From positions 704,001 to 768,000 of the forward strand of contig CAVYNH010000006.1 in the NCBI GenBank assembly GCA_963769885.1: a stretch of DNA of 64,000 bases, read 5' to 3'. The notes below the pieces were generated by a model. That model ran no database searches. It had not been told where the DNA came from and saw only the letters and a list, made by a program, of their open reading frames with translations. Positions 1-64,000 of the stretch are shown one piece after another. Source of the DNA: Methanobacteriota archaeon (lineage in GTDB: Archaea; Thermoplasmatota; E2; DHVEG-1). Numbering within the stretch: position 1 is the stretch's first letter; each line of letters begins with the position of its first letter. The position numbers and the translations under genes are program-made.

Positions 1-2
1 TT

Positions 3-1922
3 ATCATCAGCAAAAAAGACCTCGCTGTGTTCGTCAACAACCTCATCCACGACACGACCTACGATGTCGTCGGCCCCCAAGCCAAAGGAGACAAACGCTT
101 CGCCTTCGACACCCTCCAGGACGCCAGCCAACTCCGCCTCGACTACGACACCACCATCCTACCGCCGAAGAAATACTTCCTCCCCCCCTGCGAGACACTA
201 ATAGAATACAACCTCAAGAAATCCTTCGACGCCACACCCTGCATCGACAACAAACCCAGAATCATCATCGGCATGCACCCCTACGACGTCATCGCCCTCC
301 AATACAGCGACAAGGTCTACCAAGACTACCAAAAAGACGACTTCTACCACAAACGCCGCCAAAACACCATCATCATCGCCAGCGACATCGAAACCGTCTA
401 CGAACGCAGCTTCGCCGCCAGCATGGGCACCCACACCACGGACACCGGCTACGACCTCCTCCTCACCAACATCGGAGTACACTACGCCATCACCATCGGC
501 ACCGACAAAGGACGCAAACTCCTCAACACACACGCCACCACCAAAAAAACCACGCCCGCCGACCTCAAACGCGTCACCGACACCCGCGCCAGGCTCGCCG
601 GCAAATACAAACGCACCCTCAAAGCACCCAAAGAAGACTGGCCCAAGATCCTCGCCGCCAACTACGACCACAGCCTCTGGGAAGAAAAAGCGGACCGCTG
701 CATGGAATGCAGCTCCTGCACCATCGTCTGCCCCACCTGCTACTGCTACGACGTCCACGACACCACCGACCTCACCCTCACAGACGGCGAACGCTACCGC
801 ACCTGGGACGGCTGCATGCTCAAAGACTTCGGCAGGATCGGCAGCGGCGAAGTCTTCCGCAAAGACACCAAGGAACGCTACCGCCACCGCTTCTACCGCA
901 AAGGCAACTACCTCCCAGCCCGCTACGGCTACATCGCCTGCGTCGGCTGCGGCCGCTGCGGCATGGCCTGCCTCCCCGACATCGCCGACCCCTACAACGT
1001 CTTCAACGAACTCGTCCGCTTCGGCACCAGCCCCGACACCGACCACTACTACATCCGCCGCAACCCCAAACCCCACGAAAAAGGCATCATCCACACCCCA
1101 CGCCCCGCCACCATCACCCGCATCCAACGCCTCACCACCCAAGAGACCCTCTACGAACTCCGCCTCGACGACGCCAACCCCCTCGGCCACAAACCCGGCC
1201 AATTCGTCGAAATCAGCGTCTTCGGCGTCGGCGAAGCCCCCTTCTGCGTCAGCAGCGCCCCCACCACCACCCCCACATTTGAAATCGCCGTCAGAAAAGT
1301 CGGCAGCGTCACCACCAAGCTCGCCGCCCTCTCCGTCGGCGACAAGGTCGGCGTCCGCGGCCCCTTAGGCGTCGGCTTCGACACCAAAGCCTACGAGAAA
1401 AAAGACCTCCTCCTCACCGCCGGCGGCATCGGCATCTTCCCCATGCGCAGCCTCATCAACTACGTCCTCGCCCCCGAAAACCGACCCAAATACAAGAGCA
1501 TCACCATCCTCTACGGCGCCAAAAAACCCAGCGAGATCATGTTCCAAAACGAAGTCAACCAATGGAAAAAAATCGAAGGCGTCCAAGTCGAACAGACCGT
1601 CGACCGCTGCGACGCCAGCGACTGCTGGGTCGGCTGCACCGGCCTCATCACCACCCTCTTCCCCAAAGTCCAAACAAGCAAACTCGACATCAAAAACACC
1701 ATCGCCGTCGTCATCGGCCCCCCAATCATGTACAAGTTCGTCATCAAATGCCTCCAAACCATCGGCATCACCGACAACCACATCTACGTCAGCCTCGAAC
1801 GCCGCATGAAGTGCGGCGTCGCCAAATGCGGCCACTGCCAACTCAACGGCATCTACGTCTGCAAAGAAGGCCCCGTCTTCAACAACAAAGAACTCCTCAA
1901 CCTCCCGGAGGCATTCGAATGA
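3..1922 (+). CDS. Fused sulfhydrogenase beta (4Fe-4S dicluster) + gamma (FAD/NAD(P)-binding, 2Fe-2S) subunit of group 3b [NiFe]-hydrogenase; probably 5' partial
   Basis: Frame is open from base 3 (IISKKDLAVFVNNL). Beta motifs CMECSSCTIVCPTCYC and CVGCGRCGMAC are followed in the same frame by gamma motifs PGQFV, GEAPF, RGPLG, AGGIG and ERRMKCGVAKCGHC...VCKEGPVF. Confidence 0.9.
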   Translation: MISKKDLAVFVNNLIHDTTYDVVGPQAKGDKRFAFDTLQDASQLRLDYDTTILPPKKYFLPPCETLIEYNLKKSFDATPCIDNKPRIIIGMHPYDVIALQYSDKVYQDYQKDDFYHKRRQNTIIIASDIETVYERSFAASMGTHTTDTGYDLLLTNIGVHYAITIGTDKGRKLLNTHATTKKTTPADLKRVTDTRARLAGKYKRTLKAPKEDWPKILAANYDHSLWEEKADRCMECSSCTIVCPTCYCYDVHDTTDLTLTDGERYRTWDGCMLKDFGRIGSGEVFRKDTKERYRHRFYRKGNYLPARYGYIACVGCGRCGMACLPDIADPYNVFNELVRFGTSPDTDHYYIRRNPKPHEKGIIHTPRPATITRIQRLTTQETLYELRLDDANPLGHKPGQFVEISVFGVGEAPFCVSSAPTTTPTFEIAVRKVGSVTTKLAALSVGDKVGVRGPLGVGFDTKAYEKKDLLLTAGGIGIFPMRSLINYVLAPENRPKYKSITILYGAKKPSEIMFQNEVNQWKKIEGVQVEQTVDRCDASDCWVGCTGLITTLFPKVQTSKLDIKNTIAVVIGPPIMYKFVIKCLQTIGITDNHIYVSLERRMKCGVAKCGHCQLNGIYVCKEGPVFNNKELLNLPEAFE

Positions 1923-2668
1923 CCAAACCCCGCGTCGCCGTCTTCGACTTCGCCGACTGCGAAGGCTGCGAACTCCAAATCGCCAACCTCGAAGAAGAAC
2001 TCCTCGACCTCCTCACCCTCGTCGACATCGTCAGCTTCCGCGAAATCATGACCGAACACAGCGACGACTACGACATCGCCTTGGTCGAAGGCAGCATCAT
2101 GCGCCCCATCGACGAAGAACGCCTCCGCTACATCCGCAGCCGCGCCAAAATCCTCGTCGCCCTCGGCGCCTGCGCCGCCACCGGCTGCGTCAACACCATC
2201 CGCAACCAATGGACCCCAGACAACGTCAAAAAAGAAGTCTACGGCACCGCCCCCCTCAACAAGACCCTCTTCGACGTCGGCCCCGCCAAAGCCCTCAACG
2301 AAGTCGTCCCCGTCGACTACTACCTCCACGGCTGCCCCATCGACCGCAACGAATTCAAAGCCGTCATCACCGCCCTCGCCCTAGGCAAAAAACCGGAAAT
2401 CCCCACCTACCCAGTCTGCGTCGAATGCAAGAAAAACGAGAACATCTGCCAATACGAACTCGGCAACTTCTGCCTCGGCCCCATCACCCGCGCCGGCTGC
2501 AACGCCATCTGCCCCACCCACAACTCCCCCTGCGACGGCTGCCGCGGCATCCTCAAAAAACCGGACACCGAATGCATCAACAACCTCGTCACCCGCTACA
2601 ACCTCACCTACGAAGAACTCACACAACGCTGCACCATCTACAACTCCGGCAAGGAGGCCTGCAAATGA
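1919..2668 (+). CDS. hydD: [NiFe]-hydrogenase group 3b small (delta) subunit
   Basis: ATGA overlap with upstream gene; MTKPRVAVFDFADCEGC, GACA, GCP, VCVEC, CLGPITRAGCNAICP..CDGCRG. Confidence 0.92.
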   Translation: MTKPRVAVFDFADCEGCELQIANLEEELLDLLTLVDIVSFREIMTEHSDDYDIALVEGSIMRPIDEERLRYIRSRAKILVALGACAATGCVNTIRNQWTPDNVKKEVYGTAPLNKTLFDVGPAKALNEVVPVDYYLHGCPIDRNEFKAVITALALGKKPEIPTYPVCVECKKNENICQYELGNFCLGPITRAGCNAICPTHNSPCDGCRGILKKPDTECINNLVTRYNLTYEELTQRCTIYNSGKEACK

Positions 2669-3969
2669 CCAAAGACGCCCACATCCACGTCCACCACCTC
2701 ACCAGAGTCGAAGGACACGGTGACATCGTCCTCGACGTCAAAGCAGGCAAGATCCAACAACTCCAATGGCAAGTCGTCGAAGCACCCCGCTTCTTCGAAG
2801 CCATGCTCCGCGGCCGCCACTACACCGACCTCCGCCCCATCACCAGCCGCATCTGCGGCATCTGCAGCATCGGCCACTCCCTCGCCAGCCTCAAAGCCAC
2901 CGAAGACGCCCTCAACGTCAAACTCACCGACCAAACCCAACTCCTCCGCCGCCTCGCCATCAACGCCGAAAACATGCAAAGCCACATCCTCCACATCGGC
3001 TACCTCGCCGCCCCCGACCTCCTCGGCGTCGGCAGCGTCGTCCCCCTCGCCGGCTCCAAAAACCACGCCATCCTCCTCAAAATCGTCACCCTCCACCGCC
3101 TCTCCAACCAGATGAGCGACCTCATCTGCGGACGCACCATGCACCCCATCCGCCTCGTCATCGGCGGGTTCACCATGACCCCCACCAAAAAACAACTCGA
3201 AACCCTCAAAACCCGCCTCAAGGAAGCCCTCCCCCTCGCCCAAGACCTCATCGCCGTCCTCCAAAGACTCCAAGACAAACTCCCCGACTTCGAACGCGAA
3301 ACCGAATACATCGCCCTCTCCAGTGACAAAGAATACGCCCTCTACGACGGCACCATGACCTCCACCGACACCGGCCCCTTCACCCAAAACAAGAACTACC
3401 AATCGCTGATGAAGGAATACGTCGTCCCCCAGTCCACCGCCAAATACGCTAAACACGCCCGCGACTCCTACTTCGTCGGCGCCCTCGCCCGCTTCAACCT
3501 CAACAGCCGCCAACTCCACCCCCGGGCCCAGGAGACCGCCGAGTACTTCGACCTGCACGCCCCCTGCTACAACCCCTTCCTCAACACCTTCGCCCAGATG
3601 GTCGAGTTCGTCCACAACATCGAGGACTCCCTCCAGATCATCGATCAGCTCCTCAACCGGGGCATCAAAGACGAGAAACCCGCCGCCGCCGTCCCGAAGG
3701 CCGGCCGCGGCGTCGGCATCGTGGAAGTCCCCCGGGGCCTCCTCGTCCATGACTATACCTTAGATAAGAACGGGAACTGCACGAAAGCGAACTGCATCAT
3801 CCCCACGAACCAGAACCATGCCAACATCCAGCTCGATATGGAGAAACTGGTCCCCACGATTCTCCATAAGAGCGAAAAAGAGATTGAGTTGACCCTGGAG
3901 ATGCTCGTGCGGGCATACGACCCCTGTGTTTCCTGTTCCACTCATTACCTTTCCGTGAGGTTCGTCTGA
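2665..3969 (+). CDS. hydA: [NiFe]-hydrogenase group 3b large (alpha) subunit
   Basis: ATGA overlap; TRVEGHG, L1 motif RICGICS, L2 motif DPCVSCSTH followed by a short cleavable tail. Confidence 0.95.
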   Translation: MTKDAHIHVHHLTRVEGHGDIVLDVKAGKIQQLQWQVVEAPRFFEAMLRGRHYTDLRPITSRICGICSIGHSLASLKATEDALNVKLTDQTQLLRRLAINAENMQSHILHIGYLAAPDLLGVGSVVPLAGSKNHAILLKIVTLHRLSNQMSDLICGRTMHPIRLVIGGFTMTPTKKQLETLKTRLKEALPLAQDLIAVLQRLQDKLPDFERETEYIALSSDKEYALYDGTMTSTDTGPFTQNKNYQSLMKEYVVPQSTAKYAKHARDSYFVGALARFNLNSRQLHPRAQETAEYFDLHAPCYNPFLNTFAQMVEFVHNIEDSLQIIDQLLNRGIKDEKPAAAVPKAGRGVGIVEVPRGLLVHDYTLDKNGNCTKANCIIPTNQNHANIQLDMEKLVPTILHKSEKEIELTLEMLVRAYDPCVSCSTHYLSVRFV

Positions 3970-3986
3970 GCCTCACACGTTTTCCT

Positions 3987-4463
3987 ATGCACGTTGGCGT
4001 CATCGGATTGGGCAGCCCGCTTCGCGGGGACGACGGAGTCGGCATCGTCCTTCTTCATCGGGTTCAGGCGAAGAAGAAGCCGGCCTGGCAGGAGATCGAG
4101 TTCATCGACGGCGGCACTGGCGGGTTGTCACTGGTCCACGACCTCACCCGGTTCACGCATGTGTTGATCATCGACGCGGTGGACTTCCAGGGCGAACCTG
4201 GGGAGTATCATCTCTTTGTCGCCAGTGATTTTCTCGCCAGCAGCACGCCGCCCAAGACGCTGTCGACACATGAACCCGGGCTCGCCGAGGACTTGCGCCT
4301 CGCCTGCCAGCTGCATACCTTGCCGGGTGTGGTGGAGATTTTCGGCGTGCAGCCTGAAAACATGGCATATAAGATGGGGCTCAGCCCGGCGGTCTCGGCG
4401 CAGGTGGATTCGTTGGCTCGGAGTCTGTCGTCGCTGTTGAATCAGCTTCCCCGCCTTCGGTGA
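3987..4463 (+). CDS. Hydrogenase maturation protease
   Basis: GLGSPLRGDDGVG, IDGGTGG, IIDAVD, STH; directly after the large subunit. Confidence 0.9.
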   Translation: MHVGVIGLGSPLRGDDGVGIVLLHRVQAKKKPAWQEIEFIDGGTGGLSLVHDLTRFTHVLIIDAVDFQGEPGEYHLFVASDFLASSTPPKTLSTHEPGLAEDLRLACQLHTLPGVVEIFGVQPENMAYKMGLSPAVSAQVDSLARSLSSLLNQLPRLR

Positions 4464-5685
4464 CCTCGTGTTCCTGCATGAGTGGCGCAGGCGGCATCCG
4501 TTTTTTCCAAATATAAGATAAGACGAGGGTGGTGGCGACGCTGATGATGAGAAGCCCGATGGGGGCCCAGACATTCTGGAGGACCATGAAGTCCGCAACG
4601 AACAGGATGCCGAAGGAAAGGATCATGATGCCGGAAAGAAGCTTCAGCTGGCGGGCGCGCCATTCTGAGAGCTTCGCCCTGCCGAGGGTGAAGGTGAACG
4701 CGAGGAGGATGGCGATGAGAGGGATGACGTAGACGATGTTGTAGAGGATAAGGTACAAGTAATGAGTCGTGGTAGGGAGGTGGTAGGCAGCGAGCTGGGT
4801 GGTGTAGACGAGGGGGAAGCCGAGGGTGCAGAGGAGTTCGTAGAAGTTGACGGTGACGGCGAGGAAGATGGCGCCGCCGAGGATGGCGGGAAGGTACGAT
4901 GCGCGGACGAGGCTGCGGGTCCGGTCGAAGATCACGGTGCGTTTTTCCTCGGGGATGCTGAGGCTGGGGCCTTGTTTGAAGTAGAAGAAGTCCTTGATGT
5001 TAAGGATGCCCATGGCGAGGGCGACGATGCCAGCGGCAAGCGAGATGATCCTGATGTTTTGGAGGACGGCGAGGGTGTTGAAGAGGAGGAACATGAAGAG
5101 GAAGTAGATGAAGCCGGAGAAGAAGATGAAGATGCCGCCGACGAGGAGCATCTTGCGTCTGGATTGCAGGGAGATGAGGAGGCTGAGGAGGAAGAAGAGG
5201 ACGAAGAAGGAGCAGGGGTTGATGCTGTCGAGGGCGCCGAGGGTGACAGTGAGGACGGGGAGGGAGAGGCTGGTGAGGTCAAGTCTGCCGATGAGGGGTA
5301 AGAAGATGGTGGTTTCATTTTGGGTGTAGTTGGATGACAGGTTGCGGATGTAGCTGTCGAGGATATCTGCGATAGTGTTGTAGGTGATGTTGTCGCTGAT
5401 GATTTTGGTCTGGTTTTGGATGAGGACGGCGGGGTATTGGGTGAAGCCGTGGGAGTGGAAGTCCTGCATGTTGGTGGCGTTGGTGAGTTCGAGCATGAGG
5501 ACGGTGACGGTGGCGGAGTAGTTGTGTTGGATGGCGGTGATGATCGGGATTTTTTCGCGGCAGTGGGAGCAGGATTCGGCATAGTAGTATTTGAGGGTGA
5601 GGGGGGTGGCGGCGCTGACGGGTGGGATGAGAAGTAGGAGGGTGAGGAGAAGGATGATGGTGAGGATGAGGGTCTTGTGGGGCAT
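4381..5685 (-). CDS. Membrane protein: signal peptide + thioredoxin/glutaredoxin-like CxxC domain + DsbD/CcdA-like transmembrane domain
   Basis: CSHC, then hydrophobic helices with DSINPC and ELLCT motifs. Confidence 0.75.
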   Translation of the reverse strand: MPHKTLILTIILLLTLLLLIPPVSAATPLTLKYYYAESCSHCREKIPIITAIQHNYSATVTVLMLELTNATNMQDFHSHGFTQYPAVLIQNQTKIISDNITYNTIADILDSYIRNLSSNYTQNETTIFLPLIGRLDLTSLSLPVLTVTLGALDSINPCSFFVLFFLLSLLISLQSRRKMLLVGGIFIFFSGFIYFLFMFLLFNTLAVLQNIRIISLAAGIVALAMGILNIKDFFYFKQGPSLSIPEEKRTVIFDRTRSLVRASYLPAILGGAIFLAVTVNFYELLCTLGFPLVYTTQLAAYHLPTTTHYLYLILYNIVYVIPLIAILLAFTFTLGRAKLSEWRARQLKLLSGIMILSFGILFVADFMVLQNVWAPIGLLIISVATTLVLSYIWKKRMPPAPLMQEHEVTEGGEADSTATTDSEPTNPPAPRPPG

Positions 5686-5758
5686 TCGGGGTCGGGGCCG
5701 CCTAGGGCTGGTAGGTCCTTGGTTTTCTATCCGAGGCGTGTATTTTATGGTTTGTGTC

Positions 5759-6007
5759 TTATCCTCCGGAGACGACGGGGGGTGCGATGGCGAGCTTGTC
5801 GCCTGGTGCGAGGGGGGCGTCGTGGCTGGTGAGGGCGCCGTTTTTGGTGGCCATCATGTAGGGGATGTCTTTGGTGAAGTCTGGGTATTTGGTGGTGAAG
5901 GCGACGAGGACGTCTTGGATGGTGCGGGGGTTGGTGAGGGGGAGGGTGAGGGTGTCGGCGCCGACCGTGTCTTTGTAGCGGCCGTAGAGCCGGATGGTGA
6001 TGCTCAT
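5759..6007 (-). CDS. MoaD/ThiS/SAMP ubiquitin-like sulfur carrier
   Basis: 82 aa ending PPVVSGG; overlaps the E1-like gene. Confidence 0.88.
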   Translation of the reverse strand: MSITIRLYGRYKDTVGADTLTLPLTNPRTIQDVLVAFTTKYPDFTKDIPYMMATKNGALTSHDAPLAPGDKLAIAPPVVSGG

Positions 6008-6738
6008 GTGGGGGTGCTCCTGTTGCAGGTGGGGCAGTGGGGGTTGCGGGTGACGGGGATGGTGTCGCAGTGCTGGTGGTCGGCGTCGTAGATGAGGAGG
6101 CCGCTGGGTGGTCGGCCTTGGATGATGTGGAGGGCTTCGATGGTCTGGAGGGCGGCGGTGATGGCGGGGAGGGCGCCGTGGATGGGGAGGGGGGTGGCGG
6201 TGGATTCCGGGAGGGTACGGGTGAGGCAGTGGAAGCAGGGGGTTTGCCCGGGGATGATGCCGAGGATCATGCCGGTGGTTTCGGTGACGCCGGCGTAGAC
6301 CCAGGGGATGTGGAGGTCGACGGCGGCGGTGTTGATGGTGTGGCGGGTGGGGAGGTTGTCGGTGCCGTCGAGGATGATGGTGGCGTCGTCGAGGAGGGTG
6401 GTGATGTTGTCGGGGGTGACGGCGATGGTGTGGTCGTAGATGGTGACGTCGTGGTTGGCGGCTCTGAGGTGTGCGGCGAGGGTGGTGCTTTTGGGTTTGC
6501 CGATGTCGGCTTCGGTGTAGGTGGTGGTGCGGTGGAGGTTGGAAAGTTCGATGGTGTCGTGGTCGATGAGGTCGATGGTGCCGATGCCCATGCGGACGAG
6601 GAGGTTGGCGGTGTGGCTGCCGATGCCGCCGCAGCCGATGAGGACGGCGTAGGTGTCGTGGAGTTGCTGTTGGGCTTTTTCTCCGAAGGTGTTGAGGATG
6701 AGTTGGCGGTGGTAGCGGGAGACGGGTGGTGTGGGCAT
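6004..6738 (-). CDS. ThiF/MoeB/UbaA-family E1-like adenylyltransferase
   Basis: RYHRQ, GCGGIG, DHDTIELSNLHR, DGTDN, two CxxC zinc motifs. Confidence 0.9.
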   Translation of the reverse strand: MPTPPVSRYHRQLILNTFGEKAQQQLHDTYAVLIGCGGIGSHTANLLVRMGIGTIDLIDHDTIELSNLHRTTTYTEADIGKPKSTTLAAHLRAANHDVTIYDHTIAVTPDNITTLLDDATIILDGTDNLPTRHTINTAAVDLHIPWVYAGVTETTGMILGIIPGQTPCFHCLTRTLPESTATPLPIHGALPAITAALQTIEALHIIQGRPPSGLLIYDADHQHCDTIPVTRNPHCPTCNRSTPT

Positions 6739-6806
6739 CGTGGGTTGGTATCGGTGTGGCGTGTTTTTATAGGTTTGTTTCTTTGGTGGGGAAAAGGAGG
6801 GTTTGG

Positions 6807-7541
6807 CTAGGGGTGGGTGGTGGGTGGTTTTGTGGTGAGTTCTTTGGCGGGGACGCCGGCGTAGGTTTTGCCTTGGGTGAGTCGTTGGTGTTTGGTGACG
6901 AGGGCGCCGGCGGCGATGGTGACGTCGTTTTCGATGGTGGCGCCGGGCATGATGATGGAGCCTGCGCCGATGACGCAGTTGTCGCCGATGGTGATGGGGG
7001 CCATGTCGATGGTGTCGTGTTGCATGTTGTGGATGTGGCCGTAGATGATGGCGTATTCGCCCATGGTGGTGTTGGCGCCGAAGGTGGTGAGGCAGGGGTC
7101 TTTGACGACGCCGCCGACCAAGGTGTTCTTTCCGATCTTCATGCCGAGGAGGCGGTAGTAGGTGAGCTTGGTGCGGCCGAGGGGGACGATCTCGAAGATC
7201 TTGCGTCCGGGGGTGTAGAGACTACAGACGATGAGCCATTTGATGGATTCCATGTTGGTGAAGTCGTAGGCGTAGAGGCCGGGTTTGTACTTGATGTTGA
7301 AAATATAGACGATGGCGGCGGGGATGAGGGTGATGCATTGGATGGTGATGATGGCGCCGATGTATACGATGGCCGGGAGGAGGAGGACATGCCACCAAAT
7401 GGTGAGGTTGAGGGTGCGCCAGGCGAGGAGGCCGAGCAGGACTGGGGGGAGGAAGCCGAGGTAGAAGATGAAGAACATGGCGACCGGGAAGAGGTATTTG
7501 CTGATGGTGAACGGCGTGGGGGGTGGGTTTGTTCCTGGCAT
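6807..7541 (-). CDS. Membrane-anchored hexapeptide-repeat (left-handed beta-helix) acyltransferase-like protein
   Basis: N-terminal TM helices; LGMKIG, ITIGDNCVIGAGSIIMPGATIENDVTIAAGALV, YAGVPAK. Confidence 0.75.
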   Translation of the reverse strand: MPGTNPPPTPFTISKYLFPVAMFFIFYLGFLPPVLLGLLAWRTLNLTIWWHVLLLPAIVYIGAIITIQCITLIPAAIVYIFNIKYKPGLYAYDFTNMESIKWLIVCSLYTPGRKIFEIVPLGRTKLTYYRLLGMKIGKNTLVGGVVKDPCLTTFGANTTMGEYAIIYGHIHNMQHDTIDMAPITIGDNCVIGAGSIIMPGATIENDVTIAAGALVTKHQRLTQGKTYAGVPAKELTTKPPTTHP

Positions 7542-7579
7542 CTCTCAGGGGAATAGGAACTTGCTGAACCCTTTTAAAG

Positions 7580-8843
7580 TTAGTGGATGAGCTGGTATTC
7601 TTGGTAGGCCGTGGTCAGGTCTGCGAGGTAGTCGGGGAGGCTGCCGGCGAAGTCATTGAGGGCCGCGGTTTGGAGGCTGATGGCGGTGGTGTAGTGAAGG
7701 AGATTCGGGCCAGTGAGGTTGGCGCCGAGGAGGGGCTGGTAGCGTCGGAAGACCATCTCGGTGAGGCTGAAGGCGTACATCGCGGTGGCCGAGTCCGTGG
7801 TCTGATTCCCCGCGAATCTGAGGGTCTGTCGGCTGGCGTCCATCGCCTCGGTGTAGAGTGGTTTGACATTGTGGGCGTCGACCCAGAGCCATTGCTCCTC
7901 GCCGGTCATCTTGGGGAAGATGTAGTCGTGGACGGCGTGCCGTTCGTCATCTGGCCCGCAGATCCGCAGGATGAGGTCGCGGTCCTGGACGACCGGGGTC
8001 TTGCCGCCGTGGGCTTGGGTGAGGATCCAGCCGATGCCGGGGCAGTAGTACTCGACCATGTAGTGCATCTGGACCCAGTAATTGTCGTGCTGGCTGACCA
8101 TGACGCTGCGGGCGGGGACGCCCTGGGCGCGGAAGAGCGCGGCGGCGAGGTGGGATCGTCCGGGGCAGTCGCCGCTGCGGCGCAGGACGGTCTTGGCGTC
8201 TTGTCCTTTCAGGATGCCGAGGCGCAGCTGCAGGGCGTAGAAGAGCTCACGGTGGTTGTGGGTGAACCAGACGACGCGGTCCGCGTACCGCAGGAGGTTG
8301 GTGGTGCCGTGCGCCAGTTGTCGGGCGGTGTGTCGGATGGTAATGCTGCGGGATTGGACGACGGGGCTGGGCTTCAGCCATGGCCAGGTGTCTCGTGGCA
8401 GGTCTCTGAGGCAGGGGAAGCGGACGTAGCGGGGGAGGTCCTTGAAGTCGGTGGGGTTGACGAGCGCCCAGCTGTTGAAGTGGATCAGGACGGTCTGGTC
8501 CGCGGTGAGGTTGCCGAGGGTGAAGACGACGAGCTTGTTGGGCGCCTCCGTGTCGTTGATAATCGTATAAGAGATGAGTGCCGTCGTGGTGTCATTGAGG
8601 ATCTCGATGAACACGGGGGTTTGGTACTGGGTACTCAGGTGGGAACACATAAGAGACAATACAGATGGGGACGAAGGATGTGGCTTTGAGGTAGAGGTAG
8701 TTTTCATTGCGCATCAGATGCAGGGTCGCAGTCGCGGTCGTCTGCATTGGATTGGATGGTGCGGAGGGAACAGGGATGGCGATCGCACTCGAGGGCAGGA
8801 GGAGGACCGCGAGAGTGAAGAGCGTGGTGAGGTGGCGCCTCAT
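7580..8843 (-). CDS. Secreted transglutaminase-like domain protein; one frameshift at ~8630 (likely read error)
   Basis: Signal peptide MRRHLTTLFTLAVLLL in ORF 8592..8864 joins ORF 7580..8707 if one C after GTAC is removed (FPPEY|QYQTPV); GDCPG...GVPAR...MHYMVEYY core. Confidence 0.7.
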
Positions 8844-8908
8844 TGGTATGGTTCTCAGTTGCATAACGGAGGAAAAATAGGTTGGGGAACTATATAATAG
8901 TTATTATA

Positions 8909-9568
8909 TTAGTCTTCGGGCTTCTGGGCGATGACGAGGAACCTCCAATCCCTGGATTTCCCCTGGATCTCCCGGATACGCAGCTCGGACGAACGAAGCA
9001 GGTTCTCAACCCAGGACCTGGTATGCGCTAACTTGTAGGCATCCATATGGTACCTGATGACATCATGGGTCGCACTCCGATGCCGCATAAAAAACCGAAG
9101 GGCGAATAATCTCCACCGCGGCAAATCCTTGTTCAACGCATCCAAAATCAGGTACCCACCCGGTTTCAACACTCGATAGATCTCTTGAAAACTTTTCTTT
9201 GGATCCGGCCAGTACGGCAGGCTGAACCGCGAGACGACCGCATCAACCTGACCTGAACAAATGGGAAGAGACTCCGAAACTCCTTGAATAAACCCCGCAC
9301 TTGCGCAGCCGGCATCCTTGAAATTCTGCCCCGCGAAACGCAGCATATCCCGCTGCGGATCCACCCCTATGAGTACTCCCTCAGGGTAGAGTTTCCGTAA
9401 CTCAAGAGACAACAGTCCCGTACCGGTTCCCACATCAAGGATGACCGGGCGAGGACCATGAAGACACTGCGGCACCTGGCGCGCCACCTCTTGATACAAC
9501 TCAGGGTACCGCCGCATGTACTCATTGAATCGCACGGCAGTCAAATCGTCAACAGTCTCGGTCGGCAT
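8909..9568 (-). CDS. Class I SAM-dependent methyltransferase
   Basis: ILDVGTGTG, GVD, EIYRVLKPGG. Confidence 0.85.
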   Translation of the reverse strand: MPTETVDDLTAVRFNEYMRRYPELYQEVARQVPQCLHGPRPVILDVGTGTGLLSLELRKLYPEGVLIGVDPQRDMLRFAGQNFKDAGCASAGFIQGVSESLPICSGQVDAVVSRFSLPYWPDPKKSFQEIYRVLKPGGYLILDALNKDLPRWRLFALRFFMRHRSATHDVIRYHMDAYKLAHTRSWVENLLRSSELRIREIQGKSRDWRFLVIAQKPED

Positions 9569-9616
9569 ACGGATGCTCAGAGGAAACAGGACGCGGCGGC
9601 ATAAGGCTTTTTCTCC

Positions 9617-10699
9617 CTACTGCAACAACCGGGTCCCATCGGTCTGGACCACAAGCTCCTTCGACGTGATGACCAGGTAATTCGAAACAGTGGCAAAGGA
9701 ACTAGAGATCTCGATATGCTGGCCTGAATCATGCACGACATAGATGCTCGCCAGCGCAGCCCCGAGTGATTCGTTGGTCCCGATATCCTGAAAGACCCGG
9801 AGGTGGAAGCAGTCCTCTACCCCAAAATTCTGCTCGATATCCGTCTGAACGTTATCCGCGACGCACGCGCATTCCACCGGAATCCAGCCGCCCACACCCT
9901 GACCAGGACCGATGAAGACCTCGGCCCAGGCGTGGGCCACAGCCTGCATCGGTGTCCCCTCGCTGACGAGATACCCGCGGATGAACCGCGCGGGAATCCC
10001 CACCGCACGGCACAAGGAGATATAGAGGAACGACAAGTCGTCGCAGTCGCCCGTCTTCAACACAAGCGTCGTCGCCGCAGGCTGCACACCATTGGATTCA
10101 TGCAACTGGTAATGGATATTCTCCTTCAGCCAACGGAACAGGGCTTTAGCGAGCAACAGCGAGTTGGTCGAGGAGTTACGCAAGACGGAGTCCGCGACCG
10201 CTTTAATCGCCGGGTTGGCAGGGTCGATGAACCGTATGGTCTCATTGCCCTGCACGTTCGTATACCGGGTAATATAATCCTCTGCACTGACCCGAAGCTG
10301 AGCAAGAGAGTCTGCGCTTTCGCCTGACAGGTCCGGATAGAGGTAGGTCTCTGCGGTGACTTTGGTCTGAACCCCGAGGATGTAATGGTTCGGCGTGGCG
10401 CCCGTGATGTTCCAGACAACCACGGAGTTGTCCGCCCGCTCATCGAGAGTATACGATGTCGTGTTCAACAGCGTATATGGGATATCGTAGCCCATGGTCA
10501 CTTCAGGGAGGTCGCAGGTGTACTTGATGGTATAGGCCCCCATCCCCGTCGCGTTGACATCATATCCATACCGAAGCGTGTACTGCACATGGGTGGGGTG
10601 CGTCACGTAGGTTCTCGGTCCGGGGACAATCGGGCTTGTGCACCCGGAGAGCATCAGGGCGATGGCGAGAACAATGGGGATTATGAAGAGGGGGCGCAT
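9617..10699 (-). CDS. Lipoprotein with transglutaminase-like domain
   Basis: Lipobox LSGC after hydrophobic leader; GDCDDLS, RAVGIPAR, HAWAEV, GWIPVE. Confidence 0.8.
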   Translation of the reverse strand: MRPLFIIPIVLAIALMLSGCTSPIVPGPRTYVTHPTHVQYTLRYGYDVNATGMGAYTIKYTCDLPEVTMGYDIPYTLLNTTSYTLDERADNSVVVWNITGATPNHYILGVQTKVTAETYLYPDLSGESADSLAQLRVSAEDYITRYTNVQGNETIRFIDPANPAIKAVADSVLRNSSTNSLLLAKALFRWLKENIHYQLHESNGVQPAATTLVLKTGDCDDLSFLYISLCRAVGIPARFIRGYLVSEGTPMQAVAHAWAEVFIGPGQGVGGWIPVECACVADNVQTDIEQNFGVEDCFHLRVFQDIGTNESLGAALASIYVVHDSGQHIEISSSFATVSNYLVITSKELVVQTDGTRLLQ

Positions 10700-10700
10700 A

Positions 10701-12557
10701 TTAGGCGGACCTCCTGAGAAGCCCATGCCGGTGGAGGGGCCCGGGCGGGCGCGCGTGGGGCTGTTGGGCGAGCCAGTGGCGGCAGCCGCTGTTCATCGGG
10801 CAGGATTTACAGGATGGAGAGGCTTCGTGGCATATGGATTTGCCGAGTTGGGCGAGGCTGTCGAGGTATTTGAAGACGTTCTCTTTCATCTCCTCAGCCT
10901 CGGCACTGAGGAACTGGATGGTCTCGTCCGGGGTCTTGGTCTTGACCCAGCCGAGCCTGGTGGCGACGCGGTGGACGAGCACGGCTTTCTCCGTGTTATG
11001 CCTCTGCGCCTCCTTCTGCTGCTGTGAGGGGAGGGGTGGTGCCTTAGGGAGCTTGAGTTTGTAGTCACTGGGGTCGATGTCTTTGAAGACGGTGACGGAT
11101 TTGCCGCCGTGGTCGGTTTCCCGTGTTCGGATTTCGACGAGGATCGGGACTTGGATGCTGGCGCCGCTGATGAGGGCGACGCCGATCGGTAATCGTTGGA
11201 TCTCGTCGTAGGTCTGGCTGGTGAGGCCTTCGACGGATTGGATGATGGCTTTGAGGTCGTTGGGGTTGGTGACCTTGAGGATGATGTTGGTGTTGCACTG
11301 GCTGATGATGTTCTTGTCGATCTTGGCGGGGCGTTGGCTGACGACGCAGAGGCCCATGCCGAACTTGCGGCCTTCGCTTGCGACGGTCCGTAGCATCTGC
11401 GAGCTGACGGCGTGGCCGATGCCGTGCTCGGGGCAGTAGTTGTGGGCTTCTTCGACGACGCAGAGGAAGGGGGGGATTTTGCCGGCTTTGCGGTCCTTGA
11501 AGAGTTCTTCGGTGAGCCGGGCGACGACGACGTCTTGGATGTCCGGGGGGACGCCGCGCATGTTGATGATGGTGCATTTGCCTTTTTGGACGAGCTCGGT
11601 GGTCTCGGTGCCTTTGTCGCTGAAGACGCCGATCGCATCTAGTGATTCGAGGGAGGCGATGACGTTCCAGCGGGCGTTGCTCTTGGTGTGTTCGACGGCT
11701 TCGATGATGTCGCGGATGGTGTAGTTTTCTTTGAATTCTTTGAGTTCCTTGATGGTTTGGTAGAGGACCGCGATCTGGGGGCCGGAGAGCTTGGCCTGGA
11801 GGAGTTCGAGGATGTCGCGGCCTTCGAGGCTGAGACCGTTGAGCGTCAGGTGCTTGGAGCCGTCGTCGGTGGCGAGGGGGGAGTAGGCGGTGATCTGGCC
11901 GGCGTAGTCCGCGGGTTTGACGTTGAACTTCTCCATGTTCTTTTCGTCTTTCTTGTCTTTGTTGGGCTTACTCAGCGAGATGTACTCACCGTGGGTGTCG
12001 ATGATGACCAAGGGGATTTTCTTTTTGAGGAGTTCTTCGATGAGGACGCCGCACGCGTAGCTCTTACCGCCGCCGGTCTTCGCGAGAATGCAGATGTGTT
12101 TTTGTACGAGGGAATCAATGTTAAGGTAAACGGGCAGGTCATGGCCTTTCAAGAGGCCGAGGTAGGCGCCGTTCTGTTTTTCGGCTTGGAGGCCGAGGAC
12201 ATGGCGGATGAGGTCTCCGTTGGCGAGGGTGATCTGGGCGCCGGCTTCGAATGGGCTGCGGGGCGCCTGGAGGTGTCCTTCCTTGTCGCGGAAGCCGATG
12301 ACTTCGGCGTAGGCGCTGATGTCGCTCTTGATGGGTGGCAGGGTGCTGTTGGTTTTGATGGTGATGGCGTCCTCGAATTTCAGGTCGGAGTAGCCTTTGA
12401 TGTCCATGACTTGGGCGAGGACGTAGCCTTCTTCGTGCGGCGCGGCGACGTAGTCGAATTTGCGCAGGCTGTGGCCGTTAACCGTAAAGTTGAACTTCGT
12501 CGAGCCGACGTCACCGTAGATAAGACCGATACTGTCGTTTTTCTGATTCTGTGGCAT
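10701..12557 (-). CDS. HerA-family ATPase (HAS barrel + P-loop) with C-terminal EndoIII-like 4Fe-4S motif
   Basis: AKTGGGKS, IIDTHGEY, VVEEAHNY, EGRKFG..SQRP; C-terminal C-x6-C-x2-C-x5-C. Confidence 0.85.
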   Translation of the reverse strand: MPQNQKNDSIGLIYGDVGSTKFNFTVNGHSLRKFDYVAAPHEEGYVLAQVMDIKGYSDLKFEDAITIKTNSTLPPIKSDISAYAEVIGFRDKEGHLQAPRSPFEAGAQITLANGDLIRHVLGLQAEKQNGAYLGLLKGHDLPVYLNIDSLVQKHICILAKTGGGKSYACGVLIEELLKKKIPLVIIDTHGEYISLSKPNKDKKDEKNMEKFNVKPADYAGQITAYSPLATDDGSKHLTLNGLSLEGRDILELLQAKLSGPQIAVLYQTIKELKEFKENYTIRDIIEAVEHTKSNARWNVIASLESLDAIGVFSDKGTETTELVQKGKCTIINMRGVPPDIQDVVVARLTEELFKDRKAGKIPPFLCVVEEAHNYCPEHGIGHAVSSQMLRTVASEGRKFGMGLCVVSQRPAKIDKNIISQCNTNIILKVTNPNDLKAIIQSVEGLTSQTYDEIQRLPIGVALISGASIQVPILVEIRTRETDHGGKSVTVFKDIDPSDYKLKLPKAPPLPSQQQKEAQRHNTEKAVLVHRVATRLGWVKTKTPDETIQFLSAEAEEMKENVFKYLDSLAQLGKSICHEASPSCKSCPMNSGCRHWLAQQPHARPPGPLHRHGLLRRSA

Positions 12558-12597
12558 CCAAACCCCTGCTAGGCTAGCGAAATAAATTACGTGGTTC

Positions 12598-13413
12598 TTA
12601 TAGTTTATGCAAGAGCCTGCCGAGCTTTGGCGGCAGCCCGGCGAAGGCCATGAGCGCGTCGACTTCGATGAAGTGCAGGCTGCCCGGGATGACGAGGACA
12701 TGGAGGGGCGGGCCGAAGTCGCGGTCCATGAGGTTCTTGATGTGGTCGGCGGCGAGCAGAGGCTGGTCGGAACCGGCGCGGGCGACGACGCAGGCTAAGG
12801 ACTCTTCATTGATGGTCGTGCTCTCCAGCCTCGTGCCCATCTCGAGGATCAGCCGGAGGCCCTCCGGTGCGGTCATGTACCGGTTCTGGTCCGCCTGGAT
12901 GTCCAAAAAGACCAAGGTGTGCAGGCCAGCGGTCTGGTTGCCAGCGATGACCTCGTAGGGGCTGGTCGGGAAGAAGTTCTTCTGCGGATATGCTAGGGTC
13001 GTGCTGCGGCCGAATTTATAGTTCTGCAGCCCGAGGAGCCCGGGGGCGGCGGTGACGATGCTGCTGCCATGGATGATCCGGGTCGGGATTCCTTCGCGTG
13101 CGGCGCGCAGCCGCAGGTCGACATGGGTCGTAGCGGTCATGGGGTCGCCACAGATGAGGAGCGCGACCCTCTTGGTACGTGCGGCGGCGAGGACCTCGTC
13201 GGCGCGCTCAGTCTGCTCACGAGACAGCATCGTGATGGGTCTGCCGATCTGCTGTTCGAAGACGGTCTGGTCGAAGGCGCCGGGCCGCGAGGTGTAAAAC
13301 TCGGCGAAGACCACGTCCGCGTGCTGCAGCTCGTGCAGGCCTCGCAACGAGACGTCCCGGGTGCCGTAGAGCCCCAGGCCGACGAAGAAGAGCGAGCCGG
13401 TCACGCTTGTCAT
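12598..13413 (-). CDS. dph5: Diphthine synthase
   Basis: VGLGL, AEFYTS, GDPMTATTH, GLQNYKFG, HTLVFLDI, FGPPLH. Confidence 0.95.
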   Translation of the reverse strand: MTSVTGSLFFVGLGLYGTRDVSLRGLHELQHADVVFAEFYTSRPGAFDQTVFEQQIGRPITMLSREQTERADEVLAAARTKRVALLICGDPMTATTHVDLRLRAAREGIPTRIIHGSSIVTAAPGLLGLQNYKFGRSTTLAYPQKNFFPTSPYEVIAGNQTAGLHTLVFLDIQADQNRYMTAPEGLRLILEMGTRLESTTINEESLACVVARAGSDQPLLAADHIKNLMDRDFGPPLHVLVIPGSLHFIEVDALMAFAGLPPKLGRLLHKL

Positions 13414-13662
13414 GGTTGCTGGTACGCATCCTGCGGTGGTTCATGAACCTATCCGCGCAGTGAAATATTCCGAAAACGTTTAAAAGTCCTTTTCTATACT
13501 CATCAGTGGGCGACAACTACCGGCTTTCTTTTTTTCCCAAAGCCATATCGACTCTGGTTTTTTTTCACGAAAAAGCCCTCCTGAATATAAAGATTGTGCC
13601 AGGAGAAAATTAAGAAAGATTTAAATTCCCATCAGAGCATGTCCCTGCCGGAGGTATGAGTT

Positions 13663-13848
13663 ATGCCTTACACACACCAAGGATGGACGTTATATACACG
13701 CAACGTGAACCTCAAAGGAGGAAGGAAGCAGACCATTTACTTCTTCAGCAAGCGCTCACCAAAGAGCGGGACACCCTGCGAGTTACCCACCGGCTACGCC
13801 GTCGGCGTCAACAAGAGAACGGGACTGCCATACCTACGCAAGAAATAA
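13663..13848 (+). CDS. Small basic hypothetical protein (61 aa), paralogous to the C-terminal domain of 30299..31555
   Basis: GGAGGT upstream, T-rich tract downstream; TIYFFSK...LPTGYAVGVNKRTGLPYLRKK. Confidence 0.8.
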   Translation: MPYTHQGWTLYTRNVNLKGGRKQTIYFFSKRSPKSGTPCELPTGYAVGVNKRTGLPYLRKK

Positions 13849-13851
13849 GGC

Positions 13852-13876
13852 ACCCCTTCTTTTTCTCTTTTTTTCA
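13852..13876 (+). terminator. Oligo-T archaeal terminator candidate
   Basis: cttctttttctcttttttt just after the 61-aa gene. Confidence 0.45.
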
Positions 13877-13918
13877 CCCCCCTTATAATCCTTTTCATAC
13901 CCCAATCCTGAGACGGTC

Positions 13919-14272
13919 ATGAGCATACGCCATCGGCACCAGGCCCGCAAACACCAGCAAAGAACCATCGCCACACGGCGAATCCAACAGCTCAGCCGCC
14001 TCGCCGAGGCCCAGGCACAGGCTGGCAACCTCGAGGTCGCACAACGGTACATCGAACTGGCCCGCGGGATCGCCACCCGCGTCGTCGTCCCCCTCCCTTC
14101 GGCCGTCAAACGCCAGGTCTGCAAGCACTGCGGGGCGTACCTCCTGCCGGGCAGCACCAGCCGTACCCGGATCCACCGCGGCCGCATTATCCTCTACTGC
14201 ACCCGCTGCGGCGCATACCGCCGCCACCCGCTCCACCATAAACCCGTCAAACCACGCCTAACCAAGGCGTAA
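13919..14272 (+). CDS. rnp4: Ribonuclease P protein component 4 (Rpp21)
   Basis: IATRRIQQL, RYIELARGI, KRQVCKHCGAYLLPG, CTRCG. Confidence 0.9.
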   Translation: MSIRHRHQARKHQQRTIATRRIQQLSRLAEAQAQAGNLEVAQRYIELARGIATRVVVPLPSAVKRQVCKHCGAYLLPGSTSRTRIHRGRIILYCTRCGAYRRHPLHHKPVKPRLTKA

Positions 14273-14282
14273 CCGACGCGCC

Positions 14283-14642
14283 TCAGCGCTTTGTGAGGTT
14301 CCACTCCTCGTTCCCGCTGAGCGCCGTCAACAAAAGGTGGGCGCTGTTTTGCGAGAAACTCACCCGATATTGAATGGATTGCTTCCCGCTCGTGACCTTT
14401 GTCAGGATGCTCCCAATGACGGACCAGGTCCCCTCATCAACGACCAGCGGGAGTACCGCCCGGTACCGACCATCAGCCTCGAAGGTCATGTTCGCAGGGA
14501 CCCTGGAACCGTTCCCATAGGCAAACGTCCCCCACCAGGAGCCAACAAAGGGAGTCCTGGCGGGGTCAGCCTGCTGCAGGCACCCACCGAGCGCGATCGT
14601 AAGAAGCAGTAGGCACAACACCATGGCGAGCAATTGTTTCAT
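14283..14642 (-). CDS. Hypothetical lipoprotein (lipocalin-like beta protein)
   Basis: LGGC lipobox; FVGSW, GTWSV. Confidence 0.6.
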   Translation of the reverse strand: MKQLLAMVLCLLLLTIALGGCLQQADPARTPFVGSWWGTFAYGNGSRVPANMTFEADGRYRAVLPLVVDEGTWSVIGSILTKVTSGKQSIQYRVSFSQNSAHLLLTALSGNEEWNLTKR

Positions 14643-14757
14643 CAGCTGGTCCCATACCCGCGTTGGGGATGAACCACCCGCGAGTTATAAGAACATTCCC
14701 CCCCTTTTTTTATCACAACATTTTTATACAATAAAAAGGAATTAAAACTGGCTTTCC

Positions 14758-15219
14758 ATGAGACCACGCCTCATCACCCTAGGGTTCATCCTGCTTCTCC
14801 TCCTCTCCTTCGCCACCGCCTCGGCACGTACCATCCCGACAACCCACCAGCTCCTCCAAGAAAGAACAGCCAGCGGTACCAATACGACAACCCTCACCTA
14901 TCCCATGATCCGCATCGACATGCCAGCGACCAGCGGCCTGAACGTGACCAACGACGGCTTCGTCACCAAATCCGGCTTCGGCATCGGCCTCAGCTGGGAC
15001 GTCGGCGTCGGCGTCCTCGGCCTCGTCAACCTCACCGTCATCGACGGTCCCCTCACCATCAAGACCCCCGACAGCGAAGAGCTCACCTTGAACCCCGGAG
15101 ACAACCTCACCGTCCTCTTCGGCGTCTTCCACTACTGCATCTACCAGCCCCCCGGATCGCCACCTCACGGGTTCCTCATCGGCCGGTTCCTGGGCGTCAC
15201 CATCCAACACACCGACTAA
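14758..15219 (+). CDS. Hypothetical secreted protein
   Basis: Signal peptide; C-terminal GFLIGRFLGVTI strand. Confidence 0.65.
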   Translation: MRPRLITLGFILLLLLSFATASARTIPTTHQLLQERTASGTNTTTLTYPMIRIDMPATSGLNVTNDGFVTKSGFGIGLSWDVGVGVLGLVNLTVIDGPLTIKTPDSEELTLNPGDNLTVLFGVFHYCIYQPPGSPPHGFLIGRFLGVTIQHTD

Positions 15220-15346
15220 GACCGACCCCTCGACCGCCTCTTTTTCCGCATTCCCCTCCTTGATTTTGGAAAAAACGGGAGCCAATACGCTTAAATAACA
15301 TTGCATTAATTACCCCTACCCACTTGAAAGAAGGAAACGGTTCACC

Positions 15347-15799
15347 ATGACATCTGCCTATGATGTTCCTGCGAAGGAATTGATCGCCGCACTGGCCAAG
15401 AAACTCCAAGCCGAACAGGCCATGGCGCCCCCCCAGTGGAGCGTCCTCGTTCGCACCGGCGTCACCCGAGAGAACACCCCAGAGCCCAAAGACTGGTGGT
15501 ACACCCGCTGCGCCTCGATCCTCCGCAAACTCTACCTAGAGAAAGCTGTCGGCGTCCAACGCCTCCGCGCCATGTACGGCGGCCCCCGCGACCGCGGCTC
15601 CAAGCCCAACAAGGCAATGGCCGGCAGCGGCGCCATCGCCCGCAAGGCCGTCCAACAACTCGAAGCCGCCGGGTACGTCGGAAAAGTCAAGGGCAAAGGC
15701 CGCATCCTGACCCCCAAGGGCGTCTCCTTCCTCGATCACACATCGTTCGAAGTCAAACAATCGCTTCTCGAAACCATACCTGCCTTGAAAAAGTATTAA
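15347..15799 (+). CDS. rps19e: 30S ribosomal protein S19e
   Basis: AYDVPA, DWWYTRCASILRKLY, YGG, GSGAIARKAVQQLE. Confidence 0.96.
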   Translation: MTSAYDVPAKELIAALAKKLQAEQAMAPPQWSVLVRTGVTRENTPEPKDWWYTRCASILRKLYLEKAVGVQRLRAMYGGPRDRGSKPNKAMAGSGAIARKAVQQLEAAGYVGKVKGKGRILTPKGVSFLDHTSFEVKQSLLETIPALKKY

Positions 15800-15842
15800 A
15801 TACCGATTCCTATAGGCAACATACCGAGGTTTTCGACCCATC

Positions 15843-16176
15843 ATGGACGAGTTAGAGGCGCTCCGGAAAAAAAGACTGCATGAACTCCAGCAGCAAGCAG
15901 CGGACCAAGAAGCATTCCAAGAAGATCAGCGCGCGGAGTACCGAAGAGCAAAAAAAGAACGCGATGCGCGCGATCCTCACCGACGACGCTCGCGAGCGGC
16001 TCGGCCGCATCCGCGTGGCACGCCCCGAGCTTGCCGACAACCTGGAGCAGCAGCTCATCATGTTGGCCCAGTCCGGCCGGCTCAAAAGTAAAATAAACGA
16101 CCAGCAATTACGGGAGATTCTCGCGAAGCTTCTCCCGAAGAAACGGGACATCACCATCCGCAAACGAGGGATCTAG
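15843..16176 (+). CDS. PDCD5-like DNA-binding protein; frameshift at ~15942 (likely read error)
   Basis: [12 protein letters not shown].. joins ..[22 protein letters not shown]...KRDITIRK if one C after GTAC is removed; conserved position between rps19e and rpl39e. Confidence 0.88.
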
Positions 16177-16180
16177 ACCT

Positions 16181-16339
16181 ATGTCCGACCACAAATCATT
16201 AGGAAAGAAACTCCGATTAACCAAAGCAGTCAAGAGCAACCGCCGCGTGCCCGCCTGGGTCATGATCCGGACGAACCGCCGATTCACCCGCCACCCCCAC
16301 ACGCGCAACTGGCGCCGCAACGCCCTGAAACGGAGCTGA
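16181..16339 (+). CDS. rpl39e: 50S ribosomal protein L39e
   Basis: Not in the ORF track (52 aa); translated by hand: [52 protein letters not shown]. Confidence 0.95.
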
Positions 16340-16347
16340 GATAGTCC

Positions 16348-17031
16348 ATGGCAGACAAACCCGCTGAACAGGAACTCGAACGCATCTACGTTGTCCCACT
16401 TTCTACGATAAAAAAAGGCCGCACCAGTGTCGCCGCACCCCGCGCCGTCAACGAAGTCCGCGCCTTCCTTGTCAAGCATATGAAGGTCGAGAAGAAGAAC
16501 GTCTGGATCGATGACAGCGTCAACAAGGAACTCTGGGCCCACGGTAAATACTGGATTCCACGAAAGATCCGCGTCCGCGCCGTCAAATTCGACGACGGCG
16601 TCGTCGAAGCCACACTCCCAGAGCTGGCGGAGAAGACCTCCCGGCGCGAGCAGCTCAAAGAAGAAAAGGAGAAGAAGACCCCGATCCTCAAGAAAGAGGA
16701 GGCGCCCGCCGCAGAAGGCGTGCCCGGGGCTGAGGATTACACGATTACGCCCTCCGCTGACGGCGAAGTGAAGATTAAGAAGAAGAAGCCTGTTAAAGAA
16801 GGCGAAGAAGCCGTTGAAGAGAAGGTCCCCGCCGAGAAGCCCGCGGCCGAGGAACAACCACCGACCCCTGAGCCGAAGGAAGCCATCGCCGAGAAACCCG
16901 AGGCCAAACCCAAGGCGCCCAAGAAGAAAGCGGAGCCCGCGGAAAAACCCCAAAAGAAAGCCTCAGAGAAAGCGCCGAAGAAGGCTGCCCCCAAGAAGAC
17001 CACGCCTAAGAAAGAAAAAGAAGAAAAGTAA
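16348..17031 (+). CDS. rpl31e: 50S ribosomal protein L31e with long K/E/P/A-rich C-terminal extension
   Basis: ERIYVVPL, RAVNEVRAFLVKHMK, VNKELWAHG, PRKIRVRA. Confidence 0.92.
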   Translation: MADKPAEQELERIYVVPLSTIKKGRTSVAAPRAVNEVRAFLVKHMKVEKKNVWIDDSVNKELWAHGKYWIPRKIRVRAVKFDDGVVEATLPELAEKTSRREQLKEEKEKKTPILKKEEAPAAEGVPGAEDYTITPSADGEVKIKKKKPVKEGEEAVEEKVPAEKPAAEEQPPTPEPKEAIAEKPEAKPKAPKKKAEPAEKPQKKASEKAPKKAAPKKTTPKKEKEEK

Positions 17032-17116
17032 CCAATTCACTCTTTTCTTCTCTTTATTTTTCTCTCCTCGATAGGTTAAGTTTATATAGTATTCTGGAAA
17101 CTACCCTGGCGATACC

Positions 17117-17800
17117 GTGACCCTCGAGACCCCCCAGCTGACGCTCATCGACTTCAACGAAAACCCCAACGTCGGCATTTACTGCCGCGCCAACAACAAA
17201 TCCGCCTTCGTCCAAAAAGGGCTGACCAAAAAAGCGAAACAGACCATCGCGGACACCCTCGCCGTCAAGGTCGTCGACATCTGCATCTGCGACGCCACCA
17301 TCATCGGCTCACTGCTCGCCCTCAACAACCACGGTGCGATCGTCACCGAAGCCATCGACGACGTCTCCCACAAAAAACTCAAAGACCAAGGCCTCCATAT
17401 TCTCTTACTTAAGGATATCATCAACGCCGCGGGCAACGACATCCTCACCAACGACCACGGCTGCCTCGTCCACCCCGAGATGAAGACACCGACCCTCAAA
17501 AAAATCCAGGATACCCTCGGCGTCCCGGTCGAACGCGGCTGCATCGCCGGCCTCGGCACCGTCGGCATGGCCGCCGTCGTCACCAACAAAGGCTGCCTCT
17601 GCCACCCCAAGATTGACAAAACCGAACAGCAGCACCTCGAGGAGCTCTTCAAGGTCAAGACCATGATCGGCACCGTCAACCACGGTTTCCCCATGATCGG
17701 CAGCGGCCTCGTCGCCAACGACCACGGCGCCCTCATCGGCAGGCTTACCACCGGCATCGAAATGGGCCGTATTGATGAAGCATTGGGCTTCCTCCAATAA
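17117..17800 (+). CDS. eif6: Translation initiation factor 6 (aIF6)
   Basis: NPNVGIY, GNDILTND, LVHP, GTVNHG..IGSGLVAND, TTGIEMGRI. Confidence 0.93.
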   Translation: MTLETPQLTLIDFNENPNVGIYCRANNKSAFVQKGLTKKAKQTIADTLAVKVVDICICDATIIGSLLALNNHGAIVTEAIDDVSHKKLKDQGLHILLLKDIINAAGNDILTNDHGCLVHPEMKTPTLKKIQDTLGVPVERGCIAGLGTVGMAAVVTNKGCLCHPKIDKTEQQHLEELFKVKTMIGTVNHGFPMIGSGLVANDHGALIGRLTTGIEMGRIDEALGFLQ

Positions 17801-18059
17801 CTATTAACGCCTCCTAACAGTCTCACTGCGGTAACGGGAGAGCCTGGTTTTTTCCGAAATATTCAAATAGTGCCACTGGTTTACATGGGCTAGGCGGAGA
17901 GATGGGATTGCAAGTGAAACACAAACTCGTTTTTTAGGGAATACGGAGTATACACCTCCGCCGCCTCCCCCAAACTTCTCTTACACCACTCCATTTTTTT
18001 CTTCTCTACTGCACCAGTATGTTTATGAACCGCGATTTTATTAAAGCCCTCGATTCGCC

Positions 18060-19958
18060 ATGAAACTCCTCCTTATCCACAGTGATTTCATCGAGTACGA
18101 GGTCAAGGAAAAAGCCATCCCCCAGCCTGAAGAGATCACCACCAGGACCGGCCGGCTCGAGGAGGCCCTGACCGTCTTCGTCGCCGTCGAAAAAGTCGAC
18201 GAAAAGGCTCCAGAGCAGGCCGTCAAGGAAGCCGCCGATGCCATCGTCAAGATGGCGGAGCAGCTCAAGGTCAGCAACATCATGGTCTACCCCTACGCCC
18301 ACCTCAGCAGCAACCTCTCCAATGCCAAGACCGGCAAGGAGGTCCTCGCCAACCTCGAGGCCGAACTGAAGACCCGCGGCGACTACACCGTCAAACGCTC
18401 CCCCTTCGGCTGGTACAAGGCCTTCACTATCAAATGCAAAGGCCACCCCCTCTCCGAGCTCTCCCGGGAGATTGTCCCTACCGGCGAAGCCAGAGAAATA
18501 AAAAGCACCGAGGAGACCGAATCCCTCAAACAAGAACGCAAACTCAGCTCCTACTGGTACATCCTCAACACCGACGGCACCCTCACCGAGATCGACAACT
18601 TCAACTTCACTGGCCACAAGAACCTGCGGACCTTCGCCTTCTACGAAAAAGAAAAATCAAGGGCCATCAAGGGAGAACCAGCCCACGTCAAACTCATGAA
18701 GACCCTGGAGATCGCGGACTACGAACCCGCGTCAGACGCGGGCAACATGCGCTTCTACCCCAAAGGCCGCCTCATGAAAAGCCTCCTCGAAGACTACGTC
18801 ACCCAGCGGGTCATCGACTACGGCGGCATGGAAGTCGAAACCCCCATCATGTACGACATGGAGCACCCCACCCTCTCCAAGTACCTCGCCCGCTTCCCCG
18901 CCCGCCAATACCAAATCGAAAGCGACAAACGCCGATTCTTCCTCCGCTTCGCCGCCTGCTTCGGCCAATTCCTCATGGCCCACGACGCCACCATCAGCTA
19001 CAAAGACCTCCCCCTCAAAATCTACGAACTCACCCGCTACAGCTTCCGCCGCGAACAATCCGGCGAACTCACCGGACTCCGACGCCTCCGAGCCTTCACC
19101 ATGCCAGACGTCCACGCCATGGTCAGCGACATGCCCATGGCCATGGACGAGTTCGTCATCCGCTACAACCTCAGCCTCAGCGTCCTCAACCACATCGGCA
19201 TCACCACCGACGACATCGAGATGGCGCTGCGCACCACCAAAGACTTCTACCAGAAAAACAAAGACTTCATGGTCAGCCTCGCCAAAAAATTCGGCAAACC
19301 CGTCCTCCTCGAAATGTGGGACGAACGCATCTTCTACTTCATCCTCAAATACGAGTTCAACTTCGTCGATATGTCCGACAAAGCCAGCGCCCTCAGCACC
19401 GACCAGATCGACATCGAAAACGGCGAACGCTACGACATCACCTTCACCGACAAAGACGGCACCAGAAAACACCCCTACATCCTCCACTGCAGCCCCAGCG
19501 GCGCCATCGAACGCGTCCTCTACGCCCTCCTCGAAAAGGAAGCCATCAAAATAAGCAAAGGACAAAAACCCATGCTGCCGCTCTGGCTCTCCCCTACCCA
19601 GGTCCGGCTCATCCCCGTCACCGACGAATTCCAACCCGACTGCGAACGCTTCGCCGCCGAACTCGCCATGCTCTCCCCCTGCTACGTCATCCGCACCGAC
19701 ATCGACAACCGCGAGGAAAGCGTCAGTAAAAAAATCAGAGAAGCAGAGAAGGAATGGATCCCCTATATCGTCGTCATCGGCGACAAAGAACGCACCAGCG
19801 GCACCATCACCCCCCGCTGCCGGCTCCCATCCCTCGGCGGCGGCGAGTACACCGTCGCCCAGTTCCATGAACACATCATCGTCCAGACCAAAGACTACCC
19901 GCAACAAAAACTCCCCCTCCCCCAGCACCTCTCCAAACGCCCCAAGTTCACTGGATAA
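18060..19958 (+). CDS. thrS: Threonine--tRNA ligase (archaeal type, N-terminal editing domain)
   Basis: MKLLLIHSD, YPYAHLS, PFGWYKAF, CKGHPLSELSR, LRFAACFGQF, LHCSPSGAIER. Confidence 0.96.
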   Translation: MKLLLIHSDFIEYEVKEKAIPQPEEITTRTGRLEEALTVFVAVEKVDEKAPEQAVKEAADAIVKMAEQLKVSNIMVYPYAHLSSNLSNAKTGKEVLANLEAELKTRGDYTVKRSPFGWYKAFTIKCKGHPLSELSREIVPTGEAREIKSTEETESLKQERKLSSYWYILNTDGTLTEIDNFNFTGHKNLRTFAFYEKEKSRAIKGEPAHVKLMKTLEIADYEPASDAGNMRFYPKGRLMKSLLEDYVTQRVIDYGGMEVETPIMYDMEHPTLSKYLARFPARQYQIESDKRRFFLRFAACFGQFLMAHDATISYKDLPLKIYELTRYSFRREQSGELTGLRRLRAFTMPDVHAMVSDMPMAMDEFVIRYNLSLSVLNHIGITTDDIEMALRTTKDFYQKNKDFMVSLAKKFGKPVLLEMWDERIFYFILKYEFNFVDMSDKASALSTDQIDIENGERYDITFTDKDGTRKHPYILHCSPSGAIERVLYALLEKEAIKISKGQKPMLPLWLSPTQVRLIPVTDEFQPDCERFAAELAMLSPCYVIRTDIDNREESVSKKIREAEKEWIPYIVVIGDKERTSGTITPRCRLPSLGGGEYTVAQFHEHIIVQTKDYPQQKLPLPQHLSKRPKFTG

Positions 19959-20017
19959 CCACAGAATTACGCCTTCATCGTCCAAAGAAAAAAAATGATC
20001 CCAGGGAGAAAAGGCCC

Positions 20018-21149
20018 ATGCTCGCACGAAAAGAAATCCAGAAGATAGCCGAGTCCTACGACCCCGCCCAGATCACCATCGGCGTCCTCGGAGGACACTC
20101 CGCCCTGGACGTCTGCCGCGGCGCAAAAAAATACGGGTTCCACACCCTTGCCGTCTGTCAACAAGGCAGAGACAAGACCTACAGCAAGTACCTACCGCAC
20201 CAGACCCGATGGCCGCGGTTGCGTCGACGCCACCATTACCCTGGACAAGTTCTCGGACATCACCACCCCCGAGGTCCAACGACAACTCCGAGACCACAAC
20301 ACCATCTTCATCCACAACCGCTACTTCTGGGTCTACTTCAACTTCACCGACATCGAAAACAACTTCCGCGTCCCCATCTTCGGCACCCGCAGCATGCTCA
20401 AACTCGAGGAGCGAGACGTCCCCAAAAACCAGTACTACCTCCTGGAAAGAGCAGGAATCCGCCACCCCAAGATCTTTCAATCGCCTAAGGACATCGACCG
20501 CCTCGTCCTCGTCAAGGTCAACGAGGCCGCCCGCGGCTACGAACGCGCCTTCTTCTACGCCTCCACACCCGGAGACTACCAGACCAAGGCAACCGAACTG
20601 CTGAGGAAAAAGATAATCACTCCCGATGCCCTGAAGAAAGCAGTCATCGAGGAGTATGTCGTCGGCGCTCAGATCAACTTCAACTACTTCTACTCAAGCC
20701 TCGACGACGAACTTGAGATCATGGGGACCGACACCCGACGGCAGACGAACCTCGACGGTCTCATCCGCCTCCCGGCCAATGAACAGCTCGAAGTCCTCAA
20801 GTATCTCCAGCCGAAGATCATCGAGACCGGACACATCGCAGCGACGACGAAGGAATCGATCATCGAGAAGATCTTCGACCTCGGAGAGAAATTCGTGGCG
20901 ATTACGAAGAAGGAATGCCCGCCTGGAATCATCGGCCCCTTCGCCCTCCAAGGCGCCATCGCCGCCGATAAAGGAAAGGAGGAAATGGTAGTTTTCGACG
21001 TCTCTATGCGCATTCCCGGTAGCCCGCTGACTCCCTTCACACCCCATACGAGTTACCTCTACGGCACCTCGATTAGCTATGGGGAACGCATCGCCATGGA
21101 GATAAAGAAAGCCGTGAACACGCAGCGGCTCAAGGACATCGTCACCTAA
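20018..21149 (+). CDS. purP: PurP-family FAICAR synthetase-like ATP-grasp protein; frameshift at ~20192 (likely read error)
   Basis: GVLGGHSALDV, ERAFF, IEEYVVG, GIIGPFALQ, FDVSMRIPG, GERIAMEIK; the two ORFs join (TYSKY|YRTRP) if one C after GTAC is removed. Confidence 0.85.
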
Positions 21150-21718
21150 ACGTCTTTTTTCGGGATGATCGTCCGCTGTTCCGTCAGGATCATATCGAGG
21201 GGAATGTCATGCGGTTCCGTCGGGATGCGGGGAACAATCTGATTCTCGAAAGCGAGGCCAAACGTGAGGACCTGATGCGGATAGTGAAGGAGGCGGTCAT
21301 AGAACCCCATGCCATGGCCGATGCGCCGACCGGCTTCGTCAAAGGCGACGCCGGGGATGATACAGAGGTCGAGGTCCTCGAAGCGAGCGGGCATGCGATA
21401 TTCCTTCTTGGGTTCGGGAATTGAGTAGGGACCGAGGGTGAGGTCGTCCCAGCGGCGGAGGAGCGACAGGGAGAGGGTCTTGGTGGCGGGGTCGGTGCAG
21501 GGGACGACGACGCGTTTGCCGCTGAGAAGGCTGCGTTTGATCATATCGTGCGTGGCGACTTCGTTGTCGTAGGAGACGTAGAAGAGGATGGTCTGGGCGG
21601 TGGCGTACTCGGGGCGTTGGAAGAGGCGGTCGAGGATCATCTGGCTTTTGACCTGGACTTCGCGGGGAAGCATGGCCGCGCGTCGTTGCAGGGCCGCGGT
21701 TCGGATGTCGTCTTTCAT
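21146..21718 (-). CDS. 5-formyltetrahydrofolate cyclo-ligase
   Basis: YVSYDNEV, IPEP, IIPGVAFDEAGRRIGHGMGFYDR, EPHDIPLD. Confidence 0.92.
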   Translation of the reverse strand: MKDDIRTAALQRRAAMLPREVQVKSQMILDRLFQRPEYATAQTILFYVSYDNEVATHDMIKRSLLSGKRVVVPCTDPATKTLSLSLLRRWDDLTLGPYSIPEPKKEYRMPARFEDLDLCIIPGVAFDEAGRRIGHGMGFYDRLLHYPHQVLTFGLAFENQIVPRIPTEPHDIPLDMILTEQRTIIPKKDV

Positions 21719-21855
21719 CGGGGTTCCACCCCTGGGGTGTGTGAAGGTGTGTGAGGGATGGTATCGTTTTGGTGGTTTTTAAGCACCTCGTTGGTTGGTG
21801 TACGGCGGTATCTTGGTTAGTATCGGGGCGGTATTAAAAAAATTAATATATAATA

Positions 21856-22104
21856 ATGCGATTCGTTTGTGTGGGGGAATTTCCGTTGGACGACAAGCAG
21901 TTGACGTTTGAGGACGGTATCACGTTGTGTAAGCATGTGTTTCAGTGTGCGATCCATAAGACGCTGAATGGGGTGCCTGAGGAGTGGATGATTTTTTCGA
22001 AGACGCATCAGGTGTTATCGGAGCTGGGGTATGTGACGGACCTTGAGGAGCTGCAGATGGTGCTCTTCAAGCTGAACCTGGATAATATCTACCCGAAAGT
22101 GTAG
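21856..22104 (+). CDS. Hypothetical protein (start uncertain)
   Basis: ORF with AT-rich upstream region, fills the intergenic gap. Confidence 0.55.
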   Translation: MRFVCVGEFPLDDKQLTFEDGITLCKHVFQCAIHKTLNGVPEEWMIFSKTHQVLSELGYVTDLEELQMVLFKLNLDNIYPKV

Positions 22105-22202
22105 GAGCGCCAGGGAGGATCTCCGGTTCTTTTTGCCAAAAGAAAATTCGATATCGTAGAAGAAGAAAATGAAAAAAAGGAGAAGCGGGGGGGGTGCCTT
22201 CT

Positions 22203-23150
22203 CTAGGTGAAGATCATGAAGAAGAGGAGGAGTATCCCGCTGCGGGTGATGTTGATGGTTCGGACGTTGGCACCGCCTATTTGGAGGGAGAACTGGATTC
22301 TCCCGAAGCCGAGGATGAACATTTTTATGGATGTGGAGTTCCCCGGTCCGAGGTCCGGCAGGGTCCCGTTCAGATGTTTGCCGAGGAGGACGAACCCAGT
22401 CAACGTGGAATTCCACCAGAGGTCCTGCGCGGTGACGTTCCCGGTGTTGGTGATGGTGAGTCCTCGGAAACCAAACCTGCATGACAGCGTCGTTTCCGTT
22501 AACCCGTAGGTCCGGAAGCACATGTCCCAGGTTCCATTCCCGGCATTACGTGGCGTGCTTGCAGGAGACGATCCTTGCACCGAGGGCGCGCCAACAACGG
22601 TCGAGTTCCAGTTCGTCCCGTCAATGCTTATCCAGGCACACCCGTTGGGGTACGCGGTCGAGTCGTTGCTCCCCGCCCAGATGAACCAGTTGGCGGTGAC
22701 GTTCTCGGTCCTACAGACGATGTAGTAAGTGTCGCCGGGGACGACCCAGCAGTCGGGGACGTCGCAATCCACCCAGGTGACGTTCAGGTTCGTGAATTCC
22801 TCCGTAGGGACGTCGACGGAAACGAGGTCTGCGCCAGCCAAGTCCTGGCGGATCGAGACGGTGAGCGGATGTGTGGTCGTGGTATTCTTCCCGGCCTCGA
22901 GCTGAACCCGGGTGAGGACCTCTTTGGTTGGGACAAACGACTGGGCAACCTGAATATTGACAGACAGCGCCTCGTAGCTCCCGATGAGCATGATATTGTT
23001 GCTCGTTTCCTGTTTCTGGTCGAGCTCATCAACATAGACCGGCGACCCGGTCTGCATCGCTGGATTCGCGTAGGCATCGGCTCGCGGCAGGACCACAGAG
23101 AGTCCAGCGACCACGAGCACACACGCTATCAGTATGGATAGTTTTCGCAT
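22203..23150 (-). CDS. Secreted protein with shared C-terminal Ig/CARDB-like domain
   Basis: GGAGG before MRKLSILIACV signal peptide; DELDQKQ..AQSFVPT domain; C-terminus ITNTGNVTA...GILLLFF. Confidence 0.75.
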   Translation of the reverse strand: MRKLSILIACVLVVAGLSVVLPRADAYANPAMQTGSPVYVDELDQKQETSNNIMLIGSYEALSVNIQVAQSFVPTKEVLTRVQLEAGKNTTTTHPLTVSIRQDLAGADLVSVDVPTEEFTNLNVTWVDCDVPDCWVVPGDTYYIVCRTENVTANWFIWAGSNDSTAYPNGCAWISIDGTNWNSTVVGAPSVQGSSPASTPRNAGNGTWDMCFRTYGLTETTLSCRFGFRGLTITNTGNVTAQDLWWNSTLTGFVLLGKHLNGTLPDLGPGNSTSIKMFILGFGRIQFSLQIGGANVRTINITRSGILLLFFMIFT

Positions 23151-23314
23151 AAACCTTCCTCCAATCCTGCTATTAACCCTGTTGTTCATAAAACTTCCGC
23201 TGAAGCATCCCCCGTCCCTGAGAGCCGTGGTAACAATAGGGGAGGCATCCTACGGCTCCCCCTGGAGCAGGTTTAAATACCTTAAAAGACATAGAAATCA
23301 TAAGGGATTCAATC

Positions 23315-25213
23315 ATGAAGCGCCTCGCCCTCCTCCTCACCTTCCTGGTGGTCCTCAGCGGACTTGGCGCTGCCAGCATTCCAACCACCAGCCCCACCTC
23401 ATCCCTCAGAACCTCCCAGAGTCTTTCCCTCCGATTCACCTCTGCCCCTCTACTCCAGGAAAAAAACGGAGACTACCGGGTCACCATCGCCGGCGCCGCC
23501 TCCCAACTCTCTGAACGAAACAAGCCGATGCTCCCACTTCAAATCCAGACCATCCAGCTGCCTTGGGGCGCCCAGAACATCCAAGTCCACTGTACCATCC
23601 CCGAAACGCATACCATGATCCTGGACAGAGACATCGCCCCCGCCCAGATTTATCGGCGCGATCAACTGCCTCCCGCGCCCATGAAAGATCCCATAGTCTA
23701 CCAGAGTAGCGACCTCTACCCACAGGCTTGGTACTCCACACGCCTAGGGGCTGGTCGCAACGAGCAGATGCGCCAGGTCGTCTTCGTCACCATCGCCTGC
23801 TATCCCGTCCGGTACGCGCCAGCCGCCCATCGCCTCGAATACACCTCAGGTTTCGATCTGACCATCACCTACGACCTCGGCCGAACCACCCCGCGGCCGA
23901 CCGGCGAACCGTTCGACATGGTCGTCATCGGCCCGAAGAAGTTCGAACGACCCCTGCAACTGCTCATTGACCATAAGAACGCCGTCGGCGTGAAAACCTA
24001 TTTCAAAGGCATGGAGGACATCCTCAGCCAGTACAACGGCACCGACCCTCCCGAGCAGGTCAAATACTTCATCAAGGAGGCCTACGACACCCACAACATC
24101 AGCTATGTCCTGCTCGTCGGCGGCCTAAAATCCTACTTCGACGCCACGGACAAAGACGGTCGCTGCTACGGCTCCACCGCCTGGTGGGTCCCGGTCCGAT
24201 ACGTGGCAATCCCGGAGGATGACGACGAGGCCTGTCTTTGCGACCTCTATTACGGCTGCTTGTACAATGCTTCAGGAGGGTTCGACAGCTGGGATTCCAA
24301 CGGCGACGGCGTCTACGCCGCCTGGAGCGCCGGCGTCCCCAACGACCAGTTCGATATGAACCCGGAGGTGTTCTACGGGCGTCTCGCCGTGACGACGATT
24401 TCGGAGCTACGGAATGTCGTCGCCAAGATCATCGCCTACGAGACGTCATCCCCGGCGAACCAGTCCTGGTTCAAGAACGTGGTCGGCGTCGGCGGCAAAA
24501 CCGTCCAGAATTTCTCCGGGAAGCCGGATGGGGAATGGCTCTGCGATCAGGCGATCGAAAACCTCAGCCTCGTCATCCCCGGTCTGAACCCGGTCCGCTG
24601 CTACTCCACGAACCGGGGCACATGGAATCTGACCCCGACTCCCTTGGCGATCGGCAAAGCGATTCGGTCTGGGGCAAGCTTCGTGGACATGGAGGGTCAT
24701 GGGAACCCGATGACGTGGAACACAATCTGGTTCGACGGTGAGTATCCCGACGACTGGTGCGGCGGCACGAACGTCTACCTGTTCTGGATGTTCCGCAATG
24801 ATAACATGCTGCCGATGGTGATCGTCGGCGGCTGCCACAACGCAATGTTCAACGTGACGTTCATGCAGAGCCTGCGGGACAGGAATGGGACCCAGTATTT
24901 CACCTATGGGATTCCGACCCCGTGGTGCTTCAGCTGGGGGCTGGTGAGGAAAGCCCATGGCGGCGCGATTGGCGCGACGGGCAGCACCGGGTACGGGCTT
25001 GCAGATGCGGATAACCCGAACTCGTTGAGCGCGGAGCTTGAGGGTGATTTCTTCCGGATGATCGGCCGCCTCAACGCGACGACCCTGGGCCAGGCGCACA
25101 GCTGGGCTGTTGAGACGTATCTTGGTGAGAACCAGATTCAGCTGGACGATGCCTTCTGCATCACGAACTGGCAGTTCTTCGGCGACCCCAGCCTAAGGAT
25201 CGGCGGCTATTAA
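23315..25213 (+). CDS. Gingipain-like C25 cysteine peptidase with propeptide
   Basis: Signal peptide; propeptide-like P.LP region; YVLLVG, DLYY, GRL, EGHG (His), GGCHN (Cys), FGDPSL. Confidence 0.85.
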   Translation: MKRLALLLTFLVVLSGLGAASIPTTSPTSSLRTSQSLSLRFTSAPLLQEKNGDYRVTIAGAASQLSERNKPMLPLQIQTIQLPWGAQNIQVHCTIPETHTMILDRDIAPAQIYRRDQLPPAPMKDPIVYQSSDLYPQAWYSTRLGAGRNEQMRQVVFVTIACYPVRYAPAAHRLEYTSGFDLTITYDLGRTTPRPTGEPFDMVVIGPKKFERPLQLLIDHKNAVGVKTYFKGMEDILSQYNGTDPPEQVKYFIKEAYDTHNISYVLLVGGLKSYFDATDKDGRCYGSTAWWVPVRYVAIPEDDDEACLCDLYYGCLYNASGGFDSWDSNGDGVYAAWSAGVPNDQFDMNPEVFYGRLAVTTISELRNVVAKIIAYETSSPANQSWFKNVVGVGGKTVQNFSGKPDGEWLCDQAIENLSLVIPGLNPVRCYSTNRGTWNLTPTPLAIGKAIRSGASFVDMEGHGNPMTWNTIWFDGEYPDDWCGGTNVYLFWMFRNDNMLPMVIVGGCHNAMFNVTFMQSLRDRNGTQYFTYGIPTPWCFSWGLVRKAHGGAIGATGSTGYGLADADNPNSLSAELEGDFFRMIGRLNATTLGQAHSWAVETYLGENQIQLDDAFCITNWQFFGDPSLRIGGY

Positions 25214-25295
25214 CACAGATTTCTTTTTTTATCTTTGATGCTCTCAGAGGATAAGGAAAGAAGAAAAAAGGCGAGGGGGGAGGGGTTGTTTTCCC

Positions 25296-26363
25296 TTAGA
25301 CCTCTTGCATCAGGAAGGCGCCGAGGCATTGGAGGCTCTCTTCGTAGGAGTCGGGGAAGAGGAACCGCTCGGTCGCGGCGATGCTGCTGAGCAGGGCGTT
25401 CCCGTCCTGCGGGGTGAAGCAGAACCCGACGACCTCGTTTTCGTTGATGACGTGGATTGTGGGGATGATGACGACGGTCTGGTCCAGGATCCTACCGTAA
25501 TGCCCATGGTCCCGGCCGAAGGAGAACACGAGGTTGGAGGACTTCTTGTAGGTGATGGCAACGCGGGGGTTGTCCATGAACCGCTGCGCGGCCTCCTCTT
25601 TCGTGATCTTGTGGTCCAGCTTCACGTCGTACCAGATGCTGTGCATGTATTGGGTATTGACCTTCATCGAGCTTGAGAACACGTTGAGGTCGATGCCCAG
25701 GGTCTTGTAGAGATGGTAGACGTCGACGGCGTGGTGCGTGCCCATGGCCGCGTCCTTGTGGACGTCGACTTCGGGGGAGGGGACGAAGCTTTTCACCTGG
25801 CTAATGTCGTTGGCGCGGCGGATGCAGAGGAACCGGCCTTCCTTCATGTGGTTCTTCTTCTTGTCGATGCCTAGGGTGTTGATGATGACCGCGATGTTGT
25901 GGGTGTTGCAGCTGACGACGTGGATGTACTGGTCTTTTGGGGTGATCGCCTCGTCGTTGATGCCGACGGCGAACATCTTGCCGAACCCGAACTCGGAGCC
26001 TTGGGCGATGAAGCCTTTGACCTTGTTCGCATACTTGGTGTAGTATTTCTCCTTGTTCTGCATCCCGGTGCCCTTGGGAGTGCAGTCGATGACGACGCTG
26101 GCGCGCTTGATGGCCTCTTCGGCGTCGAACATGGGTTCGATGCCGAGCGTCTGGAAGTCTTTGAGTTTCTCGGGGTTGACGGCCACGTTCGCGCCCCGGT
26201 TCATCAGGCCCTTGATCTTCGGGCGGTCCTCAAGCGTGGGGCTATGCTTGTAAAAGGTGACCTCGTCGATGCCGAGGTCGTCTCTCGCGTCACAGAGCAG
26301 GCCGATGAGCGGCTCGCCGATGGTTCCTGTGCCAACCACATGGACAATATTGCCAGAACTCAT
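25296..26363 (-). CDS. Archaeal-type glyceraldehyde-3-phosphate dehydrogenase-like protein (divergent)
   Basis: VVGTGTIG, VIDCTPKG, VVSCNT, RRAND, HHAVDV. Confidence 0.75.
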   Translation of the reverse strand: MSSGNIVHVVGTGTIGEPLIGLLCDARDDLGIDEVTFYKHSPTLEDRPKIKGLMNRGANVAVNPEKLKDFQTLGIEPMFDAEEAIKRASVVIDCTPKGTGMQNKEKYYTKYANKVKGFIAQGSEFGFGKMFAVGINDEAITPKDQYIHVVSCNTHNIAVIINTLGIDKKKNHMKEGRFLCIRRANDISQVKSFVPSPEVDVHKDAAMGTHHAVDVYHLYKTLGIDLNVFSSSMKVNTQYMHSIWYDVKLDHKITKEEAAQRFMDNPRVAITYKKSSNLVFSFGRDHGHYGRILDQTVVIIPTIHVINENEVVGFCFTPQDGNALLSSIAATERFLFPDSYEESLQCLGAFLMQEV

Positions 26364-26476
26364 TTTCTCCCCAACGGGGGGGTAAGAGATACGATAATAT
26401 AATTGTTCCTGTTTTCTCCAGAGTCGCGGCCTGAAACGATAGACTTATCAGAAGGAATCCCATACCGGTTTGGTTT

Positions 26477-27124
26477 ATGCAGATTCATCCTATTTTCGGC
26501 ATCGATTACGACGCGAACATCTACCTTATACCAGGGGAAACGCCGACGCTTATCGATACCGGGACCGGGTTTCATAGTGAAGCAGCCCTAGAAGACCTCA
26601 GGGATTTCATCAATCCAGGGCAGATCCAGCAGATCATCCTTACCCACGAGCACTATGACCACGTCGGCGGGACACCGGACTTCCTCCAAGCGACCACGGG
26701 AAAGGCCCGCGTCGGCGCCCTCCAGACGATCTCTGAGAAGCTGAAGACGGGGAAAAGCACTTTTGCGGAGATGCTCGGCGGCCACATGCCCTCCATTGAC
26801 ATTACCCTGCTTCTCAACGATGGAGAGAAAATCATCTGTGGAGACGACGAGTTCACCGTGCTCGCCACTCCGGGACACAGCCCAGGCAGCCTCTGCCTCT
26901 ACAACCCCAAAGACAAGGTTCTGTTCAGCGGCGACACCGTCTTCGCCGGTGGCGGCTACGGTCGCTACGACTTCCCCGGCGGCGACTACGACCAGCTCCT
27001 CGCCTCCGTCCAACGTCTCATGACCATCGAAGTAGACGCCCTCTACAGCGGCCACGGTCCCGTCGTCACCAAGAACGCCAGCCGAGACATCAGGGAGGCC
27101 TACAAGAACATCCTGATCAGGTGA
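26477..27124 (+). CDS. MBL-fold metallo-hydrolase
   Basis: LIDTG, THEHYDHVGG, TPGHS, FSGDT, GHG. Confidence 0.9.
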   Translation: MQIHPIFGIDYDANIYLIPGETPTLIDTGTGFHSEAALEDLRDFINPGQIQQIILTHEHYDHVGGTPDFLQATTGKARVGALQTISEKLKTGKSTFAEMLGGHMPSIDITLLLNDGEKIICGDDEFTVLATPGHSPGSLCLYNPKDKVLFSGDTVFAGGGYGRYDFPGGDYDQLLASVQRLMTIEVDALYSGHGPVVTKNASRDIREAYKNILIR

Positions 27125-27126
27125 CC

Positions 27127-27360
27127 ATGCCCAACGTACGCGCCATCCTCAACGAGCTGAAATGGAGCAAAGACCTGTCCAAGGCCGAGATCTGGTACCG
27201 CCATCGCGGCGCCCCCAACGACACTATGATCATCTCCGGCGCCGACATCACCGACATCGGCCGGTCGTTCTTCGAGACCACCACCGCTTCCATCCCGTTC
27301 CACCGCATCTTGAAAATCTGTTACGACGGCACCGTCGTCTTCGATCGAAGCCAGATTTAA
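27127..27360 (+). CDS. DUF504/UPF0248 (MJ1316-like) RNA-repair-associated domain protein
   Basis: ILNELKW, YRHRGAP, IPFHRILKI. Confidence 0.8.
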   Translation: MPNVRAILNELKWSKDLSKAEIWYRHRGAPNDTMIISGADITDIGRSFFETTTASIPFHRILKICYDGTVVFDRSQI

Positions 27361-27411
27361 TAACACGGGAACCCTATTCCCACCGAAAAACAATGATAAG
27401 AGGCATCACCC

Positions 27412-28682
27412 ATGGCTGAAGAGAAAACCTCCCAGATCTCAGGTTTCTACAAACTCCCCATCGAAGACCGCCGCGCATTGGTGAAGCGGTTCGCCGGCCT
27501 GTCTGACGATGAGCACTCCCTGTTCTCCTCCAGTCTCGACCTTCAAACCGCGGACCGCATGATTGAGAACGTCATCGGCACCTTTGAACTGCCCTTGGGC
27601 CTCGCTGTCAACTTCCGAATCAACAAAAAAGACTACCTCATCCCCATGGCGACGGAGGAATCCAGCGTCGTCGCCGCCGCCAGCAACGGCGCTAAGATGG
27701 CCCGCGTCCTCGGCGGCTTCACCGCTACCTGCTCCCCGCCCTTGATGATCGGTCAGATCCAGCTCCTCGCGATGCGTGATGCGGCTAGTGCCGCCCAAGA
27801 GATCATAGATCGAAAACACGACGTCCTGAAGCTGGCGAACGAACAAGATAAGGTGCTGACGGATCTAGGCGGCGGGGCCAAAGACCTCGAAGTCCGGATT
27901 CTGGACAGCCCTCTTGGCAAAATGCTCGTCGTCCACCTCATCGTCGACGTCCGAGACGCCATGGGGGCCAACGCGGTCAACACCATGTGCGAAGCGATCG
28001 CGCCAGTGCTTGCTGAGCTCGCCAACGGCAAAGCCCGGCTCCGGATTCTCACCAACCTAGCAGACCGCCGGCTCATCACCGCCGCCGCGACCTTCGATGC
28101 GAAAACCATCGGCGGGGATGCAGTCGTCGATGCCTTCCTTGAATCCTATACCCTAGCGATGGTGGATCCGTACCGCGCGGCGACCCACAACAAGGGAATC
28201 ATGAACGGTATCGATGCGGTCATCATCGCCACGGGTAACGACTTTCGTGCTATCGAGGCAGGGGCGCATGCGTATGCCGCCCGAAACGGCTGCTATACCT
28301 CACTGACGACCTATGAGCAGGATGAGGCGGGGAACCTGATGGGGATGATCGAACTGCCGATGGCGGTCGGCATCGTCGGCGGCGCTGCGAACATGCATCC
28401 CAAGGCCCGACTTTGCCGTAGGATTCTGGGTATCACATCTGCCGCCGAGCTGGGTATGATTGCGGGTAGTGTCGGCCTCGCCCAGAACTTCGCTGCAGTA
28501 TTGGCACTCTCCACAGTCGGAATCCAGAAAGGGCATATGTCCCTGCATGCAAAAAACATCGCCGTGATGGCTGGAGTCAGGGGGCCGAGATCGACGTTCT
28601 TGGTGAGAAGCTGGTCGCTGAAGGGAAGGTGAAGTTGGACCGGGCCAGGATTCTTCTTGAGGAGATGCGCAGGAAGAAATAG
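27412..28682 (+). CDS. hmgA: Class II HMG-CoA reductase; frameshift in G run at ~28580 (likely read error)
   Basis: MIENVIG, PMATEESSVVAA, DAMGAN, RAATHNKGIMNG, IQKGHMSLH; adding one G restores ..GAEIDVLGEKLVAEGKVKLDRARILLEEMRRKK to TAG at 28682. Confidence 0.9.
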
Positions 28683-28791
28683 GTAACTGTCTTCTCAGTG
28701 GCTGCCAAGTCTATTAATACTCTCCACACTGAATCCTTCTAAAAAACACGTGAAAATATTCGAAGAGTAATTGAAGATGAAAAATAGCGGT

Positions 28792-30284
<1,493 letters not shown>

Positions 30285-30298
30285 CTATACATCAACCA

Positions 30299-31555
30299 AT
30301 GCCTTCGGAGACCTCAAAAAAACAAAAAGACATGGACAAACTCCGCCGCATCCTCGACAACCCTAACGATCCCACCCTCGCCACCGACAACCCCAGCCTC
30401 GACTCCGTCCGCCGCCGGCTCACCCACACCAGACCCCCCACTACCCACACCAGACCCACCACCCCCAATATGCAACCCCACGTCACCATCCGCCAACCCC
30501 ACCCCGCCACCGAACCCCTCCCCACATGGACCCTTCACGAGACACCCCCAACGATACCATCGAGCGAAAAAGAACTCCCCCTTTGGATCCCCATTGATAC
30601 ACCGACACTAACGGCATCCACAACCCTGCCTCCCCTCACCTTCTCAGACCAACCCCTCTTCGACATCGAACAACCAGAACCCACCGCCACCTTCGAAACC
30701 ATCACCGACATTGAACCACAGCCGACCCACGAGACCAGCACCGAGAAACCCACGACTACGGAACTCCCCCATTGGGAACTCGTCACTCCCCCAACCACGA
30801 CATCGGACGAGCCACCCCACGTCCCTCTCCAAGAATTCACCGAAGTCACCACTGAAAGCCCCGCCCCGCCCGTTCACGAACCAGAGCTACCCGCCCCAGC
30901 GAAGCAGACGTGGCGGCAACGGCGAGCAGAGAAAAAAACAGCACGAATCCAGGCTAGAGAGGCGAAACGACGAGAGACCCTCAACCACGCCAAGACCACC
31001 CCAGAGCCACAACCATCAGGGGTACGTCTCAAGCCAGTGGCGCCCCTCCCGACACAGAATGGTGAAGGCTTCCGCGGCATCCCCAGTATCGATGACCAGA
31101 CCGCAGAGCTTCTCTTCAGAAACGGGTACTACACCCTGGAGCAGCTCCGTCAGACCCCGGTCGGAACCCTTATCAAGATCAAGGGCATCAAACGCAAGCA
31201 AGCCAAACAAATCAAAAAAGAGGTCGATGACTACTTCGCAGCCAGCAACAAGCCGCCCGAACCTGCACCCAAAACGAAGCGGCAGTCAAAGAAGAAATCA
31301 CGAAAGGATGAGGACGCGGATGTCACCGAATGGGAATCCTATGAGGCATCCGACGAGTTGCACACCCCACCGATCTGCACCTACGAGGGTTACACTCTGT
31401 ATCGGCGGGAAGTCAAGTCGGGGCGGATAAAGACCACGATGCATTTCTTCAGCAGGAACCCGCCGGATAAAGGCAGCCCCTCGGCACTCCCCGAGGGATA
31501 CATCATCGCAGTCAACAAGCGCACCGGCGTCCCGTACATAAAGAAGCAGAAATAG
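30299..31555 (+). CDS. Pro/Thr-rich disordered protein with helix-hairpin-helix domain and C-terminal copy of the 61-aa domain
   Basis: GIPSIDDQTAELLFRNGYYTLEQL...IKGIKRKQAKQI (HhH); C-terminus YTLYRREV..HFFS..LPEGYIIAVNKRTGVPYIKK. Confidence 0.7.
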   Translation: MPSETSKKQKDMDKLRRILDNPNDPTLATDNPSLDSVRRRLTHTRPPTTHTRPTTPNMQPHVTIRQPHPATEPLPTWTLHETPPTIPSSEKELPLWIPIDTPTLTASTTLPPLTFSDQPLFDIEQPEPTATFETITDIEPQPTHETSTEKPTTTELPHWELVTPPTTTSDEPPHVPLQEFTEVTTESPAPPVHEPELPAPAKQTWRQRRAEKKTARIQAREAKRRETLNHAKTTPEPQPSGVRLKPVAPLPTQNGEGFRGIPSIDDQTAELLFRNGYYTLEQLRQTPVGTLIKIKGIKRKQAKQIKKEVDDYFAASNKPPEPAPKTKRQSKKKSRKDEDADVTEWESYEASDELHTPPICTYEGYTLYRREVKSGRIKTTMHFFSRNPPDKGSPSALPEGYIIAVNKRTGVPYIKKQK

Positions 31556-31598
31556 GTCATCGCTGTATTTTTATAGGCCTTTTTCGTACGCCTAGGGT

Positions 31599-33074
31599 AT
31601 GAGTGGCACGTGGACCGGTCCGCTGCAAAAGATCGCTGACTATCAGTATCGCATTCCGGTGAATTATCGAGGCGAACGCCAGAACCTTCAAATGAAGACC
31701 TCAGCGGTGATCTATGCTAGCGATTCGATGATCCCGTGTATAAGGGCGGATAATGCTCCTGAGCAGGCGGCTAACGTCACGATGCTCCCCGGGATTGTGG
31801 GTGAATCGCTGGCTATGCCGGATATCCATTGGGGCTACGGGTTTCCAATAGGCGGTGTCGCGGCCACTGACTCTGAGGTAGGCGTGGTATCCCCCGGCGG
31901 CGTCGGCTTTGATATTAATTGCGGCGTGCGACTGGTGCGGACGAACCTGTATCGAAAGGACCTCTCCGCTCAGCAGATTCAGGCGTTGGTAGACGAGATG
32001 TTCAAAAACGTGCCGTCAGGGCTTGGGTCCCATGCGAAGGTGAAGCTAAACCGCAATCAACTGGAGAAGATGTTGACGATGGGAGCGCGCTGGGCGATCG
32101 AGAACGGGTACGGCTGGACAGAGGACGTGGATTATCTCGAGGAGAACGGCTGTTTGAAGAGCGCGGATGATTCGACGGTCTCAGAGGCAGCGAAACAGCG
32201 GGGCGCGCCGCAGCTGGGATCGCTTGGGGCGGGGAATCATTTCTTGGAGATACAGCAGGTGGCCGATATCTATGATCCTGTGGCGGCGAAGGTGTTCGGG
32301 GTGACGGGCGTCGGTCAGATTATGGTAATGATTCATACAGGGTCGCGGGGGTTTGGACATCAGGTGTGTACGGATCATCTCCGGGTGTTAGAGCAGGCGG
32401 TGAAGAAGTACAATATTTGGTTGCCTGATCCGCAGTTGGCGTGTGCGCCGGTGCATTCGAAGGAGGGGGAGGCGTATCTGAAGGCGATGGCGTGCGCCGC
32501 GAATTTCGCGTGGTGTAACCGCCAGATGATCGTGCATTGGGTGCGGGAGTCGTTTGAGCGGGTGTTGCGTCAGCGTGCTGAGGATTTGCAGATGCAGATA
32601 GTGTATGATGTATGTCATAACATCGCGAAGCTGGAGGAGCATGAGGTGGAGGGGAAGCGTCGGTTGGTGTATGTGCATCGGAAAGGGGCGACGCGGTCGT
32701 TTGGGCCTAATCGGTCTGAGATTCCGGTGAAGTATCGGGAGATCGGTCAGCCGGTGTTGATCCCGGGTGATATGGGGTCTGAGAGTTATCTGTTGCGTGG
32801 GACGGATGCCTCGGAGGCAACGTTTGGGTCGACGTGTCATGGGGCGGGTCGGGTGATGAGTCGGCATGAGGCGGTGAAGCGGTGGCGGGGGGAGCAGGTG
32901 TTTGAGGCGTTGAAGCAACGGGGGATTTATGCGCATCCGGCGAGCTGGAAGGTGATGGCGGAGGAGGCACCTGGCGCGTATAAGGATGTCAGTGAGGTGG
33001 TGAATGTGACGCATGGGGCGGGGTTGTCGTTGAAGGTGGCGCGGTTGCTGCCGTTGGGTGTGGTGAAGGGGTAG
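31599..33074 (+). CDS. rtcB: RNA-splicing ligase RtcB
   Basis: MPDIHWGYGFPIGG, GFDINCG, GNHFLE, HTGSRG, HRKGAT, HGAGR, EEAPGAYK. Confidence 0.96.
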   Translation: MSGTWTGPLQKIADYQYRIPVNYRGERQNLQMKTSAVIYASDSMIPCIRADNAPEQAANVTMLPGIVGESLAMPDIHWGYGFPIGGVAATDSEVGVVSPGGVGFDINCGVRLVRTNLYRKDLSAQQIQALVDEMFKNVPSGLGSHAKVKLNRNQLEKMLTMGARWAIENGYGWTEDVDYLEENGCLKSADDSTVSEAAKQRGAPQLGSLGAGNHFLEIQQVADIYDPVAAKVFGVTGVGQIMVMIHTGSRGFGHQVCTDHLRVLEQAVKKYNIWLPDPQLACAPVHSKEGEAYLKAMACAANFAWCNRQMIVHWVRESFERVLRQRAEDLQMQIVYDVCHNIAKLEEHEVEGKRRLVYVHRKGATRSFGPNRSEIPVKYREIGQPVLIPGDMGSESYLLRGTDASEATFGSTCHGAGRVMSRHEAVKRWRGEQVFEALKQRGIYAHPASWKVMAEEAPGAYKDVSEVVNVTHGAGLSLKVARLLPLGVVKG

Positions 33075-33136
33075 CCTTCCCTGGTTAGGTTTAAATCCCT
33101 TGTCGGTATTCTGTTGTGGGATATGGTGATGCAGTC

Positions 33137-33895
33137 ATGGATGATGTGCAGATAGTGGATTTTGAAGAGACCGATCTGTCCGGTGGGACGGTGATTGCTG
33201 GGTTTCCCTCGATTGGGCTTGTGAGTACGATTGTGGCGAATTATCTGATTGATGCGATGGGGCTGCGGCAGATTGGGGCGATGGAGTCCGCGTATTTTCC
33301 GACATTGTCCGTGGTGCATACGGGGGAGCCGCTGTCTCCTGTGCGGATTTATGGAGGCTCGTTGAATAATGGGCAGAAAATCGCGGTGTTTGTGTCAGAG
33401 TTCAAGCCGAAGCCGAACCTGATTAATTCGTTGTCTGAGTCGATCATGGCGTGGGCGAAGAAGAAGCATTGTAAGCTGTTGATCTCCCCTGAGGGGATGG
33501 TGGTGGAAGGGAAGGTTGAGGGGGATGACATGATTGTGGATGCGTATGCGATCGGGTCGACGGAGGTGGCGCGGGGGATGCTGCAGGCGAAGAACATCCC
33601 GCAGTTCAAAAACGGGATTATCGCCGGCGTGTCTGGGGTGTTGTTGAATAAGGGGAAGCATGAGCGGTTTGATGTGATTTCGATTCTTGCGGAGGCGCAT
33701 CCGAATTACCCTGATGCGCGGGCGGCGGCGTCGGCGATCAATGTGATTGGGACGGTGATTGGGGTGGAGATCAACGTCGGGCCGTTGTATGATGAGGCGG
33801 AGCGGATCGAGCGGCAGCTGCAGAAGTTCCATAAACAGGCGAAGCCGATCGTGTCCGGGTCCGGGCAGATTCCGCAGCCGAATATGTACGGGTGA
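33137..33895 (+). CDS. PAC2-family proteasome assembly chaperone-like protein
   Basis: GFPSIGLVSTI, GIIAGVSGVLL, PDARAAA, LYDEAERIE, C-terminal MYG (HbYX-like). Confidence 0.85.
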   Translation: MDDVQIVDFEETDLSGGTVIAGFPSIGLVSTIVANYLIDAMGLRQIGAMESAYFPTLSVVHTGEPLSPVRIYGGSLNNGQKIAVFVSEFKPKPNLINSLSESIMAWAKKKHCKLLISPEGMVVEGKVEGDDMIVDAYAIGSTEVARGMLQAKNIPQFKNGIIAGVSGVLLNKGKHERFDVISILAEAHPNYPDARAAASAINVIGTVIGVEINVGPLYDEAERIERQLQKFHKQAKPIVSGSGQIPQPNMYG

Positions 33896-33905
33896 GCCGA
33901 TATCC

Positions 33906-33946
33906 GTTTTTTTCCTTCTTTTTTTCCTCTTTCGGGTTTTGTTTAA
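33906..33946 (+). terminator. Oligo-T terminator candidate
   Basis: Long T-rich tract after the PAC2 gene. Confidence 0.4.
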
Positions 33947-33973
33947 TTAGTGGGAGTCTGTTTCCTGCCCTGT

Positions 33974-34727
33974 ATGCAGGGTATTCCTCCGGGTCATCCG
34001 CGGTATCAGTCGTTGGTATTGCGTGAGCGTCTCGCGCAGGCGGTCCGTGACGGCATCGCGCATGAGACGGGGTTGATCGCGCATGGGCGGGGGGAGGCCT
34101 TTGATTATCTCCTGGGTGAGGTGACGATCCCTGAGGCGCGCGCGGCTGAGGCGGCCGCGGTCGCGGCGTTACTAGTAGCGAAGAAACCGGTGGTGTCGGT
34201 GAATGGGAACGTGGCCGCGCTTGCGGCGGATGCGTGCGTGGCGTTGTCGAAGGCGGTTTCTGCAAGGCTTGAGGTGAACCTGTTTCATCGGACGGAGCGG
34301 CGGGCGGAGAAGATCGCGAAGGTACCTGAGGACCAATGGTGCCTCCGAGGTTCTCGGGGTGCGTCCGGCGGCGCGTATCCCTGGGCTTGACTCCGATCGG
34401 GGATTGTGCGACGAAAAAGGAATCTTTCCAGCGGATGTGGTGGTGGTGCCGTTGGAGGACGGGGATCGGTGTGAGGCGTTGCGGCGGATGGGCAAGACCG
34501 TAGTCGCGGTGGATTTGAATCCGTTGTCGCGGACGTCGAAGACGGCGTCAATCACGATTGTGGATAACGTGGTGCGTGCGTTGCCGGTGATGACCCGGCT
34601 TGTACCCGAGATGCGCGTGCGGCCGCTGGAGGATCTGAAGCGGCTGGTGCGTAGCTGGGATAATGCGCGGAATCTCGGCGAGGTGCTTTCTTTCCTGTCA
34701 AAAAGACTAAATGCCTTGTATGGTTAG
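33974..34727 (+). CDS. 4-phosphopantoate--beta-alanine ligase (archaeal PPS); frameshift at ~34326 (likely read error)
   Basis: HPRYQSL, GLIAHGRGEAFDYLLGE, SVNGN, EVNLFHRT; second ORF has VPLEDGDR and DLNPLSRT; they join if one base of GGTACC is removed. Confidence 0.88.
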
Positions 34728-34736
34728 GGGTGTTCC

Positions 34737-36038
34737 ATGCTGCGGACTCGGTATTCTACGGATGTGACCGCGTCAGACCATAACACTCAGATAACGGTTG
34801 CGGGGTGGATGGAGGACACGCGGAACCTGGGGTCGATCGCGTTTATTATCCTGCGGGACCAGAAGGGGACGCTGCAGGTGACGTTGCTGAAGAAGAAGAT
34901 TCCGGAGTTGTTCGATCAGCTGGTTGGATTGCCGCGGGAGTCGGTGATCTCAGTGACGGGGCTATGTAAGCCCAATGAGAAGGTCCGGAACGGCTACGAG
35001 GTGCTGCCGGAGTCGGTGCGGGTGCTGTCGGTGGCGGAGACGCCACTGCCGTTGGGGATCGTGGATAAGGTTGAGGCTGATTTTGATACGCGGCTGGACA
35101 ACCGGGTGTTGGATCTGCGGAAGCCGGAGACTCAGGCGGTGTTCCGGATCCGTGACGCGGTGTTGGAGGCCGCGGATGCGTTCTTGCGGTCTGAGGGGTT
35201 CGTGGAGGTGCATACGCCGAAGATCATCGCGAGCTCCTCTGAGGGCGGGACAGAGATGTTTGCGCTGCGGTATTTCGATCGGCCCGCGTTTCTGGCGCAG
35301 TCGCCGCAGTTGTACAAGCAGAGCCTGATGGCGACGGGGCTGGACCGGGTGTTTGAGATCGCGTGGTACTTCCGGGCGGAGGAGCATAACACCCGGCGTC
35401 ATCTGAACGAGTCGACCGCGGTGGACATCGAGATGGCGTTCATCGACAGCGAGGAGGACGTGATGGGCGTCCTGGAGCGGTTGGTGCAGGCGATGTGGCG
35501 GCGGGCGAGCGAATGTACCCATGACCTTGAAGTGTTGAAGAAGTCGGTTGTGGTGCCGTCGGTGCCGTTCCGGCGGCTGCGGTACGATGATGTCGTCAAG
35601 GAGCTGCAGAAGCGAGGCTCGCCGGTTGCGTGGGGGCAGGATTTGAGTACCGAGGACGAGCGCCTGCTCGGGGAATGGATGAAAGAGAAGGGGACTGAGT
35701 TTTATTTCATCACGCGGTATCCGATTCAGGTGAAGCCGTTCTATACGATGCCGGAGGGCTCGAAGCATTCGCGGGGGTTTGACCTGGAGTGCAAGGGGAT
35801 TGAGATCTCGTCGGGCAGCCAGCGGATCCATGACGTCAAGCTGCTCATGGAGCGGATGCGGGCCTGTGGGTTGAACCCGGATGATTTCTCGGCGTATCTG
35901 TCGGCGTTTCGGTATGGGATGCCGCCACATGGGGGGTTCGGGTTTGGAATCGAGCGGTTCCTCATGGAGCTTTTGGAGTTACCGAATATCCGAGAGACGA
36001 TTCTGTTCCCGCGGGACCGGACGCGCCTCACCCCTTGA
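34737..36038 (+). CDS. aspS: Aspartate--tRNA ligase (archaeal type)
   Basis: TRLDNRVLDLR, LAQSPQLYKQ, FRAEEHNTRRHLNE, SGSQRIH, PPHGGFGFGIER, FPRDRTRLTP. Confidence 0.96.
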   Translation: MLRTRYSTDVTASDHNTQITVAGWMEDTRNLGSIAFIILRDQKGTLQVTLLKKKIPELFDQLVGLPRESVISVTGLCKPNEKVRNGYEVLPESVRVLSVAETPLPLGIVDKVEADFDTRLDNRVLDLRKPETQAVFRIRDAVLEAADAFLRSEGFVEVHTPKIIASSSEGGTEMFALRYFDRPAFLAQSPQLYKQSLMATGLDRVFEIAWYFRAEEHNTRRHLNESTAVDIEMAFIDSEEDVMGVLERLVQAMWRRASECTHDLEVLKKSVVVPSVPFRRLRYDDVVKELQKRGSPVAWGQDLSTEDERLLGEWMKEKGTEFYFITRYPIQVKPFYTMPEGSKHSRGFDLECKGIEISSGSQRIHDVKLLMERMRACGLNPDDFSAYLSAFRYGMPPHGGFGFGIERFLMELLELPNIRETILFPRDRTRLTP

Positions 36039-36039
36039 G

Positions 36040-36164
36040 GAATGCAGCCGCATCACAGTATCCGGAGTACCGTTCGACTGCGCAGTTTCCTTCAAATTCG
36101 CCTTTCTCGCCGGGTAATCAATCCCATGCGGGACGGACTGCAGTTCAGCCCCGGCCGCCTGCAT
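36040..36164 (-). pseudogene. Remnant resembling a DUF2795 protein
   Basis: AELQSVPHGIDYPARKANLKETAQSNGTPDTVM resembles the DUF2795 G.DYPA.K..L...A..NG pattern; resemblance is lost where the frame runs into the aspS 3' end. Confidence 0.45.
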
Positions 36165-36320
36165 GCTCTCTTGATCGTTCAGGTTGTATGACTTTTCGCC
36201 TCCAAGCCGCCGACACCCCCAGGGATTGAAGAAGACGTCACGTCCCTTCGACAATCTAAGAAAAAAAGATTGAACTAAGACCGAAGATGACGAAATGAAA
36301 GAAGGGAAAAAAAGAAAGGT

Positions 36321-36656
36321 TTACGGGAATTCAATTACCCCGTCGAACCGAGCGCAGACCAGGTGATTTCGCACAAACCCTTTGAAATCGTTCTGCACAA
36401 TCACCTTCTGTAACATATGAAGCGTTCCTGTTTGATACGTGCCCATCCAGTGGGTCCGGTAGTGTAAGAAGATCGCCCGGAACGTGAGTTCATGCCCCGA
36501 GTTGATAAACCTCGGATGCGTGATGATACCCCATAACATAGTAGATCCGATATCCGTCGTCTGTTTCTCATGGTCCGGGACCACCTGGAACGCCATGCTC
36601 AAGGGCATGAGTGAAAAGAATACCAACGCTAATGCAGCCAAATATCGTATACGCAT
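36321..36656 (-). CDS. Small secreted hypothetical protein
   Basis: GGAGG upstream; signal peptide; ends FKGFVRNHLVCARF. Confidence 0.7.
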   Translation of the reverse strand: MRIRYLAALALVFFSLMPLSMAFQVVPDHEKQTTDIGSTMLWGIITHPRFINSGHELTFRAIFLHYRTHWMGTYQTGTLHMLQKVIVQNDFKGFVRNHLVCARFDGVIEFP

Positions 36657-36952
36657 TCACAGCCTCCAGTAAACTAAATACACTCAACCAATTTAAATGT
36701 TTTGAATAATATTTAATAATGCTCAAAAATCCCTTATGGAAGCCTTTCCTTCGTTCGATGTCTGAAGAAATCCCGATTTTACACCCAAACTCAGGAAAAA
36801 TAACGTTAGATTTGTTTCAAAAACGTGCTAGCGATATCTCCTACGTAGATTCGCTTTTCCGCTTTGAGAAGTACCGAATATCAGACCGATGATACCCTTG
36901 CCGTTCGAAGACCTGCGTGTGGATGGAGAAAACCATAGCATAGCGGAAGAAG

Positions 36953-37011
36953 AATGCAAGGGAAGAAATTTGAACACCAAATTACCGGCATGATAATGAA
37001 TGACAGATAAC
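36953..37011. repeat. Degenerate att-like repeat C (tRNA-Leu 3' end copy + 36-bp arm)
   Basis: aatgcaagggaagaaatttgaac matches the tRNA end at 19/23; the following arm matches that of repeat B at 26/36. Confidence 0.7.
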
Positions 37012-37055
37012 GATTTACTCCTAATAAGTCTACAAGTTCATACATTCTCACAATA

Positions 37056-37772
37056 TTACCATAAGTATGGAATTAACCTATATTTTGTCCTTTTAGAATA
37101 TTCTTCATAACCGTTCAATTCTATTTTTAATGTCTTGTCTTCATAATACGTTCGTAAAATAATAAGAAATATATTTATGAAAACTGGAATGAAACTAAAC
37201 AATGAACCAAGCATGAAGGGATAACAAAGAGAAGCAAGAATAGCAGATAAATAACCCGGATGTCTTACGTATTTATATGGACCGATTGTACATAATCGCT
37301 GGTTAGATAATTTATCATTTTGATATGTGAGGATAAAATGAGCATTACTAATATAGGCCCATAATGCTAAAAAAGAACAAAGAATAAAAATGACGCTACT
37401 TGGATATATTGCTATAAATGGAATACTTGACCATTGAAAACGAACAACATCGAGTCCAGCAACAATTAACATAGAAAATCCGGATAGAGAGTAAAAGATT
37501 GCGAAATATTTATCATAACGCTTGGTTTCCTTCCAACTGAATTTTCCTCTTTCATTCAATAATTGTGGATTAATAATCATTAATATTAAAATGTACAAAA
37601 TTTGATAGAACAACATGAGACAAATGTATATCCATCCTCTCACCCAAGAAAGAGTTCCGGCGGAACCAAATAAAATTAAAATGCCGATAATAATGAGGGC
37701 AAATTCTCTTATTATTCCTCGTATTCCAAGGATATTGAGTTTTGTCGAATCATTACTCATAAAATCCTTCAT
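37056..37772 (-). CDS. Isoprenylcysteine carboxylmethyltransferase (ICMT/PEMT)-family membrane protein
   Basis: Multiple TM helices; GPYKYVRHPGY, EDKTL..EL.GYEEY...YRLIPYLW; AT-rich. Confidence 0.85.
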   Translation of the reverse strand: MKDFMSNDSTKLNILGIRGIIREFALIIIGILILFGSAGTLSWVRGWIYICLMLFYQILYILILMIINPQLLNERGKFSWKETKRYDKYFAIFYSLSGFSMLIVAGLDVVRFQWSSIPFIAIYPSSVIFILCSFLALWAYISNAHFILTYQNDKLSNQRLCTIGPYKYVRHPGYLSAILASLCYPFMLGSLFSFIPVFINIFLIILRTYYEDKTLKIELNGYEEYSKRTKYRLIPYLW

Positions 37773-37881
37773 TTACATTTTATTTATCAGTTCACCGCAA
37801 TTCAAATTAATTTTTTTTCCATCTAATTACATTCGATAATTTATTCAATCTGCGTGTAAATCATTCCGTTCTATTTAAAAT

Positions 37882-37940
37882 AGTGCAGGGGACGGGATTT
37901 GAACATCAAAATGCCGGCATGAATATTGTTGACATGTAAC
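37882..37940. repeat. att-like repeat B (tRNA-Leu 3' end copy + 36-bp arm)
   Basis: agtgcaggggacgggatttgaac matches 38833..38855 at 22/23; arm contains the palindrome atgccggcat (37911-37920). Confidence 0.85.
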
Positions 37941-37997
37941 CTGAAAAAGGGCATGCTAATAAATAGTCAATCCATTTTGGAATTGAGAAGAATACGG

Positions 37998-38828
37998 ATG
38001 GAATTAAACGCTATAGATTTTCATAATGATTCTAAGGATGAATCAAATACAGCCGAATATGAGTATATCGATAAAATTTTAATAAGTACTGAACGAAACA
38101 AAATTCTTTTTGATTGGTCTCCATTGGCGATTATTATCCTCAGTAAAGAAGGAATTTTTTTAGATGCGAATAGAAAGCTCTATGATTGGTTAGGATATAG
38201 ACCAGATGAAATTATCGGTAGAGGTTTCAAAGAGGTTCCTTTTATACCTGATAAGTCAAAAATAACAATTGTCAATAATTTCAATAAACGTATATGTGGA
38301 GAAGAAGTCCCTCCGTATGAAGTTGAACTTGTTCATAAAAATGGAATGCAGAAATATGGAGAAATTCATGGGAATTTACTCCGTGATGAGTCCCGTGGGA
38401 TTACAATGGATATTGTAATGGTATCTGATATCACGGAAAAAAAGAAAGCATTGGTAAGTTTACAAGATAACGAAGAAAGATATAGAATCTTGTTTGAGAA
38501 TACGACTGATCTTATACAAAGTGTTAATGCTGAAGGTAATTTTGTTGACGTAAACCCTGCATGGTTAGAGACGTTGGAGTATTCTAGAGAAGACCTCCAT
38601 AGTCTGACGTTGATCAATATTTTACGTGAAGATGAGATTCAACATTGTACGGAGCTTTTTCATAAAGTTATCCAAGGTGAAAACTTCAATAATATCGAGA
38701 CTGTTTTTATTTCAAAAACTGGTAAAGAAATCTATGTGAAAGGCAGTGCAAAAGGGTATTTTAGAGACGGCATATTTATTGCTAGTGTAGGAATTTTTAG
38801 GGATATTTCTAAAATGAAATCAGTATAA
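37998..38828 (+). CDS. Stand-alone tandem PAS-PAS domain protein
   Basis: Two PAS/PAC repeats (..N..LGY...EIIG; DITEKKK; ERYRILFE; VNPAWLETLEYS; RDIS); no output domain; AT-rich. Confidence 0.85.
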   Translation: MELNAIDFHNDSKDESNTAEYEYIDKILISTERNKILFDWSPLAIIILSKEGIFLDANRKLYDWLGYRPDEIIGRGFKEVPFIPDKSKITIVNNFNKRICGEEVPPYEVELVHKNGMQKYGEIHGNLLRDESRGITMDIVMVSDITEKKKALVSLQDNEERYRILFENTTDLIQSVNAEGNFVDVNPAWLETLEYSREDLHSLTLINILREDEIQHCTELFHKVIQGENFNNIETVFISKTGKEIYVKGSAKGYFRDGIFIASVGIFRDISKMKSV

Positions 38829-38834
38829 AAAAAG

Positions 38835-38919
38835 TGCAGGGGAAGGGATTTGAACCCTTGGACCTCTACAGGACAAGACCCTCGATCTTGCGCCGTTGAC
38901 CAAGCTTGGCTACCCCTGC
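38835..38919 (-). tRNA. tRNA-Leu(GAG)
   Basis: GCAGGGG/CCCCTGC acceptor stem, anticodon arm CAAGA-TCGAGGG-TCTTG, long variable arm, GTTCAAAT T-loop; CCA not encoded. Confidence 0.92.
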
Positions 38920-38973
38920 ACGGGTAGTTCTCCCTTAATTATCAAAACACTAATATACCTTTGGGCACGACGG

Positions 38974-39495
38974 TTACAGGGTATCCAGGTCCTGCCCACA
39001 CCGCTCGCTCAACTCGGCATGCAGCGCTCGCAGGCGCGCCGCCAACTGCGGCCGCCTTTTCTGCAGCGCCTTCTCAATCTCCCGGGATATAGGCTGCCGA
39101 TGTTCGTTATCAATGAGGTTATCCGCATGGGCCACGATTTTCTCTTCAAGGGTCCTTGGGACATAGTCCCTCTCGGGCAGCCCCAGCCGGACGGCCTCCG
39201 CCCGGGGGATGCCGGCACCCATGTGTCGCTCAATGATTAGCACCACCTCGCGTGGCAATCCGAGGTCCTGCGCGATTCGCGCGCCCTCAATCGCATGCCG
39301 CATGCCCTGCGTCTGGGACCGGCCGATATCATGCAACAGCGCACCCACCTCGACGAGCGCACAGTCGGCCTCCGCCTTCCGCGCGATGAGAACGGCGAGA
39401 GAGCGGACCGCCTCGCAATGCGCAATCACATCATCAGAGCAGCCAGTGGTCTTGAGGAGCCTACGGCACTGGTCAGGGGAAGGCAACGCAAGCAT
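38974..39495 (-). CDS. HD-domain phosphohydrolase (HDIG type)
   Basis: VIAHC, LLHDIGR, HAIEG, IERHMGAG, EEKIVAHADN. Confidence 0.85.
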   Translation of the reverse strand: MLALPSPDQCRRLLKTTGCSDDVIAHCEAVRSLAVLIARKAEADCALVEVGALLHDIGRSQTQGMRHAIEGARIAQDLGLPREVVLIIERHMGAGIPRAEAVRLGLPERDYVPRTLEEKIVAHADNLIDNEHRQPISREIEKALQKRRPQLAARLRALHAELSERCGQDLDTL

Positions 39496-39500
39496 ACTTC

Positions 39501-40013
39501 CTACCATCCCTTGGTCTGAACGGTTTTGCCGCGCGGATTCGGCGTGATTGTCAGTTGGCCATCGAAGCGCTTGTTCTGCCACGCACCTTTGGTGAACCGA
39601 TCGAGGAAGAGAGCCACGGCCGCGACCTCGGAATGCGGTTGGTTGCCAACCGCGATGTTGACGTCGGCCTCCTCATAAAAATACCGCGGGACTTTCTCCG
39701 CTCCGACCACAAGAAGAAGATCTCTATTCCGATCGATCTTCGGAAGACCGGTCTCTAATGATTCCCCGTACATCGTGAGGTGCACGATGGTTCCGGACCA
39801 GTGCCGCAGAACCGAGCGGCCGTCGACGCCGGTCTCGATGGCGAAGTCGCCGCCGAACCGTTTGACAACCGACTCGATCGTCTTCTTGATGTTATCGTCT
39901 TTGGTCGTGATAAGAATCTTGTCAGCACCGAAAGCTCTGGCGACGAGCGCGACGTGCGTCGTGATGCGTTTATCGCGGTCGAGGCGATGGCCATGGCGTA
40001 GAATCGTAATCAC
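39501..40013 (-). CDS. trm56: tRNA (cytidine(56)-2'-O)-methyltransferase
   Basis: RDKRITTHVALVARAFGA, VHLTMYG, VGAEKVP, VGNQPHSEVAA. Confidence 0.94.
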   Translation of the reverse strand: MITILRHGHRLDRDKRITTHVALVARAFGADKILITTKDDNIKKTIESVVKRFGGDFAIETGVDGRSVLRHWSGTIVHLTMYGESLETGLPKIDRNRDLLLVVGAEKVPRYFYEEADVNIAVGNQPHSEVAAVALFLDRFTKGAWQNKRFDGQLTITPNPRGKTVQTKGW

Positions 40014-40040
40014 TGAAATCTCACCTGTGAAACGATAGGT

Positions 40041-40361
40041 CTATGAGCGGGCTTTTTTCTTTTTCTCGATTGCCTGGTCAACCTGGAGGTCGACGGTGCT
40101 TGGTCTGCTATCGGTTGAAGTAGACGTTTTCGCTTTCTCTTTGATCGCAATCCTATCAACCTGGCTCTCGGCGACTTCCGGGGAGACCCAATATTTCCGT
40201 TGCTTCGGTTGAGAGATAGTGCTTCTCCGATCTGCGGCGATCAGCGTCTCGGCGTATTCGAGGACCGGTTCGGGTTGCGTTGGCTGTGTTTGCTCGGTGG
40301 CCGGTTCGGTCCTCGTTTCTTTGGTCTCAGTCTTGCGTTTGAAGATCTTCCATCTCGGCAG
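40041..40361 (-). CDS. Hypothetical protein (106 aa) with probable CTG start
   Basis: Translated by hand: (M)PRWKIFKRKTETKE...VLEYAETL...KYW...VD...VDLQVDQAIEKKKKARS; GGAGG just upstream of the CTG. Confidence 0.6.
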   Translation of the reverse strand: MPRWKIFKRKTETKETRTEPATEQTQPTQPEPVLEYAETLIAADRRSTISQPKQRKYWVSPEVAESQVDRIAIKEKAKTSTSTDSRPSTVDLQVDQAIEKKKKARS

Positions 40362-40491
40362 GGGGCTTTCCTCCTGAAGTCTTCTATGGATAGGGGAACT
40401 TTTTTTTCATTGATAAGGTTTTGCTGTGCAAGGTTTGCTATAGAAAGACATATATCCCGCCCTGAAATTCAGGAGACGGAAGACCTCCTGT

Positions 40492-40565
40492 GGGCTCATG
40501 GTCTAGCTGGTTATGACATCGCCTTCACACGGCGAAGGCCGCCGGTTCGAATCCGGCTGAGCCCA
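40492..40565 (+). tRNA. tRNA-Val(CAC)
   Basis: GGGCTCA/TGAGCCC acceptor stem, TCGCC-TTCACAC-GGCGA anticodon arm, GTTCGAAT T-loop. Confidence 0.95.
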
Positions 40566-40674
40566 CTGAACTTTCTCGGAGAAAATACTGTCATTTGAGG
40601 CTGTTTTTTCCTTTGTCTTCAAGGACTTTCTTTGAAACGCCCAGAACAAGGGTGTCATGGCTCCGGGCCGCTTC

Positions 40675-42408
40675 TCAATCGACGAGATTGAATATCCCGA
40701 TCAGGAAGCGACCCGTTTTCCTCCCCGAATACTCCTCCGAGAACACAAGCGTCTCGTGCGAGTGATAATGGGTGAACTTCAATGGTTTAAGCTCCAGAGC
40801 CCGAATATTCACCGCGTTGACAGTAACGAACCCTTTATCCAGCGTCCAATTCGCGTATGAACCGAACATCACCGTCTTCCATAACTCATGGATTGTTATC
40901 GACCAAGGGTCAGACCAGTTGCTCTCTTGAGAGTACGTATCCTTTAGTCTTACCCGCATCCCGTACACCCCGACCTTTGGCCATGCATGAGTCGCAGTGA
41001 CGGTCGACCCAGACGCATTCGGACCAAGCCACCCTGTGACGTTTCCATCCCCCCAGTCCCACTGACACCAGACATCATCGCCATCAGGATCGGTGGCATT
41101 CGCAGAGAAGGTCACTGAGGTATTGACGAGCCCCCAGGATGGCCCTGTGACCACTGGCGTCGTAGGCGGCATGTTGGTTGTTCCGCCCTTATCAATCCAA
41201 AAATTATCGATAACTGTCGTCCCGTCGTCGAGATACGTCACCATGTGCAGTGAATTGTTCGTGAAGACGTTAATCCTGGCGTAATTGTAGTTCTTCACCG
41301 CGACCGCGAGATAATACGCGGAGCCGATATCATATAACGGCGCGCCGCAGGAGCCCGTCGTCGCATAGATGACGCCTGTCGGATTCCTGTAATAATGGAG
41401 GCTGTGATTCGTGACCGTCGGATTCGATCCTCCGCCTGCGAGCGGATAGGTCCGCTCGTAATAATGATTGTGCCCGTTGAACACAATGTCCACCTTATAT
41501 TGAAGGAAGAGCGGCACGAGGTATGTCTGCACGCCCGCGTCACCGCCGTGCCCGCCGACATTGTAGGGTGGGTTGTGGAAGATGGCGATTTTCCAGGGGT
41601 GTGCCGAGTCGTTCGCCGCTACCTGAAGATCATGTACGAGCCAGTTGTATTGTTCAGACCCTGTCGAATAGGTGTCTTGGCTTGTGCTGAGGACGATGAT
41701 GTGCATGTTGCTGTAGTTCAGCGAGTACCATCGTTCGTTATTCGGGAGGGTAAATCGATGAATGTAGTTGACCCCGCTTTCTTCATGGTTTCCGATTGAC
41801 GGGACTATAGGGACGTGGTTTCCAAGGGGTTGCCAAATTGTAAACCACCCGTCGTACAAAGTGGCGTCGTCGCTACCAACTAAGTCTCCGCTGAATCCCA
41901 CGAAATCCGGGTTCACGATGATGACTTTTCCCACGATTTTCTGAAGCTCGGTTGGGTTGTCACGCGAATCTCCCATGGAGATGAAGGTGAAATTCGTGGC
42001 GGTTGCGGGGGAGGTCGTGAACGTGGAGTCAGGGCTCCATCCTCCCGTGGCGTCGCCGCAGGAGTAGTGGTAGGTCGTGCCTGGTGAGAGCCCGGTGATT
42101 TCGACCATGTGGATCAGCCCGTTCGTTCCTTGAGAGTCGGTGGTCCCCGTGGCGGTCTGGCCGTACCCCGAGTCCGGTCCGTATTTTACCGTGCTCCCGG
42201 TCGTCGCTGGTGTCGTCTCCCAGACCACGCTCATCGTCGTTGATGTGTTGTCTTGCCAGTTCAGATGCACGTCGTAGGGGAGGTCTCTGGTGGTTTGCGA
42301 AGCCAATATAAGGAAGGAGGAGGTGATGAGGGTGAAGGTGAGTATACCTAGAAGAAAATAGCCTCTGTGAAAACCCGGTTTGGATACGATCATGCCAACA
42401 AGCCTCAA
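40675..42408 (-). CDS. Secreted purple acid phosphatase-like protein (FN3 + metallophosphoesterase + PKD + C-terminal domain)
   Basis: GLSPGTTYHY, GDSR, GDLV, GNHE, FHNPPY, GHNHYYER, WDWGDG; start uncertain. Confidence 0.85.
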   Translation of the reverse strand: MRLVGMIVSKPGFHRGYFLLGILTFTLITSSFLILASQTTRDLPYDVHLNWQDNTSTTMSVVWETTPATTGSTVKYGPDSGYGQTATGTTDSQGTNGLIHMVEITGLSPGTTYHYSCGDATGGWSPDSTFTTSPATATNFTFISMGDSRDNPTELQKIVGKVIIVNPDFVGFSGDLVGSDDATLYDGWFTIWQPLGNHVPIVPSIGNHEESGVNYIHRFTLPNNERWYSLNYSNMHIIVLSTSQDTYSTGSEQYNWLVHDLQVAANDSAHPWKIAIFHNPPYNVGGHGGDAGVQTYLVPLFLQYKVDIVFNGHNHYYERTYPLAGGGSNPTVTNHSLHYYRNPTGVIYATTGSCGAPLYDIGSAYYLAVAVKNYNYARINVFTNNSLHMVTYLDDGTTVIDNFWIDKGGTTNMPPTTPVVTGPSWGLVNTSVTFSANATDPDGDDVWCQWDWGDGNVTGWLGPNASGSTVTATHAWPKVGVYGMRVRLKDTYSQESNWSDPWSITIHELWKTVMFGSYANWTLDKGFVTVNAVNIRALELKPLKFTHYHSHETLVFSEEYSGRKTGRFLIGIFNLVD

Positions 42409-42459
42409 GATGATTAATATTCAAGCGGTTTTTTAATACTATCTCTGACTGCTTTTATA

Positions 42460-42633
42460 GTGAGATGGCAGGCCCCTGACATAACCGGACCCGTCCAGGC
42501 CAAGAAAGGAAAAAGGGATCACTCACAGTCACCGTACCCTACGTACCCCCACCCATTCGAACAGTTCCTCCACTGGCTCCTCGACCGTTTCCCCCATGCC
42601 TTCCCCCGCCTACGGCACCTTATCGGGGAATAA
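42460..42633 (+). pseudogene. Remnant or mini-ORF of a secreted-protein C-terminus
   Basis: APDITGP (PKD-start-like) followed by HPFEQFLHWLLDRFPHAFPRLRHLIGE*. Confidence 0.4.
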
Positions 42634-42697
42634 CCCCTCCGTTTCTCCTTTTTTTTCTTTAAGCCCTTGTCGAAAAACCAGAACGATGAAATGAGAG

Positions 42698-42919
42698 CTA
42701 CCGCGACTCCACCTCACCGCCATGCCGGTAGACCTCGAACATGGTGGTCACCTGGCTCTCCTCCACCTGCGCCATGTCCCCGGCCTCATACCGCACCACG
42801 AACCAGTGGCTCGGCGGCGGGTACGTCCGAATCACGGTCGCCCTTCGCGGCGGCAGGCCAGGTTCATCTGAATGCACCAGCACCTCGACACCCTTGCGGA
42901 TCCCACGGTCCTCAAGCAT
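42698..42919 (-). CDS. Small hypothetical protein, possibly SH3/Tudor-like
   Basis: GGAGGAG upstream; 73 aa with a beta-strand pattern. Confidence 0.6.
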   Translation of the reverse strand: MLEDRGIRKGVEVLVHSDEPGLPPRRATVIRTYPPPSHWFVVRYEAGDMAQVEESQVTTMFEVYRHGGEVESR

Positions 42920-43031
42920 CCCTGCACTCCTCCGCCCGTATATCTATCCACGTCCTTATAAAAATTCCTCCGCGTACCCAAGAAGAACTTTATAAGCCAA
43001 CAACAGATTCTCAGTACCTGGTGAGACCCGG

Positions 43032-43544
43032 ATGCACAACCACACGTACTCTCTTATCGGAGCCATCATCATCGCCTGTGTCGCCCTCAGCCCCCTCTGC
43101 AGCGCCCAAGAGGTCGCGATCACCATCCTGGAGCCACAGGCGCAGGTCACCCGCACCGAGCAGGTCGGCCAGTTGCTCATCCGCTACTACTCGTTCGTTA
43201 TCACCTTCCGAAACGACGGCACCGCCACCTCCGACAACCTCACGTTCTTCCTCACCGACCCGGACCTCCATAACAACTACACCCTAGGTAACGCCACGCT
43301 CGCACCCGGGCAGACCGCGAGCTTCTCCAAAATCGACTTCCCGGTCAGCGCCCAGGGCGCCTTCGCCCTCAACATCAGCTACGCGCCCACCGAGTCAATC
43401 CCCTCAACCCCCGCCAACACAGGCACGCACTCCTTCACCATCGGCGGAACCACCCAGAAGAAATCCACCCCCGGTTTTGAGTTCGCAGTCGTCGCCCTCG
43501 CCGCGGTCATCGCCGGGCTCTTCTACCGCAAGAAGACTAAGTGA
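43032..43544 (+). CDS. Secreted CARDB-like surface protein with PGF-CTERM sorting signal
   Basis: Signal peptide; KKSTPGFE + TM helix + RKKTK (archaeosortase A-type signal). Confidence 0.85.
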   Translation: MHNHTYSLIGAIIIACVALSPLCSAQEVAITILEPQAQVTRTEQVGQLLIRYYSFVITFRNDGTATSDNLTFFLTDPDLHNNYTLGNATLAPGQTASFSKIDFPVSAQGAFALNISYAPTESIPSTPANTGTHSFTIGGTTQKKSTPGFEFAVVALAAVIAGLFYRKKTK

Positions 43545-43965
43545 TCTCCGTCGTCGAGATGACGACATGATCGACCATGGCGGCGTCACTGCCTGAATAC
43601 ACCATCTGGTTCCACGAGGAGAACTGATGCTCGCGCTGCCCCGCGCTCATGAGCAGCGTCTTCGAATCATTCTGATACAGCAGACGATTCGCCGCATCAT
43701 AGAACTGTACATTAAGCCGAATATGAATCTCCCGTCCGGCGATGTTCTCAAACATCCAGATCACCTTCACCGACGTTACCTCATGGGACTTGTTCGTTAC
43801 CCGCTCCATGCTGGAGTTCAAAAACCTCACTAGCCCATGCGAATCCAACACGATCTTCGACGACATGTCCGTGACAACTGCCTTCTGCTCCTGACAACCA
43901 CTCACCATCAGACAGCCGACGACTACAAGAGCACACACGATACCGACTCCCACCTTTTGCATCAC
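43537..43965 (-). CDS. Hypothetical lipoprotein
   Basis: Hydrophobic leader with VSGC lipobox. Confidence 0.65.
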   Translation of the reverse strand: MMQKVGVGIVCALVVVGCLMVSGCQEQKAVVTDMSSKIVLDSHGLVRFLNSSMERVTNKSHEVTSVKVIWMFENIAGREIHIRLNVQFYDAANRLLYQNDSKTLLMSAGQREHQFSSWNQMVYSGSDAAMVDHVVISTTEIT

Positions 43966-44079
43966 GAGTCCCTCCTACAAGACCCCAGATATCCCACAGA
44001 CTCATAAATAGATTTCCCTCAACTAAGAACACAGGACCGATATCTTTAACTCGCCGCCGCCCCATTCCAGAGCCAAGGA

Positions 44080-44553
44080 ATGGGAATGCCGCACGTCGAA
44101 CCCGACCAAGTCATCAGAGACATCCTCGAACGCCTCATCTCCATCTCCGGACGCAAAACCGACAAAGTCTACGCCCTCATGACCCTCGAAACCCTCATCA
44201 AGGACCTCGAACCCCAATTCTCCTTCCTCAAAAACATCCACATCAATGACGACTTCTACTCCGAAGACACCATCAACACCGTCGACCTCACCCACACCCT
44301 CAACGACATCACCCCCACCGACCTCGGCAGAGCACTCCGCGACATCATCACCACCATGAACCGCACCCTCGGCGCCAAAGCCGGCCACTTCTTCGTCAAA
44401 GAACTCCGCAACACCCTCACCGACGACTACCTCACCACCATGCGCGAAATGGGCGTCGACCTCGGCCTCATGCAACTCGAAGCCGAAGTTGACAGACTCG
44501 AACACCAACTCACCCACCGCCAGACTACGGACGAGACCGACGACAACCTCTAA
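44080..44553 (+). CDS. Hypothetical protein; single copy of the domain repeated in 62081..63307
   Basis: GRKT..YA...L, FLKNIHI, AGHFFVKELR, MGVDL. Confidence 0.75.
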   Translation: MGMPHVEPDQVIRDILERLISISGRKTDKVYALMTLETLIKDLEPQFSFLKNIHINDDFYSEDTINTVDLTHTLNDITPTDLGRALRDIITTMNRTLGAKAGHFFVKELRNTLTDDYLTTMREMGVDLGLMQLEAEVDRLEHQLTHRQTTDETDDNL

Positions 44554-44598
44554 CACACTATATTATTATAAGAAAAACCATCGAAATACTACCCAATC

Positions 44599-47166
44599 CT
44601 ATTTTAAGGGCGCCCCGATGTCCACCGCATACACCGTCCCCTTGACGGCCAAGAACGCGACCCCATTCTCAACCAGGACACTCGACTGCAGCGGCGTCGT
44701 CAGATAATTCTTCACCCCCACGATTGACTTCGCTGGCGTAAACCACCACACCGGCGCCCCCGTCCCATGCTCCAATGCATAGAGATGACCATCATCACAC
44801 GCCGCTAAGACCACAGACCCGGATACGACTGGCGTAGACTGCAGGCTCGCCGTCATCGTGACATTCCAAACCAGCGAACCATTTCTCGACACCACAGACA
44901 ACGAACAATCCATCCCAGCAATATAGACCCAGTCTCCCACAACCCGCTCCGCAGCATTGTACCCCCATCCGGACTCAAAAGACCAGATTGCCATGCCCGT
45001 GGAGGCGTTCAAGGCGTACACCCGGCCGTCCCAGGCGGCCACAAACACTAACCCATGATCCTCAACCGCGGGAACCGTAATCGGGCTGCCCGTAGGAAAC
45101 GTCCAAAGCACATGGCCAGTGGAGAGATTCACCGCAGAACACGACGTCTGCAGGCAGACATACGCAACATCACCTGACATTGATCCAACGAGAACCGGCC
45201 CGGGGAGCATGGCTCGAGCCTCAGGGATGCCGGTCTCTGCATCGACGACGGTGATATTCCCCGAGGTATCCCCGACCACGATCCCCTCATCGCTGAGAAC
45301 CGGCGAGGAAAGAATTAATCCTGGGGTTGGACTCATCCATACTAGAGAGCCGGTTTTAGAAAGACAGCAAAGCCCCTGCTCGGTGCCGATATAAACTCCA
45401 TCCGGGGTGGCGAGCGGTGCAGAAGCCGACCGACCAATGCTCTTGGTCCATAACACGGAACCCGTCAAGGCGTTGATTGCGAACACCGTTCCCTCCCGCG
45501 TCGTCCAGTACAGGATACCGTCCAACAGAGCACCATGGGTCAGATTCGTCTGATTCCCCAGCGCTGTCGACCACAATACGGAAGGAGAAGTTGAAGGTTG
45601 AATAGGCTGAGGCAGACTCGTCGTATCCGTCGGCGTAGGGCGTCCATAGACTAGTGCCCAGCCGGCGTTCTCGATGACCTCTTGGGACGGCTGCGGCTGG
45701 TCAAAAACCGTCATGACCAGCGGCCGCTGCGGATTGCCGTAATGAGCCCAAAGGCCGTTGTGACTAACCATAAAGGAGTCCGTGACCTTGCTGTCGGTAA
45801 TCCATTTGCTGATCGGCAATGAGAGCATGATTCCTTTGACGGTTTCCGCGTCGATGTGCCCGTAGTTGGCGCGGCCGTCAGCCTCGAAGGCGAGGTCCCG
45901 TTCTTCGGGATGGTACCGCGGCGTCCAGTACCCGAGGCCGGCGTAGCCGAGGAGGGAGCCGAGGAAGAATTTCACGAATTTCTTGAGATGGAACTTCTCC
46001 ATGCGCACCTGGAAGTCCATGGGGTTATTTGAACTCCAGAAGAACCCGTTCGTGGTCCGCCAGATTCCCGCGTGACGATACCCAAGGTCCATTCGCGCGA
46101 TCTCCCCGGTCTTCGTATCGCCGATGAGCCAGACTGCGTCCATGGCGCCGTCATTTCGATGCCGCAGGTCGTGGATTACGTCATCGATCGAATCCGCGTA
46201 CTGGATCGCAGTGCGGGCTCGGATGCAGAGCGGCAGTCCGAGGTTGTCGTAGTATCCCTGCGGCATGGTCGTCTCCAGGAACATGATGCCGGATTCGCTT
46301 TGATAGAAGTCCTCATCGCTCCAGATGTACCCAGGGGAGGTGGTCATGATGAATCGATGTCCTTGCGATGGGTCCACGTCAAGGATGACGTTCCAGCGCA
46401 GGGCGATGTAGTAGTCCCACCACCACATGCCGCCGCCGGCGATCGTCCCATGGCCGAACACGATCTGGCCTTCGGATGTCGCATTGCCAGTGGCGATGAA
46501 GCCATTGCAGTGATGGGCCGGCTCCTGGCTGAGGAAGGCGTCGAGCAAGTCATCGTCGGAGAGGTCTACTATTTCAGGAAGGATAGGGCGGAGCAGATGG
46601 AACAGGGTTCGGAAGGGATGGATTCTCTTTGGGATGTTCTGCATCTTGGACATGTATTCGTACATCTCGTTGATGGCGAGGATGTCCTTGGCAGTGATTT
46701 CGTGGCCGAAGAGGCGTCCCCCGCGGTCGTTGACGCCGGCGGCGATGGCGGTGATCTCGGTTTGGTACTCGGCGGGGAACTTGTCCCAGTACATACGGAA
46801 GATTTCTCTGGTGCAGAAGCGCCACCAGACCTGTGACATGTGTTCGTAGCGTGCGGGGGAGAGCCGCTGGCTGATGCGGCTGAGCTTGGGGTAGTTGTGG
46901 ATGATGTTCGTCCAGCGCTGCAGTGTGTCGATGATCTCTGCGGAGAGGAGGTAGCCGTATTGGTAGCCGCGTTGTTGGGGGTCGCCGTGGATGGAGACGT
47001 AGATCCAGGCTTGGGTGTTGTAGCGGCAGGCGCCTTGGTATTGTTCCGCCCCGATGGTCGGTTGGTCTCCGAGAATAGGGGGCGGGGTGTATGCTGGGAT
47101 GATGCTCGGAATCAGAAGGAGGCCCAGGAGAACGGTGACAAGGAGTCGAGGTCGTGGCACAGGCAT
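44599..47166 (-). CDS. Secreted Ntn-hydrolase (C45/phospholipase B-like) fused to PQQ-type beta-propeller
   Basis: RGYQYG..L, HHCNGFIATG (Cys nucleophile), SDEDFY, ETT; repeated AxxxxTGxxxW blades in the C-terminal half. Confidence 0.75.
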   Translation of the reverse strand: MPVPRPRLLVTVLLGLLLIPSIIPAYTPPPILGDQPTIGAEQYQGACRYNTQAWIYVSIHGDPQQRGYQYGYLLSAEIIDTLQRWTNIIHNYPKLSRISQRLSPARYEHMSQVWWRFCTREIFRMYWDKFPAEYQTEITAIAAGVNDRGGRLFGHEITAKDILAINEMYEYMSKMQNIPKRIHPFRTLFHLLRPILPEIVDLSDDDLLDAFLSQEPAHHCNGFIATGNATSEGQIVFGHGTIAGGGMWWWDYYIALRWNVILDVDPSQGHRFIMTTSPGYIWSDEDFYQSESGIMFLETTMPQGYYDNLGLPLCIRARTAIQYADSIDDVIHDLRHRNDGAMDAVWLIGDTKTGEIARMDLGYRHAGIWRTTNGFFWSSNNPMDFQVRMEKFHLKKFVKFFLGSLLGYAGLGYWTPRYHPEERDLAFEADGRANYGHIDAETVKGIMLSLPISKWITDSKVTDSFMVSHNGLWAHYGNPQRPLVMTVFDQPQPSQEVIENAGWALVYGRPTPTDTTSLPQPIQPSTSPSVLWSTALGNQTNLTHGALLDGILYWTTREGTVFAINALTGSVLWTKSIGRSASAPLATPDGVYIGTEQGLCCLSKTGSLVWMSPTPGLILSSPVLSDEGIVVGDTSGNITVVDAETGIPEARAMLPGPVLVGSMSGDVAYVCLQTSCSAVNLSTGHVLWTFPTGSPITVPAVEDHGLVFVAAWDGRVYALNASTGMAIWSFESGWGYNAAERVVGDWVYIAGMDCSLSVVSRNGSLVWNVTMTASLQSTPVVSGSVVLAACDDGHLYALEHGTGAPVWWFTPAKSIVGVKNYLTTPLQSSVLVENGVAFLAVKGTVYAVDIGAPLK

Positions 47167-47222
47167 ACTATTGGCGGGAATATTATATAATGTTTTTTAT
47201 AAGCTTCCTTCGAGAGTATGGT

Positions 47223-47612
47223 TTATCGGCGGTGGAAAACGTAGAGAGTGGGGATTTTCTTTTTTTTGCCGGTCCAGTAGCCGCAGGCGGAGCATTTGTA
47301 TTCGAGGGTGACCTCGCCGCCGTAGAGGGTGAGGTTTTTGACGCGTTCGAGGGGGGCGCCGCAGACGGGGCAGCGGTGGAGGAGTTTGTCGGGGTCGCCG
47401 TCTCGGCTGAAGATCTGGATGCTCACGATGCCGGACTGCAGGGAGAGTAGGCGGAGGCGGGGGCCGCTGATCTGGTAGTTGGTCTTCTTGGAGTGGAGTT
47501 CTTTTTCGACGAGGGCTTTGAGGCGGTGTTGTGAGGTGACCGTGGGGTATTTGAGCATGACTTTACGTAGGGCAGTGATGACCTGGTCGTCGGAGGGGAT
47601 ATGGTACTCCAC
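47223..47612 (-). CDS. Hypothetical zinc-ribbon protein
   Basis: CPVCG...CSACGY. Confidence 0.7.
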   Translation of the reverse strand: MEYHIPSDDQVITALRKVMLKYPTVTSQHRLKALVEKELHSKKTNYQISGPRLRLLSLQSGIVSIQIFSRDGDPDKLLHRCPVCGAPLERVKNLTLYGGEVTLEYKCSACGYWTGKKKKIPTLYVFHRR

Positions 47613-47646
47613 GGGGATGGGAATCGGCCCGGCGGCTTATAATGTT

Positions 47647-48426
47647 TTACAGCTGGATGGTCCGTAGGAGGTCGGTGCGGGTGACCATGCCGACGAGGCG
47701 GTCGCGGTCTAGGATGGGGAGGGAGCCGATGTTGCGTTTGTTCATGGTCTCGGCGGCGACGGCGGCGGGGAGCTGGGGAGCCGCCCAGATGACGGGGCTG
47801 CGCATGGCGTCGCTGACGAGCATCTCTTCAAGCCAGCGGTTCTGATGACCGAGTGGTGCGTCCTTTATTTTTGCGAAGGCGACCGCGATTTCGAAGTCGC
47901 TGATCATGCCGACGAGGGTTTTTTGGCTGGTCAGGACTGGCAGCCGTGCGATGTTTTTGTCCATGAGTACGCGTCGGGCGTGGATGACGCGGTCGTCGGG
48001 GGCGGCGGTGATGATGTGGGTCTGCATGATGGAGGAGACGGGGACCCTGGTTGTGACGAGAGGGAGGAGGTTGGCTTTGGTGATGACGCCGACGAGGCGG
48101 TGGTCGTTGAGGACGGGGAGCATGGTGGGCCCGGGTTGGCCGACGGTGCGGAGGATGTCTTGGACGTCGTCGTCGGGGGCGACGGTCGGGATGTCTTTTT
48201 CGGTGGCGCTGGAGGCGTGAAGTCGGGAGGCGGTGACGGCGCGTTTGCGGGCGGAGCCGAGCTTGTGCGCGATGGTGTTGTCGGAGACGATGCCGATGAA
48301 GGCTTTGCCGTCGACGACGGGGAGTTTGGTGATGGCGTGTTTCTTCATCAGTCCGAGGATGTGCGTCAGGCTATCGTTTTTCCCTACGGCGATAACCTTA
48401 GTGGTCATGATGTCTTCAATTTTCAT
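47647..48426 (-). CDS. CBS-domain protein (two CBS pairs)
   Basis: IMTT, LPVVD, LVGVIT, LPVL, LPILD..LVGMVTRTDLL. Confidence 0.88.
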   Translation of the reverse strand: MKIEDIMTTKVIAVGKNDSLTHILGLMKKHAITKLPVVDGKAFIGIVSDNTIAHKLGSARKRAVTASRLHASSATEKDIPTVAPDDDVQDILRTVGQPGPTMLPVLNDHRLVGVITKANLLPLVTTRVPVSSIMQTHIITAAPDDRVIHARRVLMDKNIARLPVLTSQKTLVGMISDFEIAVAFAKIKDAPLGHQNRWLEEMLVSDAMRSPVIWAAPQLPAAVAAETMNKRNIGSLPILDRDRLVGMVTRTDLLRTIQL

Positions 48427-48578
48427 AGCGAGGTCCTCCAGGGTGATGGGTGAGAAGGAGTGTGGGGTGGTGTGCTGGCATCGGGTCACCGTGGAATGCG
48501 TCCAAATTCCCTAGTTGTTGAAAACCCTTAGTTTATCCCAAACCATTAAAACATTTGCCGGTATTTTACCTTTGTCGT

Positions 48579-49088
48579 ATGAGCAGTGCCTATGAGCGGG
48601 AACTGAAAGGCATCCTGGAGGGGGATGAGCAGGTGCTGGCGAAGGTGACGCACTCCTGTTCCCCGGTGGAGGTGGAGAACTACCGTCGGATCCTACAGAA
48701 GCCGTTTATCGTGGTGCGGGCGGCGGGGTCGCTGGGGGTGGATCTGGTCGCGCTGCGGGGGGACATCTCGTTTCTTGTGGAGGTGAAGTCGAGTCTGGAG
48801 CCGGTCCTGCATTTCAGTAGCATCGAGGGGAAGCTGCAGCGGCAGGCGGAGGCGATGCGGCTGGGCTGCGAGAAGACCCGGACCCTGCCGGTCTACGCGT
48901 TCCGATTTAAGGGGTTCCGGGGGGATATGTGGCGGTTGTTTACATTTGATCTTGTAGGTCTTGAGGGTCGAGCGGAGATTCTGAGCCGGCGACTTCCGAA
49001 ACTGGGGAAGAGCAAGCAGGGCAACTACGTGATGCGCTGGGAGGAGGGGCTGCCTTGTTCGGAGTTCGTCTCTTATCTTTGTAGATGA
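48579..49088 (+). CDS. hjc: Archaeal Holliday junction resolvase-like nuclease
   Basis: YERELK, VVRAAGSLGVDLVAL, VEVKS (PD-D/ExK). Confidence 0.75.
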   Translation: MSSAYERELKGILEGDEQVLAKVTHSCSPVEVENYRRILQKPFIVVRAAGSLGVDLVALRGDISFLVEVKSSLEPVLHFSSIEGKLQRQAEAMRLGCEKTRTLPVYAFRFKGFRGDMWRLFTFDLVGLEGRAEILSRRLPKLGKSKQGNYVMRWEEGLPCSEFVSYLCR

Positions 49089-49291
49089 CCAGTTATTTTT
49101 AAGTTATAGCTCGTCTTTGAGCAGTTTTAGAAGAAACCCCTAATATCTAGGGATTCTCTTTTGTCGTTGAAGGTTCTATTCTTTCTAGGAGCTTATCTAC
49201 TCTATTCAAAAGAAAAACGGTTCCATTTACTCTTATATAGGCTGTGGAAGGTCTTATAAGGCTCTTTTTAGATTGCTTAGAGGGGAAAGCC

Positions 49292-49744
49292 ATGAAGAAA
49301 TTCTTGGTAATTGGGATTGTTATGCTGTTCTTAGCCTCAAGCTTTGCTCTTGCACAATCAAAGGATGAGAATGTAATTCAAGGTTATCCTCTAAAGGGAA
49401 CCATGATTCAAGCGTGTGCAATTGAAGGTAATAATACCACGCTTCGTTCTACGTTGATAGATGGTTACTTTCGCATTTGGAATGAAGGCAACGTCACCGC
49501 CTTTAACGTCACCTGGAATTGTTCTGTTAGAGGTGGACTGCTTAATAGAAACCACGATAAAGCTCAAGGCAACCTCACTGAACTTGGTCCTGGTCAAATC
49601 CTCAATGTCAAATTTGGTTTACCCCGCTTCGGTTTCGGAATATTCTTTTTACATGTCTATTTAGGGGCGGACAACGCCGAAGAGTTTAATTTTTCCATGA
49701 CCTTTAGAATGATATTTTTCAAACAAATCTTTCCATCAGTCTAA
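49292..49744 (+). CDS. Secreted protein consisting mostly of the shared C-terminal Ig-like domain
   Basis: Signal peptide MKKFLVIGIV; IWNEGNVTAFNVTW...GFG...ADNA; AT-rich. Confidence 0.7.
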   Translation: MKKFLVIGIVMLFLASSFALAQSKDENVIQGYPLKGTMIQACAIEGNNTTLRSTLIDGYFRIWNEGNVTAFNVTWNCSVRGGLLNRNHDKAQGNLTELGPGQILNVKFGLPRFGFGIFFLHVYLGADNAEEFNFSMTFRMIFFKQIFPSV

Positions 49745-49774
49745 GGTGACTTCAACAAAAAGAGAGTAAAAGAG

Positions 49775-50941
49775 ATGAAAAATTGGATAGTGGTTGGGGT
49801 AGTCCTGCTGTTTCTTGGCTCAAGCGTACCCGTTTTAGCACACTCAAAGGAGAAGGCTAGTCTTCCTTCATCCAGTGGAAATATCCTCTATGTAGGAGGC
49901 TCTGGACAAGGGAATTATACGAAGATACAGGATGCTATCAATGCCTCCTCCGAGGGGGATACAGTCTTTGTCTATGATGATTCCTCTCCTTATTATGAAT
50001 TTATTTCTATACACAAATCAATTAGTCTAGTTGGCGAGGAAAAAAACAAGACAATAATAGAATATCTCAACAACGAATATGACGGGACTATTCAGGTTGA
50101 TTCCAACTCAGTTACTATAAAATCTTTTACTATCAAAAATAATCAAGCCTTTGGTGAAGGAGTTCTAAGTTTGTATAATAATAATGTAACTCTAGCAGAT
50201 ATTAATATTGAAACAGAAGGAAATGGAATATTACTTTATAATTGTCAAAATATAACCATGGATTTTGATACCATAAGTTCCTGTGGTAAGTTTGGAATTC
50301 AATTTGCCGCCAGTTCGTTTAACACAGTTACAAACTGCGATTTTATTAATAATGGCCGTGGCATCTATATTCAAAGCGATGGTCTTTCAAATGGCAATAG
50401 AATGTATCATAATGATTTTATAAATAATACAATAAATGCTATGGATTGCGGAAATAATATATGGGATAATGGTTACCCGTCAGGAGGTAATTATTGGTCT
50501 GATTATACAGGGTTTGATAATAATAGCGATGGCATTGGAGATACACCATATAATATATCGGGGACTGGAGGAAATCAAGACCACTATCCTTTGATGCAAC
50601 CCTATAGTGCGACAAAACTTACAATAAGGATTCAACCAAAATTGTTTAGAGAATTGATTTTCATTAAGAACGCGGGAAATACTACGGCTTTTAATGTTCA
50701 ATGTAGCATAAAGATAGATGGTGGATTCATTCTCTTTGGTAGAAATTATTCATCGGAACTCCAACAACCTCTTCCAACCAATCAAGAGGTAAATATTTTA
50801 AAAATTGTCCTACTAGGGCTGGGTAATATAGAGATTACTTACATAGCATGGGCAGATAATACTCCAATTGAAGCAACAAGAATAAAGGGAGTCTTACTAG
50901 GTTTTTTCCTATTAATTAAATCTCTATCTTCAGCAACATAA
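49775..50941 (+). CDS. Secreted NosD/pectin-lyase-like beta-helix protein with shared C-terminal domain
   Basis: LYVGGSGQGNYTKIQDAI, N-rich beta-helix repeats, NIWDNGYPSGGNYWSDY, DHYPL. Confidence 0.85.
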   Translation: MKNWIVVGVVLLFLGSSVPVLAHSKEKASLPSSSGNILYVGGSGQGNYTKIQDAINASSEGDTVFVYDDSSPYYEFISIHKSISLVGEEKNKTIIEYLNNEYDGTIQVDSNSVTIKSFTIKNNQAFGEGVLSLYNNNVTLADINIETEGNGILLYNCQNITMDFDTISSCGKFGIQFAASSFNTVTNCDFINNGRGIYIQSDGLSNGNRMYHNDFINNTINAMDCGNNIWDNGYPSGGNYWSDYTGFDNNSDGIGDTPYNISGTGGNQDHYPLMQPYSATKLTIRIQPKLFRELIFIKNAGNTTAFNVQCSIKIDGGFILFGRNYSSELQQPLPTNQEVNILKIVLLGLGNIEITYIAWADNTPIEATRIKGVLLGFFLLIKSLSSAT

Positions 50942-50977
50942 CTCTATGAAATCTCGACTATGAATTAGAGAAGAGGA

Positions 50978-51754
50978 ATGAAGATAATGGATAAGAAGAG
51001 CATCGTAGGAATCAGCATCCTGGCTGTTGTTCTCATCGTTCTTGGCTCTCAAACGAATGTCGTAGGGTATCAGACAGTAAAGTCACGCCAAGAAAACGAT
51101 TGTATTAATGTGACTATTCAACCTTGTGGCATTAGAGGGTTTGGGGATACCTCAGTCAGACTCACAAGACAACAGTTTGAAAATCTTAGAAGGTTCCTTG
51201 AAACTTTCAGTACAAGGCTAAACCAAACGAAAACGAGAGAAGAGGCACTTCTACTTTTCAAAAACGCTATTGCCGAATTGCATGAGTATGGATTGTTGCC
51301 GAGAGGAATGAGCATCCGACAAGCTCAGAACCTTGTTCTTGGGAACAACCTAAGGATCCCCCATAAAACGATGGCCAGGCATGGCAGTAATCATCCTGAG
51401 ATAATTAATCTGGCTTGCTTGGTCTATGTCAAAGGTGAAAATGCCGCCAACTTAGGTTTATTTTCCAATATGGCATATCGTCTTTTTTACATATTTCCTC
51501 GAATCGGCCTTCTCTTGTTTTACTTAACTCAATTTAATCCATTCCTTCCATTCAACATCGTGTGTCTCTATCCAGAGAACCTGGTCTCAATCGGTTTATA
51601 CGGGATTGTTCAAAAGAGCGACGGCAGACTTACCGATATGATTTATTTCACTGGTCTCAAAATAGTCACGGAACCCAAGTTCAATGGATTTATGATTGAA
51701 CAAGCGGTGTATATTGGGTGCTCTGCGATTATCAGCTATCGTCTCGTGCCATGA
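50978..51754 (+). CDS. Secreted hypothetical protein
   Basis: Signal peptide ...ILAVVLIVLGSQTNVVGYQTV; FTGLKI near the C-terminus. Confidence 0.7.
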   Translation: MKIMDKKSIVGISILAVVLIVLGSQTNVVGYQTVKSRQENDCINVTIQPCGIRGFGDTSVRLTRQQFENLRRFLETFSTRLNQTKTREEALLLFKNAIAELHEYGLLPRGMSIRQAQNLVLGNNLRIPHKTMARHGSNHPEIINLACLVYVKGENAANLGLFSNMAYRLFYIFPRIGLLLFYLTQFNPFLPFNIVCLYPENLVSIGLYGIVQKSDGRLTDMIYFTGLKIVTEPKFNGFMIEQAVYIGCSAIISYRLVP

Positions 51755-51915
51755 AGAAATTAGTCCTTGTCGGGGTAAGCATCTTCGCTATTCTTCTAAC
51801 CTAACAAGGTAGTCAATAGAATAGCACCTTACTCATGGATACTTACCTACTCCTTCTGAAGACAGTCAATTCGATACCAAATCTTTTAAAGCACCCTCGA
51901 ACTATAGCCCTGCAT

Positions 51916-52356
51916 ATGAAACGACTCCTGATTGCCTACGATGGGTCCGATGCGTCGCAGAAGGCGCTGGATGTGGCCGCGAACTGCTCCCAGCCTGAGG
52001 ACGAGGTCATCCTCCTGACAGTGATCCCGGCGGCGCTGACGGAATCCACCTTTACGAACATGCTCTTGCCCACGATTGACCTAAGCACCGTCGTCCAGCC
52101 GGGGACGTTCAAGGAAAAAGCCATGGAGAACCTCTCCAAGGTCGCCAAGCAGCTGGAGTGCAAGGTCAGCAAGGTCGAAGTCGTCGTCGAAGCCGGGGAC
52201 CCGGCCGACGAGATCCTCCTCATCGCGAAGAAGTACGACGCGGACATGGTCCTCATCGGCTTCAAAGGCTACGGCAAGGAAGGCCGCTTCCTCCTCGGCA
52301 GCGTCACCGATAAAGTCGTCCGCCACGCCAGCCGCTCCGTCCTCGTCGTCCGCTAA
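51916..52356 (+). CDS. Universal stress protein (UspA family)
   Basis: LIAYDGS, GDPADEIL, LLGSVTDKVVRHA..VLVVR. Confidence 0.92.
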   Translation: MKRLLIAYDGSDASQKALDVAANCSQPEDEVILLTVIPAALTESTFTNMLLPTIDLSTVVQPGTFKEKAMENLSKVAKQLECKVSKVEVVVEAGDPADEILLIAKKYDADMVLIGFKGYGKEGRFLLGSVTDKVVRHASRSVLVVR

Positions 52357-52372
52357 CCCCACGTTTCGTGTT

Positions 52373-53578
52373 ATGCATCCTGTCGAAGAACTCCGGGGAT
52401 CAACCAGCCGCCTGCTCCATAGGCAGCGCATCCTGTTCGGCGTCACAGGCAGCATCGCCGCGGTCGAGTCCGTTCGCATCGCCCGCGAGCTGATCCGCCA
52501 CGGCGCCGACGTCTTCCCGGTGATGACGCCGGCGGCGACCCGCATTCTGCACCCGGATGCCTTGGAGTTCGCGACCGGGCACCGCCCCGTCACCCAGCTG
52601 TCCGGGCAGGTGGAGCACGTGCAGTGGTGCGGCCTCGTCCCCGACCCCGTCAACCTCGTCGTCCTCCCCGGGTGCACCGCCAACACCATCAGCAAGATCG
52701 CCCACGGCATAGACGACACCGCGGTGACGACCTGCGTGACGACCGCGCTTGGCTCACAAGTCCCTGTTCTTCTTATCCCAGCGATGCACAAATCCATGTA
52801 CTCCAACCGGTTCATCCAGGCGAATGTCAAGGCCTGCCGGCAGGCGGGCATCACCGTCCTCGAGCCACGGATAGACCGGACGAAGGCGAGGCTCGCCGAC
52901 CTCCCCGTCATCATCTCCACTATCGTCCGCCTCCTATCTCCCAAGATGCTTGCTGGGAGACGAATCCTCATCATCGGCGGGGCGACCGCGGAGACCATCG
53001 ACGACATCAGAGTTCTGACCAACCGCAGCTCAGGCAAAATGGCGGCCGCGCTCGCCGTCGCCGCCTACGAGCAGGGCGCCGCGGTCGACCTGTGGTATGG
53101 CAACGCCACCGAATCCATCCCCTCCTTCGTCTCCGTCACCCCGTTCACCACCACCCAGGATCTCCTCACCCTAGTCCGCCGGCGGCCGATCAACACCTAC
53201 GACGGCATCATCGTCTGCGCCGCCATCGCCAACTACATCCCCAAACGGACTAAGGGGAAGATCCCCTCAGGTAAGGACGAGCTGACCATCACCTGCCATC
53301 CCGCCCCCAAGATCCTGGAAACCCTCCGAGCCAAGGCACCCGCCGTCCCCATCGTCGCCTTCAAAGCAGAGGAAACCAAATCCCAGTTGCATCGAGAAGC
53401 CAAGCGACTCATCAAAACCTACAAGCTCCAAGGCGCGGTCGGCAACACGCTCGCCTCCTTCGGCACAGACACAACCGAGATCCTCATCCTCCCCAGAACC
53501 GGAAAAGCCGTTTGGATAACTGGGAAAAAACCCGAGCTCGCACGCGACATCATCAGTCGGTTCGCCTCCCTTTTCTAG
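52373..53578 (+). CDS. coaBC: Bifunctional phosphopantothenoylcysteine decarboxylase / phosphopantothenate--cysteine ligase
   Basis: GVTGSIAA, TANTISKIAHG, PAMH, IDDIRVLTNRSSGKM, AFKAE. Confidence 0.93.
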   Translation: MHPVEELRGSTSRLLHRQRILFGVTGSIAAVESVRIARELIRHGADVFPVMTPAATRILHPDALEFATGHRPVTQLSGQVEHVQWCGLVPDPVNLVVLPGCTANTISKIAHGIDDTAVTTCVTTALGSQVPVLLIPAMHKSMYSNRFIQANVKACRQAGITVLEPRIDRTKARLADLPVIISTIVRLLSPKMLAGRRILIIGGATAETIDDIRVLTNRSSGKMAAALAVAAYEQGAAVDLWYGNATESIPSFVSVTPFTTTQDLLTLVRRRPINTYDGIIVCAAIANYIPKRTKGKIPSGKDELTITCHPAPKILETLRAKAPAVPIVAFKAEETKSQLHREAKRLIKTYKLQGAVGNTLASFGTDTTEILILPRTGKAVWITGKKPELARDIISRFASLF

Positions 53579-53590
53579 AGCCTGATCGTC

Positions 53591-54478
53591 ATGGAAGCTA
53601 CGGCCTTCGTCCCAGGGCATATCTCCGCGTTCTTCGAACCCGTCTTCAACCCGCAGCAGAGCCTCGACCGCACCGGCTCACGCGGCGCTGGCCTCTGCCT
53701 CACCCTCGGCGCCACCAGCACCGTCACCCTCACCCCCGCCCCACAACAGGACCTGACCATCACCCTCAACGGCAAAACCGTCAAGGCCACCGTCACCCGC
53801 CTCACCTGTCGCCACCTCCTCGGAGACCACCCCGCCGAAGTCGCCGTCCGCACCGAATCAACGCTCCCCGTCAGCCAGGGCTTTGGCATGAGCGCCGCTG
53901 GCGCCTACAGCGCCGCCCTCGCCCTCGCCAGACTTCTCGGACGCCCCCAGACCGACGCCCTCCAGGCCGCGCACCACGCCGAAGTCCAGATGAAGACCGG
54001 CCTCGGCGACGTCATCGCCAGCACCATCGGCGGCATTGAGATCCGCCGCCAACCCGGGCTCCCCCCCTGGGGGATGCTCGAACACATCCCGGGTCAGGCC
54101 GACGTCGTCCTCTGCGTCGTCGGCGCCCCCATCAAAACCAAAGACATCCTCACCGACCCCGCCACAGTCGCCAAGATCGCAGCGGTCGGCCGCCGCTGCA
54201 CCCGCCAACTCCTCACCCATCCCTCCCTCGAGAACCTCTTCCGCCTCGGACACAAATTCGCCAAGGAAACCGGCCTGGCAAACGAGACTGTCCAAGCCGC
54301 CATCGACGCCGCCTCCCCCTACGGGCTCGCCAGCATGTGCATGCTCGGCAATTCCATTTTTGCGATAGGCAACACCGAGATGCTGCAAAAAACCCTCGGC
54401 GCCTTCGGCAAAACCTGGCTCACCCAGATCGACCAGACCGGCGCCAGACTCCTGGAAAAATCACGGAAGAAACTCTAA
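53591..54478 (+). CDS. Pantoate kinase (GHMP family)
   Basis: AFVPGHIS, GSRGAG, P..QGFGMSAA, AHHAEV..TGLGDV; follows coaBC. Confidence 0.9.
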   Translation: MEATAFVPGHISAFFEPVFNPQQSLDRTGSRGAGLCLTLGATSTVTLTPAPQQDLTITLNGKTVKATVTRLTCRHLLGDHPAEVAVRTESTLPVSQGFGMSAAGAYSAALALARLLGRPQTDALQAAHHAEVQMKTGLGDVIASTIGGIEIRRQPGLPPWGMLEHIPGQADVVLCVVGAPIKTKDILTDPATVAKIAAVGRRCTRQLLTHPSLENLFRLGHKFAKETGLANETVQAAIDAASPYGLASMCMLGNSIFAIGNTEMLQKTLGAFGKTWLTQIDQTGARLLEKSRKKL

Positions 54479-54504
54479 CCCCGTATTTTTTTAAAAAACG
54501 GCCT

Positions 54505-55422
54505 CTATTTCTTCAAATACAAGGCGCGGTACCGCTCCCACGTCCGGTCCGTATGGTCCTCGATCGCCTGCAGACGCACCGCATCCCGCGTCGGCTTGAA
54601 CAAATGCCCGAACCGCCCCTGATGCTTAATCCACTCCTCCACCGGCTTTCGAGGCACCTTCCCCTCCAGCAGCAGCTTGCTTCGCCCCTGAAACGTCATC
54701 ACGTCATTCTCACATTCCCACAACGCCCACGCCCCGCTATCCACCGCGAGCCGACCCATCTCCACCGTACTATCCATACTGAACCGCCAGCCCGGCGGAC
54801 ACGGCGCCAGAATCTCAATGTACTTCGACCCCTTAATGGACTTTGCCTTCAACACCTTCGCGTACACATCCTCAGGATAGCTGATGCATGTCTGCGCCGC
54901 ATACGGGATATGATGCGCCAAGACGATCTCCCCCATCTCCTTACGGAACTCAGCCTTCCCCCCCACCGTCGTCGTTGTCCACGCCGCATACGGCGTCGCG
55001 CCGCTCCGCTGGATCCCCGTGTTCGAATAAATCTGATTGTTATAGCAGATGTAGATGAAGTTCGTCCTCCGCTCAAACGCACCCGACAGTGCCTGCAGCC
55101 CGATATCATACGTCCCGCCATCGCCGGCCCACGCGACGACCGTGATATCCTCACGGCCCTGCTTGCGCAAGGCGGCCTCCACCCCAGAGGCACCCGCGGC
55201 AGCGGCCTCAAAGGCGATGTTCATCACCGGCACCTCAAACGAGGTATTCGGATACAGGCTCTCGATGACCGCGGTGCAACAGGCGGGGACGACCATCACG
55301 GTCTTCTTCCCCAACGCCTTCAACACCAGCCGCAACCCCATCGTCGCCGGGCAACCAGGGCAGGCTGCATTCCCCTGCAGGATATACTCGTCAATCGGAA
55401 TATCCTTGATCGCCATCAGCAT
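54505..55422 (-). CDS. porB: 2-oxoacid (pyruvate/ketoisovalerate):ferredoxin oxidoreductase beta subunit
   Basis: ACPGC, GDGGTYDIG, YNNQIYSNTGIQRS, PCPPGW; substrate not determinable. Confidence 0.88.
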   Translation of the reverse strand: MLMAIKDIPIDEYILQGNAACPGCPATMGLRLVLKALGKKTVMVVPACCTAVIESLYPNTSFEVPVMNIAFEAAAAGASGVEAALRKQGREDITVVAWAGDGGTYDIGLQALSGAFERRTNFIYICYNNQIYSNTGIQRSGATPYAAWTTTTVGGKAEFRKEMGEIVLAHHIPYAAQTCISYPEDVYAKVLKAKSIKGSKYIEILAPCPPGWRFSMDSTVEMGRLAVDSGAWALWECENDVMTFQGRSKLLLEGKVPRKPVEEWIKHQGRFGHLFKPTRDAVRLQAIEDHTDRTWERYRALYLKK

Positions 55423-56576
55423 CCCTCCTCAACGCCGTACCAAACCTGTGGTCCCGTCTTCCCTTTTTGAACACGCTGCACCATGGACATCACATCCTGA
55501 TAGGTGACGTCCTTGCCGCCAAGACCAGCGATGTACCCATGAATCGAGACATCAGGAACCCCCAGCAAGGCCGCCTTCGCCTCTGTGAACAAGGCACCTT
55601 CACTCCCAACTGAGATGTTCCTGTCAATGACGACGAGCCGCGCCTGCTTCCCCAGCTCCACGATCGCCTCAATAGGGAAAGGACGGAAAACTCGAACGCG
55701 GGCGAGACCGACACGCTGACCCTGCCGACGCAGTTCACTGACCGCAAGCTTGCTTTCTGCACCAATCGCCCCCATAGCGAGCACGATGGTGTCAGCATCC
55801 TCGCAATCAACGTACTCAATGAGCCCGCCGTGAGAAAACCCAGACTGTTTCTTCCACTCCTTGGAAATCTGCGGGATCAGCTGCTTGGCCTGCAGCTGCG
55901 CCTGCTGCATCGCATACCGAACCTTAATATAGGGATCAGGGCCGATGATATTTCCAAACGTAATCGGGTTCTCAACCTCCAGCTTCCAGGCAGGGACGTA
56001 CTTACCGAGGTAGTCGTCAATCGTCTGCTGATCAGGGATAGTCGCGGGCATGGAGGTATGCGAAAGTACAAAGGCATTCAAATTGACCATGACTGGGAGG
56101 ACGATCCGGTGGTCCTCAGCAAGCTTGAATGCTTGGATGACGGTATCGAAAATCTCCTGGTTACTGCTGCAATAGAACTGGATCCACCCGGTGTCCCGCT
56201 GCGAGATTGAATCGTTCTCGTCAACCCAGATGTTCCATCCAGGGCCGACAACCCGGTTGATATTGCACATCACGACGGGGAGGCGTGCGAGCGCCGCCCA
56301 ATGTAGCATCTCATGCATAAGCAGGAGCCCATGCGATGAGGTCGCCGTGAACGTCCGTGAGCCGGCGGCGCTGGCGCCGATGCAGGCGCACATCGCTGAA
56401 TGCTCGCTTTCCACGCAAATATATTCCCCCTTGAACTCGCCCTTGGCGTAATACTCTGCGATGGCCTCAACCAGGGTCGTTTGCGGGGTAATGGGGTAGG
56501 CGGCGACAACATCGGGCTTGGCCATGATCGCGGCCTTGGCAGCAATCCGATTACCGGTATCAATTATAATGGTCAT
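55416..56576 (-). CDS. porA: 2-oxoacid:ferredoxin oxidoreductase alpha subunit
   Basis: AYPITPQT, ESEHSA, TATSSHGL, FRPFP, GLGGKD. Confidence 0.9.
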   Translation of the reverse strand: MTIIIDTGNRIAAKAAIMAKPDVVAAYPITPQTTLVEAIAEYYAKGEFKGEYICVESEHSAMCACIGASAAGSRTFTATSSHGLLLMHEMLHWAALARLPVVMCNINRVVGPGWNIWVDENDSISQRDTGWIQFYCSSNQEIFDTVIQAFKLAEDHRIVLPVMVNLNAFVLSHTSMPATIPDQQTIDDYLGKYVPAWKLEVENPITFGNIIGPDPYIKVRYAMQQAQLQAKQLIPQISKEWKKQSGFSHGGLIEYVDCEDADTIVLAMGAIGAESKLAVSELRRQGQRVGLARVRVFRPFPIEAIVELGKQARLVVIDRNISVGSEGALFTEAKAALLGVPDVSIHGYIAGLGGKDVTYQDVMSMVQRVQKGKTGPQVWYGVEEGC

Positions 56577-56845
56577 TCGGATTCCCCCTGGCGTTGCATG
56601 ATGATAGCCTTAACTGTGCATTCTTTTGCGCAGACGCCGCAGCCTTTGCAAAAATCATAGTCAATGGTCACGGATCCGTCAGGCTCTCGTTTGATGCTGC
56701 CTTCGGGGCAAAAGATCCAGCAACGGAGGCATTTCACACATTTATCTTTGTCGAGCGTGGGTCGGAAGACGCGCCAGCTGCCGGTCTTGCCCATGGCGCC
56801 TATCTTGGGGTAAGAGATGGAGGTGACGACCGGGTATTTCTTCAT
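56573..56845 (-). CDS. porD: 2-oxoacid:ferredoxin oxidoreductase delta subunit
   Basis: TGSWRVFRP, CVKCLRCWIFCP, CKGCGVCAKEC. Confidence 0.92.
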   Translation of the reverse strand: MKKYPVVTSISYPKIGAMGKTGSWRVFRPTLDKDKCVKCLRCWIFCPEGSIKREPDGSVTIDYDFCKGCGVCAKECTVKAIIMQRQGESE

Positions 56846-57423
56846 ATGTTGACCTCGGTCTTAGCGTAGGCGTCCTGCGTGGCTTGGACGTTACGTTCCC
56901 GCAGCTCTGCTTTCCCTTCCCATTTGCTGCGGATAGCTTCTTGGATAGATTTCAATGTGACGCGGTCGAGGATGCGTGGAATGGAGCCGAGGATGGGGGT
57001 GTTGACGACGGGGATGCCGCCGACGCGAATGTCATGGGCGATGGCGATGCCGGTGGCGTCGACAGTCGCGACGCTGTAGGTTTTGGAGAAGGGGAAGTCT
57101 TGCGGTTTTTTGCGGGTGTTGATGAGGATTTTACCATGTGCTTTGAGGCCTTTGAGGATGTCGACGATGTCTAGGATGCTTTCGTCGAGGACGATGACGA
57201 TATCAGGGGTATAAATTTCGCTGCGGAGGTGGATTTCGTCACTTGAGATGCGGGCGAAAGCTCTGACGGGGGCGCCGCGTCGTTCTGCGCCGAAAAAGGG
57301 GAATGCTTGGACGCCTTTGTTGCCATCTTGGAGGGCGGCGGCGGCGAGGAGGTTGGCGGCGGTGACTGCTCCTTGTCCGCCTCTGCCATGGAAAACGATT
57401 TCGACGAGTGAGTTTGATGTCAA
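56842..57423 (-). CDS. porG: 2-oxoacid:ferredoxin oxidoreductase gamma subunit
   Basis: HGRGGQGAVT, FGAERRGAP, VDATGIA, VNTPILG; probable TTG start at 57423. Confidence 0.9.
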   Translation of the reverse strand: MTSNSLVEIVFHGRGGQGAVTAANLLAAAALQDGNKGVQAFPFFGAERRGAPVRAFARISSDEIHLRSEIYTPDIVIVLDESILDIVDILKGLKAHGKILINTRKKPQDFPFSKTYSVATVDATGIAIAHDIRVGGIPVVNTPILGSIPRILDRVTLKSIQEAIRSKWEGKAELRERNVQATQDAYAKTEVNI

Positions 57424-57496
57424 AGTTGCGACCTTCCCGCAACTCGAAATACGGATGAGCCATATAACTGTTTTGACTGGGGAAAATGAGGGGGTG

Positions 57497-57787
57497 TTAG
57501 GCGATGGATTTGAGTTTGGTTTCAACGGTCGTGTGTTTGTCGCGGCGGTCGTCGATTTTGAGTTGGGTGATGACGCGTTTGGCGCCGGTGGCGAGGACGG
57601 CGTTATGGGCCTTTTCGACGGCTGTGAAGAGGGTGGGGAGGTCGGGTGCTTCGATGACGGTGGCCATGGCGTTGGGGTATAAGGTGATGTTTTTTTCTTG
57701 CTTGAGGCTATGGAGAGCGGTTTTGACGTGGCAGCTGACGCTAGTGGATTGCCCGAGGGGGACGATGCTAAGTTCTGCGATAATCAT
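57497..57787 (-). CDS. MTH1187/YkoF thiamine-binding-like protein
   Basis: AELSIVPLG, MATVIE, RVITQLKIDDRRDK. Confidence 0.88.
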   Translation of the reverse strand: MIIAELSIVPLGQSTSVSCHVKTALHSLKQEKNITLYPNAMATVIEAPDLPTLFTAVEKAHNAVLATGAKRVITQLKIDDRRDKHTTVETKLKSIA

Positions 57788-57875
57788 AGTGGGGTGAATG
57801 AGGGGGGATTGGGCTGGGGTTCGAGTTGGGCTGAAGGCGAGGTTTTTATGTATTTTTTTGTATATCTTTTTATAG

Positions 57876-58133
57876 CTATGGTTCTTCGAGGGGGCTTTTG
57901 CCTCGGATGGCTTCTTCTTCGAGGATCTTGAAGTCTGATTTGTCGAGGTCTTTCATCTCTTGTTTGACGAGGTCGAGGATGCCGACGATTGAGATGATGC
58001 TGAGTCTGCGGTGGTAGCGTCGGCAGGCTTTGACGAGTTCGCCGTACAATCGGGTCTCCATGGCCTTATATTCGAGCAGCTTGGGGCTGTCTAACACGTT
58101 GGTTTTGTCCGGCTCCATATCTCCATTCCTCAT
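57876..58133 (-). CDS. Hypothetical protein
   Basis: Helical ORF with AT-rich TATA-like upstream region. Confidence 0.55.
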   Translation of the reverse strand: MRNGDMEPDKTNVLDSPKLLEYKAMETRLYGELVKACRRYHRRLSIISIVGILDLVKQEMKDLDKSDFKILEEEAIRGKSPLEEP

Positions 58134-58188
58134 TCAGGAATAGAATCTCGTATCGTATTTATATCAGTTATTTTCAAAAAAAAGGGGA

Positions 58189-59400
58189 TTAATGGAGCCG
58201 TTTCTTCATGAATGACTCCATTTCATTGAAGGCGCTCTCAAGGGTCTCCATAGGCGGGAGGATGACGGCGCGGAAGTGGCTCTGGCCGTAGGTGGCGCAG
58301 AACCCGGAGCCGTTGACGACGAGCACGTGCGCCTGCTGCAGGAGGTCGAGGACGTACTCCTTGTCGGTCTTCCATGGTCCGCGTTCGAGGGCGATTTTGG
58401 GGAAGATGTAGAAGGCGCCGTCCGGTTTCGCTGTGGAGATGCCGGGGATCTCGTTGAGGCGTTTGTAGGAGAAATCGCGGCGTTTGCGCAGCTTGTCGTT
58501 GGTGGCCTTAATGTGGTCCTGAGGGCCGCGCAGGGCGGTGATGCAGGCCTGCTGGCAGACGCTGCTGGCGCAGAGGCGGCTGCGGGCGATGCGCATGAAC
58601 GCGTCTTGAATATCGACCAGCTCGCCCCGGTGATGGAACATGGTGTAGCCGACGCGCCAGCCTGGCATGAGGTAGACTTTGGAGAAGCCGTTGAAGGTAA
58701 CGACGGGAACGTCCTTGGCCAGGGAGGCGGTGGCGTATTGGCGGCCGTCGAAGGTGAGGTCGTCGTAGATCTCGTCAGAGATAAGGAAGATGCCGTGCTC
58801 GGCGGCGATGTCGATGATCTCTTTAAGGACGGTGGGGGAGTAGAGGGCGCCAGTGGGGTTGTTGGGGTTGATGAGGACAATGGCCTTGGTACGGCTGGTA
58901 ATCTTATTACGGATGTCGTCGACGTCTGGCTGCCAGTTCTCCTCTTCAATGCAGCGGTAGGAGACGGGGACGGCGTCGTCGAACTTGGTGAGGAGGGTGT
59001 ATTGGGGGTAGGTGGGACCGGGGATGAGGAGTTCGTCGCCGGGGTCGAGCGAGGCGTTGAGGAGCATCTGGAGGCCTTCGGTAACGCCGGTGGTCATGCA
59101 GATGTCGTCCATGGTATAGGTGACGTTGTTGCGGCGTTTTTCGCGGTCGATGATAGCCTGGCGGAGCTCGGGGTAGCCTTCGGAGGGAGAGTAGCCGTTG
59201 TAGCCGTCGAGCGCCGCTTTGTATAAGGCGTCTTTGATGTGTTTGGGGGTGTCGAAGTCGTAGGCGTTGGGGTCGCCGATATTGAGGTGGAGAACCTTGA
59301 TGCCTTTCTTTTCGAGTTCTTTAGCGGGTTTGAGGACTTCGCGGATGGCGTAGGAGACTCCTTGGGATCTCTTGGAAGCACTCACCTGGTTCGTCATCAT
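58189..59400 (-). CDS. PLP-dependent class I/II aminotransferase (alanine aminotransferase-like)
   Basis: LNIGDP, INPNNPTG, SDEIYD, GFSKVYLMPGWRVG. Confidence 0.92.
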   Translation of the reverse strand: MMTNQVSASKRSQGVSYAIREVLKPAKELEKKGIKVLHLNIGDPNAYDFDTPKHIKDALYKAALDGYNGYSPSEGYPELRQAIIDREKRRNNVTYTMDDICMTTGVTEGLQMLLNASLDPGDELLIPGPTYPQYTLLTKFDDAVPVSYRCIEEENWQPDVDDIRNKITSRTKAIVLINPNNPTGALYSPTVLKEIIDIAAEHGIFLISDEIYDDLTFDGRQYATASLAKDVPVVTFNGFSKVYLMPGWRVGYTMFHHRGELVDIQDAFMRIARSRLCASSVCQQACITALRGPQDHIKATNDKLRKRRDFSYKRLNEIPGISTAKPDGAFYIFPKIALERGPWKTDKEYVLDLLQQAHVLVVNGSGFCATYGQSHFRAVILPPMETLESAFNEMESFMKKRLH

Positions 59401-59504
59401 GCTCTCACGAAGACCGGAGATAGGGAGAAGAGATAAAAAGCTACTGGTCCACTACGAAAGGGGGAGTCGTTTCCTTCTCTGGGGCGTGATTGCGTGTCGT
59501 TTTT

Positions 59505-60638
59505 TTAGATACTAGGGCGGTATTGGAATAGGTCTTTGTCTTTTATATACTCCAGGGTACCGGTGGTCTGAATGGTACTGCCGTCTGGTTTGGTCTGGCG
59601 GAGAGTGATGGGCATCGTCCCTTTGTCTTTGGCGTCCTCGAGGGCGGCTTTGATGGCGTCGTATTCGGGGAATGAGAGGACGACGTCGAGGCCGGCGCTG
59701 AGCATCTCGTCGCGGGGGATGCCGAGGCGGGCGGCGAGGCCGGTGGAGCAGTCGACGATCCGGAGGTCGTCGGTGAACTGGACGAGGAGGCCGGGGTTGT
59801 CCGGCGAGGGCGCCTCGACAGTGGTGGGGGTCGGTATTTGGGGGTGGAAGAGCCCTTGCACATCGTTGTTGAGGGCAAGGAGTTTTTCGTGGAGGCCTTC
59901 CATCTGGGCGAGGGCGGTGTGCATGTCGGTGACGTCGCGGCTGTAGCAGTAGAGGCCGGTGACTTTCCCGTCGGTGTCCTTAAGGGGGATGACTTGAGTC
60001 TGGATGTGGACCGGGTGGCCGTCCGCGTGGGTCATGGTGTGTTCGAATGTAAGCGCTGTATCTTTTTCTGAGTGTTGGGTGAGGCTTTGTTGGACGGTGG
60101 CGGTCTGTTCGTCGCCGAGCAGCGCGGTCAGGTCTTTGCCGATGAGGGCGGAGGCGGGCTGGCCGAGGGCGGCTGCGACTTTTTCGGTGCAGGCGGTGCA
60201 GCGGCCGTCGGTGGTGATCTCCCAGATCCAGCCGTCGAGGGTCTTGGTGAGTTGGTGGTATTTGAACTCGGCTTGTTCGCGGGCTTTGATGGCCTCTTCG
60301 AAGATCTCTTCTTTTTTGACACCGACTTTGTGGATGGCGAGTTTGAGGCTTGCCATGACGCGGTCGAGGGACTCGGTGAGCCTGTTGATTTCGTCGATTT
60401 CGCTTTTGTCGAGTTGGACGTCCAGGTCGCCGCGGCTGATCTGGTCGATGCGTCGGGTGAGGGTGGCAAGGGGTCTGGCGATGTAGTGGGAGACGATGAA
60501 GGAGACGGCGAAGGTGACGAGGAGGATGAGGAGGAGGAAGGCGGTCGCGATTTGGATGCTTTGCAGCCCGGTGATCATGGCGACGGGGATCAGGGCGATG
60601 GCCAGGCTGGTGATGATGAGGAGTGCTCGTAGTTTCAT
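59505..60638 (-). CDS. Membrane HAMP + PAS(-PAS) protein without output domain
   Basis: Two TM helices, PLATL...ISRGDL...DEINRL HAMP, PAS/PAC ending SRDVT, second PAS-like segment; no H-box or HATPase. Confidence 0.75.
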   Translation of the reverse strand: MKLRALLIITSLAIALIPVAMITGLQSIQIATAFLLLILLVTFAVSFIVSHYIARPLATLTRRIDQISRGDLDVQLDKSEIDEINRLTESLDRVMASLKLAIHKVGVKKEEIFEEAIKAREQAEFKYHQLTKTLDGWIWEITTDGRCTACTEKVAAALGQPASALIGKDLTALLGDEQTATVQQSLTQHSEKDTALTFEHTMTHADGHPVHIQTQVIPLKDTDGKVTGLYCYSRDVTDMHTALAQMEGLHEKLLALNNDVQGLFHPQIPTPTTVEAPSPDNPGLLVQFTDDLRIVDCSTGLAARLGIPRDEMLSAGLDVVLSFPEYDAIKAALEDAKDKGTMPITLRQTKPDGSTIQTTGTLEYIKDKDLFQYRPSI

Positions 60639-60651
60639 GGGTGGTTCCTTC

Positions 60652-62049
60652 TTATTTTTGTTGGCGAGTGGTCTCGCCGTAGATGTCGTGGATTGACGCG
60701 CGGAAGGCCTCGGCGTAGTCGTGGTTCAGGATATAGGCTTCTTCGAGGTCTGAGATGTACTCGATGAGGTCGTCTTTGCCGAGCGCGTTTTTGTGTTTAA
60801 GGTCCTCGTACTCGACGCTGCCCATGGGGCCGAGGATGGTCTTGAACTGTTCAAGGACCTTGGTTTCGATTTCGGCTTTGGGGGAGAAGAGGACTTTGAT
60901 TGGCTGGATGTCGTAGACCGGGATGAGGGGGACGGTGAAGTGGAAGGTGCTGCCGACGCCGAGTCTGCTTTCGACCCAGATCTTGCCGCGTTGGGATTCG
61001 ACGATGCCGCGGCAGATGGTCAGTCCCAGGCCGGTGCCGCCGTGCATGCGGTTCATTATTTTTTCGACTTGGTAAAACGGTTCGAAGATTCGAATCTGGT
61101 CCTCGGGGGTGAGGCCGACGCCTTGGTCCTTGATACTGAACAGGACGTGGTCCTTTTTAAGCTCGGTTTTCACGGCGATGGTGCTGTTGTCTGGTGAGAA
61201 CTTGACGGCGTTATGGAGGAGGTTGCGGAGGACTTGGCTGACGCGGTCCGGGTCCAGCTCGATCGTGGGCATCTCAGGGACTTCGGTGGTGATGTGGATG
61301 TGTTTTTCTTCGGCGAAGGCCTGCATGAGCCTGACGGTCTCCTGAATTGTTGCGGAGAGGTCGGTGGGTCGGAAGGAGAACTTGAGTCGTGCGGCCTCGA
61401 GGCGGGAGACTTCGAGGAAGTCTTCGATGATGTGGTCGAGGCGGTCCGCGTTGCGGATGACGACGTCGATGCTCTCGCGTTGTTTTGGGGTGAGCGGGCC
61501 GAAGAACTCCTGCTGGAGCATCTGCAGCTGGGCCTTCAGCGGGGTGATGGGGGTGCGCAGCTCGTGGGAGGTGATGCTGAGGAACTCGGATTTCGCCTTG
61601 TCCAGCCGCTGTCGCTCTTCCTGCATCGATGCCAGTGATTGGGCGCTGCGGTTGAAGCAGTCGGAGAGGACGGCGAGCTCATGGTCTGTCACGATGTTGA
61701 CGCGTGCGGCGAAGTTGCCTTTCTCTAGTTCCTTGGTGGCCTGGGTGACCTCTTGGAGCGGGTGGGTATAGGATCGGGTGATGAGCAGTCCGAGGACGCC
61801 GGCGTTCGCGGCGATGAGGAGGATGATAAGGATGGCGGCGGCCTCGAGCAGGCCTTGGTTAGCGGCGAACATCACCGAGTCCTGTGCAATAAGAGAGCTT
61901 GAGACGAAGTAGAAGTACGTGATGCCGATGGCTGGTGCGATGATGCCGACGATGACGAACAGCAGTGGCAGTTTGATGCTGATGCGGTTGAGACTTGGTC
62001 CCCTCACCTGGCCCGTGCCTCCATCTCTTCCCCTTAGCTGTACAGGCAT
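60652..62049 (-). CDS. Membrane HAMP sensor histidine kinase
   Basis: HAMP; SHELRTP; NLLHNAVKF; DQGVG; IFEPF; GTGLGL; extra C-terminal helical segment. Confidence 0.93.
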   Translation of the reverse strand: MPVQLRGRDGGTGQVRGPSLNRISIKLPLLFVIVGIIAPAIGITYFYFVSSSLIAQDSVMFAANQGLLEAAAILIILLIAANAGVLGLLITRSYTHPLQEVTQATKELEKGNFAARVNIVTDHELAVLSDCFNRSAQSLASMQEERQRLDKAKSEFLSITSHELRTPITPLKAQLQMLQQEFFGPLTPKQRESIDVVIRNADRLDHIIEDFLEVSRLEAARLKFSFRPTDLSATIQETVRLMQAFAEEKHIHITTEVPEMPTIELDPDRVSQVLRNLLHNAVKFSPDNSTIAVKTELKKDHVLFSIKDQGVGLTPEDQIRIFEPFYQVEKIMNRMHGGTGLGLTICRGIVESQRGKIWVESRLGVGSTFHFTVPLIPVYDIQPIKVLFSPKAEIETKVLEQFKTILGPMGSVEYEDLKHKNALGKDDLIEYISDLEEAYILNHDYAEAFRASIHDIYGETTRQQK

Positions 62050-62080
62050 ATCACGGGCGGGGTAATTAAAGCCGTTGTTT

Positions 62081-63307
62081 TTAGACAGAAAGATGCTCGT
62101 GCATGGACTGGTGCAGGGCGATCATGTGCAGGTTCACGCCCATCTGCTCGATGCGGGCGAGCGTCGTCTTGTCCAGGGCGTCGCGGAAGTCGATGATGAA
62201 GGTGCTGCCGACTTTTTCCCCGAGCGTCTGGACGATGGTCTCCAGCAGCCGTTGGATGGCGCGGCGGGCCTCGGACTCGCTGACCTCGGGGATGTTGGCC
62301 ATGATGCTTTTCTTGGTGCCGTCGTCCTCTTGAAGAGTCTCAATGGTGACGGACTTGAGGACGGTGATCCGCTCTTCGGGCATGTGCAGGAACGTGTTGA
62401 GTGCGTGGATGGCGAACTCCTCACTGGTGGCCTTGGCGAGGACTTCAAGGATGGTCTGGATGACCTGGCGGAGGACCTCGGTCGTATCTGAGGCAGGGGA
62501 GGAGAGGCTGATGCCGTATGTCTGCAGTTTAAGGAGATAATCTGTCGTCAGCTGTGTGCGAAGTGCCTTGAGGAAGACGCCGCCTTGGTCCCCAGCCGTG
62601 GTGCGACTGTCCAGGATGATGCGTTCGATGGCCGCGCGCAACTGCTGGGGTTCGACGAAATTGATGCTTTCGTCGACGATGACCTCGTCCGTACCGAGGG
62701 TGATGTGGATGTCGTTGATGGAGACAGCCTCAAGGAAGGGATACTGGGTGCATGCCTCGCGCAGCATGGTGATCAAAGCCTGGAAGGCGTAGGTGCGGGA
62801 GGTCTGGGTTTCAAGGACATATAGGATGGTTTTAACGAGCCGGCGAATGACGTCGCTGGGAAGGATCGCGAAGGGGTCCAGCTCTTTGCTTTTAATTTCT
62901 TGAGAGATCTGTAAGGTGTTGAGGTCGACGCCCATGGACCGTAAGAGGTCGAGGGAATCTTCACCAACGCGGTCCTTGATCTCTTTGATCAAGAAGTAGC
63001 CGGCGCTCTTGTGCATCGTAGCCAGGAGGTGAACAAGGATTTCTTGGAGGGCATGACCGACTTCGAGAGGGAGTGTTTTGTTGAGTTTGGGGTCGACGCT
63101 GACGCTGGAGCCGAACTCGAGGAAACGGATGTTTTGGACTTTGATGTAGCGGAGGCAGGGGTGGGCTGGCTGGAGTTTGCGGATGATGCCGCGGACGGCG
63201 TAGACGGCGTAGCCTTCGGTGGTCTTCCGCTGGATTGTCTCGATGGTGATATGAATAACGCGCTCGGCGACATCAGCCGTCGTCATCGTGGTTCCCATCT
63301 TCTCCAA
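62081..63307 (-). CDS. Hypothetical protein with three tandem ~125-aa repeats
   Basis: Repeats end MGVDL / YGISL / MGVNL; homologous to 44080..44553. Confidence 0.78.
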   Translation of the reverse strand: MEKMGTTMTTADVAERVIHITIETIQRKTTEGYAVYAVRGIIRKLQPAHPCLRYIKVQNIRFLEFGSSVSVDPKLNKTLPLEVGHALQEILVHLLATMHKSAGYFLIKEIKDRVGEDSLDLLRSMGVDLNTLQISQEIKSKELDPFAILPSDVIRRLVKTILYVLETQTSRTYAFQALITMLREACTQYPFLEAVSINDIHITLGTDEVIVDESINFVEPQQLRAAIERIILDSRTTAGDQGGVFLKALRTQLTTDYLLKLQTYGISLSSPASDTTEVLRQVIQTILEVLAKATSEEFAIHALNTFLHMPEERITVLKSVTIETLQEDDGTKKSIMANIPEVSESEARRAIQRLLETIVQTLGEKVGSTFIIDFRDALDKTTLARIEQMGVNLHMIALHQSMHEHLSV

Positions 63308-63429
63308 CCCTTGGTAATGTTACCATTATCTCAGCACTCGTTTAAATGCCTTGTTCATCGGTGGGAGGGTGGGCAGTAACTATTTGAAGTTGGATGCTCA
63401 TATCACGGCTGCGAGGGATGTGATGAGCA

Positions 63430-63804
63430 ATGAGTAAAAAGGTGCTTGTAGTCGATGACGAAGAGGATATTCGGCTGACGGTCGGGCAGATCCTGCAGGC
63501 CAGCGGCTATGAAGTCGTCTCGGCGGAGAACGGCTGGGAGTGTCTGGAAAAGCTGGAATGCGAACAGCCGGACCTCGTGATTTTGGATATCATGATGCCG
63601 GGGCTGAGCGGCTGGGACGTCGCCGCCCGCATCAAGGACCATGCTCAGTGGAGTAAGATCCCGATTGTGTTCCTCACCGCGAAGGGCGACGACATGAGCG
63701 TCTGCATGGGCGGGCTGGCGAGCGAAGAGTATATCGTCAAGCCTTTTGACGTCGTCAAGCTGAAGGCGAGCATCGACCGGATTCTGTCTAATAATACCAC
63801 TTAA
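63430..63804 (+). CDS. Stand-alone response regulator receiver
   Basis: VLVVDDE, LDIMMP, FLTA, KPF. Confidence 0.93.
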   Translation: MSKKVLVVDDEEDIRLTVGQILQASGYEVVSAENGWECLEKLECEQPDLVILDIMMPGLSGWDVAARIKDHAQWSKIPIVFLTAKGDDMSVCMGGLASEEYIVKPFDVVKLKASIDRILSNNTT

Positions 63805-64000
63805 AATAAAGAGAAATATCGATACTATAGCAATCTATGGAAAAGATTGGACGATTCTAGCAAGTCCTTTTACATTTTTTGATTTTGAACGAAAACAATT
63901 AGTCCTTTTTTTCTTCGTCCTCTTTTTTTGTCACAGAATCCTTCACGCCTTTCCCAAAACCTTTGACTGCCCTCCAGCCCTTCTTAATCCCTGTACCAAC

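Follow-up and report, generated by a model that had tools for sequence, protein, structure and literature searches.

Integrase-free single-gene cassettes at tRNA-Leu genes of an archaeal family and a candidate tRNA-linked integrase for their movement

Results

Comparison of metagenome-assembled genomes indicates that the AT-rich DNA behind tRNA-Leu(GAG) of this archaeon belongs to a family-wide set of short cassettes, which appear to be mobile as exact units between chromosomal sites and between genera and not to be just relics. They are probably moved, by one route or another, by a family of tyrosine integrases whose genes lie, together with an accessory gene, directly behind tRNA genes of relatives. 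In the following, the window is the whole stretch of 64,000 nucleotides that was analyzed, G000:C6:704001-768000; G numbers denote genomes (G000 is the genome of the window), C numbers its contigs, and L numbers the sequence stretches compared. All sequences are metagenome assemblies, in which joins at the shared arm-and-core repeats can be assembly errors.

The target site and its copies are arranged as follows.

38834 to 38919, minus strand: tRNA-Leu(GAG), the target (attB/attL), called with ARAGORN; its final 22 to 23 bases are the recombination core.
37905 to 37970, minus strand: arm of cassette 1 (P-arm) with the palindrome at 37911-37920; outer limit approximate.
37882 to 37904, minus strand: proximal core copy, 22/23, junction of cassettes 1 and 2 (repeat match).
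36976 to 37030, minus strand: arm of cassette 2, palindrome degenerate; outer limit approximate.
36953 to 36975, minus strand: distal core copy, 19/23, outer boundary of the array (repeat match).

The 23-mer at 38833-38855, the 3' end of the tRNA, is copied at 37882 with 22 and at 36953 with 19 of 23 positions identical, at spacings of 951 and 929 bp. The best match in 1,000 shuffles of the AT-rich 2.4 kb did not exceed 18/23 (18 once). Adjacent 36-bp arms agree with each other at 26 of 36 positions, compared to 11 of 36 with the tRNA's own continuation; among randomly drawn position pairs, which may have included the real repeat itself, an arm match of at least 26/36 had a frequency of 4e-5. 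The 10-bp palindrome of the proximal arm has the position that is fixed in the family, 14 to 9 bases before the core. Core copies, arm identity, and palindrome had all been claimed in the original prediction and were confirmed by re-measurement. Furthermore, the arm of cassette 1 is conserved in a contig of a sister species (L296), and a near-identical arm to that of cassette 2 follows a homologous gene in L227. The intervals have a GC content of 31 to 34% versus 55 to 62% in the flanks, and both cassette genes have a GC3 of 0.26 versus 0.81 in the AspRS gene. Contigs of close relatives track the chromosome over 34506-36916 and 38891-40565 and diverge at the array; this comparison used contigs only, and "skip" joints (sides of 21 to 33 bases, 85% likeness) were not counted as excision.

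The genes within and around the array are the following.

37998 to 38828, plus strand: cassette 1 gene, PAS-PAS protein of 276 aa, whole (Pfam, PF13426 etc.).
37056 to 37772, minus strand: cassette 2 gene, ICMT/PEMT-family membrane methyltransferase of 238 aa (Pfam, PF04140 and PF04191).
36321 to 36656, minus strand: 111-aa gene of unknown family, chromosomal flank and no cassette (syntenic homologs beside AspRS in G001 and L296).
34737 to 36038, plus strand: aspartyl/asparaginyl-tRNA synthetase family gene (AspRS), conserved distal flank (Pfam; same flank in many relatives).
38974 to 39582, minus strand: HD-domain gene, conserved flank upstream of the tRNA and anchor of the comparison (Pfam; relatives).

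As predicted, each interval holds one AT-rich gene, the two in opposite orientations. The stop codon of the PAS-PAS gene is 5 nt from the end of the tRNA, and its start is the ATG at 37998, which gives the length of the homologs, not the TTG at 37926 within the arm. About 30 homologs of 252 to 288 aa share 57 to 88% identity; the possibility that the gene is a kinase truncated by erosion was rejected, since these homologs, the ones compared here, are equal in length. In more distant relatives the PAS family is found without cores, and hence the capture of new genes needs an additional step; judged by this distribution, the PAS gene appears to be an ordinary accessory gene that was turned into a cassette in this lineage. 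The ICMT unit is also present as a one-gene unit in L227, where its identity, counted with the arm and up to the core, is 88.6% and its neighbors are different ones, in L086 with its arm swapped relative to the window, and in G126 with another arm. The host belongs to the Thermoplasmatota; the cargo homologs that carry a name come from Thermoplasmatota MAGs, and the gene content of the window is archaeal (Trm56).

Several details of the locus are recorded here. G001 and L296 have, between the tRNA and the 111-aa gene, a GNAT gene (L021:13214-13663; L296:2469-2915) that is absent from the window (36660-36950); at its place in L296 there is also a 65% homolog of the purple acid phosphatase of the window (40675-42408). 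In G097, a PAS-PAS homolog is located 25 bp behind tRNA-Ile(GAT) (L255:1392-2337), without a Leu-type core. The T-stem of tRNA-Leu(GAG) in the window (38834-38870), and likewise in L296, is of the type of the other Leu tRNAs, and a GAG-specific T-stem is kept in 17 relatives including the congeneric G001 (compared: L296, L021, and L030). The GAG arrays of relatives with the GAG-specific T-stem carry GAG-type cores. Conversion of the T-arm may have opened the GAG locus here to the majority cassette pool.

The same system is widespread in this genome and in its family. Four of the five tRNA-Leu genes (CAA, GAG, CAG, and TAA) share the 3' core, with one or two copies each at a distance of 0.9 to 2.3 kb, and further copies are solitary or lie in a tRNA-less array (C6:290456-292349). 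A family genome has up to 29 copies of the core. The arm plus core was found in 72 of 107 family genomes and, in the rest of the class, in 2 of 89. Since the pattern depends on the sequence of this particular tRNA, variants could exist in other families. Among 144 non-tRNA cores that were found by the core alone, 102 are preceded by an arm with a palindromic hexamer 14 to 9 bases before the core, compared to 2.6% in shuffles. We cut 274 core-to-core units from the fetched arrays and 120 metagenome contigs. Their median length is 1,027 bp, 187 contain a single ORF (of at least 80 aa), of which 117 are oriented with the tRNA and 70 against it, and many have a TATA-like box of their own. Arrays without a tRNA often start with a site whose upstream bases mimic a tRNA T-stem and not the arm, and by this resemblance such first sites appear to be ectopic targets. 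Copies of the same gene have swapped arms, and arm additions of 71 to 74 bp occur.

A gene-less unit of 83 bp with a Leu-type core lies directly behind tRNA-Met (L016:14546-14629, corresponding to G000:C4:138546-138629) and has 15 bases in common with the PAS cassette of the window, in its outer arm. Arm-plus-core units of like kind, 73 to 82 bp long, are present in L024, L087, and L358. Together with the arm swaps, these units of 70 to 80 bp suggest that arms are modular. A second arm type (L015:10722, L011:6748, L076:5685, and L351:1735) contains the T-loop sequence once more in inverted form, which yields a near-palindrome (11-5-11) reminiscent of a dif site, and has cores altered in the T-loop; possibly, it reflects a second recombinase specificity. 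One recurrent cassette carries a PemK/MazF-like toxin gene (L024:2795-3124, L025:4521-4850, L035:2834-3163, and L073:3921-4235), which is the first of its array in G017 and G011 and the third in G016; in G115 it lies at tRNA-Leu(TAA). Two M14 carboxypeptidase cassettes of this genome are 83% identical (L009:5027-6226 and L012:7041-8291), one at tRNA-Leu(CAG) and the other in the tRNA-less array. Two tRNA-Val(TAC) calls on the same strand, 2.3 kb apart (G000:C6 401616-401689 and 403914-403989), are possibly a full-length duplication from another integration.

That units move is seen in an exact pair of alleles, an empty site of the kind that the original prediction had foreseen: L136 with a 1,347-bp unit added exactly at the core of tRNA-Leu(TAA) gives L224, save for an unrelated IS in the unit that follows. 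The core's final base travels with the left end of the cassette, as expected for a crossover within the core, and markers place the crossover between two bases before the core and the core's last base. A 99.9% identical copy of this unit occupies the second position of an array behind tRNA-Thr (L225). Two species, G119 and G127, have at unrelated loci a methyltransferase cassette of 1,132 bp with 98.5% identity over its whole length, and it is also present in G105 (94%) and G029 (84%); thus, the same cassettes do occur at different loci. The nitroreductase unit at tRNA-Leu(CAA) of this genome is 93% identical to one in another Leu-type array of G001, compared to 70 to 86% for the backbone. At the window's own locus, 13 mapped relatives have differing genes between tRNA-Leu(GAG) and AspRS, so that cargo varies as anticipated: the congeneric G001 has no cassette there, and in L296 the PAS cassette, arm included, is the first of the array and the ICMT unit is missing. 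Among site pairs, 23 have only the sequence after the core in common and 16 only that before it, and most change at the core. A three-cassette block common to L346 and L198 has its beginning within an arm that both share; it may result from a join in assembly, and no conclusion is based on it.

The original prediction also held that older cassettes are pushed outward. As a trend this stands, with a mean of 0.50 core mismatches in the first versus 1.04 in the last position of 48 arrays (p = 0.01), a set partly picked by the exact pattern and therefore biased toward intact sites. The window pair itself gives no order of the two cassettes: divergence from the nearest homolog at fourfold sites is 0.15 for the PAS and 0.19 for the ICMT gene, both below the backbone (0.34 to 0.39).

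A candidate for the moving enzyme was found at the same tRNA in G004, where a 181-aa gene is accompanied by a 313-aa tyrosine recombinase (PF02899 + PF00589). Of the 107 family genomes, 19 have homologs of this helper, in nearly all cases as a gene pair directly behind a tRNA. A tyrosine recombinase near the same arm had been expected elsewhere; indeed, accessory gene and integrase stand behind tRNA-Leu in six relatives (GAG, TAA in two, CAG, and CAA in two), and two elements end in the cassette-type arm and core. One of these (G082, 9.4 kb) encodes an MCM helicase, a resolvase, and TrkH; the other (G105, 17.6 kb) is followed by the methyltransferase cassette described above. No conjugation genes were seen in helper elements. 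The six Leu-linked integrases form one clade with one Ser-linked protein (support 89/97, below the tool's threshold for a firm branch). In 19 elements with accessory gene and integrase, a palindrome of the same kind recurs at +29/30 past the core of the tRNA, with a TATA-like box after it.

The integrase has SAM-like and catalytic domains (Phage_int_SAM and Phage_integrase; PF02899/PF13495 + PF00589) and the catalytic set R, K, HxxR, and Y, including R154 and H257-x-x-R260. Tyrosine recombinases usually carry a second His/Trp where the helper family (L038:3291-4232) has a conserved Asp (ELRGD). It scores 157 bits on the XerA model (cut-off, 220), and its best matches in a phage collection are 22 to 26% identical. 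In IMG/VR, a single contig (L307, 4,789 bp, classed as viral) has accessory gene and integrase, the latter 44% identical to the candidate helper, with no tRNA in the stretch compared. The 181-aa accessory protein has no Pfam match; Arc-like matches in 9 of 21 members, a long helix, and weak C-terminal winged-helix matches were noted, and a fold search gave nothing at E<=0.001 and weak winged-helix matches only. It probably binds the palindrome.

Neither a cognate integrase nor an accessory gene was found in this genome (92% complete), and the window contains no tyrosine recombinase at all, in agreement with the claim that the cassettes, which share an attP-like arm, are free of an integrase. 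In the array-richest genus (19 genomes), no Leu-linked helper was found, only Ser- and Glu-linked relatives; the array-rich G121 and G017 gave no PF00589 match, and inside arrays the helper profiles hit only L038 itself and unrelated or broken recombinases. Resident enzymes of this genome were considered and rejected: eight PF00589 matches lie at other tRNAs (His, Arg, and Pro) or at non-tRNA sites and are weak on the helper profile, and a FEN1-adjacent recombinase is patchy (37 of 107 genomes) and multi-copy in the family. One serine resolvase is present (C7:35961). Two Xer-like recombinases, 86% identical, and a fragment occur at non-tRNA sites here (L001:1018-2040, L002, and L005), with homologs near arrays in L158 and L232.

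Units might be shuffled without this integrase, by host homologous recombination via arm plus core (up to about 80 bp) or by an unrecognized resident recombinase. Such a process would agree with the lack of a helper in most array-bearing genomes, with the arms swapped between copies of the same gene (71- to 74-bp additions; ICMT in L086 versus the window), and with the L346/L198 block beginning inside an arm. However, at the left end of the unit in the filled/empty pair, and likewise in G119 versus G127, homology is restricted to the core and a few bases, the palindrome at a fixed distance over 72 genomes points to a site-specific binder, and no tyrosine recombinase is conserved throughout the family (one resident candidate was tested, the FEN1-adjacent one). 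We consider it unlikely.

The palindrome on the tRNA side distinguishes helpers from cassettes: it was found at 1 of 394 internal sites and at 4 of 52 tRNA sites, of which three are helpers and one is a remnant. Decay intermediates (L285, L286, and L231) comprise truncated accessory genes with a tRNA-side palindrome, which stand behind tRNA-Arg and tRNA-Ser, and a palindrome kept only by half, which stands behind tRNA-Leu(CAA). Such decay, and the existence of large elements with the same arm, would fit pure erosion, in which each unit is the dead, immobile remainder of a separate large integrase-bearing element; a three-step erosion route is the published origin of CIMEs (PMC5704250). However, independent deletions do not yield whole units that are 98.5 to 99.9% identical at different loci, remnants retain the tRNA-side palindrome that 393 of 394 internal cassette ends lack, and the cargo genes are whole. 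Erosion may explain the origin of the arm, not present mobility; as an account of the whole array it is very unlikely and, provided that long reads bear out the displaced identical units, largely refuted by them. None of the three outcomes that would have spoken against the original prediction, namely eroded large elements, an unconserved arm, or invariant cargo without empty-site alleles, applies in full.

Discussion

In our model, a cassette has the form core, gene, arm, core and would be non-autonomous. A tRNA-Leu-specific, Xer-like tyrosine integrase, which the chromosome would not keep, would recombine cassettes at the 3' core of tRNA-Leu. The enzyme would arrive on rare integrative elements that have accessory gene and integrase behind the tRNA, then replication and cargo genes, and end in the same arm and core. 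Such an element would insert into the tRNA ahead of resident cassettes and, on excision via a more distal arm and core, would take them to a new host or site. Later excision through the element's own arm would leave a cassette flush against the tRNA, and repeated rounds would build polarized stacks; excision between the left end of the helper and a cassette arm would produce a complete attP and thus a vehicle for the cassette. Exact core boundaries, movement of whole units, variable cargo, a shared palindrome and arm, and an integrase clade beside tRNA-Leu are the parts of the mechanism that emerge from comparison of the assemblies; the identity of the enzyme, the accessory protein as palindrome binder, and the choice between cis and trans we infer.

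This CIME-like hitch-hiking in cis is the route we tentatively prefer, at somewhat short of an even chance. The attP of the helper would have a palindrome on both sides of the core, and the palindrome on the tRNA side is probably part of attL. Cassettes with the distal palindrome only favor hitch-hiking in cis over free circles in trans, although circles are compatible with a one-sided palindrome if the one on the tRNA side is only an operator. According to this other route, which had been proposed in the original prediction and which we regard as possible and less likely, an integrase supplied in trans returns free circles of about 1 kb with a single cassette, whose arm and core form a complete attP, to tRNA-Leu or to tRNA-like sites, and the tRNA-side palindrome of helpers is merely the operator of their own promoter. 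Consistent with circles, single cassettes change locus with exact ends, the conserved information is all on one side of the core, as in attC, units show a strong one-gene bias, and the tRNA-side palindrome of helpers stands, operator-like, just before the TATA-like box of the Arc-like gene. However, the search for junctions of excised circles found none among 437 sites, and no terminal repeats were found in 120 metagenome contigs, both weak evidence given assembly; arm plus core had no match in IMG/VR; a non-replicating circle of 1 kb has no evident vehicle between genera; and the palindromes of the helper attP are symmetric about the core, whereas cassettes have only one. For hitch-hiking in cis, G105 offers the matching arrangement, an autonomous element adjacent to a cassette, and no intermediate of a composite transfer was seen in the site comparison.

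The closest known systems are CIMEs and tandem accretion in the ICESt1/ICESt3 family (PMC5704250), where integrase-less units between att sites share one target and can be mobilized with an adjacent autonomous element. Here, too, tandem units without integrase or transfer genes lie between att sites at the 3' end of a tRNA. Both attL and attR are kept in CIMEs; the cassettes have the distal arm (102 of 144) and, if the palindrome is part of attL, lack the other side (tRNA-side palindrome at 1 of 394 sites). Derivation by deletion from an autonomous element is in line with the shared arm and palindrome and with existing remnants, and no cassette was traced to a given parent. Unlike CIMEs, the units number in the hundreds, mostly have one gene and about 1 kb, belong to one archaeal family, keep the distal arm only, and use as targets four tRNA-Leu isoacceptors as well as target copies that lack a tRNA; an Xer-like integrase is encoded by the helper, an integrative element in which no conjugation genes were seen. 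Additive flexible genomic islands (Alteromonas, PMC4898812; "Ca. Actinomarinales," PMC7771536) resemble the arrays in the partial tRNA repeat behind each cassette, in content that differs among relatives, and in near-identical cassettes across species. They are bacterial, and as far as the available text of these two reports goes, neither a shared arm nor a cognate integrase is described for them; here, arm, helper candidate, and exact alleles are resolved. The tycheposon islands of Prochlorococcus (bioRxiv 10.1101/2020.12.28.424599) are alike in repeated integration at a tRNA, older DNA toward the outside, and partial tRNAs left behind; tycheposons are defined as carrying an integrase, whereas here the integrase-free unit is the rule.

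Integrons and CALINs (bioRxiv 10.1101/2022.02.06.479319) likewise have arrays of one-gene cassettes, each with its own end site, and new units in proximal position, and here as well one-gene units with a distal site are shuffled as units. As an analogy, the integron-like character claimed at the outset is therefore sound; the tests of its machinery failed. IntI and the attC hairpin define archaeal integrons as well (bioRxiv 10.1101/2022.02.06.479319). The candidate helper reaches 51 bits on TIGR02249 (cut-off, 265), 60 sites gave no attC-like hairpin folding (median z of 0.10 to 0.15 on either strand; −1.3 to +0.3 for the sites of the window), and in place of a GTTRRRY core site GTT is followed by C in 57 of 60 sites. 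The system has no IntI, attI, or folded attC; its site is a tRNA 3' end plus arm, 70 of the 187 single genes are oppositely oriented, and many units have a TATA-like box. Because IntI and the attC hairpin are lacking, the system is not an integron. Whether equivalent gene capture evolved independently in this archaeal family, with tRNA-Leu and ectopic sites as attI, arm plus core as attC, one-gene cassettes in free circulation among genera, and a recombinase borrowed in trans from passing integrative elements, is an idea that we consider rather doubtful.

The helper elements carry a tyrosine integrase of their own, as do canonical tDNA islands (Islander type), and the cassettes do not. With archaeal integrases of the XerA, pNOB8, and SNJ2 types (PMC8371274 and PMC5861418) and cryptic integrated elements (PMC6563490), the helper shares SAM-like and catalytic domains, a length of about 313 aa, an att site at a tRNA 3' end, a co-encoded accessory protein, and, in one element, an MCM-type replication gene. 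It differs in scoring below the XerA cut-off and in the 181-aa accessory protein without a Pfam match. Tandem integration and integrase loss are known in archaea (PMC8371274 and PMC6563490), in elements that are defined by their integrase and are larger (the cryptic ones have a median of 17 kb). A literature search of incomplete coverage found no paper on this system in this lineage. In sum, the comparisons support well a new form of the known tandem accretion at tRNA genes, which is one-gene, family-wide, and mobile and has a testable helper.

What this means for the family follows from the parts that are now at hand. Additive tRNA islands have long been described by partial tRNA repeats, in most cases with neither the enzyme named nor the site dissected. 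In the present system the components are known in enough detail for tests: a defined arm, a 22-bp core, natural filled and empty alleles, and a two-gene helper. If the helper moves the units, an uncultured and abundant family of sediment archaea would have a shared, fast-moving pool of single genes that contains secreted proteins, sensors, methyltransferases, and PemK-type toxins, and the integrase would be a candidate tool for site-specific insertion in archaea. If circles acting in trans were to prove true, the principle of the integron would have evolved convergently on an ordinary tRNA att site.
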